DNA of 63,727 nucleotides, counting the filler, from Reticulomyxa filosa (lineage: Eukaryota > Protista > Foraminifera): assembly GCA_000512085.1 (NCBI GenBank). It is 24 parts of 24 records of this genome, joined end to end, with 100 filler letters (N's around TTAATTAATTAA, not from the genome) between each part and the next. Parts side by side here need not be neighbours in the genome. Positions count along the whole stretch, not along the records: positions 59,637 to 62,268 come from ASPP01012837.1; 23 more parts are not named here. One strand, written 5' to 3'. Positions 1-63,727 of the stretch are shown in pieces. Position 1 is the stretch's first letter; each line of letters begins with the position of its first letter. Both the position numbers and the translations under genes were made by a program. Below the pieces are notes generated by a model that made no database searches, had not been told where the DNA came from, and saw only the letters and a list, made by a program, of their open reading frames with translations.

Positions 1-1113
1 GTAAACCTTCCAACATCAAATACTTGATTATAATCTCCACTATAATCACATTTAATTTTTTCCTGTAATCTTATACTGTCTTTCACTTTTTGTGGTTTTA
101 CTACTGTAATCAAATATTTAGCCACCAAATTAATTATCTCATTACTTACCATTGCATTTTCACTCCTAGTAATTAAATCTTCCAAACTTGTTGCATGTTG
201 TCTAATTTTTTTAGACTTCACTTCATAAGATAATCCTGATTTAATAGGATAAAAGCATTGATAATGATTATCTTTCACAGGAATTGAATTATCACTTGAG
301 TTTATGGAATGTTCTGAATTGAAAAGCATTGCCTTTACAATCGATGTAACAGTTAATTGTCCACAATCTGGACAACAATATAACGTTTTGTCTGGTTTGA
401 ATGAAATATCATCAAATCCAATATTTACCCAAACTGGAAGCTTTGCTTTCGCAACCAAACAATCCATATTTGTGCAATAACCTTGCAAATTAATTCCAGA
501 TTTAGTTTCTCCAATTTCTACTTTTTCTTCTTCTTTTTTTAATGTATCTCCATTCTTATTTTCTTTTAGCTGTTTAAATTAAATGCATGTTATTATGTAA
601 GAAATAGAAAAGTAACAATAGTATTAACTTGTTCATTTTTGATCTCTTCAATTATATCAGTCTATTAGTTGTAAAAATAATATTTACATAAATTGTATTT
701 TTTATATGAAAATATAAATAACTTTCTGATCAAGCAATGTTGTAGTGATCTGTTCAATCACTATTGATATATTGCCATTGCTTTGTTCAAGATATTTTTT
801 CAACTCTTCTTCTTTCATTATATCACCATATAGTTTTATCAATGCTTTCATTTCTGTTTCATATCTTCCTGATCCTGGTTCGCTTTGCATACCACCTAAA
901 ACTTTCACTTGTTGCTTGTATTCATACAGTGAATTTTCATGTATTGCTTCTTCAGCCTGTGTTATATTATCGTACTAAATCTTCAAATATGCTCTTTCAA
1001 AAAAAGAGTAATGGAAAATATGAGTTTATTCAAACCTTTGTAAATACATCGCTCTGTATTTTTATCAATAAAATACAGTCTTTAATTTCATCATTGTCAA
1101 ACGGTCTTGACAT
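1..1113 (-). CDS. NLR-like family copy 1, 5' part (CUE/UBA-like + Cys4 domain + start of RelA/SpoT-like domain); runs off the window edge
   Basis: Manual model: exons 1113-1036, 974-723, 661-629 and 569-1, separated by three phase-0 GT-AG introns of 61, 61 and 59 nt. Exon 4 reads ...[36 protein letters not shown]...CPDC...[12 protein letters not shown]...[29 protein letters not shown], collinear with the ORF at 59747. Exon 4 is absent from the ORF track. Confidence 0.85.
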
Positions 1114-2267
1114 TGTCTTTTTCAGAAACTGCTTGTCACGCATACATATCTTTTTCTTATTTTAAGTTGATTTTTTTTTTTGGAAAAAAAACAAGATTAC
1201 GTGAGTGTGAAGTATGTTAAAAGCACAGCTTTGTCTTACTTTTACGTAAATGATTTTTTTTGAAAAAAATAGTTTTTTTTTTAAACAAGCGTTTCTTAGA
1301 ACCTTGTGCTAAAACTCACACAAATCAACCTTCAGTTTTGTTTCAAGAAAATTTCATTTTAGAAAAAAGGTTAATATTTCAAAAAAGAGAAAGAATATCC
1401 TACATTGCATTTTTTTTTTGGATAATCAAACCATACAGGTTCATGCATATAATATTAATTATCGAACCCCTTTCGCATGAGAAAAAAACTATGAAAGAAC
1501 GTCTTAGAGTTTTTCAAAAACACGAATTCACAAAATAAAAAAAAGGATTATTTGTACATCCATACCCAGAAACACGGAAATCCGATATTATTTCTCACGG
1601 CTTTGGATTTTTCAATGATATTCTGTTGCCTGCATGATAGCAATCCATAATTTTTTATTCTTTTTAAAAAAAACAGCTGTTAGTTTTTACGCTGATACTG
1701 TGAGATGAATAAAAAACAACTAAAAAGTGTATTATATTTGAAATGATTACTGTCTTTCTTTGCCAGTTGTGACACTAATTTCTTTTTTTACTTTGAAATG
1801 CTTAACTCCAATGTGCAATCATACAATTAATCTTACCATCAAGTCTTTTTGTAACGCTAATCTCAAAACAAGCAAAATCCAATTAATCGTTCATGTGTAA
1901 AATTTTCGCTATATCATCATTTAATGATCGATATTTGTGTTATTGAAACAGCCAAACAATTCATTGTATTTAAAAGACATGAAGATTATGTGATATCTCT
2001 AAATGTTTACCATTGAAGAAGCGAGAAAAGCAATGCAAAAGCAATTGTGATTTCTTTGAGCTTCCAACTTGTAATGTCTTTACTTTTAATAACTTGTTTT
2101 TTTTCATTTCTGTCAACAACACAATTCTCTGATATTCATAATCAAATGTTGTCATGTCTCATTCTTCAGAACGCAATTATTTATTACAGAGAATACAATT
2201 ATTGATAAACAATTAAAACAATATATATTACAATTCTATGGAATACTAAATACATCACGATATTCCT

Positions 2268-2351
2268 CAAGGACAAGATGATAAAGCAATTGAATATCAT
2301 AATCTTGTTAATTCAAATTGGAATTTAAGATCAATATTTGAAGAAAAACAA
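2268..2351 (+). pseudogene. Possible decayed TPR-repeat fragment
   Basis: Reads QGQDDKAIEYHNLVNSNWNLRSIFEENK, resembling the TPR consensus G.YDKAIEYY...NLG; no intact ORF around it. Confidence 0.3.
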
Positions 2352-2485
2352 ATTGCACACATATTATAAAACTGCGTGGAAAATTTGAATTAAAAGTTAA
2401 GGACAGCTTGAAAAATTTAAGTGGAAGCATTGCATAATTGAATTTTTAACAAAAAAAAAAAATTGTTATTATTTATTTATTATGA

Positions 2486-5400
2486 TTAAAATATTCCACC
2501 ACGCTGTTCTACGAGTAATTTTTGCTGAGGTGTTAAACCATTTGTATTTTCCCATATACTGTCTTTCATTGATAAACCAAAACATTGAACACCTGCTTGC
2601 CAAATACATTTCATCATATCAGATTTTGCAGTATCACTACTCCATAATCGAATTGTTCTATCTTCTGAACATGTTACAATTTTTGAACTATCTGTTGATA
2701 TTTGTAATTCATGTATATCTCCTGTATGTCCTTCTAATATTTGAATTTGTTTTCCTGAATATACATTCCATATAATTATATCTTTATTATTTGAATATGA
2801 TATTATTTTAGAGCCATCTGGTGAAAATTGTGCTTGATTTATATTTGCTGAATGTCCTTCTAATGTATAAATTTTTTCTCCTGATAATATACTCCATAAA
2901 CAAATTGTTTTATCATATGACCATGATAAAATTTTAGAACCATCAGGTGAAAAATATGCTCCATTTACAATATCAGTATGTCCTTCGAATAATAAAAGTT
3001 GTTTTCCAGTAAATACATCCCATAATCGAATAGTGGTATCTGTTGAACATGTTACAATTTGTGAACAATCTGGTGAAAATTGTGCAGTATTTATATAACG
3101 TGTATGTCCTTCAAATATTTGAAGTTGTTTTCCAGAAGATACATCCCATAATCGAGCTGTTTTATCACGAGAATAAGATAAAATTTTAGAACCATCAGGT
3201 GAAAATTGAACTCCTATTACAGTATCATTATGTCCTTGTAATAATTGAAATTGTTTTCCTGATAATATATCCCATATTTGAATTATTTTATCTCGACGAC
3301 AAGATACAATTTTAGAATTATCTAAAGATAAATCAATTTTTGTTATACTATCAGTATTAATTAATTGTATTTGTTTTCCAGATAATATATTCCATATTCG
3401 TATTGTTTTATCTATTGAACGTGAAATAATTTGTTTACCATCTGATGAAAATAATATTTCATATACACTTTCTTTATGTCCTTCAAATATTTGTAATTGT
3501 TTTCCTGATAATACATCCCATAATCTAATAGTTTTATCTTCTGAACATGATAATATTTTTTTATTATCAGGTGAAAAACATACTTTATATATACTACCTA
3601 AATGTCCTTCAGTTAATTGAATTTTTTGTCTTAATGCTACATCCCATATTCGAATAGTTTTATCAAATGAACATGATAAAATTTTAGAACCATTTGGAAA
3701 AAATTGTACTCCATCTACACGATCTAAATGTCCTTGTAATATTTGTAATTGATTTCCTGATAATGCATCCCATATTCTAATTGTTCTATCTTCTGAACAT
3801 GATACAATTTTTGAACCATCTGATGAAAATTTTACTGAAGTTATTGGCTCATTATGTCCTTGTAATATTTGTAATTGTTTTCCTGATAATATATCCCATA
3901 TTCTTATTGTTGCATCAGCTGAACAAGATAAAATTTTTGAACCATCTGGTGATATATGAAATCCATTTACACTTTCTGAATGTCCTTCAAATATTTTAAT
4001 TTGTTGATTTGAAGACAAATTCCATAATCGAATAGTTTTATCATCTGAACATGATATAACATTTAAATCATTTGGTAATAACTGTATTGCATTAATAGGA
4101 GATGTATGTCCTTGTAATATTTGTAATTGATTTCCAGATAATATATCCCATAATCTAATTGTATTATCCCATGAACTTGATATAATTTTTAAATTATCTG
4201 ATGAAAATTGTACTCCACTTACAGCATCTAAATGTCCTTCTAATTTTTTTATTTGTTTAATAGATTTTATATCCCATATTCGAATACTTTTATCCCATGA
4301 ACCTGAAACTATTTTTAAATCATCTTGTGAAAATTTTGCATCAAATACTGATTCTAAATGTCCTTCAAATATTTGTAATTGTTTTCCAGATAATATATCC
4401 CATATTCTAATACTTTTATCTCTTGAACATGATACAATTTTTAAACCATCAGATGAAAATTGTATTCCATTTACACCATGTAAATGTCCTTGTAAATATG
4501 CATATTCTCCAAAATAAATTTCATTCATTGATGCATTTGTAAAATTAACTTTATTTAAAAAAGCTTGATAAAAACTTACTTGTTCTAAATTTGCATTTTT
4601 AAAATTAGTTCCTTCAAGAAATGCATTATCTAATATTGCATTTGGTATTTGTATATTATTCCAATTTTTATAATGCATATTAACATTTGCTGCATTAAGA
4701 ATTGTAATTGCATTTGCTGCAGCAATACAAATATTTTTATTAGTCTTAGATGCTTCAATAATTCGAAATAGTCTTGATTTTAAATTAATATATATTGAAT
4801 TTGTATCATTAATTCGTTCACTAATAAATTCAATCATTCCTAATTCTTCATTTAATAATTTATTATTAATAAGTAATGTTGGAATATGTGTTTCAAATTG
4901 TTGTTGAAAATCTTGATTATTTAAATTAATATTTAATTTAATATTTGGTTTCCATGAAATAATATCTAATATAATTTTTTGTGCTGCGTAATATTCTTGA
5001 CAAGATTTATGTAAAAATTGATATTTATTATCTGCAGTTCTTCTTAATACATATTTAGCAATACTATCACCATTAAAATATTTTTCCCAAATATCTTCTG
5101 TTTTTAAAATATTTATATTCATTTCATTTATTATTTTTTCATTTATAATATATTTCTTTTCTTCTTCTTCTTCCATTTTTGGATCTAATTTATTACAAAT
5201 TTCATTATCATTATTTTCAAATAAAATATCTGATTCAATTGCGACTTGATTTCCTTGAATAAACATTTCAAAAGCTAAATCAAGACAATATTTTTGAAGT
5301 GTTGATATTAATTTTTTATTATTTATTTGAATACGTAATTCTGTTAATTTAGAAATTATATTTTGACTATGAACATCAATCCATTGTTCATTAAATACTT

Positions 5401-6352
5401 CATATACTTTTGTTCTAGAAATTTTACTTCCTGCACCATATTGTTTTATCAATGACGGTAATATATTTAAAATAAGTTGAAGAAGAAATGGTTCTTCTAT
5501 CATTTTTTGTAAATTTGGATAATTATTTAATGTTTCTTCATATTGTTTTGATGTCCAATTATCATTATTATCATTATTATCATTATTTTCATTCTTTTTT
5601 ATTTTATTTTTAAATTTCATATTTGCAAATTTTTCAATATAATTATGCATTTGTTGTTTTGTAAATGGCCATAAATACATTATTGATGTATAGTTTTGAT
5701 TTGTACCAATTAAAACAGTTTTAATATCATCTTCATTTAATACATTATTTCGACAAGTAATAATTATTTTTGCATTCCATTGATTTAAATTAAATCGATC
5801 ATAAAAATATTTATTATTATTATCATTTTTATTATATTTATCAAATATTTCATCAAATCCATCCATAATAAATATAAAAGATACTTTTTCACGTATTGTA
5901 TCCATAATTTCTTTACTAATATTTTTACCTTGTAATGCTTGTAAAATAATTGCATTTTCATTTTTTTTATTATAAATTTTTGAAAATGAAATATAAACAG
6001 GAATAGGTTTTTTTGAATCCAATAAATAATCTTTCCATAATATTTCTTCTAAATGTCTACAAAATATACTTTTTCCTGATCCTGATTTTCCTTGAATTAT
6101 CATTATTTTTTGTTGTTCATTTTTTTTTTCTTCATTTTTTTCTAAAAATTCAATTGTATGTTGATAACCATCATATGTTTCATGTTTTTGATTAGTATCA
6201 CCATCTATATATGGATAATTATTTGCTTGTAATGGAATATATGTTTCAAGTGCTTGTAATATAGTTATATCTTCTGTCATTTCTATTTTTCTTGATTCTT
6301 GTAATAATAATGCAAAATCAGCACAACTTGCTGGATTTTTATCTCCAATAAT
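2486..6352 (-). CDS. NLR-like family copy 2: NACHT NTPase + pentapeptide repeats + about 15 WD40 repeats (5' truncated at contig end)
   Basis: Walker A GKSGSGKS, Walker B FIFIMDGFDE, sensor IITCR, winged-helix motif FLHKSCQEYYAA, pentapeptides (AFLEG TNFKN ANLEQ VSFYQ AFLNK VNFTN) and 42-aa GH...WD repeats. The frame stays open to the contig edge (IIGDKNPASCADFALLLQESRKIE upstream of the ORF-track Met). Confidence 0.95.
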   Translation of the reverse strand: MIGDKNPASCADFALLLQESRKIEMTEDITILQALETYIPLQANNYPYIDGDTNQKHETYDGYQHTIEFLEKNEEKKNEQQKIMIIQGKSGSGKSIFCRHLEEILWKDYLLDSKKPIPVYISFSKIYNKKNENAIILQALQGKNISKEIMDTIREKVSFIFIMDGFDEIFDKYNKNDNNNKYFYDRFNLNQWNAKIIITCRNNVLNEDDIKTVLIGTNQNYTSIMYLWPFTKQQMHNYIEKFANMKFKNKIKKNENNDNNDNNDNWTSKQYEETLNNYPNLQKMIEEPFLLQLILNILPSLIKQYGAGSKISRTKVYEVFNEQWIDVHSQNIISKLTELRIQINNKKLISTLQKYCLDLAFEMFIQGNQVAIESDILFENNDNEICNKLDPKMEEEEEKKYIINEKIINEMNINILKTEDIWEKYFNGDSIAKYVLRRTADNKYQFLHKSCQEYYAAQKIILDIISWKPNIKLNINLNNQDFQQQFETHIPTLLINNKLLNEELGMIEFISERINDTNSIYINLKSRLFRIIEASKTNKNICIAAANAITILNAANVNMHYKNWNNIQIPNAILDNAFLEGTNFKNANLEQVSFYQAFLNKVNFTNASMNEIYFGEYAYLQGHLHGVNGIQFSSDGLKIVSCSRDKSIRIWDILSGKQLQIFEGHLESVFDAKFSQDDLKIVSGSWDKSIRIWDIKSIKQIKKLEGHLDAVSGVQFSSDNLKIISSSWDNTIRLWDILSGNQLQILQGHTSPINAIQLLPNDLNVISCSDDKTIRLWNLSSNQQIKIFEGHSESVNGFHISPDGSKILSCSADATIRIWDILSGKQLQILQGHNEPITSVKFSSDGSKIVSCSEDRTIRIWDALSGNQLQILQGHLDRVDGVQFFPNGSKILSCSFDKTIRIWDVALRQKIQLTEGHLGSIYKVCFSPDNKKILSCSEDKTIRLWDVLSGKQLQIFEGHKESVYEILFSSDGKQIISRSIDKTIRIWNILSGKQIQLINTDSITKIDLSLDNSKIVSCRRDKIIQIWDILSGKQFQLLQGHNDTVIGVQFSPDGSKILSYSRDKTARLWDVSSGKQLQIFEGHTRYINTAQFSPDCSQIVTCSTDTTIRLWDVFTGKQLLLFEGHTDIVNGAYFSPDGSKILSWSYDKTICLWSILSGEKIYTLEGHSANINQAQFSPDGSKIISYSNNKDIIIWNVYSGKQIQILEGHTGDIHELQISTDSSKIVTCSEDRTIRLWSSDTAKSDMMKCIWQAGVQCFGLSMKDSIWENTNGLTPQQKLLVEQRGGIF

Positions 6353-6452
6353 NNNNNNNNNNNNNNNNNNNNNNNNNNNNNNNNNNNNNNNNNNNNTTAA
6401 TTAATTAANNNNNNNNNNNNNNNNNNNNNNNNNNNNNNNNNNNNNNNNNNNN
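6353..6452. other. Artificial contig spacer (44N-TTAATTAATTAA-44N); 23 copies in the window
   Basis: Identical 100-bp linker also starts at 9860, 11327, 19048, 22176, 23455, 25204, 27055, 28785, 31080, 32278, 33701, 36778, 38521, 39929, 42986, 44211, 51483, 52669, 54110, 55361, 59537 and 62269; the 12-mer places stop codons in all six frames. Confidence 0.99.
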
Positions 6453-6599
6453 AAAAAAAAAAAAAAAAAAATCTTCTCTTGCACATGTATAATATATACG
6501 TATAAATATATATGTATATGTATATATGTATACGTTACATACACATATGTACATGTACACATTTTTTTTTTTTTTGGTTTCTTTTTTGCTTTGTTTACC

Positions 6600-8845
6600 T
6601 CATCTACTGTTGCACGTAAGTTTGATTGATTATTCTCTTGCTTTTGTGCCATTGACGCGGTAACTACTGACAAGACTTTACCAATCATTACCAATGAGTT
6701 CGAGTCCAACACAATTAATCGGCCTTTATTTTTGTTTGTATCCCCCCCCCTCCTCTCTCATTTATTCATTCTCTAAACACTTTCGATCGATCATAACAAT
6801 TTCTTGGAGGAAAAAAAAAAAAAAACTCGTATACGTGTATATGTGCGAAAGAGTACATATAAATCCCACGTACACAAAAGCAAAGTCCCCACCCTCAATC
6901 TCTTTCATATCTCTCTCTCCCCCCCCTCTCTTTCTCAAAGAAAACTAAAAACTGGACGGGAAAGACAGATATACAAACAAACCTAAAGCAGGACATTGTT
7001 TATATGGACACACAACGAAAGGTACTTTGGGGACGAAGACGACCTCGGCCTCGTCATAGGCGGAAATGAAATCAGGCGTGTCTTCTTTGAGGGTGGAGGT
7101 GGCAGGACTTTTTTTCCAATGAATGTGTTGCAATTGGCAAGCAGCTTTTGCAGTGTGTGCAAAAACGCAGGGAGTGTACCCCCCATGTCCATAGTTTAGT
7201 GCTTGCGCCATTAATTTTCCAGAGTGGTCCACCACGACCACAACCAAAGCAGTGAACTGTACGACAGGCTCCAAAGTTAAAAACTCGCCGTTGGCGTTGG
7301 CATTGGCATTGGCATTGGGATCGTAATCACGACGATATTGATCGTCCAAACACATAATATCCCCAACACGTGGAAAAAGTGTATAATCTTTCCAATGTCG
7401 AACATGGACGCCAACGTAGTCACCTCCTGCATCAGCATGGTCCATGGAATGATAATGCGATTCAATGGAAAATACCATTCCACGGGCATTGGAAGGAATA
7501 AATTTCACGCAAGTGTTTGTAGTAACGGTCCCTCGTTGAACCCGTCCCAGGACAACTCGTCCAACTCCTTTCACTTGAAACGTATTCCAAACTGGCATTA
7601 TCAATGTGCTATCCTCTTTTTTTTCTTCTTCTTCTTCTTCTCCTCCTCTTCCTCCTCTTCCTCCTTCTCCTTTTCAATACGTTGCTTTTTGCTTACCTTT
7701 CCTTGACTGTTCAGTGCATCCAATACCGTTAAGCTGCTGCACGTAGCGCTGCCGTCATGGACCTCGCTACTTCTACGTCCTTTCCACCAACCTAGCTTCG
7801 CGCTTGCCTTTGTTACGTTGTCGCCTTTCGCTGCACTCAACGGTACAAATGTTAGCTGCTTCAAACCTTTGTGCTTGGCACGAAGTATCTTCTCCATTTT
7901 TAACGCCACTTCTTCAAATCGTTCTTGCTCGTAATTTACCGATACGTCGTCCATTTTGTTTACACATACAATCACCTCATTCACTCCAAATGCATGCAAT
8001 AGCAATGCATGTGCTCTTGCTTGTCCTGCTAATTTGCTTTATTTGCATTTGTCACGTATTTATACATATATATATACATTTATATAACTTCTGTGTGTAT
8101 ACGTGCATGTATACGTACTTTTGATTGTTTTATATATGTATACATATATAGAAATGTACCCCATTTTGTGGTCTCCATTGGCAACGTATGCCTCAAATGC
8201 ATCTCTATTTGCTGGGACAATCAACAATGCTACATTTGCTTGAAACATTCCACGAATTACATGTTTCATTAACGTTCTTTAATATTATGTATACATATAT
8301 GTACGTATACGAACATTCTACACACACATGTTACGTGTACATATTACTTGGCACATCTTTTTGAAAATTGGGCGGTGCCATTCAACAATTATTATTTTTT
8401 ATTATTGAGTACATATATATGTATATATGTTTTGTTTTGTTAAGAAACCTGTGCCCTGGGGTATCAATCACGGTATAGTGATGAGTTGATGTTAGCAGCT
8501 GCATGCAATTTGCAGAAACGGTCATCCCTCGTTTTCTTGCTTCACTCGATCGATCCATTGCTAATGCATACATTCTTCCTGGGTTTGCCAATGACTGTGC
8601 CTCTCTCTTCAGATTTTCCATTTCTCTATACGATAATAAACCCATTTCTTGTTGCAGACGCCCACATAAGGTTGACTTGCCACTACCCTGATCCCCTTTA
8701 TTTTTTTCGTTTATGTTCGTTGTTCTTTTTAGTGCTAACAAAGTATTTAACACTAATATTTCTTTAGCTCTAATTTATAATGCTTATATATACCTATAAC
8801 CACAAGTCCAAAGCGTATTTTTTCTCTGTCTTGATTGCTTGCCAT
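6600..8845 (-). CDS. Divergent elongation factor-like (EFL, EF-1alpha family) translational GTPase, multi-exon; 3' end approximate
   Basis: Spliced MASNQDREKIRFGLVVIG|DQGSGKST, RGMT, DTPGHR, VNKMD and PLSAAKGDNV. EFL-type segments: NGDHKMG..GQARAHALLL, GYTPCVFAHTAKAAC..HWKK and CPALGRLIVLDSNSLVMIGKV. Confidence 0.8.
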
Positions 8846-9215
8846 TTTCAAATGAAACGTACCTCTCCACCCCTCAAAAAAAATCAACAAACTTCTTCTC
8901 AATCTTTAATGAAAGATAGCTTCATCACTAAGTTATCATAAAATAATTGTTATTTGTTGCAAGCATGCTTCATTTGTTATAAACTTCTATGCTTTCACTT
9001 TGAATTTTTAATTATCTTAACAATTATTTTCTAACATTGTTAATTTTTATTTGTTAGCAACAGAATCTGCAAGATTTTTTTCTACTTACTCGAGACTAAA
9101 TAGGGACAGTGCAGCCAAAGTGTTTTGAACGAAAGACGTCGCTTCACCCGCTTTTTTTTTTTGGTTGTGAGTTTGGGTGAAAAATCTTGCCCTTTTTCTC
9201 GAATATCAATTTACA

Positions 9216-9830
9216 ATGTCTTTTTTGTCCAAGGGATTTTGGTTGCTCTTCCTTGCAGTTGCTGTAATTGCAAGTGATGTAGTTGAATTGGACACTAATA
9301 ATTTTGAGAAGCTGACCCAAGCCACAACAGGAAGCACTACTGGCGCTTGGTTTATCGAATTCTTTGCCCCTTGGTAAAGATGAAGTGACGAGAACAAAAA
9401 AAGGGAGAGAAGTAGATAAAAAAAGTAAGAGTAAGATTACAAAAACAAAACAAACAAAAAAGGTGCGGACACTGCAAGAAGTTAGCACCAACCTGGGAAG
9501 AGTTAGCAACAGAATTGAAAGGAGAAATAAATGTTGCAAAGGTAGATGTAACTGCGAATCGTGCATTGGGAAAGCAATTCAAAGTCCAAGGATTCCCAAC
9601 ACTCATTTTGCTGAAAAGAGTTTTGTCTTGGTGCTGTATTTCAATGTGTTGTGACTTATGTTGGTGCAAGTAAGCGAATCAATTGAATCCAAAAAAATTA
9701 AAATAATACAAAAGGGCAAAATGTGCGAGTTCACTGGTCAGCGAACCAAAGAGGCACTGGCAGAGTGGGCCCGTTCCGCGGATTGTCCCAACGAAATTCC
9801 AGCAGGGCCTGGGTTTTTAAACCAATTTTT
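9216..9830 (+). CDS. Secretory-pathway thioredoxin/PDI-like protein (3' partial)
   Basis: Signal peptide MSFLSKGFWLLFLAVAVIAS; FFAPW|CGHC active site split by an intron; AKVDVT and GFPTL motifs. Confidence 0.9.
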
Positions 9831-9959
9831 GGTTATTTATAAATTTTTTTTTTTTTTTTNNNNNNNNNNNNNNNNNNNNNNNNNNNNNNNNNNNNNNNNN
9901 NNNTTAATTAATTAANNNNNNNNNNNNNNNNNNNNNNNNNNNNNNNNNNNNNNNNNNNN

Positions 9960-11240
9960 TTCCATACCCGATTGACCCATATTCCCCTGCCCACAACCTT
10001 GACCATCAAATGTATGCATTTGCGGATCAGTATATAAATCTCCAACTCCCTGAAGATCACAGATCAAAATTTTGTGTTCACTTGCCTCATAAGTGAAATG
10101 AGCAAAAGCCTGCGGTGTATTGCGACGCACTACATCATTGATCCAGTCCCAATTGTTTGTATATTTTTTGTAATCTCCTTCAATATATGGTTCTACTCCA
10201 CAACTGCAATGCATTTATCCCATTGTTTTTATTTTTATGTTTATCTTTTGTTTTTCATACAATTAAACGGGGGAAAAAAAAGATGACTCTAAAAAAAAAA
10301 AAAAAAAGAGTCAAGTTAACGAAACAACATAGAGGGTGTTCGATCAACCAATTCATAAACCCAGCAATCAAGGAAGCCAATTTTTTTAGGGACTCCCTTT
10401 TTGTTAAATTCCTCTGCAAAGCGCTGGGCATGTTTTTGCATAGCAACGTCCTGGAAATAGGACTTCCACTCTTCGCAAGGATCGATTGCGATTTTAGCGA
10501 CGTGAGTGGGGGTCACTGCAAAATTGGCGATTACGAGCCTGTTGAAGTAGTGGAGTCAATCATATAATACACGTACCGCAATGAGCCATGGTCGAAAGGA
10601 TTGGGGGATATTTGCACCGTTCGTGTTTCTTGAGTCCATACCTCTTTATTATCCACTATGCGGCAACTATGGCATATGGCTCGTTCTTTTGCCACCGTCT
10701 CCCATTTGGGGATTTCTTTTATTATCTCAATGTCTCCAAGAACTTTAACAAACATATATGTATATGTATACATATATATATATATATGTACATATATATG
10801 TACATGTATGTATATGTACAGCCATATGTTACATGCCATGTGTATACGTATGCATATACAATTATACGTATACACTCCAAAAAAAAAAAAAACATACCTC
10901 GTTTTTCATTTGGTTTACTAAAGTTGCGATGGACTTGATTTTTGGTAGATTGGTTGATCTTTGTCCCCGTGATATGGTCGACCAATTTCAGTTTTCTTTG
11001 CTCATATTCTTCTGTCGATATCATGTTCAATTGATACAATTGCTCCAAGTTTGACTCGTTCCAGAGCTCTTCCTCTCTTTCCCTGCTCTTGTCCATCACC
11101 TTGGCAGTGTATTTACTCGTCCATGTTTTCATTCGTTCTTTTTCATCCCTTTCTCCTTGCTTTTCGTTGTTGTTCCCAGATCTGGCTCCTTTTTTTTTCT
11201 CGGCACTCGAACGCTGTTGCAATGTCAATCTTTCCAAATT
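9960..11240 (-). CDS. Alpha-kinase (eEF2K/myosin heavy chain kinase family), partial, multi-exon
   Basis: FDHGSLRYVY, HVAK, VEPYIEGDYKKYTNN, PQAFAHFTYEASEHKILICDLQGVGDLYTDPQMH and GQGNMG. Confidence 0.92.
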
Positions 11241-11291
11241 GCTTGCGTCTTATTGTGCAATTCATAATGACCAATTATGATATTATATATA

Positions 11292-11326
<35 letters not shown>

Positions 11327-11426
11327 NNNNNNNNNNNNNNNNNNNNNNNNNNNNNNNNNNNNNNNNNNNNTTAATTAATTAANNNNNNNNNNNNNNNNNN
11401 NNNNNNNNNNNNNNNNNNNNNNNNNN

Positions 11427-11465
<39 letters not shown>

Positions 11466-11599
11466 ACTCTCTTACCTTTTTATGTATATAAAATTTTTTT
11501 TTAAGAAGGGGTATATTTGATTAGTGGTGATTTTGAGGGATATGCATGTATGTATGTGTGTAATGTTGCTGGTATGGCCGGATAAAAGGAAAGGACAAT

Positions 11600-11881
11600 A
11601 TGCTGCTGGATTCAATGCTGGAGAAGAGCGAATGGGAACTCGTATCGATTGGAGATGCCGAACACGAAGCGACCGCTGCTTTGCAGGTTGGATGTACGGT
11701 CAATTCGCATCCTCACTTATACCACAGTGTCACAACCAAAGTGGTGAAGATGCCACGTCTTGCCTGTGTCACGGCGATGACGGAACAGTTACGCTTACTT
11801 CAGGGCTCGTTGTCGAAATTGTTGGCTTGTGAGTATTCCATTTTTGTCGACAGCTTTGAAGCTCTGTTGGGTGAGGAATAA
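11600..11881 (+). CDS. Probable terminal exon of an unknown protein
   Basis: Higher-GC open frame ending ...FEALLGEE-stop and followed by a T-rich 3' region; no recognisable motif. Confidence 0.4.
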   Translation: MLLDSMLEKSEWELVSIGDAEHEATAALQVGCTVNSHPHLYHSVTTKVVKMPRLACVTAMTEQLRLLQGSLSKLLACEYSIFVDSFEALLGEE

Positions 11882-12983
11882 CTTGCCATCTTTTTATTTT
11901 TATTTTTATTTTGTGCATTGTCACCATTTTTTTTGTTTTTTTTTTTGTTTTCTTTCGTTTCTTTCTTTTTTTTTTTTTTTGTTCCCCTTCGCTTATAAAA
12001 ATACGACTGGCAAAAAGATCCAAAAAATCTCTTTTTTTTTTACAAAATCAAATTTTGGTAAATTATTGAGCGGACTTGCCATTTGAAACAGCAAATGCAA
12101 ATTTGGAAAAAAAAAAAACAAACAATTTGTTAAATAGAAAAGGTGAACTTTCAATCAAGTGCAGGGAGTGCCTGTTTTTTTTTGTTGTTTTGTTCTTGAA
12201 AGAGTATGGCATGTTGCAGCATGTAACTTTTTTGGTTGCGCTTGTCTTTTTGTTTTTGCAATGTTTTCCTTTCCTACTTTACTTCAAAAAAAAAAAAAGA
12301 GGGGGAAGGAAAATCTTTGGTTGTCATTTTTTTTCAATGTTCCTAACTTTTCCACCCTGTCTCGTTTAAATTTTTGAGTAGAGATACGTTTTTTTTTTTT
12401 AGGTGTTTGGTTGAATTTTGAGTTTTTTTCTTGATTGATCTGGCCTCTTTTGTTTTGCCTTTTTTTCTATCCTGGCCCAAATTCTCAACAACTGATAAAC
12501 CTAGATATTTGGGCAAACCTTTTTTTTTCTATTTGAGAAGGAAGAACAAGTGCAATACAGGGGTTTGTTTTTAAAATGTGGGATTTTGTTTTCTTTTATT
12601 ATTGAGCGTGAGACTATTTTTGGTAAGGGCGTATTGTGAGTTGGGGTTCTTTCTTCGTCAATTATCAATTTTTTAATTCTCTTTTAATCTCTTTTTCAAT
12701 CTAAACACGCTCAAAGCACATTCTACAAAGTTCAAGTTTTTTCTTTTCAGAAAGCAAATGATATTAAAAATTCAAATTTTCATTTCTCCTTATTTGATTT
12801 TAACTTCAATTTAAAATACATGCCAGCACTTTTTTTTTTCAAAATAAATATTATTACATAAACAGACGCTAATTTTGGGAGTCTGTGACAATTTTAACAA
12901 AATGGCAATTTATTTTTTGGATTGAAGAAGACGCCGGAAAAGAAAACAGGTGGGATTTTTTAAAAAAACCACGTTATGGAATT

Positions 12984-13925
12984 ATGTCTTCAATCTCAAC
13001 ATTCAAAAAAGGTGAGACAGTAGCATGCCGTTATAGAGACTGGTGGTTTAAAGCTAAGATCTTGAAAATATCCAGTGAAGGTTATCATGTTCATTACATG
13101 GGATGGGACAGGGATTGGGACGAACCCGTCAAACGTGAAGCACTTCGAAAATATGACGCCAAGTTAGTGAGCAAAAGTCAACAATCCTATCATGAGTTCG
13201 TACGCAAATTAGATCAAAGTCAAAATGACCAAAACCAAAGTGATCAAACTCAAAATGAGAATGAACCCGAAAAAAATAATACAGAATTAGAGAGACCAAT
13301 TGATTGGATAGAAATTAAACACGAAAAACTATTACGTATTCGGCTAACGTCACGGATGATGGGATATAATATTTTACAAACAATCAAAATTGGTGGTTGT
13401 CCACTTAGTCAGATAACAAATAGTAATGATGCTAACTCATCGCAGCAAGTGGATGGGATAACCTGGCAATCGCTCCCAAAACGAACTGAAGACGATAATA
13501 ATATAAAGTGTATATTTCGAAACACATTGAAAGATATAATTAAGGTAGAAGAAAACAAGGAACAGGATGAAACAGTCATTGCTTGTAAGAAGGCTTTTTA
13601 CATATTTCGATTATTCTTCAACAAGTTGGCTTTGGGATACTTGATGTTTGAGGATGAGTGGGAACAAATTGCAGCAGTTGCGAAGACCAAAAACATCATG
13701 ATTTCTGAGACGGCAAAACCTGACAGATATTTGGGAGCAGAGCATTTAATCCGGTTTTTTGCAAGATTTGAGGAGTTAATGGTGGCCTTGAAACCATGGA
13801 GTCCAAACCTGAAAGAGATTGGTATTTTAAACCAAAGCTCAAGTCTCGTTATTCGACATCTCCAACAAAATTGGAGCAAATATTTTGAAGAGCTTGGCTC
13901 CGTGGAAGACATAATAAAAGATTAA
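12984..13925 (+). CDS. MRG15/Eaf3-like protein (Tudor-knot/chromo-barrel + MRG domain)
   Basis: FKKGETVAC...KAKILKI...YHVHYMGWDRDWDE and C-terminal YLGAEHLIRFF; intron-less; ATG at 12984. Confidence 0.88.
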   Translation: MSSISTFKKGETVACRYRDWWFKAKILKISSEGYHVHYMGWDRDWDEPVKREALRKYDAKLVSKSQQSYHEFVRKLDQSQNDQNQSDQTQNENEPEKNNTELERPIDWIEIKHEKLLRIRLTSRMMGYNILQTIKIGGCPLSQITNSNDANSSQQVDGITWQSLPKRTEDDNNIKCIFRNTLKDIIKVEENKEQDETVIACKKAFYIFRLFFNKLALGYLMFEDEWEQIAAVAKTKNIMISETAKPDRYLGAEHLIRFFARFEELMVALKPWSPNLKEIGILNQSSSLVIRHLQQNWSKYFEELGSVEDIIKD

Positions 13926-15294
13926 ACATTGCAAGCATTTAACATTTATTCTAGGCAAAGTCAAAAAATTTCCGATTGCAGAAAATTCTCTTTTTTCATT
14001 TTCTCAGTTAAATAAAAAGTTATCGAAATAGGGCCCAGTCAAAATATCACTTATTTTTTTGTCCCTTTTGATGTGTTCTCAGTTTACTCCATTTTGAAAT
14101 TTGTTTCAGTTGGAAGAGTTATCAACATAACATCAACTAAAACAAAATGTTAAAATTCACATAACACATGAATTTTCAAACTTTTTGAATGTATTACCAG
14201 AAATAATCGTATATTTCTTTTTATTAATTCTTTGAGATACAATTACATCTTTTGCCGTTTTTATGAGCTAGCCGATAATTATCACAGTGTTCTCTTTCGC
14301 TAAGAAAAGCCGTGGCCTGGGATATTTCAATAGGAGGCAACTATAAGAATTGAAACAAAAAAACACAAATAAGTGTGTCTTTCTAAATATTTGGGTTATC
14401 ACTCACATCCTATGTCACTTTGGTTGAGATCAGCGGCAACGTCTCAGTCATGTGACACCTCCCATTTTGCTTGTATTGGCTTGGTTTTGCTTTCCTTTCA
14501 AATACGGGACTTAAAAGGCATACACACAAAAAAAAAGGGCTCACTTCCTTGAGTGTAGTTTAGTTTGTTAGATTGAATGACGTTGCTATGACTTATCAGA
14601 AGTTACACTAAAGGAATTCCAATCACTAATTTTTTTTTGGGGGTATGAATTTCTTTGAAACAAAGAAATAAGCAAGCCAAAGAACAATACCGACAAAAGG
14701 GTCATTGTCTCATATTATACCTTCTCTTTTTGTCATCATCCAATATAAAATTGACAGAAAAAATTACAAGTTTCTTAACTTTTTTGGATCTCTTGTCTTT
14801 GCAGGATAATAAGACGGCGGTACTGTCACTTTTTTTGTCCAAATGATTCACGAAATTCTACAACACTTGTGGAATCCTTTTCTTTCTTCTCATTATGAAA
14901 TGATGAATAACATTTAAACCAGATACAAAAAAAAAGCAAAATTGAGATTAGGCAGGAAAAGGAATCTTTTGTCTTGTTTGAGTTCCAATTCCTTGGTCCC
15001 CAAAACTACAATGTGCTGTGATTTGAATAATCTGATTAAACATTTATTGCGCTTGAATATATAAATTTTACCTTTTTCCAGTATTGATGATGTGTGCGAG
15101 TTTTCCCATTGAATTGAAAAGTACAAAACAAGTGTATTTTAATATTGCTATAAATTTAATTTGCATAATTAAATTTACGAAACATTTCCAACTGTGTGAA
15201 AGCAATGGTAAAGAATGTCACAATTGACACTTGACCCTATAATCTACTCAAAATAGTTTGTGCATGTGCGTCCATCAAAAAAGAAACAAAAAAA

Positions 15295-16946
15295 TTACAT
15301 GTATGGTGCAAGCAGACTTCCTAAACGGATTGCATTTTGCCTTGAGTCTTCGAGCCCACGCCTCCCCCTTAAATATAACATAGCATCAGTGTAGGTTTCT
15401 GGAACAACCTGCCGTAAAGGACTTTTGGGAGCGATATAAGTGAATGAAAAGATATTAGTGAATTTTTGTTTGGAGTCTGAAAATTTGGTTGTGTTTTGAG
15501 TTTTGTCCTCTTGTTGAGTCCGTGGTTCCAAAATATGAGTTCTTACGACAATTTCCATGGCATGTCGTTTGCCGCTGCCACTGTCAGTGCAGCATACGTA
15601 TCCTTCATGCTGTATGACAGACCCTACGCTGACGGGATTTTCAAACGTGATCCCGTCCGAGCTGGCAAAGATTGGTCGATTGTGATATCCCGCAAAGCGA
15701 AATGCGCAAGCCCGACTCAACTCATAAGCTCCACGCATCAAATAGCCACCAAATATTTTACCTGCATACAAACAAAGACAAGCCAAATGTCATTAAAGTT
15801 TCAAAAAGATCAATTTATACATATAAATATATAAATACATATATATTTATATATTTATATACATATATGTGCATATGTATATAATACCATTACGATTCAA
15901 CTCTTGAGGTTGACAAATGGTTGTGTGCTCTACACGCGTGCTTTTCAAAGTGCAATACAAGTGCGGATCGACATTGACATTAATGGTCTTGTCAATGAAT
16001 TGCTTTTTCCATAGATCGTGAATGACTTGTGACTCTTCGTCAGTCGGTTTGGTAACTCGCAGTCGACTCAATTGTTGTTTTTTGCGCAGCTCACTCTCAA
16101 ACTCTCCTCTTGTGAATAGCTGCTTTTCTTCGTCGGTCTCCAGCTTCAAGCGGTTGATTTTCATTGGCTTGTTGTCGTTGTAAGGGTCAGTGCAAACCAT
16201 TACAAAGTTGGCCGTGCATATTTTCAGCGGCTCTTGTTTGTCGGCTATCGTGATCATCACCTGACACGAACTGTTGCCAATGTGTGTCACGCAGCCGCTC
16301 ATTGACAAGTTCCTTGTCATTGGAAATCGACGCATCAAATCTATGCGATCCACCGACGCCGTCACAAAGTTTGCTGGATAATTGTCCTCATTTTGCGCAT
16401 GGATTTGTGCTATGTTCCCCGCCACGCGTCCATGTCCTCCAAGATCTTTTCAAATCGCACGCCGCCGTCAAACCGTATATATTCGTTCCGCAGTGCTGCG
16501 TCTGTTGCAAAGTTATACGACAAGGCCAATGACGAGTACCACGGGGATTTGGCCACTAGTTCTCCTCGTTCTGTACTATTTTTTTTTTTTTTTTAATGGA
16601 CCGATCTCATTTTTGAAGAAAAAGTTAGGTCGTTTTTTTTACGCTTTTTTTTTTTTTTAAACAGAAGTGGAACACAATTTTTTTAAAAAAACTGACTAGG
16701 AAGATTTGCAGGGTCATTGTCTGATGCATTGCTAACCAAGTTGTTTCGGAGCGTCCACAAAAAGCTTGTCACACGCGTTCGCTCTTTGTAAATGGTACCG
16801 TAGTCAATAGGCGCGGGGTCCAACTCTGTGTCGGTGTCTGTGTCGGTCTGAAAACAACGCGCAGGGGGAAAACTTGGCCGATAGCACAACCTCGTTTTAA
16901 GTCGGAATGTTACTAGTTGAGTCCAGCCACGTCGTGTCATATACAT
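15295..16946 (-). CDS. Acyl-CoA thioesterase 9-like double hotdog-fold protein
   Basis: KILEDMDAVAGNIA, FVTASVDRIDL, QPQELNRNG|KIFGGYLMRGAYE and FENPVSVGS across spliced exons; Arg-rich transit-peptide-like N-terminus. Confidence 0.85.
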
Positions 16947-18127
16947 TGCACACAAACTAGGATTTTTTTGACAATTATGACAAGAGAAACGATGTGCTAA
17001 TATTTTTTTTTAAACGTCAACCATAACCTTGCTCTTAAAAAAGTGTTATGTCCTCTGCAGTTTTGAGTTACTGTGATTTTGGATTGTTAGTTATTATCTA
17101 AAGGCAATGATGAAAATATTTTTCTTGGAATATGCAGTGATTTGCTTTGAAAAAATAGTAATTTAAAACTGTTTCAAAGAACAAAACAAGAAATATCCGA
17201 ATATTTCAATTTATTGGAAAGAAGCATAAACAGACAAAGCATTTTTGTTATACTGCGCTGATAAAAAAATTTTTTAAAAAGAATTTTTTCTTTAATAATT
17301 TAGGTTGTATTATTAGAAGAAAAAATAAAATATTTGAATTAAGTATAAGAAGAACACAAGCACCAACAATGGAACGACAAATGATAGAAAACACAACAAG
17401 ACGCAGGCTAATAGAATGCATTATAAGTGACGTGCAACAAAAAAATATAAAACAATATTGAAAGCCAAGATGAAGAGTAGATACTTGCATTTGTACTTTT
17501 TTTTACTAGAAATTTTTTTAAAAAAAATTTCGCATAAATCAAAAAGGAAATATATGCACCAAAAAAATCAACACTTTAAAAAATTTTAAATTTCATGGGA
17601 CAATTCTGATATATATTATTTTAATTGTCAATTTTTAAAGTATTTTCAGAAATATTGCTTGGTATAATTTTGTATATTTATTTTAAAGATAAGACAATTT
17701 TATAATAAACTAATGTAGGAATAGTGTAATATGAAAGTATTGTAAATAATAAAGAGTAATAAACACAATAACAAGAAAACAACACATAACAAAAAGAAGT
17801 GAATGTTGGTTGTCAGAAAATAGTTACTAGCTCTGAATGGAACTAGGTAAATAATTTTAATAAAAAAAATACAAATGATTAACTATAGAATAAGTAAAAA
17901 CAATCGAATAACAACGTTAAAAGTTCGTGAGCAGCTTCAATCTATTGGAGCAATTTTGCAAATGATTTGTTTTTCGTCAAAAAGACAATTGTGTGAATAT
18001 TTAAAGAGACTACTTAAATCTTTCAACTTTATTAAACAACACTATAAATATAAAATGTTATTATTAAGTAATGGAACAGTTTTTACTGTTGTGAAAAAAA
18101 AAATTGGGAGTTATTGGCTAGAATTAA

Positions 18128-19002
18128 ATGTCTGCAGAAGATGAAGATTCGGCGGCACTTGCCCGGGTAGAAAACAGCGCAGAATCAAATGAAGAAAATA
18201 TTCGTGTAATTTGTCGTTTTCGGCCCGTGAACAATAAAGAAAAGCACGAAGAAAAGCAGCAGCAGTTGGAGGAGCTGCCAATCACGACGAACCCTCCACA
18301 TTATAATCATATAACGGTGCCACGCAATGACAACAAGCCCCCACTGGATTTTGATTTGGACAGAGTGTTGTGGACGGATTGTTCACAATCAGACGCATTC
18401 GAAGAATTGGCAAAGCCATTGGTAGAGCAAGTGATACAAGGATACAATTGTACACTGTTTGCATTCGGACAAACGGGGAGTGGCAAGACATTTACAATGT
18501 TCGGACCTGACAATTACCGAGGTCCGCCAAAAGGAAAAAAAAAAAAAGGGGGGAAGGGGGGGGGGGGGAATAACAAATGCACTAAATAATTAGTAGCGAC
18601 TCAAATCAGAAATGAAACACTCTACATCACAACACTCATAAAAAGGAGCGGCAGTGGAGTCGTTGGGAGTAATCCCGCGAAGCGTATACTTTTTGTTTGA
18701 AAAGCTGAGAAAATGCAACGACGCACTAAAGTTCTCGGTAACAATAAGTGTGGTGGAAGTGTACAAAGAGATGCTGCGCGACCTCTTGGACTTGGAAAAC
18801 ACGAACAAGCGATTGGAAGTATACACCAGCATGGGCGAAGTGACCGTAAAAAATCTAGTCGACAAGCAGTGCGCTGATGTCGACGAAGTGTTGTCGTGGC
18901 TCGTCCAAGCTCAAGACAATCGAAGAGTCACTAAAACCCAATTTATTGGACATCATAGCAGTAGGAGTCATTGTGTGGTCATGATCAGCGTCACACAAAG
19001 AG

Positions 19003-19005
<3 letters not shown>
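18128..19005 (+). CDS. Kinesin motor protein (N-terminal motor domain, 3' partial)
   Basis: IRVICRFRP, GYNCTLFAFGQTGSGKTFTM, GVIPRS and HSSRSH. Confidence 0.95.
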
Positions 19006-19038
<33 letters not shown>

Positions 19039-19189
19039 GTATATATGNNNNNNNNNNNNNNNNNNNNNNNNNNNNNNNNNNNNNNNNNNNNTTAATTAAT
19101 TAANNNNNNNNNNNNNNNNNNNNNNNNNNNNNNNNNNNNNNNNNNNNTATATGTACATATATATGCATATACATATATATATATATATA

Positions 19190-20235
19190 TAAACTGGTTG
19201 AGGATTTTGTATTTCTAATTGAAATAAAGTGTCGTTAAGATTTTGATTTGGAAATAAAGTTTGCGAGAGAAAGTGTTGAATGTCGGGATTGACAGCTCTG
19301 GACGTGTTCCAAATGCGAACATTGGAAGGATGAGATTGTTTGAAAAAATTGACAAGTTTGGACAGAGGGGCTTGCAATTGAGATTGTATCATGGAATACA
19401 AGTCCAGGAAGACAAGGATAAGTTGCTTGTCAAACTGAACAAGTTTGCTTTCGGAATGCGAATTGTCCAAAGATTCGATCCACTCGATAAGACACTGTGG
19501 AGTGGATACCACCACGAAAGGGTTCGAAATTTCCTGCAAATTCGGTTTGGACAACAGCAAGTGAGTGGACAAATGTGACACATTCAACGATTCAAAATAC
19601 GTCATCCATGTTTTGGCAATCTGATGATTGGCACATAGCACGATGACTTTGGTGGTGTGCAATGATGATGATAATGATGATGGGGATGGATTTTGTTGAA
19701 TCGATACAAATAATTGATAAAACAATAGCAATAAACAAGTTACATAGATTTGTATAGACAGACTTGTATGGGCCAACAGAAAACCATTAGTAAATATGTC
19801 ATATGCACAAAGCACTGGGTAACAACATTTCAATGTCACTTGCTCGATTTTTAACTCGTTTTCAATCCCAAAGTCCAAACTATGGATAGCGATATTAACT
19901 TGTTCAATTGTTCTTCAATCATACTTTTAATACTGTCATTCGCATATGTCAATTTCAAAAACACTTGCGCTTTCAAATCTTTATAAGTCTGCATATGTCG
20001 CTGTCCGTAATGTCTCAATTCCTCATGCTTTCTCTGCAATTGCAATTCCATTTGCTTGCATTTCGATTCTAATCTCTCCATTTCTATTCGCTGCTTTTCA
20101 TATTCCATCACGTCTCGCTTGTGCTTTTGTTTATATATCTCCGATATTTTTGCTGCCCTTTCTTTCAGTCCATTGTTGATTTCTTCTTCCACTTGCTTTG
20201 CCTTCAACAATAAATAATGATTAATATGGTTCATA
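19190..20235 (-). CDS. Coiled-coil region followed by a degenerate DEAD-box-like RecA domain
   Basis: Order of segments (VIVLCANHQIA, VVVSTPQCL, LVFLDLYSM, IWNTSRAV) parallels DEAD-box motifs Ia, Ic, II and III, but catalytic residues are absent; the two ORFs are in different frames. Confidence 0.4.
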
Positions 20236-20944
20236 TTAGAAAATTGAGAAAAACAAAGTGCGAGCAAGACGTTGCTCACAGTTGCTTAGAAACAGTAGAC
20301 AATATCCCTTTTAGGGCAAGGCACTACTGATAATAATAAACTTCCAAGGGGACTATTGAAACATAACCTGGACATAGCAATTTATTTTCATCTAAACGAT
20401 AATTTTGTAAGTAAAGAAAAACAACACTGTTTGTTTTAACGTTCTAGATTAGTTTGGACGCTTCAATTCAATTTTTTATTTTTAATGTTTGAAATTAGTA
20501 GTCATTTTTGGTAGATTTGACATGACACAATCATTCTCTTTTCAATGTGAAAACACTATTCAACAACCAGGTTTTTTTAATGGTGTTTCGGAAAAAAAGA
20601 AAAAATTGAAAAAGAAATTTTTTGTCTAGGCGGCGCGCCGTCTAGATTAAACAATTATTGTTAATAGTTTTTTATTATTTTTAGCTTTTTAAGTATAAAA
20701 AAAGTAAACTTTTTACATATAATTACTCCACTTTAATTGCTACTATGATTAATGTGCAATTACTGAAACCAATACAACTTCTTGGCAATATTTGCAAGCT
20801 TTGATATTGTTTGACTGTTGGTTTATGAAATACCTGTTCCTTATGACTTGATTTTTAATTTTGTTTTGTGGTAATAAGGTTATACTTACTGTAAAGAGTT
20901 TTATCATCTAAATTTTTACCATCACTGTGAAATGCATTTTGAAA

Positions 20945-21060
20945 TACTTGAAGATTGTCTATTTTTTTCAAAAAAAAAAAATTTAAAAAAATGTTGATTT
21001 TTGACTTAGAAAATTTATCATCTGCGTAAGGATCATTTTGCCGTGTCAGTACTTTTGTCA
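20945..21060. repeat. Dispersed non-coding repeat, similar to 45602-45720 and partly 44378-44428
   Basis: Shared TACTT(G/A)AAGATT...AAAAATGTTGA(T/C)TTTTGACTTAGAAAATT(T/G)ATCAT on different contigs. Confidence 0.6.
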
Positions 21061-21512
21061 CTACATGTAGTTTTGTAAGTATTTTCTCTTGAATTATTTT
21101 TATCTTTTGAGCAAAGAGTTTTTTTATGGCAATAAACCTCGTTTGTGCAATCCCAGAGAACATACTAAGCGAATTCTACATTACTTTAGCCTTTGGTCAT
21201 CAAAAATCACTGCAAAAAATATTTGCTATTTTCTGTAATGTTGCATAAGTACGACTAACGTTTGTTTTTGAACACAAGATCTAACTCTTAAATATTTTCT
21301 TTTTGACTATTTTAGTTACAAATTACATATATGTTCAAAGAAATTCTTGATCAAAATTTCAATATTTAAAAGATTTGAGTTTTTTGTTTGACTTTTTTGC
21401 TATTTGTACAAAAGCCATTGCTTTGCAAACAATAAAAAAAAAAACTGCTTCTAACACCGAAAACAAAAGGGTCGAAATGAGTGAATCTTTCGAGTAATTT
21501 AATTGTTGGACA

Positions 21513-22140
21513 ATGGCTTCAAGCGAGGCTTCAACTGTGTTATGGATTTCCAATCTGTCAGATACAGTTCGTCCGGATGATATAATCAGTTCAGTCAGTG
21601 TTTATGATTGTCTGTTGCGACTGTATGAAATGAAAAACGACGCTGCTGACAACAAATGGGATAAAAAGATCTGTTCGAAAAATATGGTCCAGTTCATGAA
21701 GTGCAAATCAAAGGACCATTTTGCAAAGTGGAATTTGAAAACAGGGGAGACGCAAAAAAAGCAAGACATGGATTGGACACAGTTGACTTCCATGGCCGTC
21801 GCTTAAGCGTGGATTGGTTCCGCGGAGAGAACAACGAGCCATTGTTGCAGGGGACAAATTGGTGGGGCGGATATCCAGGGAAGCCGAGATTTCGTCACCG
21901 CGTGTACATCCTGAATCTGCCTTGCGACACGGAACACAGCAAATTGTTGAGTCTGGCCTGGGAAGCAGGAAATAGCGTCGTGTTTCTGGATGTCATGCCT
22001 TGTCCGTTCGACGACCAAAGCTATGTCGGGATTATCGAATATGCGCACGAAGTGGACTACAAATACGCGCTTAATTATTTGGACGGCATGAGTTATGACA
22101 GACAAAAACTTCGATGGATTTCCGAAGAGCAGTTTAAAAA
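21513..22140 (+). CDS. SR-family splicing factor-like protein with two RRMs (3' partial)
   Basis: LWISNLS...|DLFEKYG..KGPFCKVEFENRGDAKKARHGLD...GRRLSVDW, then HRVYILNLP...GIIEY...ALNYLDG. Confidence 0.8.
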
Positions 22141-22275
22141 AAAAATTTTTTTGATTGTGCGAAATTTTTTTTTTTNNNNNNNNNNNNNNNNNNNNNNNNN
22201 NNNNNNNNNNNNNNNNNNNTTAATTAATTAANNNNNNNNNNNNNNNNNNNNNNNNNNNNNNNNNNNNNNNNNNNN

Positions 22276-23400
22276 TCATGTATAATTTGTATGTATTCAT
22301 ATTCAGTTAGTAGTAACTTTTTAGCATATTCATTTTCATTTATAATTTTGTACAACATCTTTTCCATACTTGCTTTTAGGGGTGGTATCCCTATCAGCAA
22401 TCTCATTGCAGCGTATCTTGTTGTTATATATGTTCACATTATTTTTGTTAAAATTTTATGTTGGAGTATCAATCTTCTTCATCCAGGTATTATTCAGTTT
22501 GTATATTTGTGTTCCGTACTCCATTATCTGCATTATAACCTGTTTATAGTATTAAATCTGTATTTCAACTGGAAACTTTCATCATATAATACCTTGTAAC
22601 TTGTTGGCTTTGTTTATTGCCACTTCACACTGTTTATTCCATTGAAAGTTTTTCAGATCAAATATTATTTCTGTGTATTTGAATTCTTTCGTTTCCACGG
22701 GTAGTAATCGGTGTTCTAGCTTTATTTCCTTTTTTTGATTTATTAATGTTAATGTGCTATTTTTTAAATTTATTTTCAATTTTCATTTGTTGCAATAGTC
22801 TTGTAGTATATTTAATATGTCATTTAGTTTTTAGTTTTGTGCCCATATTACCAAGTTATCCACATATGATATGCATTTTGATTGTTATTCATTGTATATT
22901 TTTTTATCAGATATTGTTTCCTTTATTATTGTGATCAAGTCATTTATATATACTAAAAAGGATGCAACTTGTTCGTATATTCTTGTCTATTTCATCTTTC
23001 TACATTTATAATTTTTACCTATGTATCATTGATTTCAGGTATGCTTTGCCCTTTATTCAGTATCGTATCAATAATTGTATTATGTTATTTGGTTTTTCAT
23101 TTTTACTACTAATCCATCACGCCACACCAAATCAAATGCATTTTGGAGGTCTATTTCCAATATTATTTGGGGGGTTTCCGTCAGTTTATCATGGACGTTA
23201 TTATTCTGAACACTATGAGTTGGTGTGATGTTTTTCTTTGTCTTCGAAATCTTCATTGTTTTCATGTAGAGCATGTTTTATGATATGTGTTATTCTGTTT
23301 AATATCACTATTTATTAGGTACTTTGGTTGAATCATCACAATTCGTTGACTGTCCTCCTTGACAACTTCTTAGTCATTATGTATTTTCTTTAAATTTCCA
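22276..23400 (-). mobile_element. Decayed non-LTR (LINE) retrotransposon reverse transcriptase
   Basis: IDLQNAFDLVWRDGLVVKM (RT D..KAFD.V motif), FKYTEIIFDLKNFQWNKQC...KANK (KYLG..D.KL.W-like) and LLIGIPPL, fragmented by stops and frameshifts. Confidence 0.75.
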
Positions 23401-23554
23401 CATATGATTTGCCAGATTGTGTTTCAAAGGTACAAACATTGGAACCTCCTTTCANNNNNNNNNNNNNNNNNNNNNNNNNNNNNNNNNNNNNNNNNNNNTT
23501 AATTAATTAANNNNNNNNNNNNNNNNNNNNNNNNNNNNNNNNNNNNNNNNNNNN

Positions 23555-25203
23555 AAAATGATAGAAGAACCATTTCTTCTTCAACTTATTTTAACTGTAT
23601 TGCCATCATTGGTGACACAATATGGTGCAGGAAGCAAAATTTCAAAAGCACAAGTGTATGAAGTATTCAATGATCAATGGATTGATATTCATAGTCAAAA
23701 TATTATTTCTAAATTGGCAGAATTAAGAATACAAATGAATATTAATAAAATTAAATCAACATTAAAGCAATATTGTCTTAATTTAGGATTTGATATGTTC
23801 CATCAAGGAAATCAAGTTGCTGTTGAACCAGAGTCTCAATATGAAAGTAATGATGATAGTAAAATTTGGAGTAAATTAGATCCAGAAATGGAAAATGATA
23901 ATAAAAGTAATATGGATGAAAAAATAGAAATAAAAACAAACAATAATGTCTCTGTTACAAAAACACAAGATGTTTGGGAAAAGTATTTCCATGGTGATAG
24001 TGTCGCGAAATATGTGTTGAGGAGAGTTGGTGACAATAAATATCAATTTTTACATAAATCATGCCAAGAATATTATGCAGCTCAAAAAGTAGTGATTGAT
24101 ATTCTTTCATGGAAACCCAATGCTGTTACTGTTGATAATCAACAATTTCAACAACAATTTGAAACGCATGTTCATCAGCTATCTATCAATCGCAAATTAT
24201 TAAATGAGGAATTGGGAATTATTCAATTCATTGCAGAGAGAATTCATGACAATAATCCAATATTTGTGAATTTAAAATCGAGATTGTTTCGGATCATTGA
24301 ATCATCAAAAAATAATGAAGATGTTAGTATTGCAGCAGCAAATGCAATCACAATACTCAATTCGGCTAATGTTGACATGGACTATCAAAATTGGAAAAAT
24401 ATTAAAATTCCTTATGCAATTTTAGATCGTGCATTTCTTGAAGGAACTAATTTTAGCAATGCAAATTTAGATCATGCGCATTTTCATCAAGCTTGCTTAA
24501 CCAAGGCTAATTTCACAAATACATCAATGAATGATATATACTTTGGGGAATATGCATATTTAGAAGGACATTCAGATGAAGTAAAGGGAATTCAATTTTC
24601 GCCAGATGGAACAAAAATATTATCTTATTCAAATGATAAAACAATTCGAATATGGGATGTATCATCAAGAAAACAACTTCATGTACTAGAAGGACATTCA
24701 GATGAAATAAAAGCAGCTGAGTTTTCACATGATGGTTTCAAAATTGTGTCATGTTCACAGGATGAAACTGTTCGAATATGGAATGTATTATCAGGACAAC
24801 AAATTCAACTGTTGAAAGGACATTTTAGTGCTGTGAATTCAGTAGAATTTTCATCAGATGATTCTAAGATTGCATCTTGTTCAGATGACATAACTATTCG
24901 AATATGGGATGTATCATCTGGAAAACAACTTCGATTATTAAGTGGACATTCAGATTATGTAGTAAGTGCGAAATTTTCACCAGATGACTCTAAAATTGTT
25001 TCATGTTCATATGATAATGTTATTCGAATATGGGATGCATTTTCTGGAACACAACTTCTATTGTTAGAAGGACATGAAGATAAGGTAAATGGAGCACAGT
25101 TCATATTCAATGGATCAAAGATTATATCATACTCAAGGGATAAAACTATTCGAATATGGGATGCATTAACAGGTCAAAAACTTCAATTATTGGAAGGACA
25201 TAC
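23555..25203 (+). CDS. NLR-like family copy 3: NACHT C-terminal part + pentapeptide repeats + first WD40 repeats (both ends truncated)
   Basis: MIEEPFLLQLIL...FLHKSCQEYYAAQK...AFLEGTNFSNANLDHA...GH..WD repeats, closely collinear with 2486-6352. Confidence 0.95.
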
Positions 25204-27154
25204 NNNNNNNNNNNNNNNNNNNNNNNNNNNNNNNNNNNNNNNNNNNNTTAATTAATTAANNNNNNNNNNNNNNNNNNNNNNNNNNNNNNNNNNNNNNNNN
25301 NNNTTATGTTCAATGTTTGACTGTTTGTGGCGACACAATTCGGAGAGGAGACAATTTGTGCAGCAGAAGCAATGAATAGCATTATTGTTGATGATACTTA
25401 CACAACTCAAGTATCTACAATAATACCAATACTATCTGATACGATGTTTGATGCCTTTGAACACACTCAATAATTCAGTGCTTGCCCAACAACCAAGTTA
25501 TAGTCTGCAAATGGAGTGTCAACACTGCACGTTGCTAATATCTAATACTTTCACTTGCCCCAACGTTTCATATGAACATAATTCTTGGTATATAAGTTTT
25601 TTTGGATTGCTTCAAATCTACAATCTATAGGAGAAGGGGACAAATAATAATTCACCAATTGAAGATTATTGTGGATGATGTTGATGAAATTGAAGAAAGA
25701 GGAAGGTTACACGAATTCATTTCGATCGGCTATATGAACACGCTTGGCTTTTTCGTGCGTGTCCAACAATAACTACAACCACTTTCGTTACGCCATTGAT
25801 CTCCCCTTTTGCCTAGAGGATTACTTGCCTGAAGTAAGGATTGCCCATTCGCATTTGGATATGACATTTTAGAGGCGATGTTTCATTGGATCCAAATATT
25901 GGTCTTGAATACTTCATTGTTGATAAAATGAAGATTACACTTTGAATAACAAATTACAACGTCCATAAATTGTCAATAGAGTATAAACACTGATCGGCCA
26001 TATTTCTGAAATCACTTTCAATTTGCAACAACAAATGATCTCAATTGTTGCATTATCGGGATATCTTCATAAATTGAACTGGACGGTGCGTTGATGTTGT
26101 TACTGACGACTGTGCTGGCTTTTCGATATCGCGACTGGTTTCAGGAAAGGTTTATGTGGAACTGGATAGTTTGTTGGAGAGTAGATGCTTGGATATATTG
26201 TTGGTGTGTAATGTGGGTATTCAAGCAAATTTAGCCACAGGTAATCCATACATGATGTATTCATCAGGCTCTGACAAAAAAAAAAAGAAACACTTGATAT
26301 GAGATCGCAATACATGTCTATGTATTACCGTCGGCGAAAAAGTGAAAGCAAATTTAGCAGTTGGATGGACGTATACGGTGGAAAAAATAATTTTGACACT
26401 GTCGACTGCATTGTGACCATTACATTCCGTACATAGCGCTTTTTTTTCCAGTAGTCCAATCAAACGTATATACTTTGACGAATATTAGTTTCAAAATTGG
26501 GGGAATGACGACAGTAGCATATATTGAATAAATGCACAAATTCCATAGTCTCTGCTTGGGCCATTTTCTCATTGCATTGTGGCCCACTTTTGATGATGTC
26601 GATCATCAAGCCAGCAGCAATTTGATAACTGGCACAAACAATGATATTACTTCGTTCTTCCTCGTCGCATTTACAAGTAATGAGAGTGTATGTGCTGTAT
26701 TGTCGAGACCTTGCCTGTGACATTGATTTAGGCAATACTGAATTTCAAATTGATGATTGCGATTGATGAGTGGCCGGGGCAGTTGTTGATACTTAATTTG
26801 CCTGTTTGTATGTTGATAACCATAAAACTTGCAAACGATCTTGATCTAATGCAATTCCATGCAAAACATTGACCAATTCCATCGTGATGAACACGCAATA
26901 ACTTTGAGCTGTATTTTTGCGAAAAATCAAAGTTATTTTTTTTTCAAACAAACATATAAAAAAAAATATATTTACTTAACTAAAGCTTGATATCCGCTCG
27001 GGTACCAATATTTTTTGGAGTCATAGCTCCCACATAAAATAAAAATTAAAAAAANNNNNNNNNNNNNNNNNNNNNNNNNNNNNNNNNNNNNNNNNNNNTT
27101 AATTAATTAANNNNNNNNNNNNNNNNNNNNNNNNNNNNNNNNNNNNNNNNNNNN

Positions 27155-28700
27155 ATTATTATTAATATTATTGCTATTATTGTTGTTGTTGTTGTTATTA
27201 CTGCCAATAGCAAGAGTGGTGCCAGGGCCAGCGCCAGCGCCACTCTGTTCCAATATCAATGGTGGCATTCCACTTGCATTTGTGCTCGCGTAAGCATTTG
27301 GCGGAACGACCATGCCTCCGGGATTGAACATGTCGAGTTCACTGGGAGAGACGATATGCCTCGGAGGACACATTGCCAGCATTTGCCGACGCTCCTGTTG
27401 TGACATGTCTTCGGTCAAGTCGCCCAAGGGAATATCATTCAGCTGCTTGTTGTAATTCACGGCGTTCTGTAGACGTTGTTCGGATATGGGAATGTTGGTA
27501 TTGCCATACTCGGGCATGCCCAGCTTGGTGGGCGATGCAAAGCTGATTACCAACGGACAGTCCAATAGCACATAGCCTTGCAGCGTTTGCTTTGCATGCG
27601 TGCATCCCTCAGTGTCGTTCACATGAAACTCGACGTATCCATAGCCTTTCGATTTCCCGTTGACTTTATCTGCTGCAATTTTCACATTCGTCACTGTTCC
27701 TGTTTTATTATTATTATTTATTATTTATTATTATTATTATTATTGCTAAAAAAAAAAAAAACAAAATATATAATACATAACACACATACACATACATAAA
27801 ACAACATATTTCAAACAAGAGAACTATCATACCAAACTGCTCAAATAATTTCTTGAGATCATTGTCATTGATCCACCATTGAAAATTGCCCACATACAAC
27901 ACATTTGATTCATAGCTTGACAGCACATGATACGGAACACCTTTTTTTTTTGTTGTTTACAAATACAAGATTTTTCTTTTTTTTTTAAAAAAAAAAAAAA
28001 AAAAAAAAAGTCACCTGTGAGCCGCGGATCAATTTCAACCAAGTCATGATTGGATTGCGAGGTAGCATTAGGAACAATCGACTTTTGGATCAAAGTATTG
28101 GCTGTTCCAGCTTCGACATTGACCGCTTGAGTGCGAATGGACAATGGAAACAAAGATTGGGCATTGTCATTTGCAATTGCATGTGCTTGCGAGTGTGTGA
28201 ACATGAGTGACTGGAATTGTGGTTGTAGTTGTGCGTGCATTTGTGTTTGTGCTTGTGCTTGTGCTTGTACTTGGGATTGAGATTGAGATTGAGATTGAAT
28301 GGAAGTAGGTAGACCTCCATCCGAATACCGTATGTCAGAGAGATGGCTGACGTATGTTTCTTTGGGATGGGATACTTGTATTGTGTTTGCATGCAAAGAT
28401 GAGTGATAGTCATCATGGTCGATTGGCTTGTCAACGGCATGTTTGATATCTTGTACAGTTATCGTATTGGACATTCCATCCAATGTGTCTGTGCGTTCGT
28501 CATGTACCTCCATTGCTTTCTTTTCTCTTTGTTTTTCCGCTTTCGCTTCTGCTTCCGTTTCTTTGTTGCTTTTCATGTCTTGTCTCTCGTTCATGCCGTA
28601 TTCCCCTTCAAGTCCATTGGCCGCATTACCACTTTATTCCAATGTTATCATACAGTCCAATATCCGTCATTTCAGTCGCATTCTGTTGATCTGGTTGATC
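27155..28700 (-). CDS. RRM protein resembling CPSF6/CFIm68 (partial, multi-exon)
   Basis: LYVGNFQWWINDNDL...|KIAADKVNGKSKGYGYVEF; the WW after RNP2 and NGKSKG resemble the CFIm68/59 RRM; QS/QA and poly-N low-complexity regions. Confidence 0.65.
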
Positions 28701-28884
28701 CTTTCAGTTATTCATTTTTTACACACACACACAAACATTACAAAAAAAAAAAACTCTTTTACTCTCCCCCCCCCCCCCCTCCCCNNNNNNNNNNNNNNNN
28801 NNNNNNNNNNNNNNNNNNNNNNNNNNNNTTAATTAATTAANNNNNNNNNNNNNNNNNNNNNNNNNNNNNNNNNNNNNNNNNNNN

Positions 28885-28951
<67 letters not shown>
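28885..28951 (+). repeat. (TAA)n microsatellite at contig start
   Basis: About 22 perfect TAA units; read as AAT (Asn) they are in frame with the downstream ORF. Confidence 0.95.
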
Positions 28952-29902
28952 CCAATTGGTGGCCAAGAAGAGTTTGAAAAATTAGAAGTGCTACTTGCAC
29001 GCGTACTGTATGTGATTGAAAGCGAGGTGCAACAGCGTGTGGACGAACTGATAGCCACGACGTATGCAAAAGCCAGGGAGTTTTATGCGCGTGTGAATGT
29101 GTCGCTGTCGCCGGATGAGGTGCCGTGGGTGGCTGGACTGCACATGCGGAGCGAGTACTTGCTGAGCATGAACTTGGACAAGTCGGCGAGAGGGGGACTG
29201 GAGGCCTTGCGTGCAGAGTACGAATGGTTTGCACACTGCGGCAATCAGGTCGTCCCTCGCAAGTATCGAAATAAGCCACTTTTCATCTACTTTGCTGCTG
29301 ACACAGCCAAGGCACAGTCGTTTGCCGAGTCTGTGTTTGGCAAACACAGAGTATATTTTCGTCCCTTTGTTTTGAAGGGCAGCACGCTGCAAGGCATCAT
29401 CGACGCCGTCGTCGACCTCGTCACCGTCTCGTCCTTTGATACCTTCATTTCCACTCCTCACTCGTCCTATAGTGAAATGAGTAGTTTGCTTGGACAACCT
29501 CGTCGTATTTTAACTTTGACTTCAACATCAACCTCGAATTCATTTTCCTTTTCCTTTTCGTTTTTGTCGACAGTGCAAACTGAATATCATTGGTACTCCA
29601 TGCCTGTCAATCGACCCATTGTTCCCATGATGACACACACTCCTTGGGAAATTGAAAAGTTCAATTTGTACATGCTTGGAAGGGCCATCGACATTGATCT
29701 TGCCGATCCCTCTGCTCGACACTTTCCTCTCACCGCCGCTCTTCGCTCCAAAATCCCCTTTCGCACTCACAATATTTGCAAGCTGCAGGTCGCCGCGTCC
29801 ATGGGCTGGATTGGCGTCTTTGACGCTTTCCAACACATTTCTTGCTACAATCCGCTTTATCACCACCCTGGGTCGTGGTTTCCTCTTATTGGGTCTTCCT
29901 AG
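28952..29902 (+). CDS. GT-B fucosyltransferase-like protein (5' partial)
   Basis: AGLHMR, IYFAADT and AVVDLVTVSSFDTFISTPHSSYS match the three conserved motifs of alpha1,2/alpha1,6/O-fucosyltransferases. Confidence 0.7.
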   Translation, partial: PIGGQEEFEKLEVLLARVLYVIESEVQQRVDELIATTYAKAREFYARVNVSLSPDEVPWVAGLHMRSEYLLSMNLDKSARGGLEALRAEYEWFAHCGNQVVPRKYRNKPLFIYFAADTAKAQSFAESVFGKHRVYFRPFVLKGSTLQGIIDAVVDLVTVSSFDTFISTPHSSYSEMSSLLGQPRRILTLTSTSTSNSFSFSFSFLSTVQTEYHWYSMPVNRPIVPMMTHTPWEIEKFNLYMLGRAIDIDLADPSARHFPLTAALRSKIPFRTHNICKLQVAASMGWIGVFDAFQHISCYNPLYHHPGSWFPLIGSS

Positions 29903-30130
29903 TCTTTTTTTTGTAATACAAATGATTTTTGATGGGCTTTGTTCAATTTGACTCCTCAATGCATCCATATTCAAATTTTTTTTTAATTAAAAGAGAATGC
30001 ACTATAAAAAACTATGTTTGATTAATTTATAATACATAAATAAAATTGCTCCAAGTTTTTTTTTTTAAAAAAAAAAATTTGAAATTGAAAGGGGCCTCCC
30101 CTTTGCCTTTTTTTTTTAAAAAAAATAATA

Positions 30131-31079
30131 ATGTTTGTCGGACGTACTGTGGGTACCAAACACTTGGCAAGCTCTTGGCGCGTGATAGTGTCAAGCTTGA
30201 CAAGTAGCTTGCCTCTGCGTCGCTGGCAGACCTGCACTGTACTCCCGCATGGACAAGTGGACGTGGACGTAAATGAGGGAGACGACACGATAAGCTGCCG
30301 ACTGTTGTGTGGCGACGCAGAAGTGCAGGGCTACCCGTTGGAGTACGGACATGAGTACAAGCTACAAAACGGCGGCTTTGGGATCCACTCTCAACAAGGA
30401 TGCAAACTGGAAATATCCGGCAATTTCAAGCCCTGCATAATGCGTGAAGGACGCGAGTTGCCGATGAGCAGATACTTGGAGTTGCACCGAGATTTGGAAG
30501 CGAAGCGCAAGATAAGCATTGACAAGCAATTATCACAAAGAAGCAAAGGAAAAGAAAAAGAAAAAGGGAAAAGTGAGATTGCAATACTCCGTCAATTCGA
30601 AACAAAGTTGGAAGAAATGGGACCACGAGTGCTGATTGTTGGACACACGGACACAGGCAAAAGCACATTGTGCAAGCTGCTGTGCAACTACGCCTTGCGC
30701 GAAGACGCACAAGGCACGCCCGTGTTGATCGACTTGGACAATGGACAAAGTATGATATCGGTCCCCGGCACTGTCGGCGGGGCTGTCATCGATCAGCTCA
30801 TATCGCCGTTTCAATCGCGAGTCAATCCAAAGGACCCGTTTATCTATTTTTTCGGACAGAGTTCTCCGACACATTTGCCTAAGCCACTTACTGCCACTGT
30901 CGATGTTATTGACCATTTACATGCACATGCACATGCACATGCAAATGCACATGTACATGCAAATGCACATGCACATACACATACACATGCACTGAGATCA
31001 TCACTTAGCAGAGACAATAACAATGACAATAACAAGGACAATGACAATGATGATATTTTTAATAGCATATCGCCATTAT
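30131..31079 (+). CDS. CLP1: Clp1 polyribonucleotide 5'-hydroxyl kinase (3' partial)
   Basis: LLCGDAEVQG N-domain, PRVLIVGHTDTGKSTLCKLLCNYALR, IDLDNGQSMISVPGTVG and YFFGQSSP; (HA)n insertion near 30915-30990. Confidence 0.9.
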
Positions 31080-33326
31080 NNNNNNNNNNNNNNNNNNNNN
31101 NNNNNNNNNNNNNNNNNNNNNNNTTAATTAATTAANNNNNNNNNNNNNNNNNNNNNNNNNNNNNNNNNNNNNNNNNNNNAAAAATTTTAACAATTATTTT
31201 TTTCAAGTTGTTTTGTTAAAAATGTCAAAACATTACAAAAATTGCAAATTTGCATCTTTTTTATAAACATTTATGAGTTTTGCATTTATGTCTTACTTAA
31301 GAAAAAAAGGTCTTTTTTTGTTGTTGTCTCTGTCTTACCATTCGTAATTAGGGTGATATCAGCCCTCTTCGCAAAACACTAGTACGTTTCTTTTCTATTT
31401 TTTAAAATAATTTTGCAACTTAAGAGATTGTGTGTTTTTTTAAACAGATCTCGCACTTTGATAAAAAAAAATGATTTTTTTAGGTAGATGCAATGCATCT
31501 TTCAGCAAAAGAATATATATTTATATTGGGGTAAGGCCCCCCGTCTCCGCAAGGAGTACTAAAGGTTTGTTATATTTATTTATTATTTTTTTTTTGACAT
31601 AATTGATTTGGTTTTTTCATTAACAGCCTCAACCCGTATGTCAAAAAAAAAATATGTGTACGTCGCAATCCAAAATACCAACAAAGAACAATTTCGGGGT
31701 TGAAGCTACCCTGTGTCGCAAAAAAAATGAAATGGTTTGTATCTTTTATTTTTTTATTTTTTATTTTTTTTACCAAATGTTTATGTTTGTAAATAGGCAC
31801 GCCCCCACCAATAAATTTTTTTTTTTGTACAATCATCGAAAAAAAATGTATATTTAGATTGGAAATAGAGCTTTTAGCTCAATATCAAATATATGTATTT
31901 TTTTTAAGTTATTCCAATGTCCAAAAAAAATGTGAAAGTTTATTTTTGTTTGAGAATATATTGATAGGGAAAATGAGTGGGGAAAAAAAATACAATGCAA
32001 AAAATGAGGGAAAAAACTGTAAAAAAATTGGAAAAAATTAAATGGAAAAAAATGGAAAATAAATGTAAAAAATGGGGAAAATGATTGGAAAAATAGTTGA
32101 AAATAAATTAGAAAAGAGGGGGAGCAAAAATTGAAAAAGTGAAAAGAAATTAGAAAAAAATTTATTTAAGAAAAATTGAAAAAAAGAAAAAATGAAAAAT
32201 GCAAAATAAAAAAGAAATTAAAAAAATGTTGAAAATGAAAAATAAAAAGAACAACGTGAAAAAAAATAGAACAATGTNNNNNNNNNNNNNNNNNNNNNNN
32301 NNNNNNNNNNNNNNNNNNNNNTTAATTAATTAANNNNNNNNNNNNNNNNNNNNNNNNNNNNNNNNNNNNNNNNNNNNGGAAAATTATCCGAAAAAGAATG
32401 GGAAGCTTTGATGAAAGAAGCAGAAGAAAAGAAACAGCAAACCGATATGGAAGCTAGTTTGGTAACAATAGGTATCACTGCACCTTCTTCGGCTGCTGCT
32501 GGTTTGGCGCTACAAATACACAAGTATCTCTTCAACAATATCAACAATTAACCCTGTTGAAGAACTACTTCGAGCACAATTAAAACAAACCAAAACGGGA
32601 ACAAGAGCGTTGAAAGAAATTGACAATAAAAAAAGTTATATATACATATATATTATGTGTACGAATGTAGAATGACATAATGTGTCATATTTTTAATTTG
32701 TTATAACATTTTTGTATATAGATACACGCAAAATAACAAAAATTGATTCGACTGATAGCATATAAACATCCAATGAAGACTAAACTTGCCATGTTTTACT
32801 TTTTTTTTGCACGTAATAAAAAAACAAGACAAGTGAAACAAGATATAAAAACAATCAATTAATTGTCAGATTACAGAAAAGGAAAAGCTCAGTTCGTTCA
32901 GTGAGAGATAACATTTTCTGAACAGTCCTTTGACAAAAAAAAAAGTTTGGCTCATGAGAATTTATATAAGGTAAGGGAATAAGGACATTGTTAGATTTAT
33001 AACTAGATAAATCAAAGAATAGATTATATAATTTGTATTGTCTCTTGCTTCAACGGGCGACGTTTTGGATGGGCACTGGACTGAAGGTCAATCTAAGGCG
33101 GACAGTGTGTACTTCCGGTCGGGTCCACGGCTAGTTTGTTGAAAACAATCTTATTTTTTGGAATGTTCACGACTTATGACAAGTGATGCCATTGTTTCGA
33201 TGACACACTTCAATTTCAACATAATAATACCTATTACTCAAAAAAAAAATTAGTAAAAAGTCTACAGTGTCTATCCTATTTCTCTTGCGCCTTGATTCTT
33301 CAATTTGCACATCTGGTTCATGCTTT

Positions 33327-33660
33327 TTAGACACACTCTATGTTTATTAACGACAACAGATTAAAAAGAATACACAAATTAAACTGTTGAAGAGTTTTTT
33401 GTTGTAATGTGATAGTCCTTGTTTGTGAGGTGTCTGCCAAATCAACAATAACAACTTGTCCTTGCTTCCCGTTGTATGTGCTGATGTTGTCGGCGTTCCC
33501 ACTTGTCCATGCTCCTACGGCCTGCAGTGAGCTGCTGCATATGTACAATTTGGTCTTGTTGAAGATACGAAAACCCGTGGATGATGTCAGGTCATTGCTT
33601 GAGTATATTGAATCCACTGTCCACGAGTTATCGTTTATGTGGTTTACAACATTTAAGCCA
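33327..33660 (-). CDS. C-terminal fragment of an unknown, possibly secreted or membrane-anchored protein
   Basis: Open frame with beta-rich composition and a hydrophobic C-terminus; no motif recognised. Confidence 0.3.
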
Positions 33661-33800
33661 ATATTGCAAAACAATTTCAATAATTTTTTCACTTGACCTC
33701 NNNNNNNNNNNNNNNNNNNNNNNNNNNNNNNNNNNNNNNNNNNNTTAATTAATTAANNNNNNNNNNNNNNNNNNNNNNNNNNNNNNNNNNNNNNNNNNNN

Positions 33801-34575
33801 AAAATGAATTGGTGGGACAAGCCACATATGATGTAATGGTAAGTTGCTTGCCTTTTTGTGAAGCGGGCATCTATGAATGCAATGCGAATAACACGGCTTC
33901 TTACACAGCATGCATTGAAGCATACGATATTTGCAACCTGTGCGAACTTGAGCCAGTGACGTTAACGGGGATCAACCCTTATGACATTCGGGAACAGTGC
34001 ACGTATCCTCCTTTGTGTTATGACTTTGACAATGTGGACAAGTTCTTCAATGAAGAGTCCACCATTCAGGCCTTGGGTGCAGATAAAGATTGGGTCGAAT
34101 GCAATCGAATGGTCGAAATGGGACTGGTGTTTGCAGGTTGAGTCCTCAAAAGCAGTAGGGGAGGTGAGGGGGAGGAGGAGTAATAACATGTGCATATATA
34201 CACATATATTCTTGTGTAGGTGATTGGATGCTGGATTTCCAACAAGATATCCCTCCAATGCTAATGGCCGGAGTCACGGCATTGATTTATCACGGCAATG
34301 AAGATTATATTGTCAATTGGATTGGAGGATACAACTGGGTCAGCAATTTGCAATGGACTTATCAGAGTCAATGGAACAAAGCACCCAACGTTACGTGGAC
34401 TGCCGGTGGAGTAGAGGCAGGTTCGTACAAAACCTATGGAGGTCTTACCTTCCTTAAAGTTCTTAATGCGGGACATATGGTTCCAATGGATCAACCTTAC
34501 AATGCCTTGCAAATGATTCAACAATTTACTATTTACGGTGGATTCAATAGCACTGAAAAGACTTCTTCCAATTAG
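33801..34575 (+). CDS. Serine carboxypeptidase (peptidase S10), C-terminal part
   Basis: NPYDIREQC..PPLCYDF, LIYHGNEDYIVNWIG (catalytic Asp) and AGHMVPMDQP (catalytic His); intron about 34138-34219. Confidence 0.95.
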
Positions 34576-35402
34576 TTCCATTTAAAACTTAGAGGGCAAA
34601 GAACAGGGAACAAACTCCAATTTTGCATTGCAAAGCCGTTGTACAATTTTGTTGTTACTGTTTTCTGCAATAAACTTGAACAAGGTCTCAAATTAAAAAA
34701 AGAGCGCAGTATAGAGCCACTTTTGTCAAGTCAATGGACTAGGCAACTATTTTTTCATTCCAGAAATTATCACCGTACAACAAATTCCCTGGATTTTTTA
34801 AAACCTAATATAAATAAAAGTAATGACAATGTGGAGCTTAATATATTGAAAAATTATTGAGTTGTCGAGCAGACTATTCATTTACACATTTAATTCAATA
34901 CTATCGCGCATACAGAGAAGATACCTTATGGCTCCATCGTTGAAAATAAAGTTCAAATACGGTTACTCACTACATACTTGTCGATTATTGCTTTTACACC
35001 TCTAATTTTATATTTACTTTTTCAATTTACAATTTGTGCTTTTTGCAAAAAGAAGATTCTGAATTTTTTTTAAGCTTTAAAAGCAAAACATTTTTAGTTA
35101 CATTTGATCAAAATGTATCAAATTTATGAAAAAACAAAGCTTAGATTTATTGAGAAGTTTTCATTAACTTTTTTTTATTTTTTATTTTTGGAATTGAAAA
35201 AAAATGAAAAATCAAGAGAAATAAAACATCAATCAAAACAACCACAAAAAAAAACAACAAAAAAAACAAAAAAATAGCACATTGATAAAAAGTCCAAGCA
35301 AAAAAAAAAGGCACGAGTTTTTGTTTACAACGACCATTAAAAATGGACACATGTCAAAAAAAAGCTCTCATTCCTCGTTGTGACAAGAATATATCACTGT
35401 TT

Positions 35403-36680
35403 TTACTGTGTCCATGTCGAATTTGTATTTGGTTGCAAACTCATTTGGTTGATGTTTGAGCCCCCTCTACTTGATTGGTGACTCGTAAAGTAGTCACCGT
35501 GTGTATTAAAGGCAGTAGTCGCACTTCCAGTATGCCCTCCATTCGGGTTAGGAGGCGATACCATTGGGCCAAAATTGGGAGACAAGCCAATGGTCGGACT
35601 TGGTGCAAACGGAGTAATGGCACTTTGTCCATAAGGTGTTTGAAAGCCATTGACCATATAATATCCACCGAAATTGCTTGTGCCGATTGGAGTGGTGGTT
35701 GCGCTTCCTGCAGCACTGATCGTGGTCGGAGTCATGTGTAACGCCATTGGTACATTGGATATTGTTGACATAGGAGCATTGGTCCCAGATGTAACAATGG
35801 AGTTCATCGACCCTCCACTTGCCATTGTCATGCCATGTGTTGATGGTCCACTACTGTGACTTGAACTATTTCCAGTCACTGATGGCACATTCGTGTTCGT
35901 CCTCAAACCCATTGTTGAGAAAGTCATGCTAAGATTATCTACTGGTCGAAAAGATGATGAATCGTAATACATTTGCCGGTGTTGTTGCAATTGCAGTTGC
36001 TGCTGCTGCTGTTGGTGTTGTTGATGTTGCTGTTGTTGGTGTTGTTGATGTTGCTGTTGTTGGTGTTGTTGCTGTTGCTGTTGCTGTTGCAGTTGCTGTA
36101 GTAATCCCTGCTGTTGGATTGACAGCGGAGCTTTGGAATTTGAAGAAAAATAACCCATACGATCGCCCATATTTGTCATCATGGACAGTGGTATTTGATT
36201 GTGCGATTGCATTGAAAGTGGCCCTCTTCCAGTCATCCCCACATCCATATCGCTCATGTGCATGTTCGATTTCATGTTCATGCCCAGTCTCTGCATGCCC
36301 TGCATGTTCAGGCCGCTGTCGCTTCCCTTCTCTCCGCGTGCATTACGGCGCGGAAAAGTGTTCAAATTGTTATGGACCGCATTCTTGTTGTTCGTTTGTC
36401 GGTCGATTTGCGATTGCACGTTTTCACACACTTCTTCCAAAGATCGGTTCGCATCAATTTCTTGGAACGAAAAGGAGCGTCGCAATACTGCAGTCACATC
36501 TTGCATACTTTATATATAAATATATACATATAATAATAATAATAATAATGGAAATACATATAAATAAATAAATAAATAAATACATATATACTTTTTAGCA
36601 GCAATGCTGTACAGACGTTTTGCTTCTTCAACAGACACTGTTACTTTTCTGGAATAACGTGTGGAATCCCCTCGTCTATA
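35403..36680 (-). CDS. Q/M/S-rich low-complexity C-terminal region of an unknown protein (5' partial)
   Basis: 367-aa open frame with polyQ/H tract at about 35980-36100 and a probable upstream exon at about 36595-36680. Confidence 0.7.
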
Positions 36681-36736
36681 TTCGAAAAGAGATGAAATGG
36701 AAGGGGAGTTGATTTATTTGTCGCGCGTCTAACAGT

Positions 36737-36777
<41 letters not shown>

Positions 36778-36989
36778 NNNNNNNNNNNNNNNNNNNNNNN
36801 NNNNNNNNNNNNNNNNNNNNNTTAATTAATTAANNNNNNNNNNNNNNNNNNNNNNNNNNNNNNNNNNNNNNNNNNNNAAAAAAAAAAAATCAAAGATTTA
36901 TTTCCTTAAAAAAATATTTTTTTGTATGCGTTTCAAATAACCAGTTCGTACATACATAATTACGTATACGATGTATATAAGAATAACAA

Positions 36990-37770
36990 AACTCTTCGCA
37001 AATCTTCTTTTAATATTTGCAAATCTTTTTGCGATTGTGACAGCTTTTTTTTCTGTTGAATTTCTATTTGAGCTAGTTCTTCCATCTCATTCTTTAAGTT
37101 ATTCAATCCAGACTCCGACTTTTGCCTCTGTATTTGTAACGTTTCAAATTGTTCCAAATAACTCTGTAATTGTATTTGCGACTTTGCAAGTTCTTGTTGT
37201 CGATTGTACAACTCCACACCCAAATCTTCTCTTTGTTTTTCTATTCGTACTAAATCCTCCTCTTTTTCAACAACTTGTCCGTTCAGACGCTCATTCATTC
37301 GCAAGAGCTGCTCTTTCAATGTTTCTTGCGCTCGTTTCAACAACGGCTAATTCATTCCCTCCAACCAAAAAAAATGTAATTATTTTTTGTTATGTTTTTT
37401 TTCTTCTTGACGAGACAGAGAGAGGGAAAAAAAACAATATTGAAAGTAATACGTGGTCAGCTAGAAGTAATTGACTTTCGCTCGACTCTTTGTTTTCGAA
37501 AAATAAATCGGAGGCATCCATTTCATCAATGTCTTTATCGATACTTTGTTGACGATCTCGATCTGTTAAGGGAGTTGATGTCTCTTCCAGCATTTTTGCT
37601 TCAATGTTTTCACTTGTTGCAAGTGCCTCCTTTTCGATTGAGTGTATATCTTGCATATGCGCAGAATCATTTCTTTCTTCCTCTTCCATTCGTTCTATTG
37701 GAAACTCTGGAGTTGACGTTTGAATTCCAGCAGTTTGTTTTGGTAGGCCTTGTTCATCATTGTTGTTCGC
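36990..37770 (-). CDS. CCDC40: CCDC40/FAP172-like axonemal coiled-coil protein (partial)
   Basis: Spliced LLADH|PLLKRAQETLKEQL...QREDLGVELYNRQQELAK matches the CCDC40 signature DHPL..R.Q..L...R.ELGV.LY..QQ.L. Confidence 0.75.
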
Positions 37771-38620
37771 TGTATGAGCAATTAAAATGGTTAAATATGT
37801 ATATGCTACTAATTATAAAAAAAAAAGAAGAGAACTAACACATAGGATTTGTTTAGTCGGTAATGCTTTTGCAGATATAAGGCTCCAAAAAAAAAAAGTT
37901 TTGGAGGGAGAATGAAATAAGACAAATAGACAATAGAAAGACTCATCATTGTTACTATTTTACGCATTATGTGTGCTTGATTATTTTCCATGGATTATAC
38001 AAAAGAGTGAAGAAGGCATAATTTTTTTTTATTATTGAGTTGGTTTTTGTTCGAGGAGAGAGACAATATACAAAAGACTTTTTTTTTTTTTTTGTCAAAA
38101 TGAATATATCGCTAATAGCAATCTCAATTGTTACATAAACTGACAAATTTTTAATTGCAACGTCAGACAATAGTGCAAGAGTTTTGAAAAAAAAAAAAAA
38201 ATGTATGGATTCTCTACTGTAATCAAGACTGGCAAACAAACGCACAGCCTTGAAGACAAATAAAAAAAAAGGGTATTAAAAAAAAAAGAGAAAACCCACA
38301 CAACATAAATAATGCAAAAAGGTCGTTTTTTTTTTTTAATAATAAGACAACAAAAAAAAAAAGTTAAGGAACCACATTCTTGTGCTGACACACAATAACA
38401 AATAATGCAAGAAGAAGAAGGAAAAAAAGGAAAACAAACAAACTGAAAAAATGAAAACATTTTTTCTATAATAACGATCAAAAGTTACATGTACGACAAA
38501 AAAAAAACAATAAAATAAAANNNNNNNNNNNNNNNNNNNNNNNNNNNNNNNNNNNNNNNNNNNNTTAATTAATTAANNNNNNNNNNNNNNNNNNNNNNNN
38601 NNNNNNNNNNNNNNNNNNNN

Positions 38621-39928
38621 TACCCAATAAGCCGGACTGCATGCCTCATCGGCAGTGATCCAGCGGCCGCTGAGATTGGAACAAAAGGAATCTGAGGTGC
38701 AGAAAGCTCGACGCGCGACAGCAACGCCTCGAACTCGCCGAGCATGGGTTCGACCAAGGCCGAGTGGAAGGCATGCGACACGTGCAGGCGTCGCACCGCC
38801 ACACCGCGGCTCGCCAGACCGCGCTCGGCTTGTTCGATCGCCTCGACGGAACCAGAGAACACACACAGATCAGCCGCGTTGACGGCAGCCAGATCGCATC
38901 CAGCATAGGGGTGAGCCTGCAGGTGCGTCTCAGGCAGGCTGACGGCCAACATGGCGCCGGGCTCAGTAGCTTGCAGCAGTCGGCCGCGCGCCGCGACGAT
39001 GCTCAATGCATCCTCCAACGAGAACACACCGGCCAAGCAGGCAGCCACGTACTCGCCGATGCTGTGTCCAAGCATGGCGTCGGGCCGGATGCCTTGATGC
39101 ATCCACCACCGAGCGAATGCGTACTCGACCACGAAGAGGGCTGGCTGGGTGATTGCGGTCTGCGCCAGTCGCTCTCCGGCCGTCGTTTCATCCGAGGCCG
39201 CAGGAAACAGCAGTTCGCGCAGATCCAGTGCCAGGTGCGGGCGCAGCAACTCGCTGCAGCGATCGACCGTCTCCCGGAACACAGCCTCGCGCTCGTACAA
39301 CGCACGGCCCATATTCGTATGCTGCGCACCCTGGCCAGGAAAAAGGAAAGCCACCGTGGGACGATCCGACAGCGCCTCTCCATGGAAGAAAGTGAGCGAG
39401 TCACGCTGGGTGAGCGCGTGAACCGCATCCTCGCGGTTGCGAACGAGCGCAACCGCGCGATGCCCGAAGTGCTTGCGCCCGACGCGTAGCGTGTGGGCGA
39501 CATCGGCCAAGCGCGGGCCAGGATGCCTCTCCAGGTACCCCGCCAGTTCGCGGTTGGCTGCCTCCAATGCCGCGGCGCTTCGCGCCGACAGCATCAGTGC
39601 CTGCATACCGCCGCCGGACGCGCCGGCGTCGTTCTGTTGCGTGACACCTTCGCTGGCCTGAGGTGCTTCTTCCAGAACCAGATGCACATTGGTTCCACCC
39701 ATGCCGAAGGAACTCACTCCAGCGCGCCTCGGAGTAGGCGCCGCGGGCCAGTCCTTGGCCTCGGTATTCACATAGAAGGGACTACCGGAGAAGTCGATCT
39801 GCGGATTGGGATCATCGAAGTTCAGGCTCGGCGGCAAGGTGCGGTGCTTTAGCGCCATGACTGTCTTGATGAGACCCGTCACGCCGGCCGCAGCGTCCAG
39901 GTGACCAACGTTGGTCTTCACCGAACCG
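38621..39928 (-). CDS. Bacterial type I polyketide synthase fragment (KS C-terminus + acyltransferase)
   Basis: GSVKTNVGHLDAAAG, RRAGVSSFGMGGTNVH, FPGQGAQ, GHSIG and HAFH; high GC and intron-less; 1-nt frameshift near 38680. Confidence 0.97.
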
Positions 39929-40046
39929 NNNNNNNNNNNNNNNNNNNNNNNNNNNNNNNNNNNNNNNNNNNNTTAATTAATTAANNNNNNNNNNNNNNNN
40001 NNNNNNNNNNNNNNNNNNNNNNNNNNNNCAAAAAAAAAAAAAAAAA

Positions 40047-41679
40047 AAGGGACGCGAAAAAGAAGCCATCATAATTAGTATGGTACGTTCAAATGAAGAC
40101 ATGTCACTAGGGTTTTTGAAGGATGATAGACGAACTAATGTTGCAGTAACTCGAGCTCGAAGACATTGTGCCCTAATTGTAATATATACATATATAAACA
40201 TATATATATATATATATATAAATACATTTATATTTATATAATAATCATTGTCTATGCATATGTATATGTACATGTGTGTTTTTGAAATTCAACAGTTGGA
40301 CTCAGGGACATTGGAGGCGCATCCTTTTTTAAGTGATTTAATCGATTATTGCTATGCGACTGCGGATGTGAGAATGGCGGACGAAGTTAGTATCCAATGT
40401 ACATGTAATGATTTATGTATTAAAAATTGCAATTTCCATTGATGTGTTGTAAACTGGTGGGATAGTATGATGACGACGATTTGGAGGTAATTGATGTCTA
40501 TGTGGAGCCCGAATTGGTGCAACACAGAGCACAAGAACGAGTAACAAAGGAAAAGAAAGACAAGGCCAAACAGAAGACATCCAAAGAACCGTCCGACGAC
40601 GCCGTCAAAAAGCTTTCCAAAGCCCAAAAAAAAAAATGGAAAAAAAAGCAATCCAAAGAACATCGAAATGAGGTGCTTGCCAAGCAAAGTGAGGACAATA
40701 ACCCTGCTGCTGTCACAACGACTGCGGCGACGGATGTTGCGACCAAATTGGAACCAACCGATGGCGCAGCACAACCTCCTCTGAGTGCAAATGAAGAAAC
40801 AAAACAAGTGGAAAATTCACAAGCAAACATCGACCAACCCATTTCTGTGCATACAACGGACACGACAACGGAGAAGGTCAATGCGGATAAAGTCTCTTCT
40901 TCTATCATGTCACAAATCGCCAGTGAATCCAACAATACTGGTGACACACAAGAGGAAGAAAAGATACATACGAATACAATATCGACAGCAGGAAATGAAG
41001 AAACATTGCAAAGCCATAACAACAACGATAATGATAACAACAACGATAATGATAACAATAACATTAATAAAAATAAGAATAAAAACAAAAATAAAAACAA
41101 AAACAAAAATCAACAAGAGCAGCAACAACGTAAAAATGAAAACAATACCAAAAATACACAAAAACAAGCAGAGGACACTTCACAGAAAAAAAACAACCAT
41201 TTGTTAGTTTAGAAAAAAAGTACCAACAAATGGAAAAAGAAGAACACTTTCGGAACGATGACAAACGCCTTGGCGGATTGCTTCCTCGGGAAGACCAGAA
41301 ATTATGTGCAGTGCCCATCTGCAAAAACAAGGTCCATTTAATTAAAAAGCAATGCCAATATTGTTGGCGCATCTTTTGTATGACACATGCCGATCCTATC
41401 TTTCACAGCAAAGTGTGTGAAGACAAACAAAAAAGGGACATTGAAAAAGATAAAAAACGACAATGTGCACACATTGATCGAGTGCAAGAGTACGAAAGTG
41501 GAGGAGGGGCCGTTGCCAACCCAAAAATTTCGATCAATGAAAAAGAAAGGCAACAGTTGAAAAAACAACTTCGAGAAAAAATTGGCGGTAAGGAAAATCA
41601 ACGAAAAAAAAAAAACCAACAAGAAAACAAAGATAAGGGAAATAATCAAAGAAGACCACAGCCACCTGGCCAGAATTAA
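40047..41679 (+). CDS. IGHMBP2/SMUBP-2-like SF1 helicase C-terminus with AN1-type zinc finger (5' partial, multi-exon)
   Basis: [15 protein letters not shown]...[19 protein letters not shown] followed by C.VPIC...[12 protein letters not shown]...H...C. Confidence 0.85.
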
Positions 41680-42117
41680 TTTCTGTTTCTTTTTTTTGTT
41701 TGGAAAACAGTAACAATGCTCATCGTAAAATATTCCTTTTTTTTTTATCCTTGCCTTTTTTAACGATTGTTCTTGCATCAATTTGTTTAACTTGGTGTCA
41801 TTACACTTGGTTCAAACAACAAACTTTTTTAATCTTCCGAATTTGTTATTTTTTAAATCTCGTTTCGCTATAATCTTTTTTTTTCCTCACTGAAAATTAA
41901 CTCATCACAAAATTTTTCAAGTATTGTGGAGAAACTCAGTTATATTGTAGAGTTTATTTTGCAACAATTTATTTGTATATCGATTGTACAGTTACATTTC
42001 TATGTGTTTCTAAACTGGTTCGAGTTAGAACAATCAAGCTTTTAGTGTTTTTGTTGCTTGTGTAAAAAAAAAACTCGATAAGTTCAAATAAGTCTTTGCA
42101 ATACATCTTACAAAGAG

Positions 42118-42946
42118 ATGGGCCAATCATGTCCTTGTGGACCACAAACAGATCCGCAGCATAAACCGAATCGTCCACCAAAAAATACAGCAAAGTTGTT
42201 GAATGGACAAAACGGAGAAGAAGAAATTTCCTCAGAGGAACATACACACGAAAGTGATTGGGAAGACGAAGGAGAAACCAACATACCCCTTGACGGTCGG
42301 AGCATGCATTTTGCAGCACCGATTGAAGACATGACAAATCGAGAAGCAGTGTATAAAAGCTGGCGAGGGGCATTGATCGACGGAAATACGGCATTATTAG
42401 AGTGGTATACACAAGAACACCCCGAATTGAACTTGATTAATTATGAATTTCCAGACGGTTGTTCATCGTTGTCCAAAGCAATTCAATGCAAGTTGTATTC
42501 AGCAGTACATAATTTACTCTCAAAGGGAGCCGATGTTGAGTTATCCCATTACCACATTGTCTTCAAGTGATTTTACAGTTGTTATTGTTTTTGTTTTATT
42601 TGCTTATTTGTTGTTCCTTTTTTTTTTTTTTAGAATACTTCCCTTTTTTTTTTTGGTTATGTACCTTCAATCATGCCAACGTACACGGGGGGGTACCGTC
42701 CAAAAGGCGAATCACTTGAACCCAAAAACGGGCAATACGCCATTGCACGAATCAGTGTTGGTAGACAACCCGAAGTTGGTGACATTTTTGGTAAAAGAAA
42801 AGCAAGTGGACACAACGATAAAAAACAATGAAGGGAAAACACCATACGACTTGGCCCTTCAATTGGATAATTCGGACCTCATTGAGCTATTGGAACCTGA
42901 GCCTTTGGCAACTGCTACTGAACCAACTAAGCCAAGTTTCAATTGA
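42118..42946 (+). CDS. Small ankyrin-repeat protein with putative N-acylation motif
   Basis: MGQSCPCG N-terminus; LLSKGAD, GNTPLHESV and NNEGKTPYDLA; one intron. Confidence 0.85.
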
Positions 42947-45900
42947 TGGTTGTTTTATTTATGTTTTTGGATCTTTTTTTTTTTTNNNNNNNNNNNNNNN
43001 NNNNNNNNNNNNNNNNNNNNNNNNNNNNNTTAATTAATTAANNNNNNNNNNNNNNNNNNNNNNNNNNNNNNNNNNNNNNNNNNNNTTACAAAATTAATTT
43101 AAACAACATTTCTATGTTTCTGTTGAAGAGTGTCAGAAAAAAATTCATTAGAATTTGAATTTTTTCCACGAAATTGAGAATTAAAAAATATAATTTAAAT
43201 CTTATCATTACAGTTTATATTCTTTAATAAAAAATATTATAAAAAGTGTTATACATGTGACATAATCCAGAGTATAAATAAAAATTCAAAGTTGATTTTA
43301 TTTTGTAAAAATATATCTAATTGCTGACTAAGTCAAGTACATTCGATTACGATCATTTTTGTTTTTTTTCGTTATCATCACTATTGATCATCCAAATAAA
43401 AGATTCACCATTTATACCATTTTCATTTTACATGCATAACACTTCTTTTTTTGAAAAAATTATTTTGATTTTTTTACGTCAGAATAATGAAAATCTGAAA
43501 TTATTCATTGAAGTTGTTTGTTCTACAAAATATAGATAACAATTTTTCAATAAAAACATTTTTGCAAAGTAAATTTTTTGAAAACCTTTTTTTGTTGTGT
43601 CATAACAAACAAGACAGTAAAAATTGTTTGCAATATCAATCAGTAAATGCCAATAACGCATTTTGTAGCTTTACTTCACTTTGGTGATTTATTGTTGGCT
43701 GAAAAAGACTTTATTATAACGCTTTCATTTACACATGATTTTTGAGAAAAGATATGATGTTGTGTCAAATTATATCAACTATTGCCTGCATGCCATTCAC
43801 AGATCTTGATAGATTTGTCCTAGCTATTAAAAAAATTCAGAAATCATTAACTTTTAGTGTATATTGTTTGGAAGTACCAAATGATCAATTATGGTTAATA
43901 CAGCATGGAAGACATGCAGATGAAACAGAAGATATAAAGAATGGTGAAGTACTTCTGCAATAAATCATTTATTTGATCCTTCATTAACAAAAATGGAAAA
44001 TTACAAGCTTGTTTAAGAGGATAATTATTACGATAGCATTTAGAAGAAATAAACTGAACAAATGATTGTTCACATAAAATTTATGTTAGTCCTTGTAAAC
44101 GAACATTATAAATAGCATTTGAAATGCTAAACAATTACTTTCTGATCAACTTACAACTATCACTTTGCGAGTAAGACCTACAATTACAGTCAATGAATTC
44201 CTTCACAGCANNNNNNNNNNNNNNNNNNNNNNNNNNNNNNNNNNNNNNNNNNNNTTAATTAATTAANNNNNNNNNNNNNNNNNNNNNNNNNNNNNNNNNN
44301 NNNNNNNNNNAAAGATTAAAATTTTTGAAAAAATTGGAAAGATTTAATAAAAAATTAAAATGATATTTAAAAATTACACGATTTGTAGATATTTTTTTTA
44401 AAAAATTTTGATTAAATGTTGTTTTTTCATGGAAAAACACAATCATCTCTATAAGGTGGCATTTTAGGTGTCAACTTTCTTTTTTATCTTACTGTACTTT
44501 GAAAATTTTCTGGTCTTAATCAGTTGCTTGATAAAAACGTTTCGGCTTGATTGGCTTTTCGATATCGATATTGATCTTTCAACTTCGAAATCTTGATATT
44601 TCAAGGATGACGATATGATCAGTATTATTAAGATATAGATATTTTTTTTTATTTAATATATGCTCATTTACATATTAACGATGATATTTCATCATCTGAT
44701 TTTTTGTTCTGCTTCATTTGATTATTGTTTATCTTTTTTTTATTCTTTCTTCTATTGACAATTTTCTTTGTTTCCGATGTACATTATTGCTTTCATTGCT
44801 ATTTAACCGCAAAATGAACAAATAATGTGCAGAAATTTCCAGAAAATGTATTTGTCATATTTTTCTAGATAACATGTTCTGTTCTTTAATCTAACGTTAA
44901 AGATCGCTGTTTTGACCTTTTCATGATATCGTCCGTCAGACCACTATATGGTGCCATGCAATGTTGAAATTATTTCTAATTGAATCATATTACAAAAGAA
45001 TGTTTAAACGATAAAAGATATTCAAGTATTTTGGATCGAAGAAGCATAACCATAATGTGAATGGAAATAGTCCTTTATTTTACCAATGACCGATTGAATT
45101 CATATGTATGTATATCTAAAGATTTTTGTAAATGTTGACTGACTTGTTCCAAACGTATTGTGATCCTTTTTGTGTTTTGTTGCCTTTTTTTTTCATAAAA
45201 TTCCAAATAAACTTCAATTATCTTTTAATTCTGTTGTCAATTAAAATCAATTAGTACTTATTTTAACCAAATAATGCTAAAATCACTTTTGAATAGTACA
45301 GCTGCATAAATCATGATCGTTTTTCTTTTCAATTATAAATCCATGTTTTGTATACTTTCATTTTAAGGTAAATACTTTACTGTTTTAGTTTACATGATCA
45401 ATTCGATTGTTTTAATGTTAATTGAATCTTTATTAGCCGCAAGTACATTTGTTTGTCCAAAAATCTGCCGCTTCGAATTTATTGTAATAATTGCAATTAT
45501 TCATTCATCTTGTTTATATCACTTGAAATACCGATGTTCTTATTGATACTTTACAGCATATATTTTATTGAATTAGCTATTGTTTGTATTCAATTTTATA
45601 TTACTTAAAGATTCGTAGATATTTTAAAAAAAGATTTTGAAAAAATGTTGACTTTTGACTTAGAAAATTGATCATTTTCATAAAGTGTTATTTTTGTGTG
45701 TTAAAGCTTTTATCCGTACCTGCATCTTGGATTTATTTAGCGTATGAATTAGTTTATATAACTCAAAAATATAAATACAAAAAGATTTAGTATTTATCCT
45801 TCTAGTTAGTTGTTTTCAGCTTGAAGTTGAAATACAGAAAAAAAAATCAACTTTTATATGTAATTTTAGAAAATGCTAATATTATTTCATGTTAATAATT

Positions 45901-47081
45901 TTTTTTCTCGCACTTCAAGATTTTCAACCAAACATCATAACACTCTTCATTTCGACAAAGCATAGTTTTAAAATGTTAGCTGTCACTAATCTAACAGTCA
46001 TTGTATAAGTTAATTGTGTAAACATATTTTAAAAAGTATAAACAAAATGAAGACAAACACAGAAGAAAATTTAATTCAACGGAAATGCAATACGCCTTTT
46101 AAAATTTTTAACGTGGCTGTAATTTATGCCGTCATTGCTGATATTTATTGATTTTTTAATAAATAATATTCTATTCCAAGGAATATTTCTCTCGTATCGA
46201 AAGATATGTCATTTTCTTAGAACGTGTTTTTGTACATTTCTTTTCATTTCAGTTGCATTAAACAGCTGTTCTGAACAATACGTATAACATTTTTTTTTGT
46301 TGTGTGTCTTTAGCAACATTTGTGTGCAAGGTAATAATCAAGTACAACTTTAAACAAATGCTAACAAAAATAACTCTGAGTAAATGAAAAAAAACAAACA
46401 AAAGGAGAAAATCGGTAAGATCGATCAAGAATTAAGTAAGGAGGTTTTATGAAAAAGGATTTCAAGATTTTTTTAGACCACCGCTCTGTGTTGATAGTGT
46501 TTCATGATTACCTCTTTGGCATTTCGCCTCAAGAAAGGAATCTTAAACACTAAAGAGTTCTATTTTCTAAAAATTGAAAGAAGTAACTGTTTGTAAAATC
46601 CTGATAATACACTAGGTAAAATCAAAAGATTGAATTGTAACTATTTGATTACTTGCTTGTTTAATTTTGAGTAATGGAATAACGAAGTTACTGTATTAAT
46701 TTTTTATCATGCGTTTTGTTTCGGCAAATGTTTCGCTCTGTTTTTAATGTTGCTTTCCCTTAAAAACTGACATCAAAATACTATTGTCTGTCCCTCACGT
46801 TTAGCACATTTGTTTTAAATTTTTCAGGTAGTCTGATCTTGGATGTCTGGCAATTCATGTATAGCAATTGAGCCATAGTTCTTTGTTAAACCAAAACACT
46901 TTCAACAAATACATGCCTAAAGATTGTAGGGCAGGAATTCTTCCCACTTCATCAAAGGAACAAACAGCATTTCACTGCAGTAAACAAGGAATAACGATAC
47001 AAATTTGCTGTTTTATTGAAATTGGTCTTTCTTACAATTGAAGAAAAAGCATGCACATGACACCAACAATTTTTCATTGCA

Positions 47082-49190
47082 ATGATTGTCAAAGAGATTT
47101 TGAAGGACGTATTCTTCGCGGTACCAGCTCCGTTCAGCACAAATGTTCATCGTATGAGAACAAGTGCGTTACAAGAAGTGTCGGAAAAAAGGTTTGCACT
47201 TTGTTTTTCATGTATCTCTTTTTTTGAAAAAATAAATGGACATCTCAAAGAAAACAGTTGTCTTGTGCGAAAACAAAAATACAAGTTTGAGCGATGCAAA
47301 ATTGACCACGAAGGCGGTTGTGTCATTGCCGTTGCTTCAGTTAAGACAGCTACTTTTTACCACTTATACAAAAAAAAAAAAAAAAAATAAAGAAACAAGA
47401 GTTTGGAAATGCTTTTTCGCAATCAACGCCAATTGTAAGTAAGTCCACATTATCAGAGCAATCCCAATCAACAAGTGAGGAAAACAAAAACAAAATACTT
47501 ATTTGTACTCTGATACGTATTCTGACGCCCTTAAAAAAAAAAAAGGTTTAATGAGATTGATCTCGGTCGACTATAAGCACCCAAGAGATGAACAATTGTT
47601 AGCAATCGAAAAAACAAAAGGGATATCTGATGCATCAGATCGGACCAACAATGAAAAACTGAAAAAAAGGCAATCAAGTGATTGTAATCCTGCGAGTGAG
47701 CCTCAAGCACCATTTCAATGTTTTTCTTTGCCAAAGCGCCGAAGAGTGGTTTCTCCATCTGCGGTCCATAATCCGCATTCCATTCCCGCATCCCTTTCCA
47801 CTTTTTCACCTTTTTCCGATCAGAAAAGTCATAGCACAACCACTTTGCAAACGCAAAACGACAATCATCAATCTTTGTTTCCATCGGTTATGGTTGTTGC
47901 GCTGCCCCCTCTCAAATTGTGCAATCTTGATGACCACAACGATATTGTTTGCAATCCTTGCTCAATGCTATCGATGCCACGCGTATCTATTCCTGTATTC
48001 AACGATGTTCACTTAGTCGTTAATTACTGAAAAATCTGCAAAAAAAGTTTTTTGTTTTTCTCATCCATTTTACTTTGGTTTGGGGATAAGCTACGTAATC
48101 CCAAGCAAACACTGATAGAAATATGGAGCGAGCGGATGGAAAGATCCCAACGACCATTCAAAGGCTTTGGCAGAAAAGTGTCAAAAGATGAAACATCCAT
48201 TGAAAAAATCCAATCAACAAAAAATTCAGAGGACGTCTCCAAAATGTGTATGTTTTTTCTTTCTATGTGTGTCGGTGAGGAAGCTATCATGAAACTCAAA
48301 TATTTACAGTCAAAAGTGCAACAACGTAAAAGACCAAAGCGCAAAAAATTTTCCTATGGCAAAGAGCGAGATGAAACGAGTAATGAAAGCGACAAGGACA
48401 GCAGCTGGCATTATTCATCCCATGCTTCACTCTCTGATGAAGAAACTGTATTTCCAAATGAAGTTGATATGTTGCCTGTTGCCAATGATCCTAACCTTCA
48501 AGTGGTGTCGTCAAAATGGATTGATGTTTGGAAATGTATGAATCAAATCCAACAATTACCGCCTCAACAAGAAATGCACGAAATTGCGCGATTGCTGGCG
48601 AAGTGCATCACAGAAGATATCAAGAACATCATTGAGTATGTGTCCGGGCATCCTGTCATTATTGATTGTTATTTATTTCTTTGCTTTGCGTTTACAAAAT
48701 TAAATCAGTTCGATAAAGCAAAAGAATATATCGAGTTGCTGAAAACTCAACACCATATGTTGCCAGCCACAAAACTTAAAGTTATTTTTTTGTCAAGATA
48801 TAAAAAGATTACATAGGCTAGGAATTTGATGGATCAGACTTGCAAATTTAAGGTGGGGTATTGTGAAAATCAAATAGGTGTTGGATGTGTTGCGCTGCAT
48901 CAACCTGCGTTTACGGTGCAGAGAAAAAGCGTTCGAAAATTTAAAGTTAACAACTATCGAACATCACAAAAAATTAATAACATTGTTTGATATGTTTGAT
49001 CTGTTGTCTTTCCAAGAGAAATGATGGAAATATTGGAAAATTGGGATGACGTTGAGCCTCCACCAATAGAACAGATTCGATCCGGTATACAAGAAATTAT
49101 TGTGTTATATGGAAAAAGTGATCCATCTTTGTGGTCATTGGCTTACTTCTTTGAGCAGCAGTATTTCTATACTGAAAAATTAGAGTGCTA
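47082..49190 (+). CDS. Unknown multi-exon protein(s), with a helical TPR-like segment
   Basis: Consecutive plus-strand ORFs (47082, 47503, 48052) separated by intron-like A/T runs; CFAFTKLNQFDKAKEYIELL is TPR-like. Confidence 0.4.
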
Positions 49191-51755
49191 ATTAATGTTT
49201 ACATTTGATTCGCTGTAAATGTGTTGAGCCAAACTGTTGCTTTCAAAGTCTCACGCATTAACATTTATTTTTGCACTTTGAAACAAAAAGGCTTACTTAT
49301 TAAACAAAACCGGTCCAAGTTTACAATGATCATCACTGTACTCAAATTGGACAGCTTTGTTTTTCTAAATTTAGGCACTTGCACGGATTCTCCTTACAAA
49401 CATACGTTGTTTTCAAAAAGAAAAAAATTTCACTTTTAAAAATAATCATAGATACATCTACAAAAACTTAGGAGAATATTATTTGAAACACTGATATCAA
49501 TAAATGTGTATAGGCTTCAAGTTTTTAAAAAATAATTTTGTGGGTCCACCAAGCGCTTCCCCCTTTTGAATTTTTATTTTTAAAAAAGTATCGTTTTTTG
49601 TTTTTAATTTTCTCAATTTGACAGTTTTTAAACCTGATTTGCTCACACAATATGAACTTTCGCAATCCTTAACGTTTGTAAGCATTTCGACCTTAATATG
49701 CACAAGCACTACAATGGGAAAAAGAACGTTATATTTGACAATCCAAGAGGTATTATTTAGCATGAATTTATTGTCCACATTAAAGAAAAAGAGGATTTAC
49801 AGTATCATATTCACAATGTCCACATAATATAATATTATTTTGTGTTTGCGTTATTGGAGGTTACTGTTGACATTATAAACGATACTTCGTTCACAAAAAG
49901 TGTTTTGACGGAAAGCTAGAACTTAGAGTTAAAGCAAGTGGCAGTGATTCGTACCACATGGTGGAAAGCTCTACTTTTGTTTTTTTCCAGAGAGACAGCG
50001 AATCCGCTTATGCAAACAATTAGACTAACACTTAGCACAGGTCCGCGAAAACGAAGCTCATGTAACACAAGCTCGAGTGATAAAAAAGTTTCATATGAGT
50101 TGGATGATTTTAAAATAAATACTTTGAATCCCAGAAAAAGTGCAGTAATAATTGTGGGCTTGTTTATTGCAAAGTGTAACTCAATACAAATAAATTGGAG
50201 GATAGCAGAAGTAGGACAGCATATATTACACAACTACAAGAACACATTGGGGGCTGTAATAATGATAGCATTACGTTCCAGCAGTTAGAAAGAGCAAAGG
50301 AATATCTTGAAACAAAAATTGGAAAACTGTTGAATTTACTCATTTATCAAATAGCGATGAATAGGCTCCATTTGGTAAAGTCATCGTTTCATGAGGACCT
50401 TGAGACGTTTGTGGAATTTTTTTTTTTTTAGCGTGGAAGAATGTAATTGTTGAATTGACAACAAGGCAAAATATTGTAAAACAAGCACATCACTCAAACT
50501 TGAACACAGTACTAAATAATACAATACGTTACAAAAAGTAACAAACAGTCCGAAAACATTTGTTAATGAGATTCCGAACAGCGATTGAAGGATGTATTTT
50601 GGCATTTTTGCAACTCCATTCGCTTAGGCATTTGGGACAATTGTGATGTATTGGATCTAGACATTTATGGACAAGTCCCCCGAGAACGATAAAAGTGTGG
50701 CACGAGACCAAAAAATATCATAAGCCATATGAGTTAGGCTTTTATTACAAAGACGAGATGCACGTTTATTCAGGCCTAAATGTGTCGATGATTTTTCGAT
50801 GAGGAAATAACAATCATAACGTTCAATGATTTAAAAAAAAATCTTTCATCATCGATAAGCTTTTGAAAAAAAAATGGTATTTTGAAGGAATACAAGCACA
50901 GAACAACTAGATACTGCAACATCTAGCAGTATCTGAAAGAAGTTCGAAGTTAATCTTCGATTATTAACAACGATTTCGTCAACAAGATTGTGGCGAAACA
51001 GAAACAAGACAGAAAATACTCTCAAAGAAATTTCTTTTACTAGCCAGATATCTGATATTGCGATTTTGCGCGAGGTCAGATGTATACAAGTTAACAAACG
51101 AAACACCCAAAATGAACAGTCGAAACAAAATAATATCATCAAGAAAGAATGGCGAACAAAATTAAGCCACTTTTTATTAAATAAGCCGAAATGGCAATAT
51201 CAACAGCATTCACATGCTTTTCTTTAATAATAAGTGTTTAAATTTTATTTTTTGTTTTAGTTTGCTTTAATTTGTTAAAAGAGGTGAATTAAATCTCAAT
51301 ATTTCAATGAGACTTTAACACTTCGAAAACAAGGCTCAGAGGATTCGGTTGAGCATTGGCATTGCTCCTGTAATTCCCCCTGTCCATTCCACAGGGAAGA
51401 GCCAATTTTGTTTTCACAACTGATCTCGCCGTACAACTTTTGAAATTTTATTTGTTTTTTTTTGATATTTTAAAGATTAAATNNNNNNNNNNNNNNNNNN
51501 NNNNNNNNNNNNNNNNNNNNNNNNNNTTAATTAATTAANNNNNNNNNNNNNNNNNNNNNNNNNNNNNNNNNNNNNNNNNNNNTTTCCTTTGACCAGTCGT
51601 GTTTTAACAAGGACTGGATACTTCAATTAAATGAAGAAAAGCAAATTAACCATTTTATTAACTAGTTTTTACAGAACGGAACAAGAAAAAACTTTCCAGT
51701 TTTGACTTTTTGTTTTTGTTTTGCTTTTTTCATTTTCGTGTCAAATTAAAGAAAA

Positions 51756-52065
51756 ATGAGAGAAGTTCTGACAGTCGAAGTGGGACAGTCAGTCCAGTTG
51801 GGCAGCACTATTTGGGAACAGCACTATGCCAAACATGAAACCGACAACAACGGTAAACGCAAAGACGCTTCAGGCAAGGATTGCCATCTCAAGATCTTCT
51901 TTGACGAAATATGAAGTGATAAATTTGCCACAGAAACTTGGCAGTTGAGTTTTTTTTAACACGAACGTGTTGTCGTACCTATGTGCAATGTAATTATTTG
52001 GCACATGCATAAAAAATGTTTGAATACGTCGATTTGGAATCAAATGTGGAGACAAAGCTGACGAT
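51756..52065 (+). pseudogene. Alpha-tubulin 5' pseudogene fragment
   Basis: MREVLTVEVGQSVQLGSTIWEQH...HLKIFFDEI, in-frame TGA at 51912-51914, later YVDLESNV (cf. FVDLEP); nothing further downstream. Confidence 0.8.
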
Positions 52066-52768
52066 GCCTTTGTTTGATTTTATTATTTTTTATTTTATAC
52101 TATGTATCGACAAGTATTTGAAATTGCATATGCATACATTAAAGCTACTAATACAACAAGAAAAAGTAATATATACTATAGTTGCATATACTATATGGAA
52201 AACTATAAATCATAATTTAAAAATTTAATATCATTTATTGAAAAAAATTACTAGACAAAAAGTATAAATAATTTTGTTAGAAAATAAAATATCACATATT
52301 ATAGAAGATGTATTTACTATTATGAACTAATATTACATATTTAATTAATACCAAACATGGAATCACAATAATATATAAATGAAAAAAAAGAAGATCGGAC
52401 ATGAAGAAATATAAAAATCAACTAACAATATGTAGAGATAAACACATTCACAAACACATGTTATTATTTAGTTGGATTAGCAGTATAATATTAATATGTT
52501 TGTGTGAAGTCTGCTACTGGTAAGAGACTGCACTAAAAGAGATCTGTTTTCGCTAAAACAAAAGTAAATTAAATAAATGAAATAGAATAACATAATAAAA
52601 TAAAGAAAACAAACAAAGATTGAAGAAAGTTAGTGGAGAAGTTTAACACACTGGGGCTACTCAAACCANNNNNNNNNNNNNNNNNNNNNNNNNNNNNNNN
52701 NNNNNNNNNNNNTTAATTAATTAANNNNNNNNNNNNNNNNNNNNNNNNNNNNNNNNNNNNNNNNNNNN

Positions 52769-54109
52769 ATGTCTGAGATATGCAAACGGTGATTCAATAC
52801 CAGTACTTTGTTGGACGTAAGTGACCAAGGGTTGAGTGCAATTGCGGCTCATTGTCCAATCTTGCAGATTCTGATCGCAAAACGGTGCTCCCAATTGCAA
52901 GGAATGCTACTATCTATATTCCCATCGTTAAGTGAGGCGGTGCTAGACGAATCACGTTTAATCACGTTAAATATTCACGCCAACAAACTGGCTTGTCTTC
53001 AAGCAAATTATTGTAAACATCTGACAAAGATAGAAATACCATTTGAAATGCCAACCCTGAAAAAGTGGGAAATGATCGGTGCAACTGCCTTGACGAATTT
53101 AAAACTGAGGGCGCCCTTTTTGAAATCTTTACAACTTAGCGAATGTTCGGTTATCGAAAATATAGCGACAAGTAGTAATGCTTTATCAGTATTGGATATT
53201 CAAGGATGCAAGTTACTTGATTCATGTGGATTAATGGAATTAGTAGTGCCAGAAGCGCAATCTCAAGTAAGGCACGTAATCCTCGCAAACACGAAATTTC
53301 CGAAAATTATTCAATGTTGTCCATTGGCATTGTTCCTTCGATATCATCCGCCACAAAATAATTTGTTGAATGAGATTGAGCAAGCATATAGCAAGCAAAT
53401 AAAGACAGGTGACACTTCAAAGCAGTGTTACAGTCAGCAATGTGTGATAAGATATTCACATTTTTAGACAAGTTTGCAAAAAGTGTTGAGGATATCTTCC
53501 TTAATGAAGACCCACCAATTATTGTGCAATATCTGACAGAGATTAATAGCTCCGGAGAAGATGATGATGCAAATCAATGCATACTCAACCAATTGAAAAT
53601 CGCTTTAAAACATGAAAGTTCTGTAATTCGTGTGAAGGCAGCACATGCAGTAAGTTATTCGGGGCCCGAATCACATACAAAGGACATTGTAGATCAGTTG
53701 ATTCTATCTTTAAAGGATTGCGATTGGGATACCCGCGTGGAAGTAGCAAAGATATCAAGTCCATTAAGACCGATTATATTGGCAGCCGCTTTGAGAGATG
53801 CAAATTTGGATACATGCAAAAAAGCGGCAAAAAAAATGTAAATGATTGGATCAGCAGCAGCTACCGAACGTGTGCTGGCTGAATTGACAGTTGCTTTGAG
53901 GATACGAAAAAAAAGTTCGATTGGAAGTGATAAGAGCTCTTGGCTCATTCGGGTCAGCTGCAGCCACACACGCAATTTTATATCAATTGGCCGAAACTTT
54001 AAAGGATACAGATGTAGACATTCGCTTGGAAACAGCAAACACTCTTGGCTTATTTGGTCCAGCGGCGGCAACAGAAAAAGTGTTACATCGATTAGTTGTT
54101 GCTTTGCAT
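52769..54109 (+). CDS. LRR + HEAT-repeat protein, with lesions in the HEAT part
   Basis: Cys-containing LRRs (HCPILQIL, LKSLQLSEC, LDIQGCKLL) splice in frame through a 59-nt intron (53409-53467) into PBS-lyase-type HEAT repeats (LKD.D.D.R...A..LG); in-frame TAA at 53839 and a frameshift near 53910. Confidence 0.65.
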
Positions 54110-54279
54110 NNNNNNNNNNNNNNNNNNNNNNNNNNNNNNNNNNNNNNNNNNNNTTAATTAATTAANNNNNNNNNNNNNNNNNNNNNNNNNNNNNNNNNNN
54201 NNNNNNNNNGTTGGGCTATGTCCCGTTGGGGCGGGGTCCTATAACCTTCCATCAAAAAAAAAAAAAAAATTGTACAACT

Positions 54280-54762
54280 CTTTTTTGAGGCCCTTTGGTT
54301 GTAGAGCGTAGATTGGAAGCAATAAAGGACCAGTTGACAAAATTCCAAAATTTGTCAATAAATTTTGCTCTTTCATTTTTGTAGTCAACAAGGGTACTAA
54401 TTCATGTTGCAATGAATTCTCTGCATCATGCCCCTCAAATAGTTGTAGTTTTCCTTCTTTTTTGTTCCAAGTCAGCCACAACCTTTCAATATAAATTCCC
54501 ATCCCAATAAAAAAAGCATACATATACATATATATATATATATGGATATAACACAAGCGCACATATACAAACCATTCAGATCCAAAATGATTAGTTGCTG
54601 AAGTGGCAAAGGCTTGTTTAAATTGCTCAACTAAACCAAAGTATGTTGTTAATGAGGTAATCAAATAATTGGGGATTCGGTCTCGATGTTTGGGCTCAGG
54701 AGTCAAGCATTTCCAAAAAAAGTCGTGGTTATAAATTTGACTAGCCAAATTCAAAATACCTT
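54280..54762 (-). pseudogene. Fe/Mn superoxide dismutase pseudogene
   Basis: QIYNHDFFWKCL, FGSEW|LWL and PLLT, then in another frame DYKNERAKFIDKFWNFVNW; the DxWEHAYY motif and the N-terminus are missing. Confidence 0.85.
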
Positions 54763-57700
54763 TATGTAATGGTCATTGTGAGGAGTCTACTGTGGAAATC
54801 TGCACTAAATGTAATACGAAAGGAACTTAGTTCCAAAAGAACAATGTCAATAAAAGGAAAGTAAGAAAAGACAATGAAGTAAGAAGTAGTTAACTGATGA
54901 AGTTTAACCAAATGGAGCTCCTCAGTTCCATACAAGTTCAACTATGTGTGATAAGGGCTTGCCCTACATCATGTTTGCGTTTTTTTATTTGTTACTTCAA
55001 GTTAAGGTATTCTGCATTTTTTTTCTCAACTGATACACTAGAATGCGTTATTACTTCTGTTATGATGCATTTCCGGTGATGCAATCGCATTGAATTTGGT
55101 CATATATCCTGCATGATGCTTGTCATAGTGATAGTGTACTTGCTCTAAAGTTAAGAATGGAGCAAGTGCTGTTTGTTCGTAAGGAAGTGGCAATTGCTCT
55201 AACAATTTCTGTTCCCTCCCCGTTTCAAAGCTACGCTTTTAATGATTCAAATGAGTCGAAATGTTTCACCAGTAATTTTTTCAACTTACGGCTAATAATA
55301 GAATCAGCGATAATCCATAATACAAAGATTACAATGAGATATATGTTCAATTTTTTTTTTNNNNNNNNNNNNNNNNNNNNNNNNNNNNNNNNNNNNNNNN
55401 NNNNTTAATTAATTAANNNNNNNNNNNNNNNNNNNNNNNNNNNNNNNNNNNNNNNNNNNNTGTCCGTAATCTTTTGTTGCAGGTGCGGAAATTGCGAACT
55501 ATTTCTATTTCATTAACACTACAATACTTCTTCAGCAAAAGGTTGAACATCCAGTTTTGGTGAAACCCCGTTTCTGTTTGACATTCAAGAGCTTCCAACA
55601 TTACAATCAATGTTTTACTATACATCTTACCAAAAGATGTCCGCTTTTCAACGTCGATCTGTTTCTTCTTTTCAGTGGTTGGTTCATTCCACGCAGTTGG
55701 ATGAGACGAGTTCTTGCAAGACCGCAACAAAGCTGGCTCTTCTTGACTTTGGATTGATTTATTTGATATTGGATTACTCGTCAATGCAAGACAGCAATTA
55801 CTTGCTTCAAGATATCTGGACGTCTTCTTCTCAATCCTCACTGCTTATGGAATTATGGTAATCTAATTGTTGTAAGAACAATAAACAACAAATCCATTCA
55901 AATTGTCCAGAAAGAGTCAATGCTTCTTTTAACTTCAATTTTTTCCAAAAGCGTTCGCGTCAATGAAGCACTCTTACTTGACGAACAACATACTCCGATT
56001 CGACACATTCCACCAAACCAACGCGAAGACCATACCAAAGTAAGTATCTTGGAAATGTTTCAATATCTTTGATCTGTCGATATCAAGGGGGGGGGGAGTG
56101 ATTGATTACCAAAGAACATAATCACAAATACATGTACAGAACGATGATAGATATTTGATTAAATTCTTTGCATCGATTAGTTGGAGCGCATCGAATGAAA
56201 GTAGTGCATATCAATCTGTTGTGAGATTGAAAGCACATAACATATTATTGCCATTGATGTTTTATTTCAATAATATCTTAATAATCTTTGGTGGATATGC
56301 ATGTCGACGTTATTTATGGATTTCATTGTGTTGACATCTTCGTCCACATTATCTACTTTATTTTATACATACCAACAATCACAACATATCATATTTATTG
56401 ACACAATTCATATGCCACTAATAATTTTCGTCGATATTTTTGCTGCTTTTTTTTTTCTTTTCTCTTTTCATTAAGTTAATCTTTTTCTTCTTCTTCTTCT
56501 TCTATCTGTCCACCTTTTTCTTTCTTTCACTACAAAAACCTGAAGTACATTTTTCTATAATGAAAAGGTACATGCTAACATTATGTTGATTAAGACATTA
56601 TTACCAACAATTGAAAATATGATACAAATAATAAATACCTTGAAATAGATAACGCTGCCTTTGTCATATCATGTGACCACTCGTGGTGTTGTTATACTTT
56701 AAGGCTTGTAGTGTAATTGTGGATATATGCAAATAGATAAATTTGCAAAGCCATTCCAAGATTGTTAAGCGCGATCCGGATGTTCATTTTTTCTGGACGT
56801 TACTAAATGCGCATGTGCTCACATCGATTCCCAGAGGAATGGTACACTAATTTGACAACGGCAGTGTCCACAAATTGACCGATCATGCTCAGTATTTGAT
56901 TACTCTTCAAATGCAATTTGAAGAGAAGACAATGGGGCAAACCATTATCGGAGGGAGCCATGTGGATAATAGACAGTTCCAATATCATCTGTCGCCGAGG
57001 AAAGCCGTTCAATGCTCACAATTCGGCCAAACATGGTCAGCAACGGAATACGTACTATATGCTAAATATACTATGATCAAATTATTAATAACTCTAACGC
57101 GATGTGGTATCTTGAAAGCAATGTTCAATTCTGAAGTGCGCAAAATATCGATTATGTATAGAGCTTCTTCGAGTTCACATTGCCACTTTTGTTCAATAAA
57201 GACTTCCGGTACATTTTTATCAATGGAGCTGGACGATACGACTATTATGGTAGGTGTTTGTGTTTTTTTTTTTGATATAACTTCACTTTCAGGAATAGCT
57301 TGCATGTTGAGTAGCGAGTTCTGGGTGCTGTCAGAAAAGAATTATTTGTAATTTGAAATACGATCAGATGATACTAATGTATGTCCATAGAAGCATCCAA
57401 ACGACGAATACATGTTTATTCATATACACCGATATGTTCAATGCGTTGCCGCCAACAAATAAAGTGGAGATAATGATACAGCAGCTGAATTGAATAATAA
57501 TGAAAATGTGCGCCGTTGGTTGTATCGCGCCGATGAGTCGAGTGCAATGCTTGCTTCTTACAACCATTCACTTTATATCTTCAATAAATCTTTCAGCTCA
57601 CATTTGATTATGCGAATGGTCTAGTCCAATGCCAATTCTACAATATTATAAGTATGTTATCAATTTTTTAAATAAATAAACAAAACAAAGCAAAATACTT

Positions 57701-59686
57701 AACTATTGTTGTTGCAATCGCACGAGCAACAATTCTTCAACAAAAAAAATTTAAAAAATAAAATTATAAACATTATCTCTTTTTCATTTTTTCTTTTTTT
57801 CCTCCTTTTTTTTTACTTTTTTTTTCATTTCATTTTTTTTTTCTTTTTTTTTCTTATTTCATATTTTCTTTTTTTTCTTTCTATTATTTTCTTTTTTATT
57901 ATCATCTTTTTTTTTCCCCCTTATTCATTTCCCCTTTTTTTTAATTTATTATTCTATTTTTTTTTTTTAATACATTTTTTAAACCCCCCTCCTTAAATTT
58001 TTTTTCTTCCCTACCACTTAAACTTTTTTCATACAGTGTACCTATATCTGTACAAAAGCACAAACAAATTTACATTATATATTTTTTTAAAAAACAAAAA
58101 AAGAAACGTTTAACTGCAACAAGTGGATCCATTCGAGTTCAGGTATTTTTTTTTTCCTATATAAACACTTAACAAATTTTTGGGGAGGGATTGGTAATAC
58201 AATAAATAAATAAAAATGTAAACATATATATATTTTTTTTCTTTGAAGGGGGAATTCCTATTACTAACACAAACACATCACATTATATAATAAAAGTATA
58301 TAAAAAAACTAAATACAAATATAAGCATACTTTTTTTGCTCCTTTCGGATGCGGGGTGGATTTCGACCCCATTTTCTTTTTCATTTTTTATTTTCTTATT
58401 TTTATTTTTTATTTTTATTTGTGTGTGTGTAGATAGGGACCGATGATACGATATTGCGGATGGGGGAACCTATGTACAAATCACAAAACATTTGTATATG
58501 TATGTATAAAAAAAAAAGAGATAAATAAGACAAACCTTTTTATATCCTTTTGGAGACGGGGTTGGTTCTACACCTTATTCTTCTTTTTTTTTCTAATCAC
58601 AGTTGGGGGGGGATTCTATTGTGACAAACACACAACATATAGTTACATATTGCACACACACAAAAAAAAGATTTTACCTTCTCTGGCGCACAATACTGCA
58701 ATCAAAATCTCGCATTATGTGGCCACAACGATAAGTGGTTGAATTCGATCATCATTTGCGGCTTCTCCAATTTATACAATTATTTGTGCCGCTTTGTTTA
58801 TATCTCCAAGCTCCACAAGTATACTATACACAAGTCAAAGTCAAGAGATAATGTCTATTATTGCAGAAACAAAAAAAAGAAAATGAAGATAACTTGGCAG
58901 CAGAACATAATCGACGTGGATTGGATATCAATGGAAGTGTTTGTAGACATTCGCAGTATTATTGATTTCGAATATGTAAGCATAATTGTCGTGTCGGAGC
59001 TGGAGCAATTTGTGAAGGCAATAGAATCAGTTGGTGCACACAGTCATGCGGATGTTGCATTGACGGCACAGATGCCACTGGACGCCACTTATTGGAGAAA
59101 TCAGTGTCTCTTTGCACAAAAAGAATATAAGCATCACGGCCGACTTGCAATAGAATTGCTCGTCAGTTGCGTTATGCTCATTTTCCTTATTTGAGCAAAT
59201 AGCGCTTCAATCTCCTTAAGGGCATGCCATTGGCAATCAGACAATGGGAACCGATTTTCATTTACGACTTGTAACAGCCATACGTTGGAACCGTCATCGC
59301 CGTCTGTAAATGACAATTTGCAACAATCACATTATTACGTATATCTTGATGATCTGTATGGTATATACAATTTTTTTTTTGTTTCCTTTTTTAAAAAAAA
59401 ATATATAAAAAAAAACAACTTAACATTGTAGAATTGGATAACATTTTCAACATAGCCGGTGAAGTTTTGCAAGTCAATGATAAGAACTGTGCAGCGATAC
59501 GTTGCAATGACAAATTTGCTGGGACGATATACAGTGNNNNNNNNNNNNNNNNNNNNNNNNNNNNNNNNNNNNNNNNNNNNTTAATTAATTAANNNNNNNN
59601 NNNNNNNNNNNNNNNNNNNNNNNNNNNNNNNNNNNNATACATATATATATATATATATATATATGTATATGTATATATAAGTGTAG

Positions 59687-61166
59687 AAAGAACAAGTAAT
59701 AACGAATGACAAGAAAGCGGACAACGATAGAGGATTAGAAAAAGAAGTGGAGAGAACAGAGATTGGAGAAACAAAGCCTGGGATAAACTTGCAGGGCTAT
59801 TGTGCAAACAATGGATGCCTGGCTTCGAAAGCAAAGCTGCCAGTGTGGGTGAATATCGGTTTTGACAAGATTGCATTTGTGTCAGGTAAGACGTGGTTCA
59901 TTTGTCCGGATTGCAAAAAGTCGACAGTGGAGTCAATAGTCAGGGCGGTGTTGTACAATTCCGAGCACTCGATTTCCGCCGTCGCGGACGATGTGATGTG
60001 TGTGACGGATAACAATTACCAATGCTCGTATGTCATTAAATCGGGACTGTCGTATGAGTTGAAGGCGAGTAAGATTCGACAGCATGCGCAGAGCATTGAG
60101 GATTTGAGAGAGCGAAGTGAGCAAGCAATGAATAGTATTGAAATGAGGAATTTGATGACCGAGTTGCAAAAGTATGAGATTACAGTGGTGAAGCCACCGA
60201 GTTTGAAAGGGAATGAGCGACTATTGGAAAAGATTCAATCCGATTATGGTGGTGATTTTAATCAGGTATTTGATATTGGACGATGTACTATTTTATGTGA
60301 CAATCCAACGAAATTACAAACGGCAGTTGCGGTAATGAAAAAGGCCGATCAATTCAATTTGATTGTGTCTGAAGACAAAGACTTTTTTGACAAAAAGTCA
60401 AAGACGCATCATCGATTTCACAATATCAAATTGTTTGTTCCAAAGCATGATGTTTATATTGAAATGCAAGCGACATTAAAGAATTTTACGACTTTGGACG
60501 GATATACGGTGATTGAAAATCCGAAATTGAGTCATTCATTCTATGAGATGATCCGAGCGTGGAAGCCCAAGGATCACATGGAAGAGGAATTGAAACAGGC
60601 AAGTGATGAGACATTGACAAAGATCAATGACATCATTTGCGAATGGATTGACGAAAGAGAGATTAAAAGAGTTGCCAATCGTTATAAAGCACACTCCGAA
60701 CTTGGGATATTGAAACCTCCGCAATTGCGAGAAGTGGATAAAGAGCATGTCAACTCCAAGCAGCAGCATGTTCCTTTGCAATTGACGGCGTTTGTGTATG
60801 ATCAACTCTGCACGTTTGACCCCGTCAAAATGAAAGGAAGAGCTGTGTATGTAGTCTTGTTGCAGTTCTTCAAAACACATATCATGGGCGATGCAAATCC
60901 AGCCAGCTGTGCAGATGTCGCATCGATTCTGAAACAGTCCAGATCGCAAGAATTGGAAGAGGATGAAGCAATGTCCCAAGCCCTTGAAACATATATTCCA
61001 TTACAAGCAAATCATTTCCCTTATGTGGATGGTGATGACCATTGTAATGCACAGCATGCCGCTTATGATTGTTATCAACATGTGATGGATTTGTTGGAAG
61101 AAAAAAAAGAAGAAGAAAAAAAAGAGAGGAAAAAAAGAAGAGGAAAAAAAGAAGAGGAAAAGAATC

Positions 61167-61206
<40 letters not shown>

Positions 61207-62268
61207 TGTAATAATATTACAAGGAAAATCAGGATCGGGAAAAAGCTTATTCTGTCGTCATTTGGAAGATACATTATGGAAAACATATGACAATAATTCA
61301 GCCAAGGCCATTCCTGTATACATTTCATTGCCCAAATGCTATGACAAATACGATGAACCACATATCATCCATCAAGCTTTGCAAATGAAACAAATCAACA
61401 AAGATATGATCGATACCATTCGTGAGCGCGCTTCATTTGTGTTTATTTTGGATGGTTTTGATGAAATATTTGACAGATATAATTCGAGTATTAATGCCAA
61501 TGTCAATGCCAATGCCAATGCTAATAAAGAAAGGCATTTTTATAAGCGCTTCCATTTACATGAATGGAATGCAAAAGTGATTATCACTTGTCGAAGTCAT
61601 GTACTAAACGACAACGATAACAATGACAACAATGACAACAATGACGGTAACAACAACAATGACGATAATATCAAACACATTATGATTGGATCAAACGAGA
61701 CGACGACGACGACGACGACGACGAAGACGACGCCGATGATATATTTGTGGCCCTTTTCAAAAGAGCAAATGCACGGATATATCGACAAATTTGTCAAAAT
61801 GAACAAAACAAACCAGTTCAATGCATATTCGGATTGGACGACGGAGCAATATGAGACGACGTTGCAAAGCTATCCCAGTCTGCACAAAATGGTGGAAGAG
61901 CCATTTTTACTTCGATTGATATTGACAGTATTGCCTTCACTCATAAAACAGCAGCAGCGACGAGGACGACGACGACGACAACGACGACGACATTTCACAC
62001 AAAATCAAATATCAAAAGTGCAAGTGTACGAAGCATTCCACGAGCAATGGATTGACATGCATGCGCAGAGTATCTGCAGCAAACTGGCCGAATTGCGAAT
62101 CCAAATCAATCCTGATAAAATCAAATGGACATTGGAAAAGTATTGCCAAGACTTGGGATTTGAAATGTTTGTGCAAGGCAACCAAGTGGCAACAGAGCAT
62201 TGTAAGCAATATGATACATTTCAAACTTTAAAAAAAGAAGAAGAAAAAGAAGAAGAAGAAGAAGAAGA
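59687..62268 (+). CDS. NLR-like family copy 4: Cys4 domain + RelA/SpoT-like nucleotidyltransferase + helical region + NACHT (both ends truncated)
   Basis: Exon starts after the TAG acceptor at 59686. [13 protein letters not shown]; LKGNERLLEKIQSDYGGDFNQVFDIGRCTI...HRFHNIKL...IEMQ...HSFYEMIR; GKSGSGKS, FVFILDGFDE, IITCR and EEPFLL. Confidence 0.92.
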
Positions 62269-62368
62269 NNNNNNNNNNNNNNNNNNNNNNNNNNNNNNNN
62301 NNNNNNNNNNNNTTAATTAATTAANNNNNNNNNNNNNNNNNNNNNNNNNNNNNNNNNNNNNNNNNNNN

Positions 62369-63727
62369 GGCGCTCGCACTTCAGGCGCACCTCTTCGGTG
62401 TCTTCGACGATGAAGGTGGTAATACCCTTCACCAGCGCGTATTCCAGCCGTTTTTCTACCGGTTGGCTACGCCAGGCCAGGTCTTCACCCTTGGCTTCCT
62501 TGGCGTCGCCACGGAAGCTTTCTGCCAGTGCAATCAGCGCCTCGGTGGCCGCCATGGCGTCGTCGCCACGCATCAGCACCACGTCCTCGATGCGCTCGCG
62601 CAGCACCGGGTCCACCTCGTCGTACACCTCCAGCGCGCCGGCGTTGACGATACCCATGGTCATGCCGCGCTGGATGGCGTGGTACAGGAACACGGCGTGG
62701 ATGGCCTCGCGCACCTTGTTGTTGCCGCGGAAGCTGAACGACACGTTGGACACGCCGCCGGAGATCTTGGCGTGCGGCAGGTGCTGCTTGATCCAGCCGG
62801 TGGCTTCGATGAAGTCCAGGCCGTAGCGGGCGTGTTCCTCGATACCGGTGGCCACGGCAAAGATGTTGGGGTCGAAGATGATGTCTTCCGGCGGGTAACC
62901 CACCTCGTCTACCAGCACGCGGTAGCTCTTTTCGCAGATTTCCACCTTGCGGGCGAAGGTGTCGGCCTGGCCGGCTTCGTCGAAGGCCATCACGATCACC
63001 GCCGCGCCGTAGCGGCGCAGCAGGCGCGCCTGCTCGACAAACTTGTCCTTGCCCTCTTTCAGCGAGATGGAGTTGACGATGCCCTTGCCCTGGATGCACT
63101 TGAGGCCGGCTTCGATCACGTCCCATTTCGAGCTGTCGATCATGATCGGCACCCGTGCGATGTCGGGTTCGGCAGCGATCAGGTTGAGGAAGCGCACCAT
63201 GGCCGCCTTGGCGTCCAGCATGCCTTCATCCATGTTGATGTCGATGACCTGGGCGCCGTTTTCCACCTGCTGGCGCGCCACGTCCAGCGCCGTGGCGTAG
63301 TCGCCATTGAGGATGAGCTTGGCAAACGCGCGCGAGCCAGTCACGTTGGTACGCTCGCCGACGTTGACGAACAGGTCCTTGTCGCCGATGTTGAACGGCT
63401 CCAGGCCGGACAAGCGGCACTTGGGCTCGATCTGCGGCAGCGGGCGCGGCGGCAGGTCTTTCACCGCCTCGTAGATGGCCTTGATGTGGCCCGGCGTGGT
63501 GCCGCAACAGCCGCCGATGATGTTGACCAGGCCCGACTCGGCCCATTCGCGGATCTGCGGCGCCATGTCTTCCGGCAACAGGTCGTAGCCGGTGGGCGCC
63601 AGCGGGTTGGGCAGGCCGGCGTTGGCGTGTACCGACACAAAGCTGTTGGCGATGCGCGACATCTCTTCCACGTACGGGCGCAGCAGGTCCGGCCCCAGCG
63701 CACAGTTCAGGCCGAAGCTCAGCGCGT
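62369..63727 (-). CDS. metH: Bacterial B12-dependent methionine synthase, internal fragment
   Basis: [49 protein letters not shown] and [13 protein letters not shown]; high GC, open across the whole contig. Confidence 0.98.

Follow-up and report, generated by a model that had tools for sequence, protein, structure and literature searches.

A putative Tas1-like RelA/SpoT-homologue effector domain ahead of NACHT in a large NLR-like paralogue family of the foraminiferan Reticulomyxa filosa

Results

A predicted RSH effector and a NACHT NTPase share one reading frame

In Reticulomyxa filosa (Foraminifera, Rhizaria), a short contig carries a gene copy in which one frame encodes a four-cysteine β-sandwich, a predicted RelA/SpoT-homologue (RSH) synthetase-fold domain, a linker and a NACHT NTPase, in this order. 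This copy is probably one of the many paralogues of a large NLR-like STAND protein family, in which the RSH domain would serve as an effector that transfers ATP-derived pyrophosphate, with (p)ppApp as the most likely product. At full length, the layout of the family is four-cysteine β-sandwich, Tas1-like RSH, linker, NACHT and WD40. The window analysed was 63,727 nucleotides of assembly GCA_000512085.1, comprising 24 parts joined through filler letters; record ASPP01012837.1 occupies positions 59637-62268, and all positions given here count along the window.

The contig is 2.6 kb long and bounded by microsatellites at both edges, and the gene copy is cut at both ends (Table 1). Two in-frame stops (59678-59686) follow the (TA)n run, after which about 860 codons are read without a stop until the translation ends at the edge, at aa 840. 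The start codon of the 59747 ORF is GTG, and the first in-frame ATG occurs at 59996, with none before codon 84; thus, either an upstream exon lies beyond the contig or the start was lost, and the examined copy could be a dead one. Bacterial contamination or recent transfer was rejected, because microsatellite runs of the R. filosa type lie within the frame, at least 84 paralogous fragments are found on R. filosa contigs, and longer contigs carry eukaryotic neighbour genes, such as that for clathrin light chain.

Table 1. Features of the examined gene copy, by position in the window
Feature	Position	Strand	Remarks
(TA)n microsatellite	59637..59679	.	5′ edge of piece
Single ORF	59687..62268	+	open throughout, cut by 3′ edge of piece
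Four-cysteine β-sandwich domain	59780..60040	+	aa 12-98
Two-helix lead-in to RSH core	60047..60181	+	aa 101-145; also in Tas1-type relatives
Predicted RSH synthetase-fold core, Tas1-like	60182..60571	+	aa 146-275
Putative donor-ATP basic residues K154, R158, K162	60206, 60218, 60230	+	RSH core
Putative catalytic D176, R179	60272, 60281	+	RSH core
G-loop H222	60410	+	replaces usual Tyr
ExQ motif E239, Q241	60461, 60467	+	RSH core
RSH-NACHT linker	60572..61096	+	aa 276-450; conserved among paralogues
Simple repeats in frame (Lys/Glu-rich stretch followed by 13 Gln)	61097..61206	+	directly ahead of P-loop
NACHT NTPase	61205..61924	+	aa 487-726; PF05729
NACHT Walker A GKSGSGKS	61223-61246	+	intact
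NACHT Walker B FVFILDGFDE	61436-61465	+	intact; DGFDE motif
NACHT motif VIITCRS	61577-61597	+	
Microsatellite-coded in-frame runs breaking NACHT	61493-61525, 61607-61669, 61700-61732	+	
Post-NACHT helical region	61925..62268	+	Arg-rich run 61958-61990; ends in (AAG)n at contig edge

Sequence and fold matches point to Tas1

The Pfam family RelA_SpoT (PF04607), expected for this domain by the first-pass annotation, matched the examined copy at 21.7-22.3 bits (E 1.6e-4 to 2.6e-4), which is below the gathering cut-off of 27 bits; a paralogue (P0001), however, passed the cut-off with 30.2 bits, and 29 of 43 aligned family members matched at E <= 0.001. An exhaustive phmmer search retrieved 126 matches, the distant ones of which (E 7e-13 to 1e-3) span aa 100-280 and occur in bacterial and phage polymorphic-toxin contexts; a fusion to VgrG and a head protein of the SPP1 gp7 family are among them. 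Hits from protists include P0120, P0126 of Guillardia theta and P0159. When the single sequence of the examined copy was used, Tas1 was matched at E 0.033. The family profile matched Tas1 (PDB 6OX6) among solved structures at E 7e-26, followed by RelP, RelQ and Rel chains at E 1.5e-11 to 6e-5, the next chain after Tas1 being at 1.5e-11. A PDB match to Tic214 (E 0.0023) was low in complexity and had neither profile nor fold support, and was set aside as compositional.

The RSH domain was then modelled by AlphaFold2 (pLDDT 84, pTM 0.77), and the predicted model has an alpha/beta nucleotidyltransferase-type synthetase fold. Foldseek ranked Tas1 first (E 1.3e-8, TM 0.62/0.65), at a sequence identity of about 19%, and all rows under Tas1, among the matches listed, were RSH proteins (small alarmone synthetases, CapRel, Rel and RelA). 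Tas1 is thus the closest solved RSH enzyme both by profile and by Foldseek, and the E values of the Pfam, Tas1 and Foldseek matches go beyond chance. Taken together, the Pfam match with a paralogue over the threshold, the phmmer toxin relatives, the Tas1 profile match and the predicted fold support the assignment of the effector domain to the RelA/SpoT synthetase fold.

The putative catalytic residues are conserved, whereas the G-loop tyrosine is replaced

The basic patch and the catalytic Asp are carried by SLKGNERLLEKIQSDYGGDFNQVFDIGRCTILC (60200-60298), and further downstream lie KTHHRFHNIKL (60401-60433), YIEMQ (60455-60469) and HSFYEMIR (60533-60556). The RSH motifs quoted by the first-pass annotation were all recovered in place and in one frame, which also holds the NACHT Walker motifs, and basic patch, catalytic Asp, G-loop and ExQ succeed one another as expected for RSH. 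Across 36 diverse sequences, K154, D176 and E239 are invariant, and conservation is 90% or more for R158, K162, R179 and Q241. All seven donor-ATP or catalytic residues are intact in 44 of 47 Reticulomyxa-type copies and are also present in relatives that come from other samples and share 35-45% identity. They match in position the donor and catalytic sites of FaRel2 (K66/S70/K74, D90, R95 and E145/Q147; PMC11782079), with the order of basic patch, Asp/Arg and ExQ kept.

The acceptor-stacking Tyr of the GY motif is missing from the examined copy, which has H222 instead, as had been noticed before. His occupies this site in 51 of 65 close paralogues (Tyr in 11; Asp, Phe and Arg in one each) and Tyr in 32 of 42 distant relatives, in an alignment whose register is uncertain at the G-loop, where the AlphaFold2 pLDDT is about 72. 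At the corresponding site of FaRel2, a Y-to-F change cripples the enzyme (PMC11782079).

Purifying selection is strongest on the RSH core

Database searches gave 50 and then 86 family proteins, 84 of them named Reticulomyxa filosa, so that the R. filosa family comprises at least 84 annotated gene fragments. To reach fungal RelA_SpoT NLRs, a family profile with the entire 840-aa protein at its head was used, for which only the 8000 candidates with the most shared words were scored; apart from two environmental relatives, all proteins retrieved among these candidates were from R. filosa. Public databases already contain the R. filosa proteins, without names and with their domains annotated in part, and the literature searched on Reticulomyxa with NACHT or NLR gave nothing relevant and did not discuss the family.

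Nonsynonymous divergence among paralogues was 0.044-0.13 in the RSH core versus 0.17-0.30 elsewhere in the protein, making the core the slowest-evolving part, three to four times slower than the rest. Because synonymous sites were saturated (pS 0.65-0.99) and dN/dS was unreliable, only this regional nonsynonymous contrast was used. The strongest purifying selection falls on the RSH core. Hence, profile, predicted fold, paralogue conservation and purifying selection agree with the earlier proposal of a RelA/SpoT-fold effector in a protist NLR-like protein.

Domains flanking the RSH core

The NACHT assignment was borne out by PF05729, which scored 33.7 bits (cut-off 26.7; E 4e-8), and by both Walker motifs, and the linker (aa 276-450) had no family match. 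A C-terminal WD40 region, also part of the architecture first proposed, is absent from the examined piece, whose edge cuts the frame short, and was found in paralogues: in one of them (L004), a single ATG-started ORF of 1244 codons includes all domains and WD40 (about aa 970-1240), and there are further full-length WD40-bearing members. By comparison with these, the WD40 region of the full gene would start about 130 codons past the edge of the piece.

In the N-terminal β-sandwich domain, the cysteines C19, C24, C53 and C56 are conserved and probably form a Zn site. The Pfam library used had no family for this domain, an NCBIfam search of the N-terminal 318 aa gave no match, and neither did Foldseek of the domain against the PDB (best E 0.14). 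The VIA-align matches were solely to generic sandwiches of cupin, jelly-roll and crystallin-like type, the best Z of 6.1 being under the stated noise level of 7-8, and so no fold name is claimed. Both this domain and the missing start codon had been overlooked in the first-pass annotation.

Discussion

Proposed mechanism and alternatives

On the model of NLR/STAND proteins from fungi, animals and bacteria, the WD40 propeller would bind a ligand, and ligand binding would drive NTP-dependent oligomerisation of NACHT. Once clustered or released, the N-terminal RSH domain could then move pyrophosphate from ATP to the 3′-OH of an acceptor. Since Tas1 is the nearest characterised relative, an adenine nucleotide is the most likely acceptor, and (p)ppApp would be formed with rapid depletion of ATP; His in place of the acceptor-stacking Tyr nevertheless makes the acceptor uncertain. 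The output would be growth arrest or cell death, which would serve a syncytial amoeboid cell in defence or allorecognition. We infer the immune or allorecognition role of the family from analogy, and the enzyme activity and product of the RSH domain from sequence. A bolder version, which we regard as tentative, is that foraminifera independently built a large NLR repertoire whose active Tas1-type pyrophosphokinase has gained a new acceptor through the His G-loop, with the β-sandwich as an inhibitor or targeting module. If this is true, the chemistry of bacterial "alarmone toxins" would work within a eukaryotic cell as the output of innate immunity or of self/non-self recognition.

Other functions of the domain were weighed against (p)ppApp synthesis. 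An active RSH domain might instead be a tRNA 3′-CCA pyrophosphokinase that shuts off translation like FaRel2 and CapRel; tRNA-targeting toxSAS enzymes have the same donor site and likewise an adenine acceptor (PMC11782079), the altered G-loop with H222 permits a non-nucleotide acceptor, and CapRel (7ZTB) was among the Foldseek matches at E 2e-5. Its TM of 0.44-0.47 is, however, clearly below the values for Tas1, which is also far closer in sequence, the family-profile search of solved structures having matched no CapRel or FaRel2 chain, and no N-terminal basic tRNA-binding extension was recognised; we therefore consider a tRNA target unlikely. R. filosa feeds on bacteria, which would suit an RSH domain that makes (p)ppGpp or kin as a signal, either interfering with intracellular or prey bacteria or acting as a second messenger for a downstream effector, with no killing by ATP depletion. 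Manipulation of prokaryotic signalling was suggested by Dyrka et al. for the fungal domains (PMC4986451), and small alarmone synthetases that make (p)ppGpp come next after Tas1 among the matches in sequence and fold. Given that the guanine-stacking Tyr is absent and that the closest relatives are Tas1-type toxin domains that are secreted or packaged, not housekeeping synthetases, such a signalling role appears very unlikely.

The RSH-like domain might also be a pseudoenzyme that serves as a nucleotide-binding regulatory or adaptor module, for which the score of the examined copy under the Pfam threshold and the lost G-loop Tyr would speak. Retention of the seven catalytic or donor residues in nearly all paralogues and in the 35-45% identity relatives, together with the slow evolution of the core, argues against this, and we think it improbable. 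Separately, the examined copy itself may be a pseudogene, as it has no start codon and is full of microsatellites that keep the frame, whereas a frame of this length without stops, in a genome rich in AT, speaks against decay of long standing. The reading that we prefer is thus an active, Tas1-type domain.

Comparison with known systems

In bacteria, RSH enzymes are textbook examples of stress and toxin enzymes. As an effector of eukaryotic NLRs, RSH has been noted in fungi since 2014 (PMC4986451), and surveys of fungal NLRs (Dyrka et al. 2014, PMC4986451; for Sordariales, PMC12258605) list RelA_SpoT among the N-terminal effectors, with RelA_SpoT-NACHT-WD40 as one of the architectures, exemplified by Gaeumannomyces graminis (Dyrka et al. 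2014, PMC4986451). The foraminiferan architecture is therefore not new. The first-pass annotation knew of no characterised eukaryotic NLR with this effector, and no enzyme assay of the fungal RelA_SpoT NLRs was found in the literature searched. The fungal and R. filosa proteins have in common the RSH-fold effector, NACHT and C-terminal WD40, as well as lineage-specific expanded repertoires, and both are known from sequence only. R. filosa, however, belongs to a different supergroup (Rhizaria), and its proteins have an extra four-cysteine β-sandwich ahead of RSH and His for Tyr in the G-loop; its annotated fragments, at least 84, compare with, for example, 17 across Sordariales. The family stands out by its very large size, its strongly constrained catalytic core and its closeness to the RSH toxin known for killing by ATP depletion, and hence it offers an independent and abundant set for asking what such effectors produce in eukaryotic cytoplasm. 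It also bears on how frequently eukaryotic NLR-like systems recruit bacterial toxin domains.

Tas1, a (p)ppApp synthetase toxin of the Pseudomonas aeruginosa type VI secretion system, resembles the R. filosa domain not only as the best sequence and fold match but also in its short D-x-x-R catalytic motif, K/R/K donor patch, ExQ and helical lead-in. It differs in being a secreted bacterial toxin with a neutralising immunity protein, whereas the R. filosa domain is tethered to a NACHT switch, and in retaining GY in the G-loop. The toxSAS enzymes of toxin-antitoxin and anti-phage systems (FaRel, FaRel2 and CapRel) likewise use the toxSYNTH/RSH fold as a switchable growth-arrest effector in immunity, and CapRel joins its catalytic domain to a sensor and autoinhibitor, a pseudo-zinc-finger of CapRel occluding the donor ATP site; yet they are bacterial proteins of small size and a single module that lack a STAND NTPase, and in sequence and fold they are further from the R. 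filosa domain than Tas1. NACHT-WD40 proteins of allorecognition and defence such as HET-E/NWD of Podospora, as well as bacterial NACHT and Avs anti-phage STANDs, share the C-terminal repeat sensor, the swappable effector and the paralogue expansion, but their effectors are HET, HeLo, nuclease, SIR2 and others.

The effector domain has a RelA/SpoT synthetase fold

The first-pass annotation had placed a RelA/SpoT-like effector ahead of the NACHT in this Reticulomyxa filosa piece, and all the motifs that it quoted were found in one and the same frame (see the table; residues are numbered from the GTG at 59747). The Pfam RelA_SpoT profile aligned to aa 154–241 of the window protein with an E value of 1.6e-4 to 2.6e-4, but scored 22 bits against a gathering score of 27 and so fell below the cut-off; the paralogue P0001 passed it at 30.2 bits. 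Against the PDB, the protein sequence of the window copy by itself matched Tas1 at E 0.033, aligned across the K-R-K-DY-GD-D-R stretch. Searching 1.8 billion representatives exhaustively, phmmer returned 126 matches, and those outside Reticulomyxa (E 7e-13 to 1e-3, 25–40% identity) all spanned aa 100–280. PF04607 was matched by 29 of the 43 aligned members, and the profile of this alignment recognised Tas1 (6OX6) at E 7e-26, followed by RelP, RelQ, and long Rel/RelA with E values between 1.5e-11 and 6e-5. Foldseek analysis of an AlphaFold2 model built on the same alignment (pLDDT 84, pTM 0.77) identified Tas1 as the best match (E 1.3e-8, TM 0.62/0.65), and the matches listed after it were all small alarmone synthetases, CapRel, Rel, and RelA. 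Because the Pfam, PDB sequence, phmmer/profile, and AlphaFold2–Foldseek results concur, the predicted RelA/SpoT-homologue (RSH) fold is securely assigned, although the window copy alone misses the Pfam cut-off.

The distant phmmer matches occupied toxin-type contexts. P0112 carried the RSH-like domain at the C terminus of a VgrG spike, P0109 is an SPP1 gp7 family head protein according to one source, and some others were fused to InPase or ParB-like domains.

Features of the piece that carries the window copy
Feature	Coordinates (nt)	Strand	Residues (aa)	Model confidence
Piece, genomic sequence	59637–62268			
Four-cysteine beta-sandwich, ahead of RSH	59780–60040	+	12–98	AF2 pLDDT 90
Basic patch and catalytic Asp stretch	60200–60298	+		
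KTHHRFHNIKL	60401–60433	+		
YIEMQ	60455–60469	+		
HSFYEMIR	60533–60556	+		

Catalytic and donor-site residues are conserved among paralogues

K154, D176, and E239 were invariant across the alignment that has the window protein at its head, and R158, K162, R179, and Q241 were at least 90% conserved. These seven residues map onto the donor site of FaRel2, in which K66/S70/K74 bind the triphosphate, D90 holds a magnesium ion, and contacts to the adenine come from R95, E145, and Q147 (PMC11782079). Conservation of the catalytic D and E among paralogues, on which the earlier reading had been made to depend, was borne out: 86 Reticulomyxa-type segments were collected, 47 of which spanned all seven positions, and 44 of these 47 kept every residue. 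The catalytic motif takes the short form D-x-x-R, as in Tas1, and not D-x-x-G-x-R. The replacement of the G-loop GY was likewise seen, with H222 aligning to the position of the acceptor-stacking Tyr; this position is His in 51 and Tyr in 11 close paralogues, and Tyr in 32 of 42 distant relatives. The G-loop had the lowest model confidence in the modelled core (about 72), making the alignment register there uncertain, and stacking could fall instead to a conserved Phe two residues after H222.

Synonymous sites were saturated when the window copy was codon-aligned with paralogues from four loci and a single environmental relative, indicating that the copies are old. Nonsynonymous divergence was 0.044–0.13 in the RSH core and 0.17–0.30 in the four-cysteine domain, linker, and NACHT; having the lowest divergence, the RSH core is under stronger constraint than any other part of the protein.

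Domain architecture and open frame of the window copy

The main open frame on the + strand runs from 59687, after two stops at 59678–59686, to the 3′ edge of the piece, and comprises 840 codons from the GTG; the remaining ORFs reach at most 159 aa and lie over simple repeats. A (TA)n microsatellite forms the 5′ edge and an (AAG)n run the 3′ edge, both being places where fragmented assemblies typically break. No in-frame ATG was found in the piece upstream of 59996 (codon 84), and this first ATG falls inside a conserved domain. In the paralogue P0014, the start ATG lies 44 codons upstream of the conserved GINLQG motif, approximately where the (TA)n microsatellite and the two stops stand in the window copy. 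Since no in-frame ATG precedes 59996, this copy may start on an exon that lies upstream and outside the contig, or it may have lost its start.

The predicted N-terminal beta-sandwich carries conserved cysteines C19, C24, C53, and C56. It had no convincing match among solved structures in the PDB; its ESM Atlas look-alikes (TM 0.65–0.74 over >100 residues) were eukaryotic proteins, where in sponges and Mucoromycota it is fused to ubiquitin-like domains and in rotifers to an ADP-ribosyltransferase. Speculatively, this domain might be autoinhibitory or targeting. One paralogue carried a precomputed PF27609 match. Four others (P0009, P0029, P0031, and P0036; columns 100–170 of alignment A1) had a further N-terminal extension of ~40 residues, resembling a UBA/CUE-type three-helix module and absent in the window copy.

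The proposed NACHT was recovered by Pfam above threshold (33.7 bits, E 4e-8, aa 487–580), with Walker A (GKSGSGKS), Walker B (DGFDE motif), and the VIITCRS strand all intact. In-frame microsatellites at 61097–61206, 61493–61525, 61607–61669, 61695–61736, and 61958–61991, which encode Lys/Glu, poly-Gln, Asn/Ala, Asn/Asp, poly-Thr, and poly-Arg runs, sit between and within the NACHT motifs and leave the frame unbroken. The WD40 repeats that had been proposed as the sensor were found in full-length paralogues (P0012, P0014, P0015, and P0051), but none occurs in the piece itself, so that a WD40 propeller in the window copy is presumed from its paralogues.

A large R. filosa family of a type known from fungi

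All close matches were named Reticulomyxa filosa, their contigs coming from GCA_000512085.1, and the module occurs in 84 or more annotated proteins or fragments. In NCBI and UniRef the R. filosa proteins are called hypothetical or 'NACHT domain-containing', and a few database entries bear a precomputed PF04607 match. At the paralogous locus L004, one ATG-started ORF of 1244 codons encodes the four-cysteine domain, RSH, NACHT, and WD40 repeats (aa ~970–1240), so that effector, NOD, and sensor would require no splicing to be joined. A separate 156-aa WD40 gene model at 10357–10827 of L004, directly 3′ of the 1368-aa paralogue, is probably part of the same gene, separated from it by the annotation or by a frame break. 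P0001 (RFI_08856, 1027 aa; 970 bits for a 330-aa query region) had zinc-ribbon-like matches near aa 62–76 and 439–472 and RelA_SpoT at 548–636; its gene model seems to contain two tandem N-terminal modules before one NACHT.

Environmental relatives P0044 (ENA) and P0053 (JGI) showed about 35–57% identity and retained the motifs. In other protists, Tas1-like RSH domains occurred in differing multidomain settings: behind an NPHP3-type P-loop and with WD40 repeats in P0120 (EukProt g2318.t1), in P0126 from Guillardia theta, and fused to a ResIII helicase in P0159 (MMETSP).

Fungal NLRs with RelA_SpoT as their N-terminal effector have been on record since Dyrka et al. 2014, who tabulated RELA_SPOT-NACHT-WD40 proteins of Gaeumannomyces graminis (PMC4986451), and a 2025 survey counts it as a canonical N-terminal domain in the NLRs of fungi (PMC12258605). 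The supposition that no eukaryotic NLR with such an effector had been characterised therefore stood for activity, no report of which was found for the fungal RelA_SpoT among the papers retrieved, but not for architecture, in which the R. filosa family resembles the fungal proteins. Because these are already listed, the family is a known type of system in a new lineage and not a new kind. Our literature search found no paper linking Reticulomyxa with NACHT or NLR. Distinctive of the family are the extra N-terminal domain, the G-loop His, an affinity of Tas1 type, and a very high number of copies.

Proposed working of the receptor

We hold the architecture and fold as read to be almost certain, and an active pyrophosphokinase effector controlled by NACHT to be fairly probable. 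By analogy with NLR/STAND proteins, ligand binding to the WD40 propeller would release the NACHT, whose NTP-dependent oligomerisation would switch on the N-terminal enzyme. If, as is most likely, it acts like Tas1, the nearest characterised enzyme, it would transfer pyrophosphate from ATP to an adenine nucleotide, giving (p)ppApp, and the ATP pool would collapse, so that the affected cytoplasm arrests or dies. Alternatively, the enzyme might pyrophosphorylate tRNA-CCA, as CapRel/FaRel2 do, or make (p)ppGpp against bacteria. The RSH domain might also be non-catalytic; decay into a pseudoenzyme, however, is countered by the constraint on the RSH core, which is the strongest in the protein. In a relative, P0139 (JGI metagenome, 433 aa), the RSH-like domain is fused to a NUDIX hydrolase domain that could be a built-in product hydrolase.
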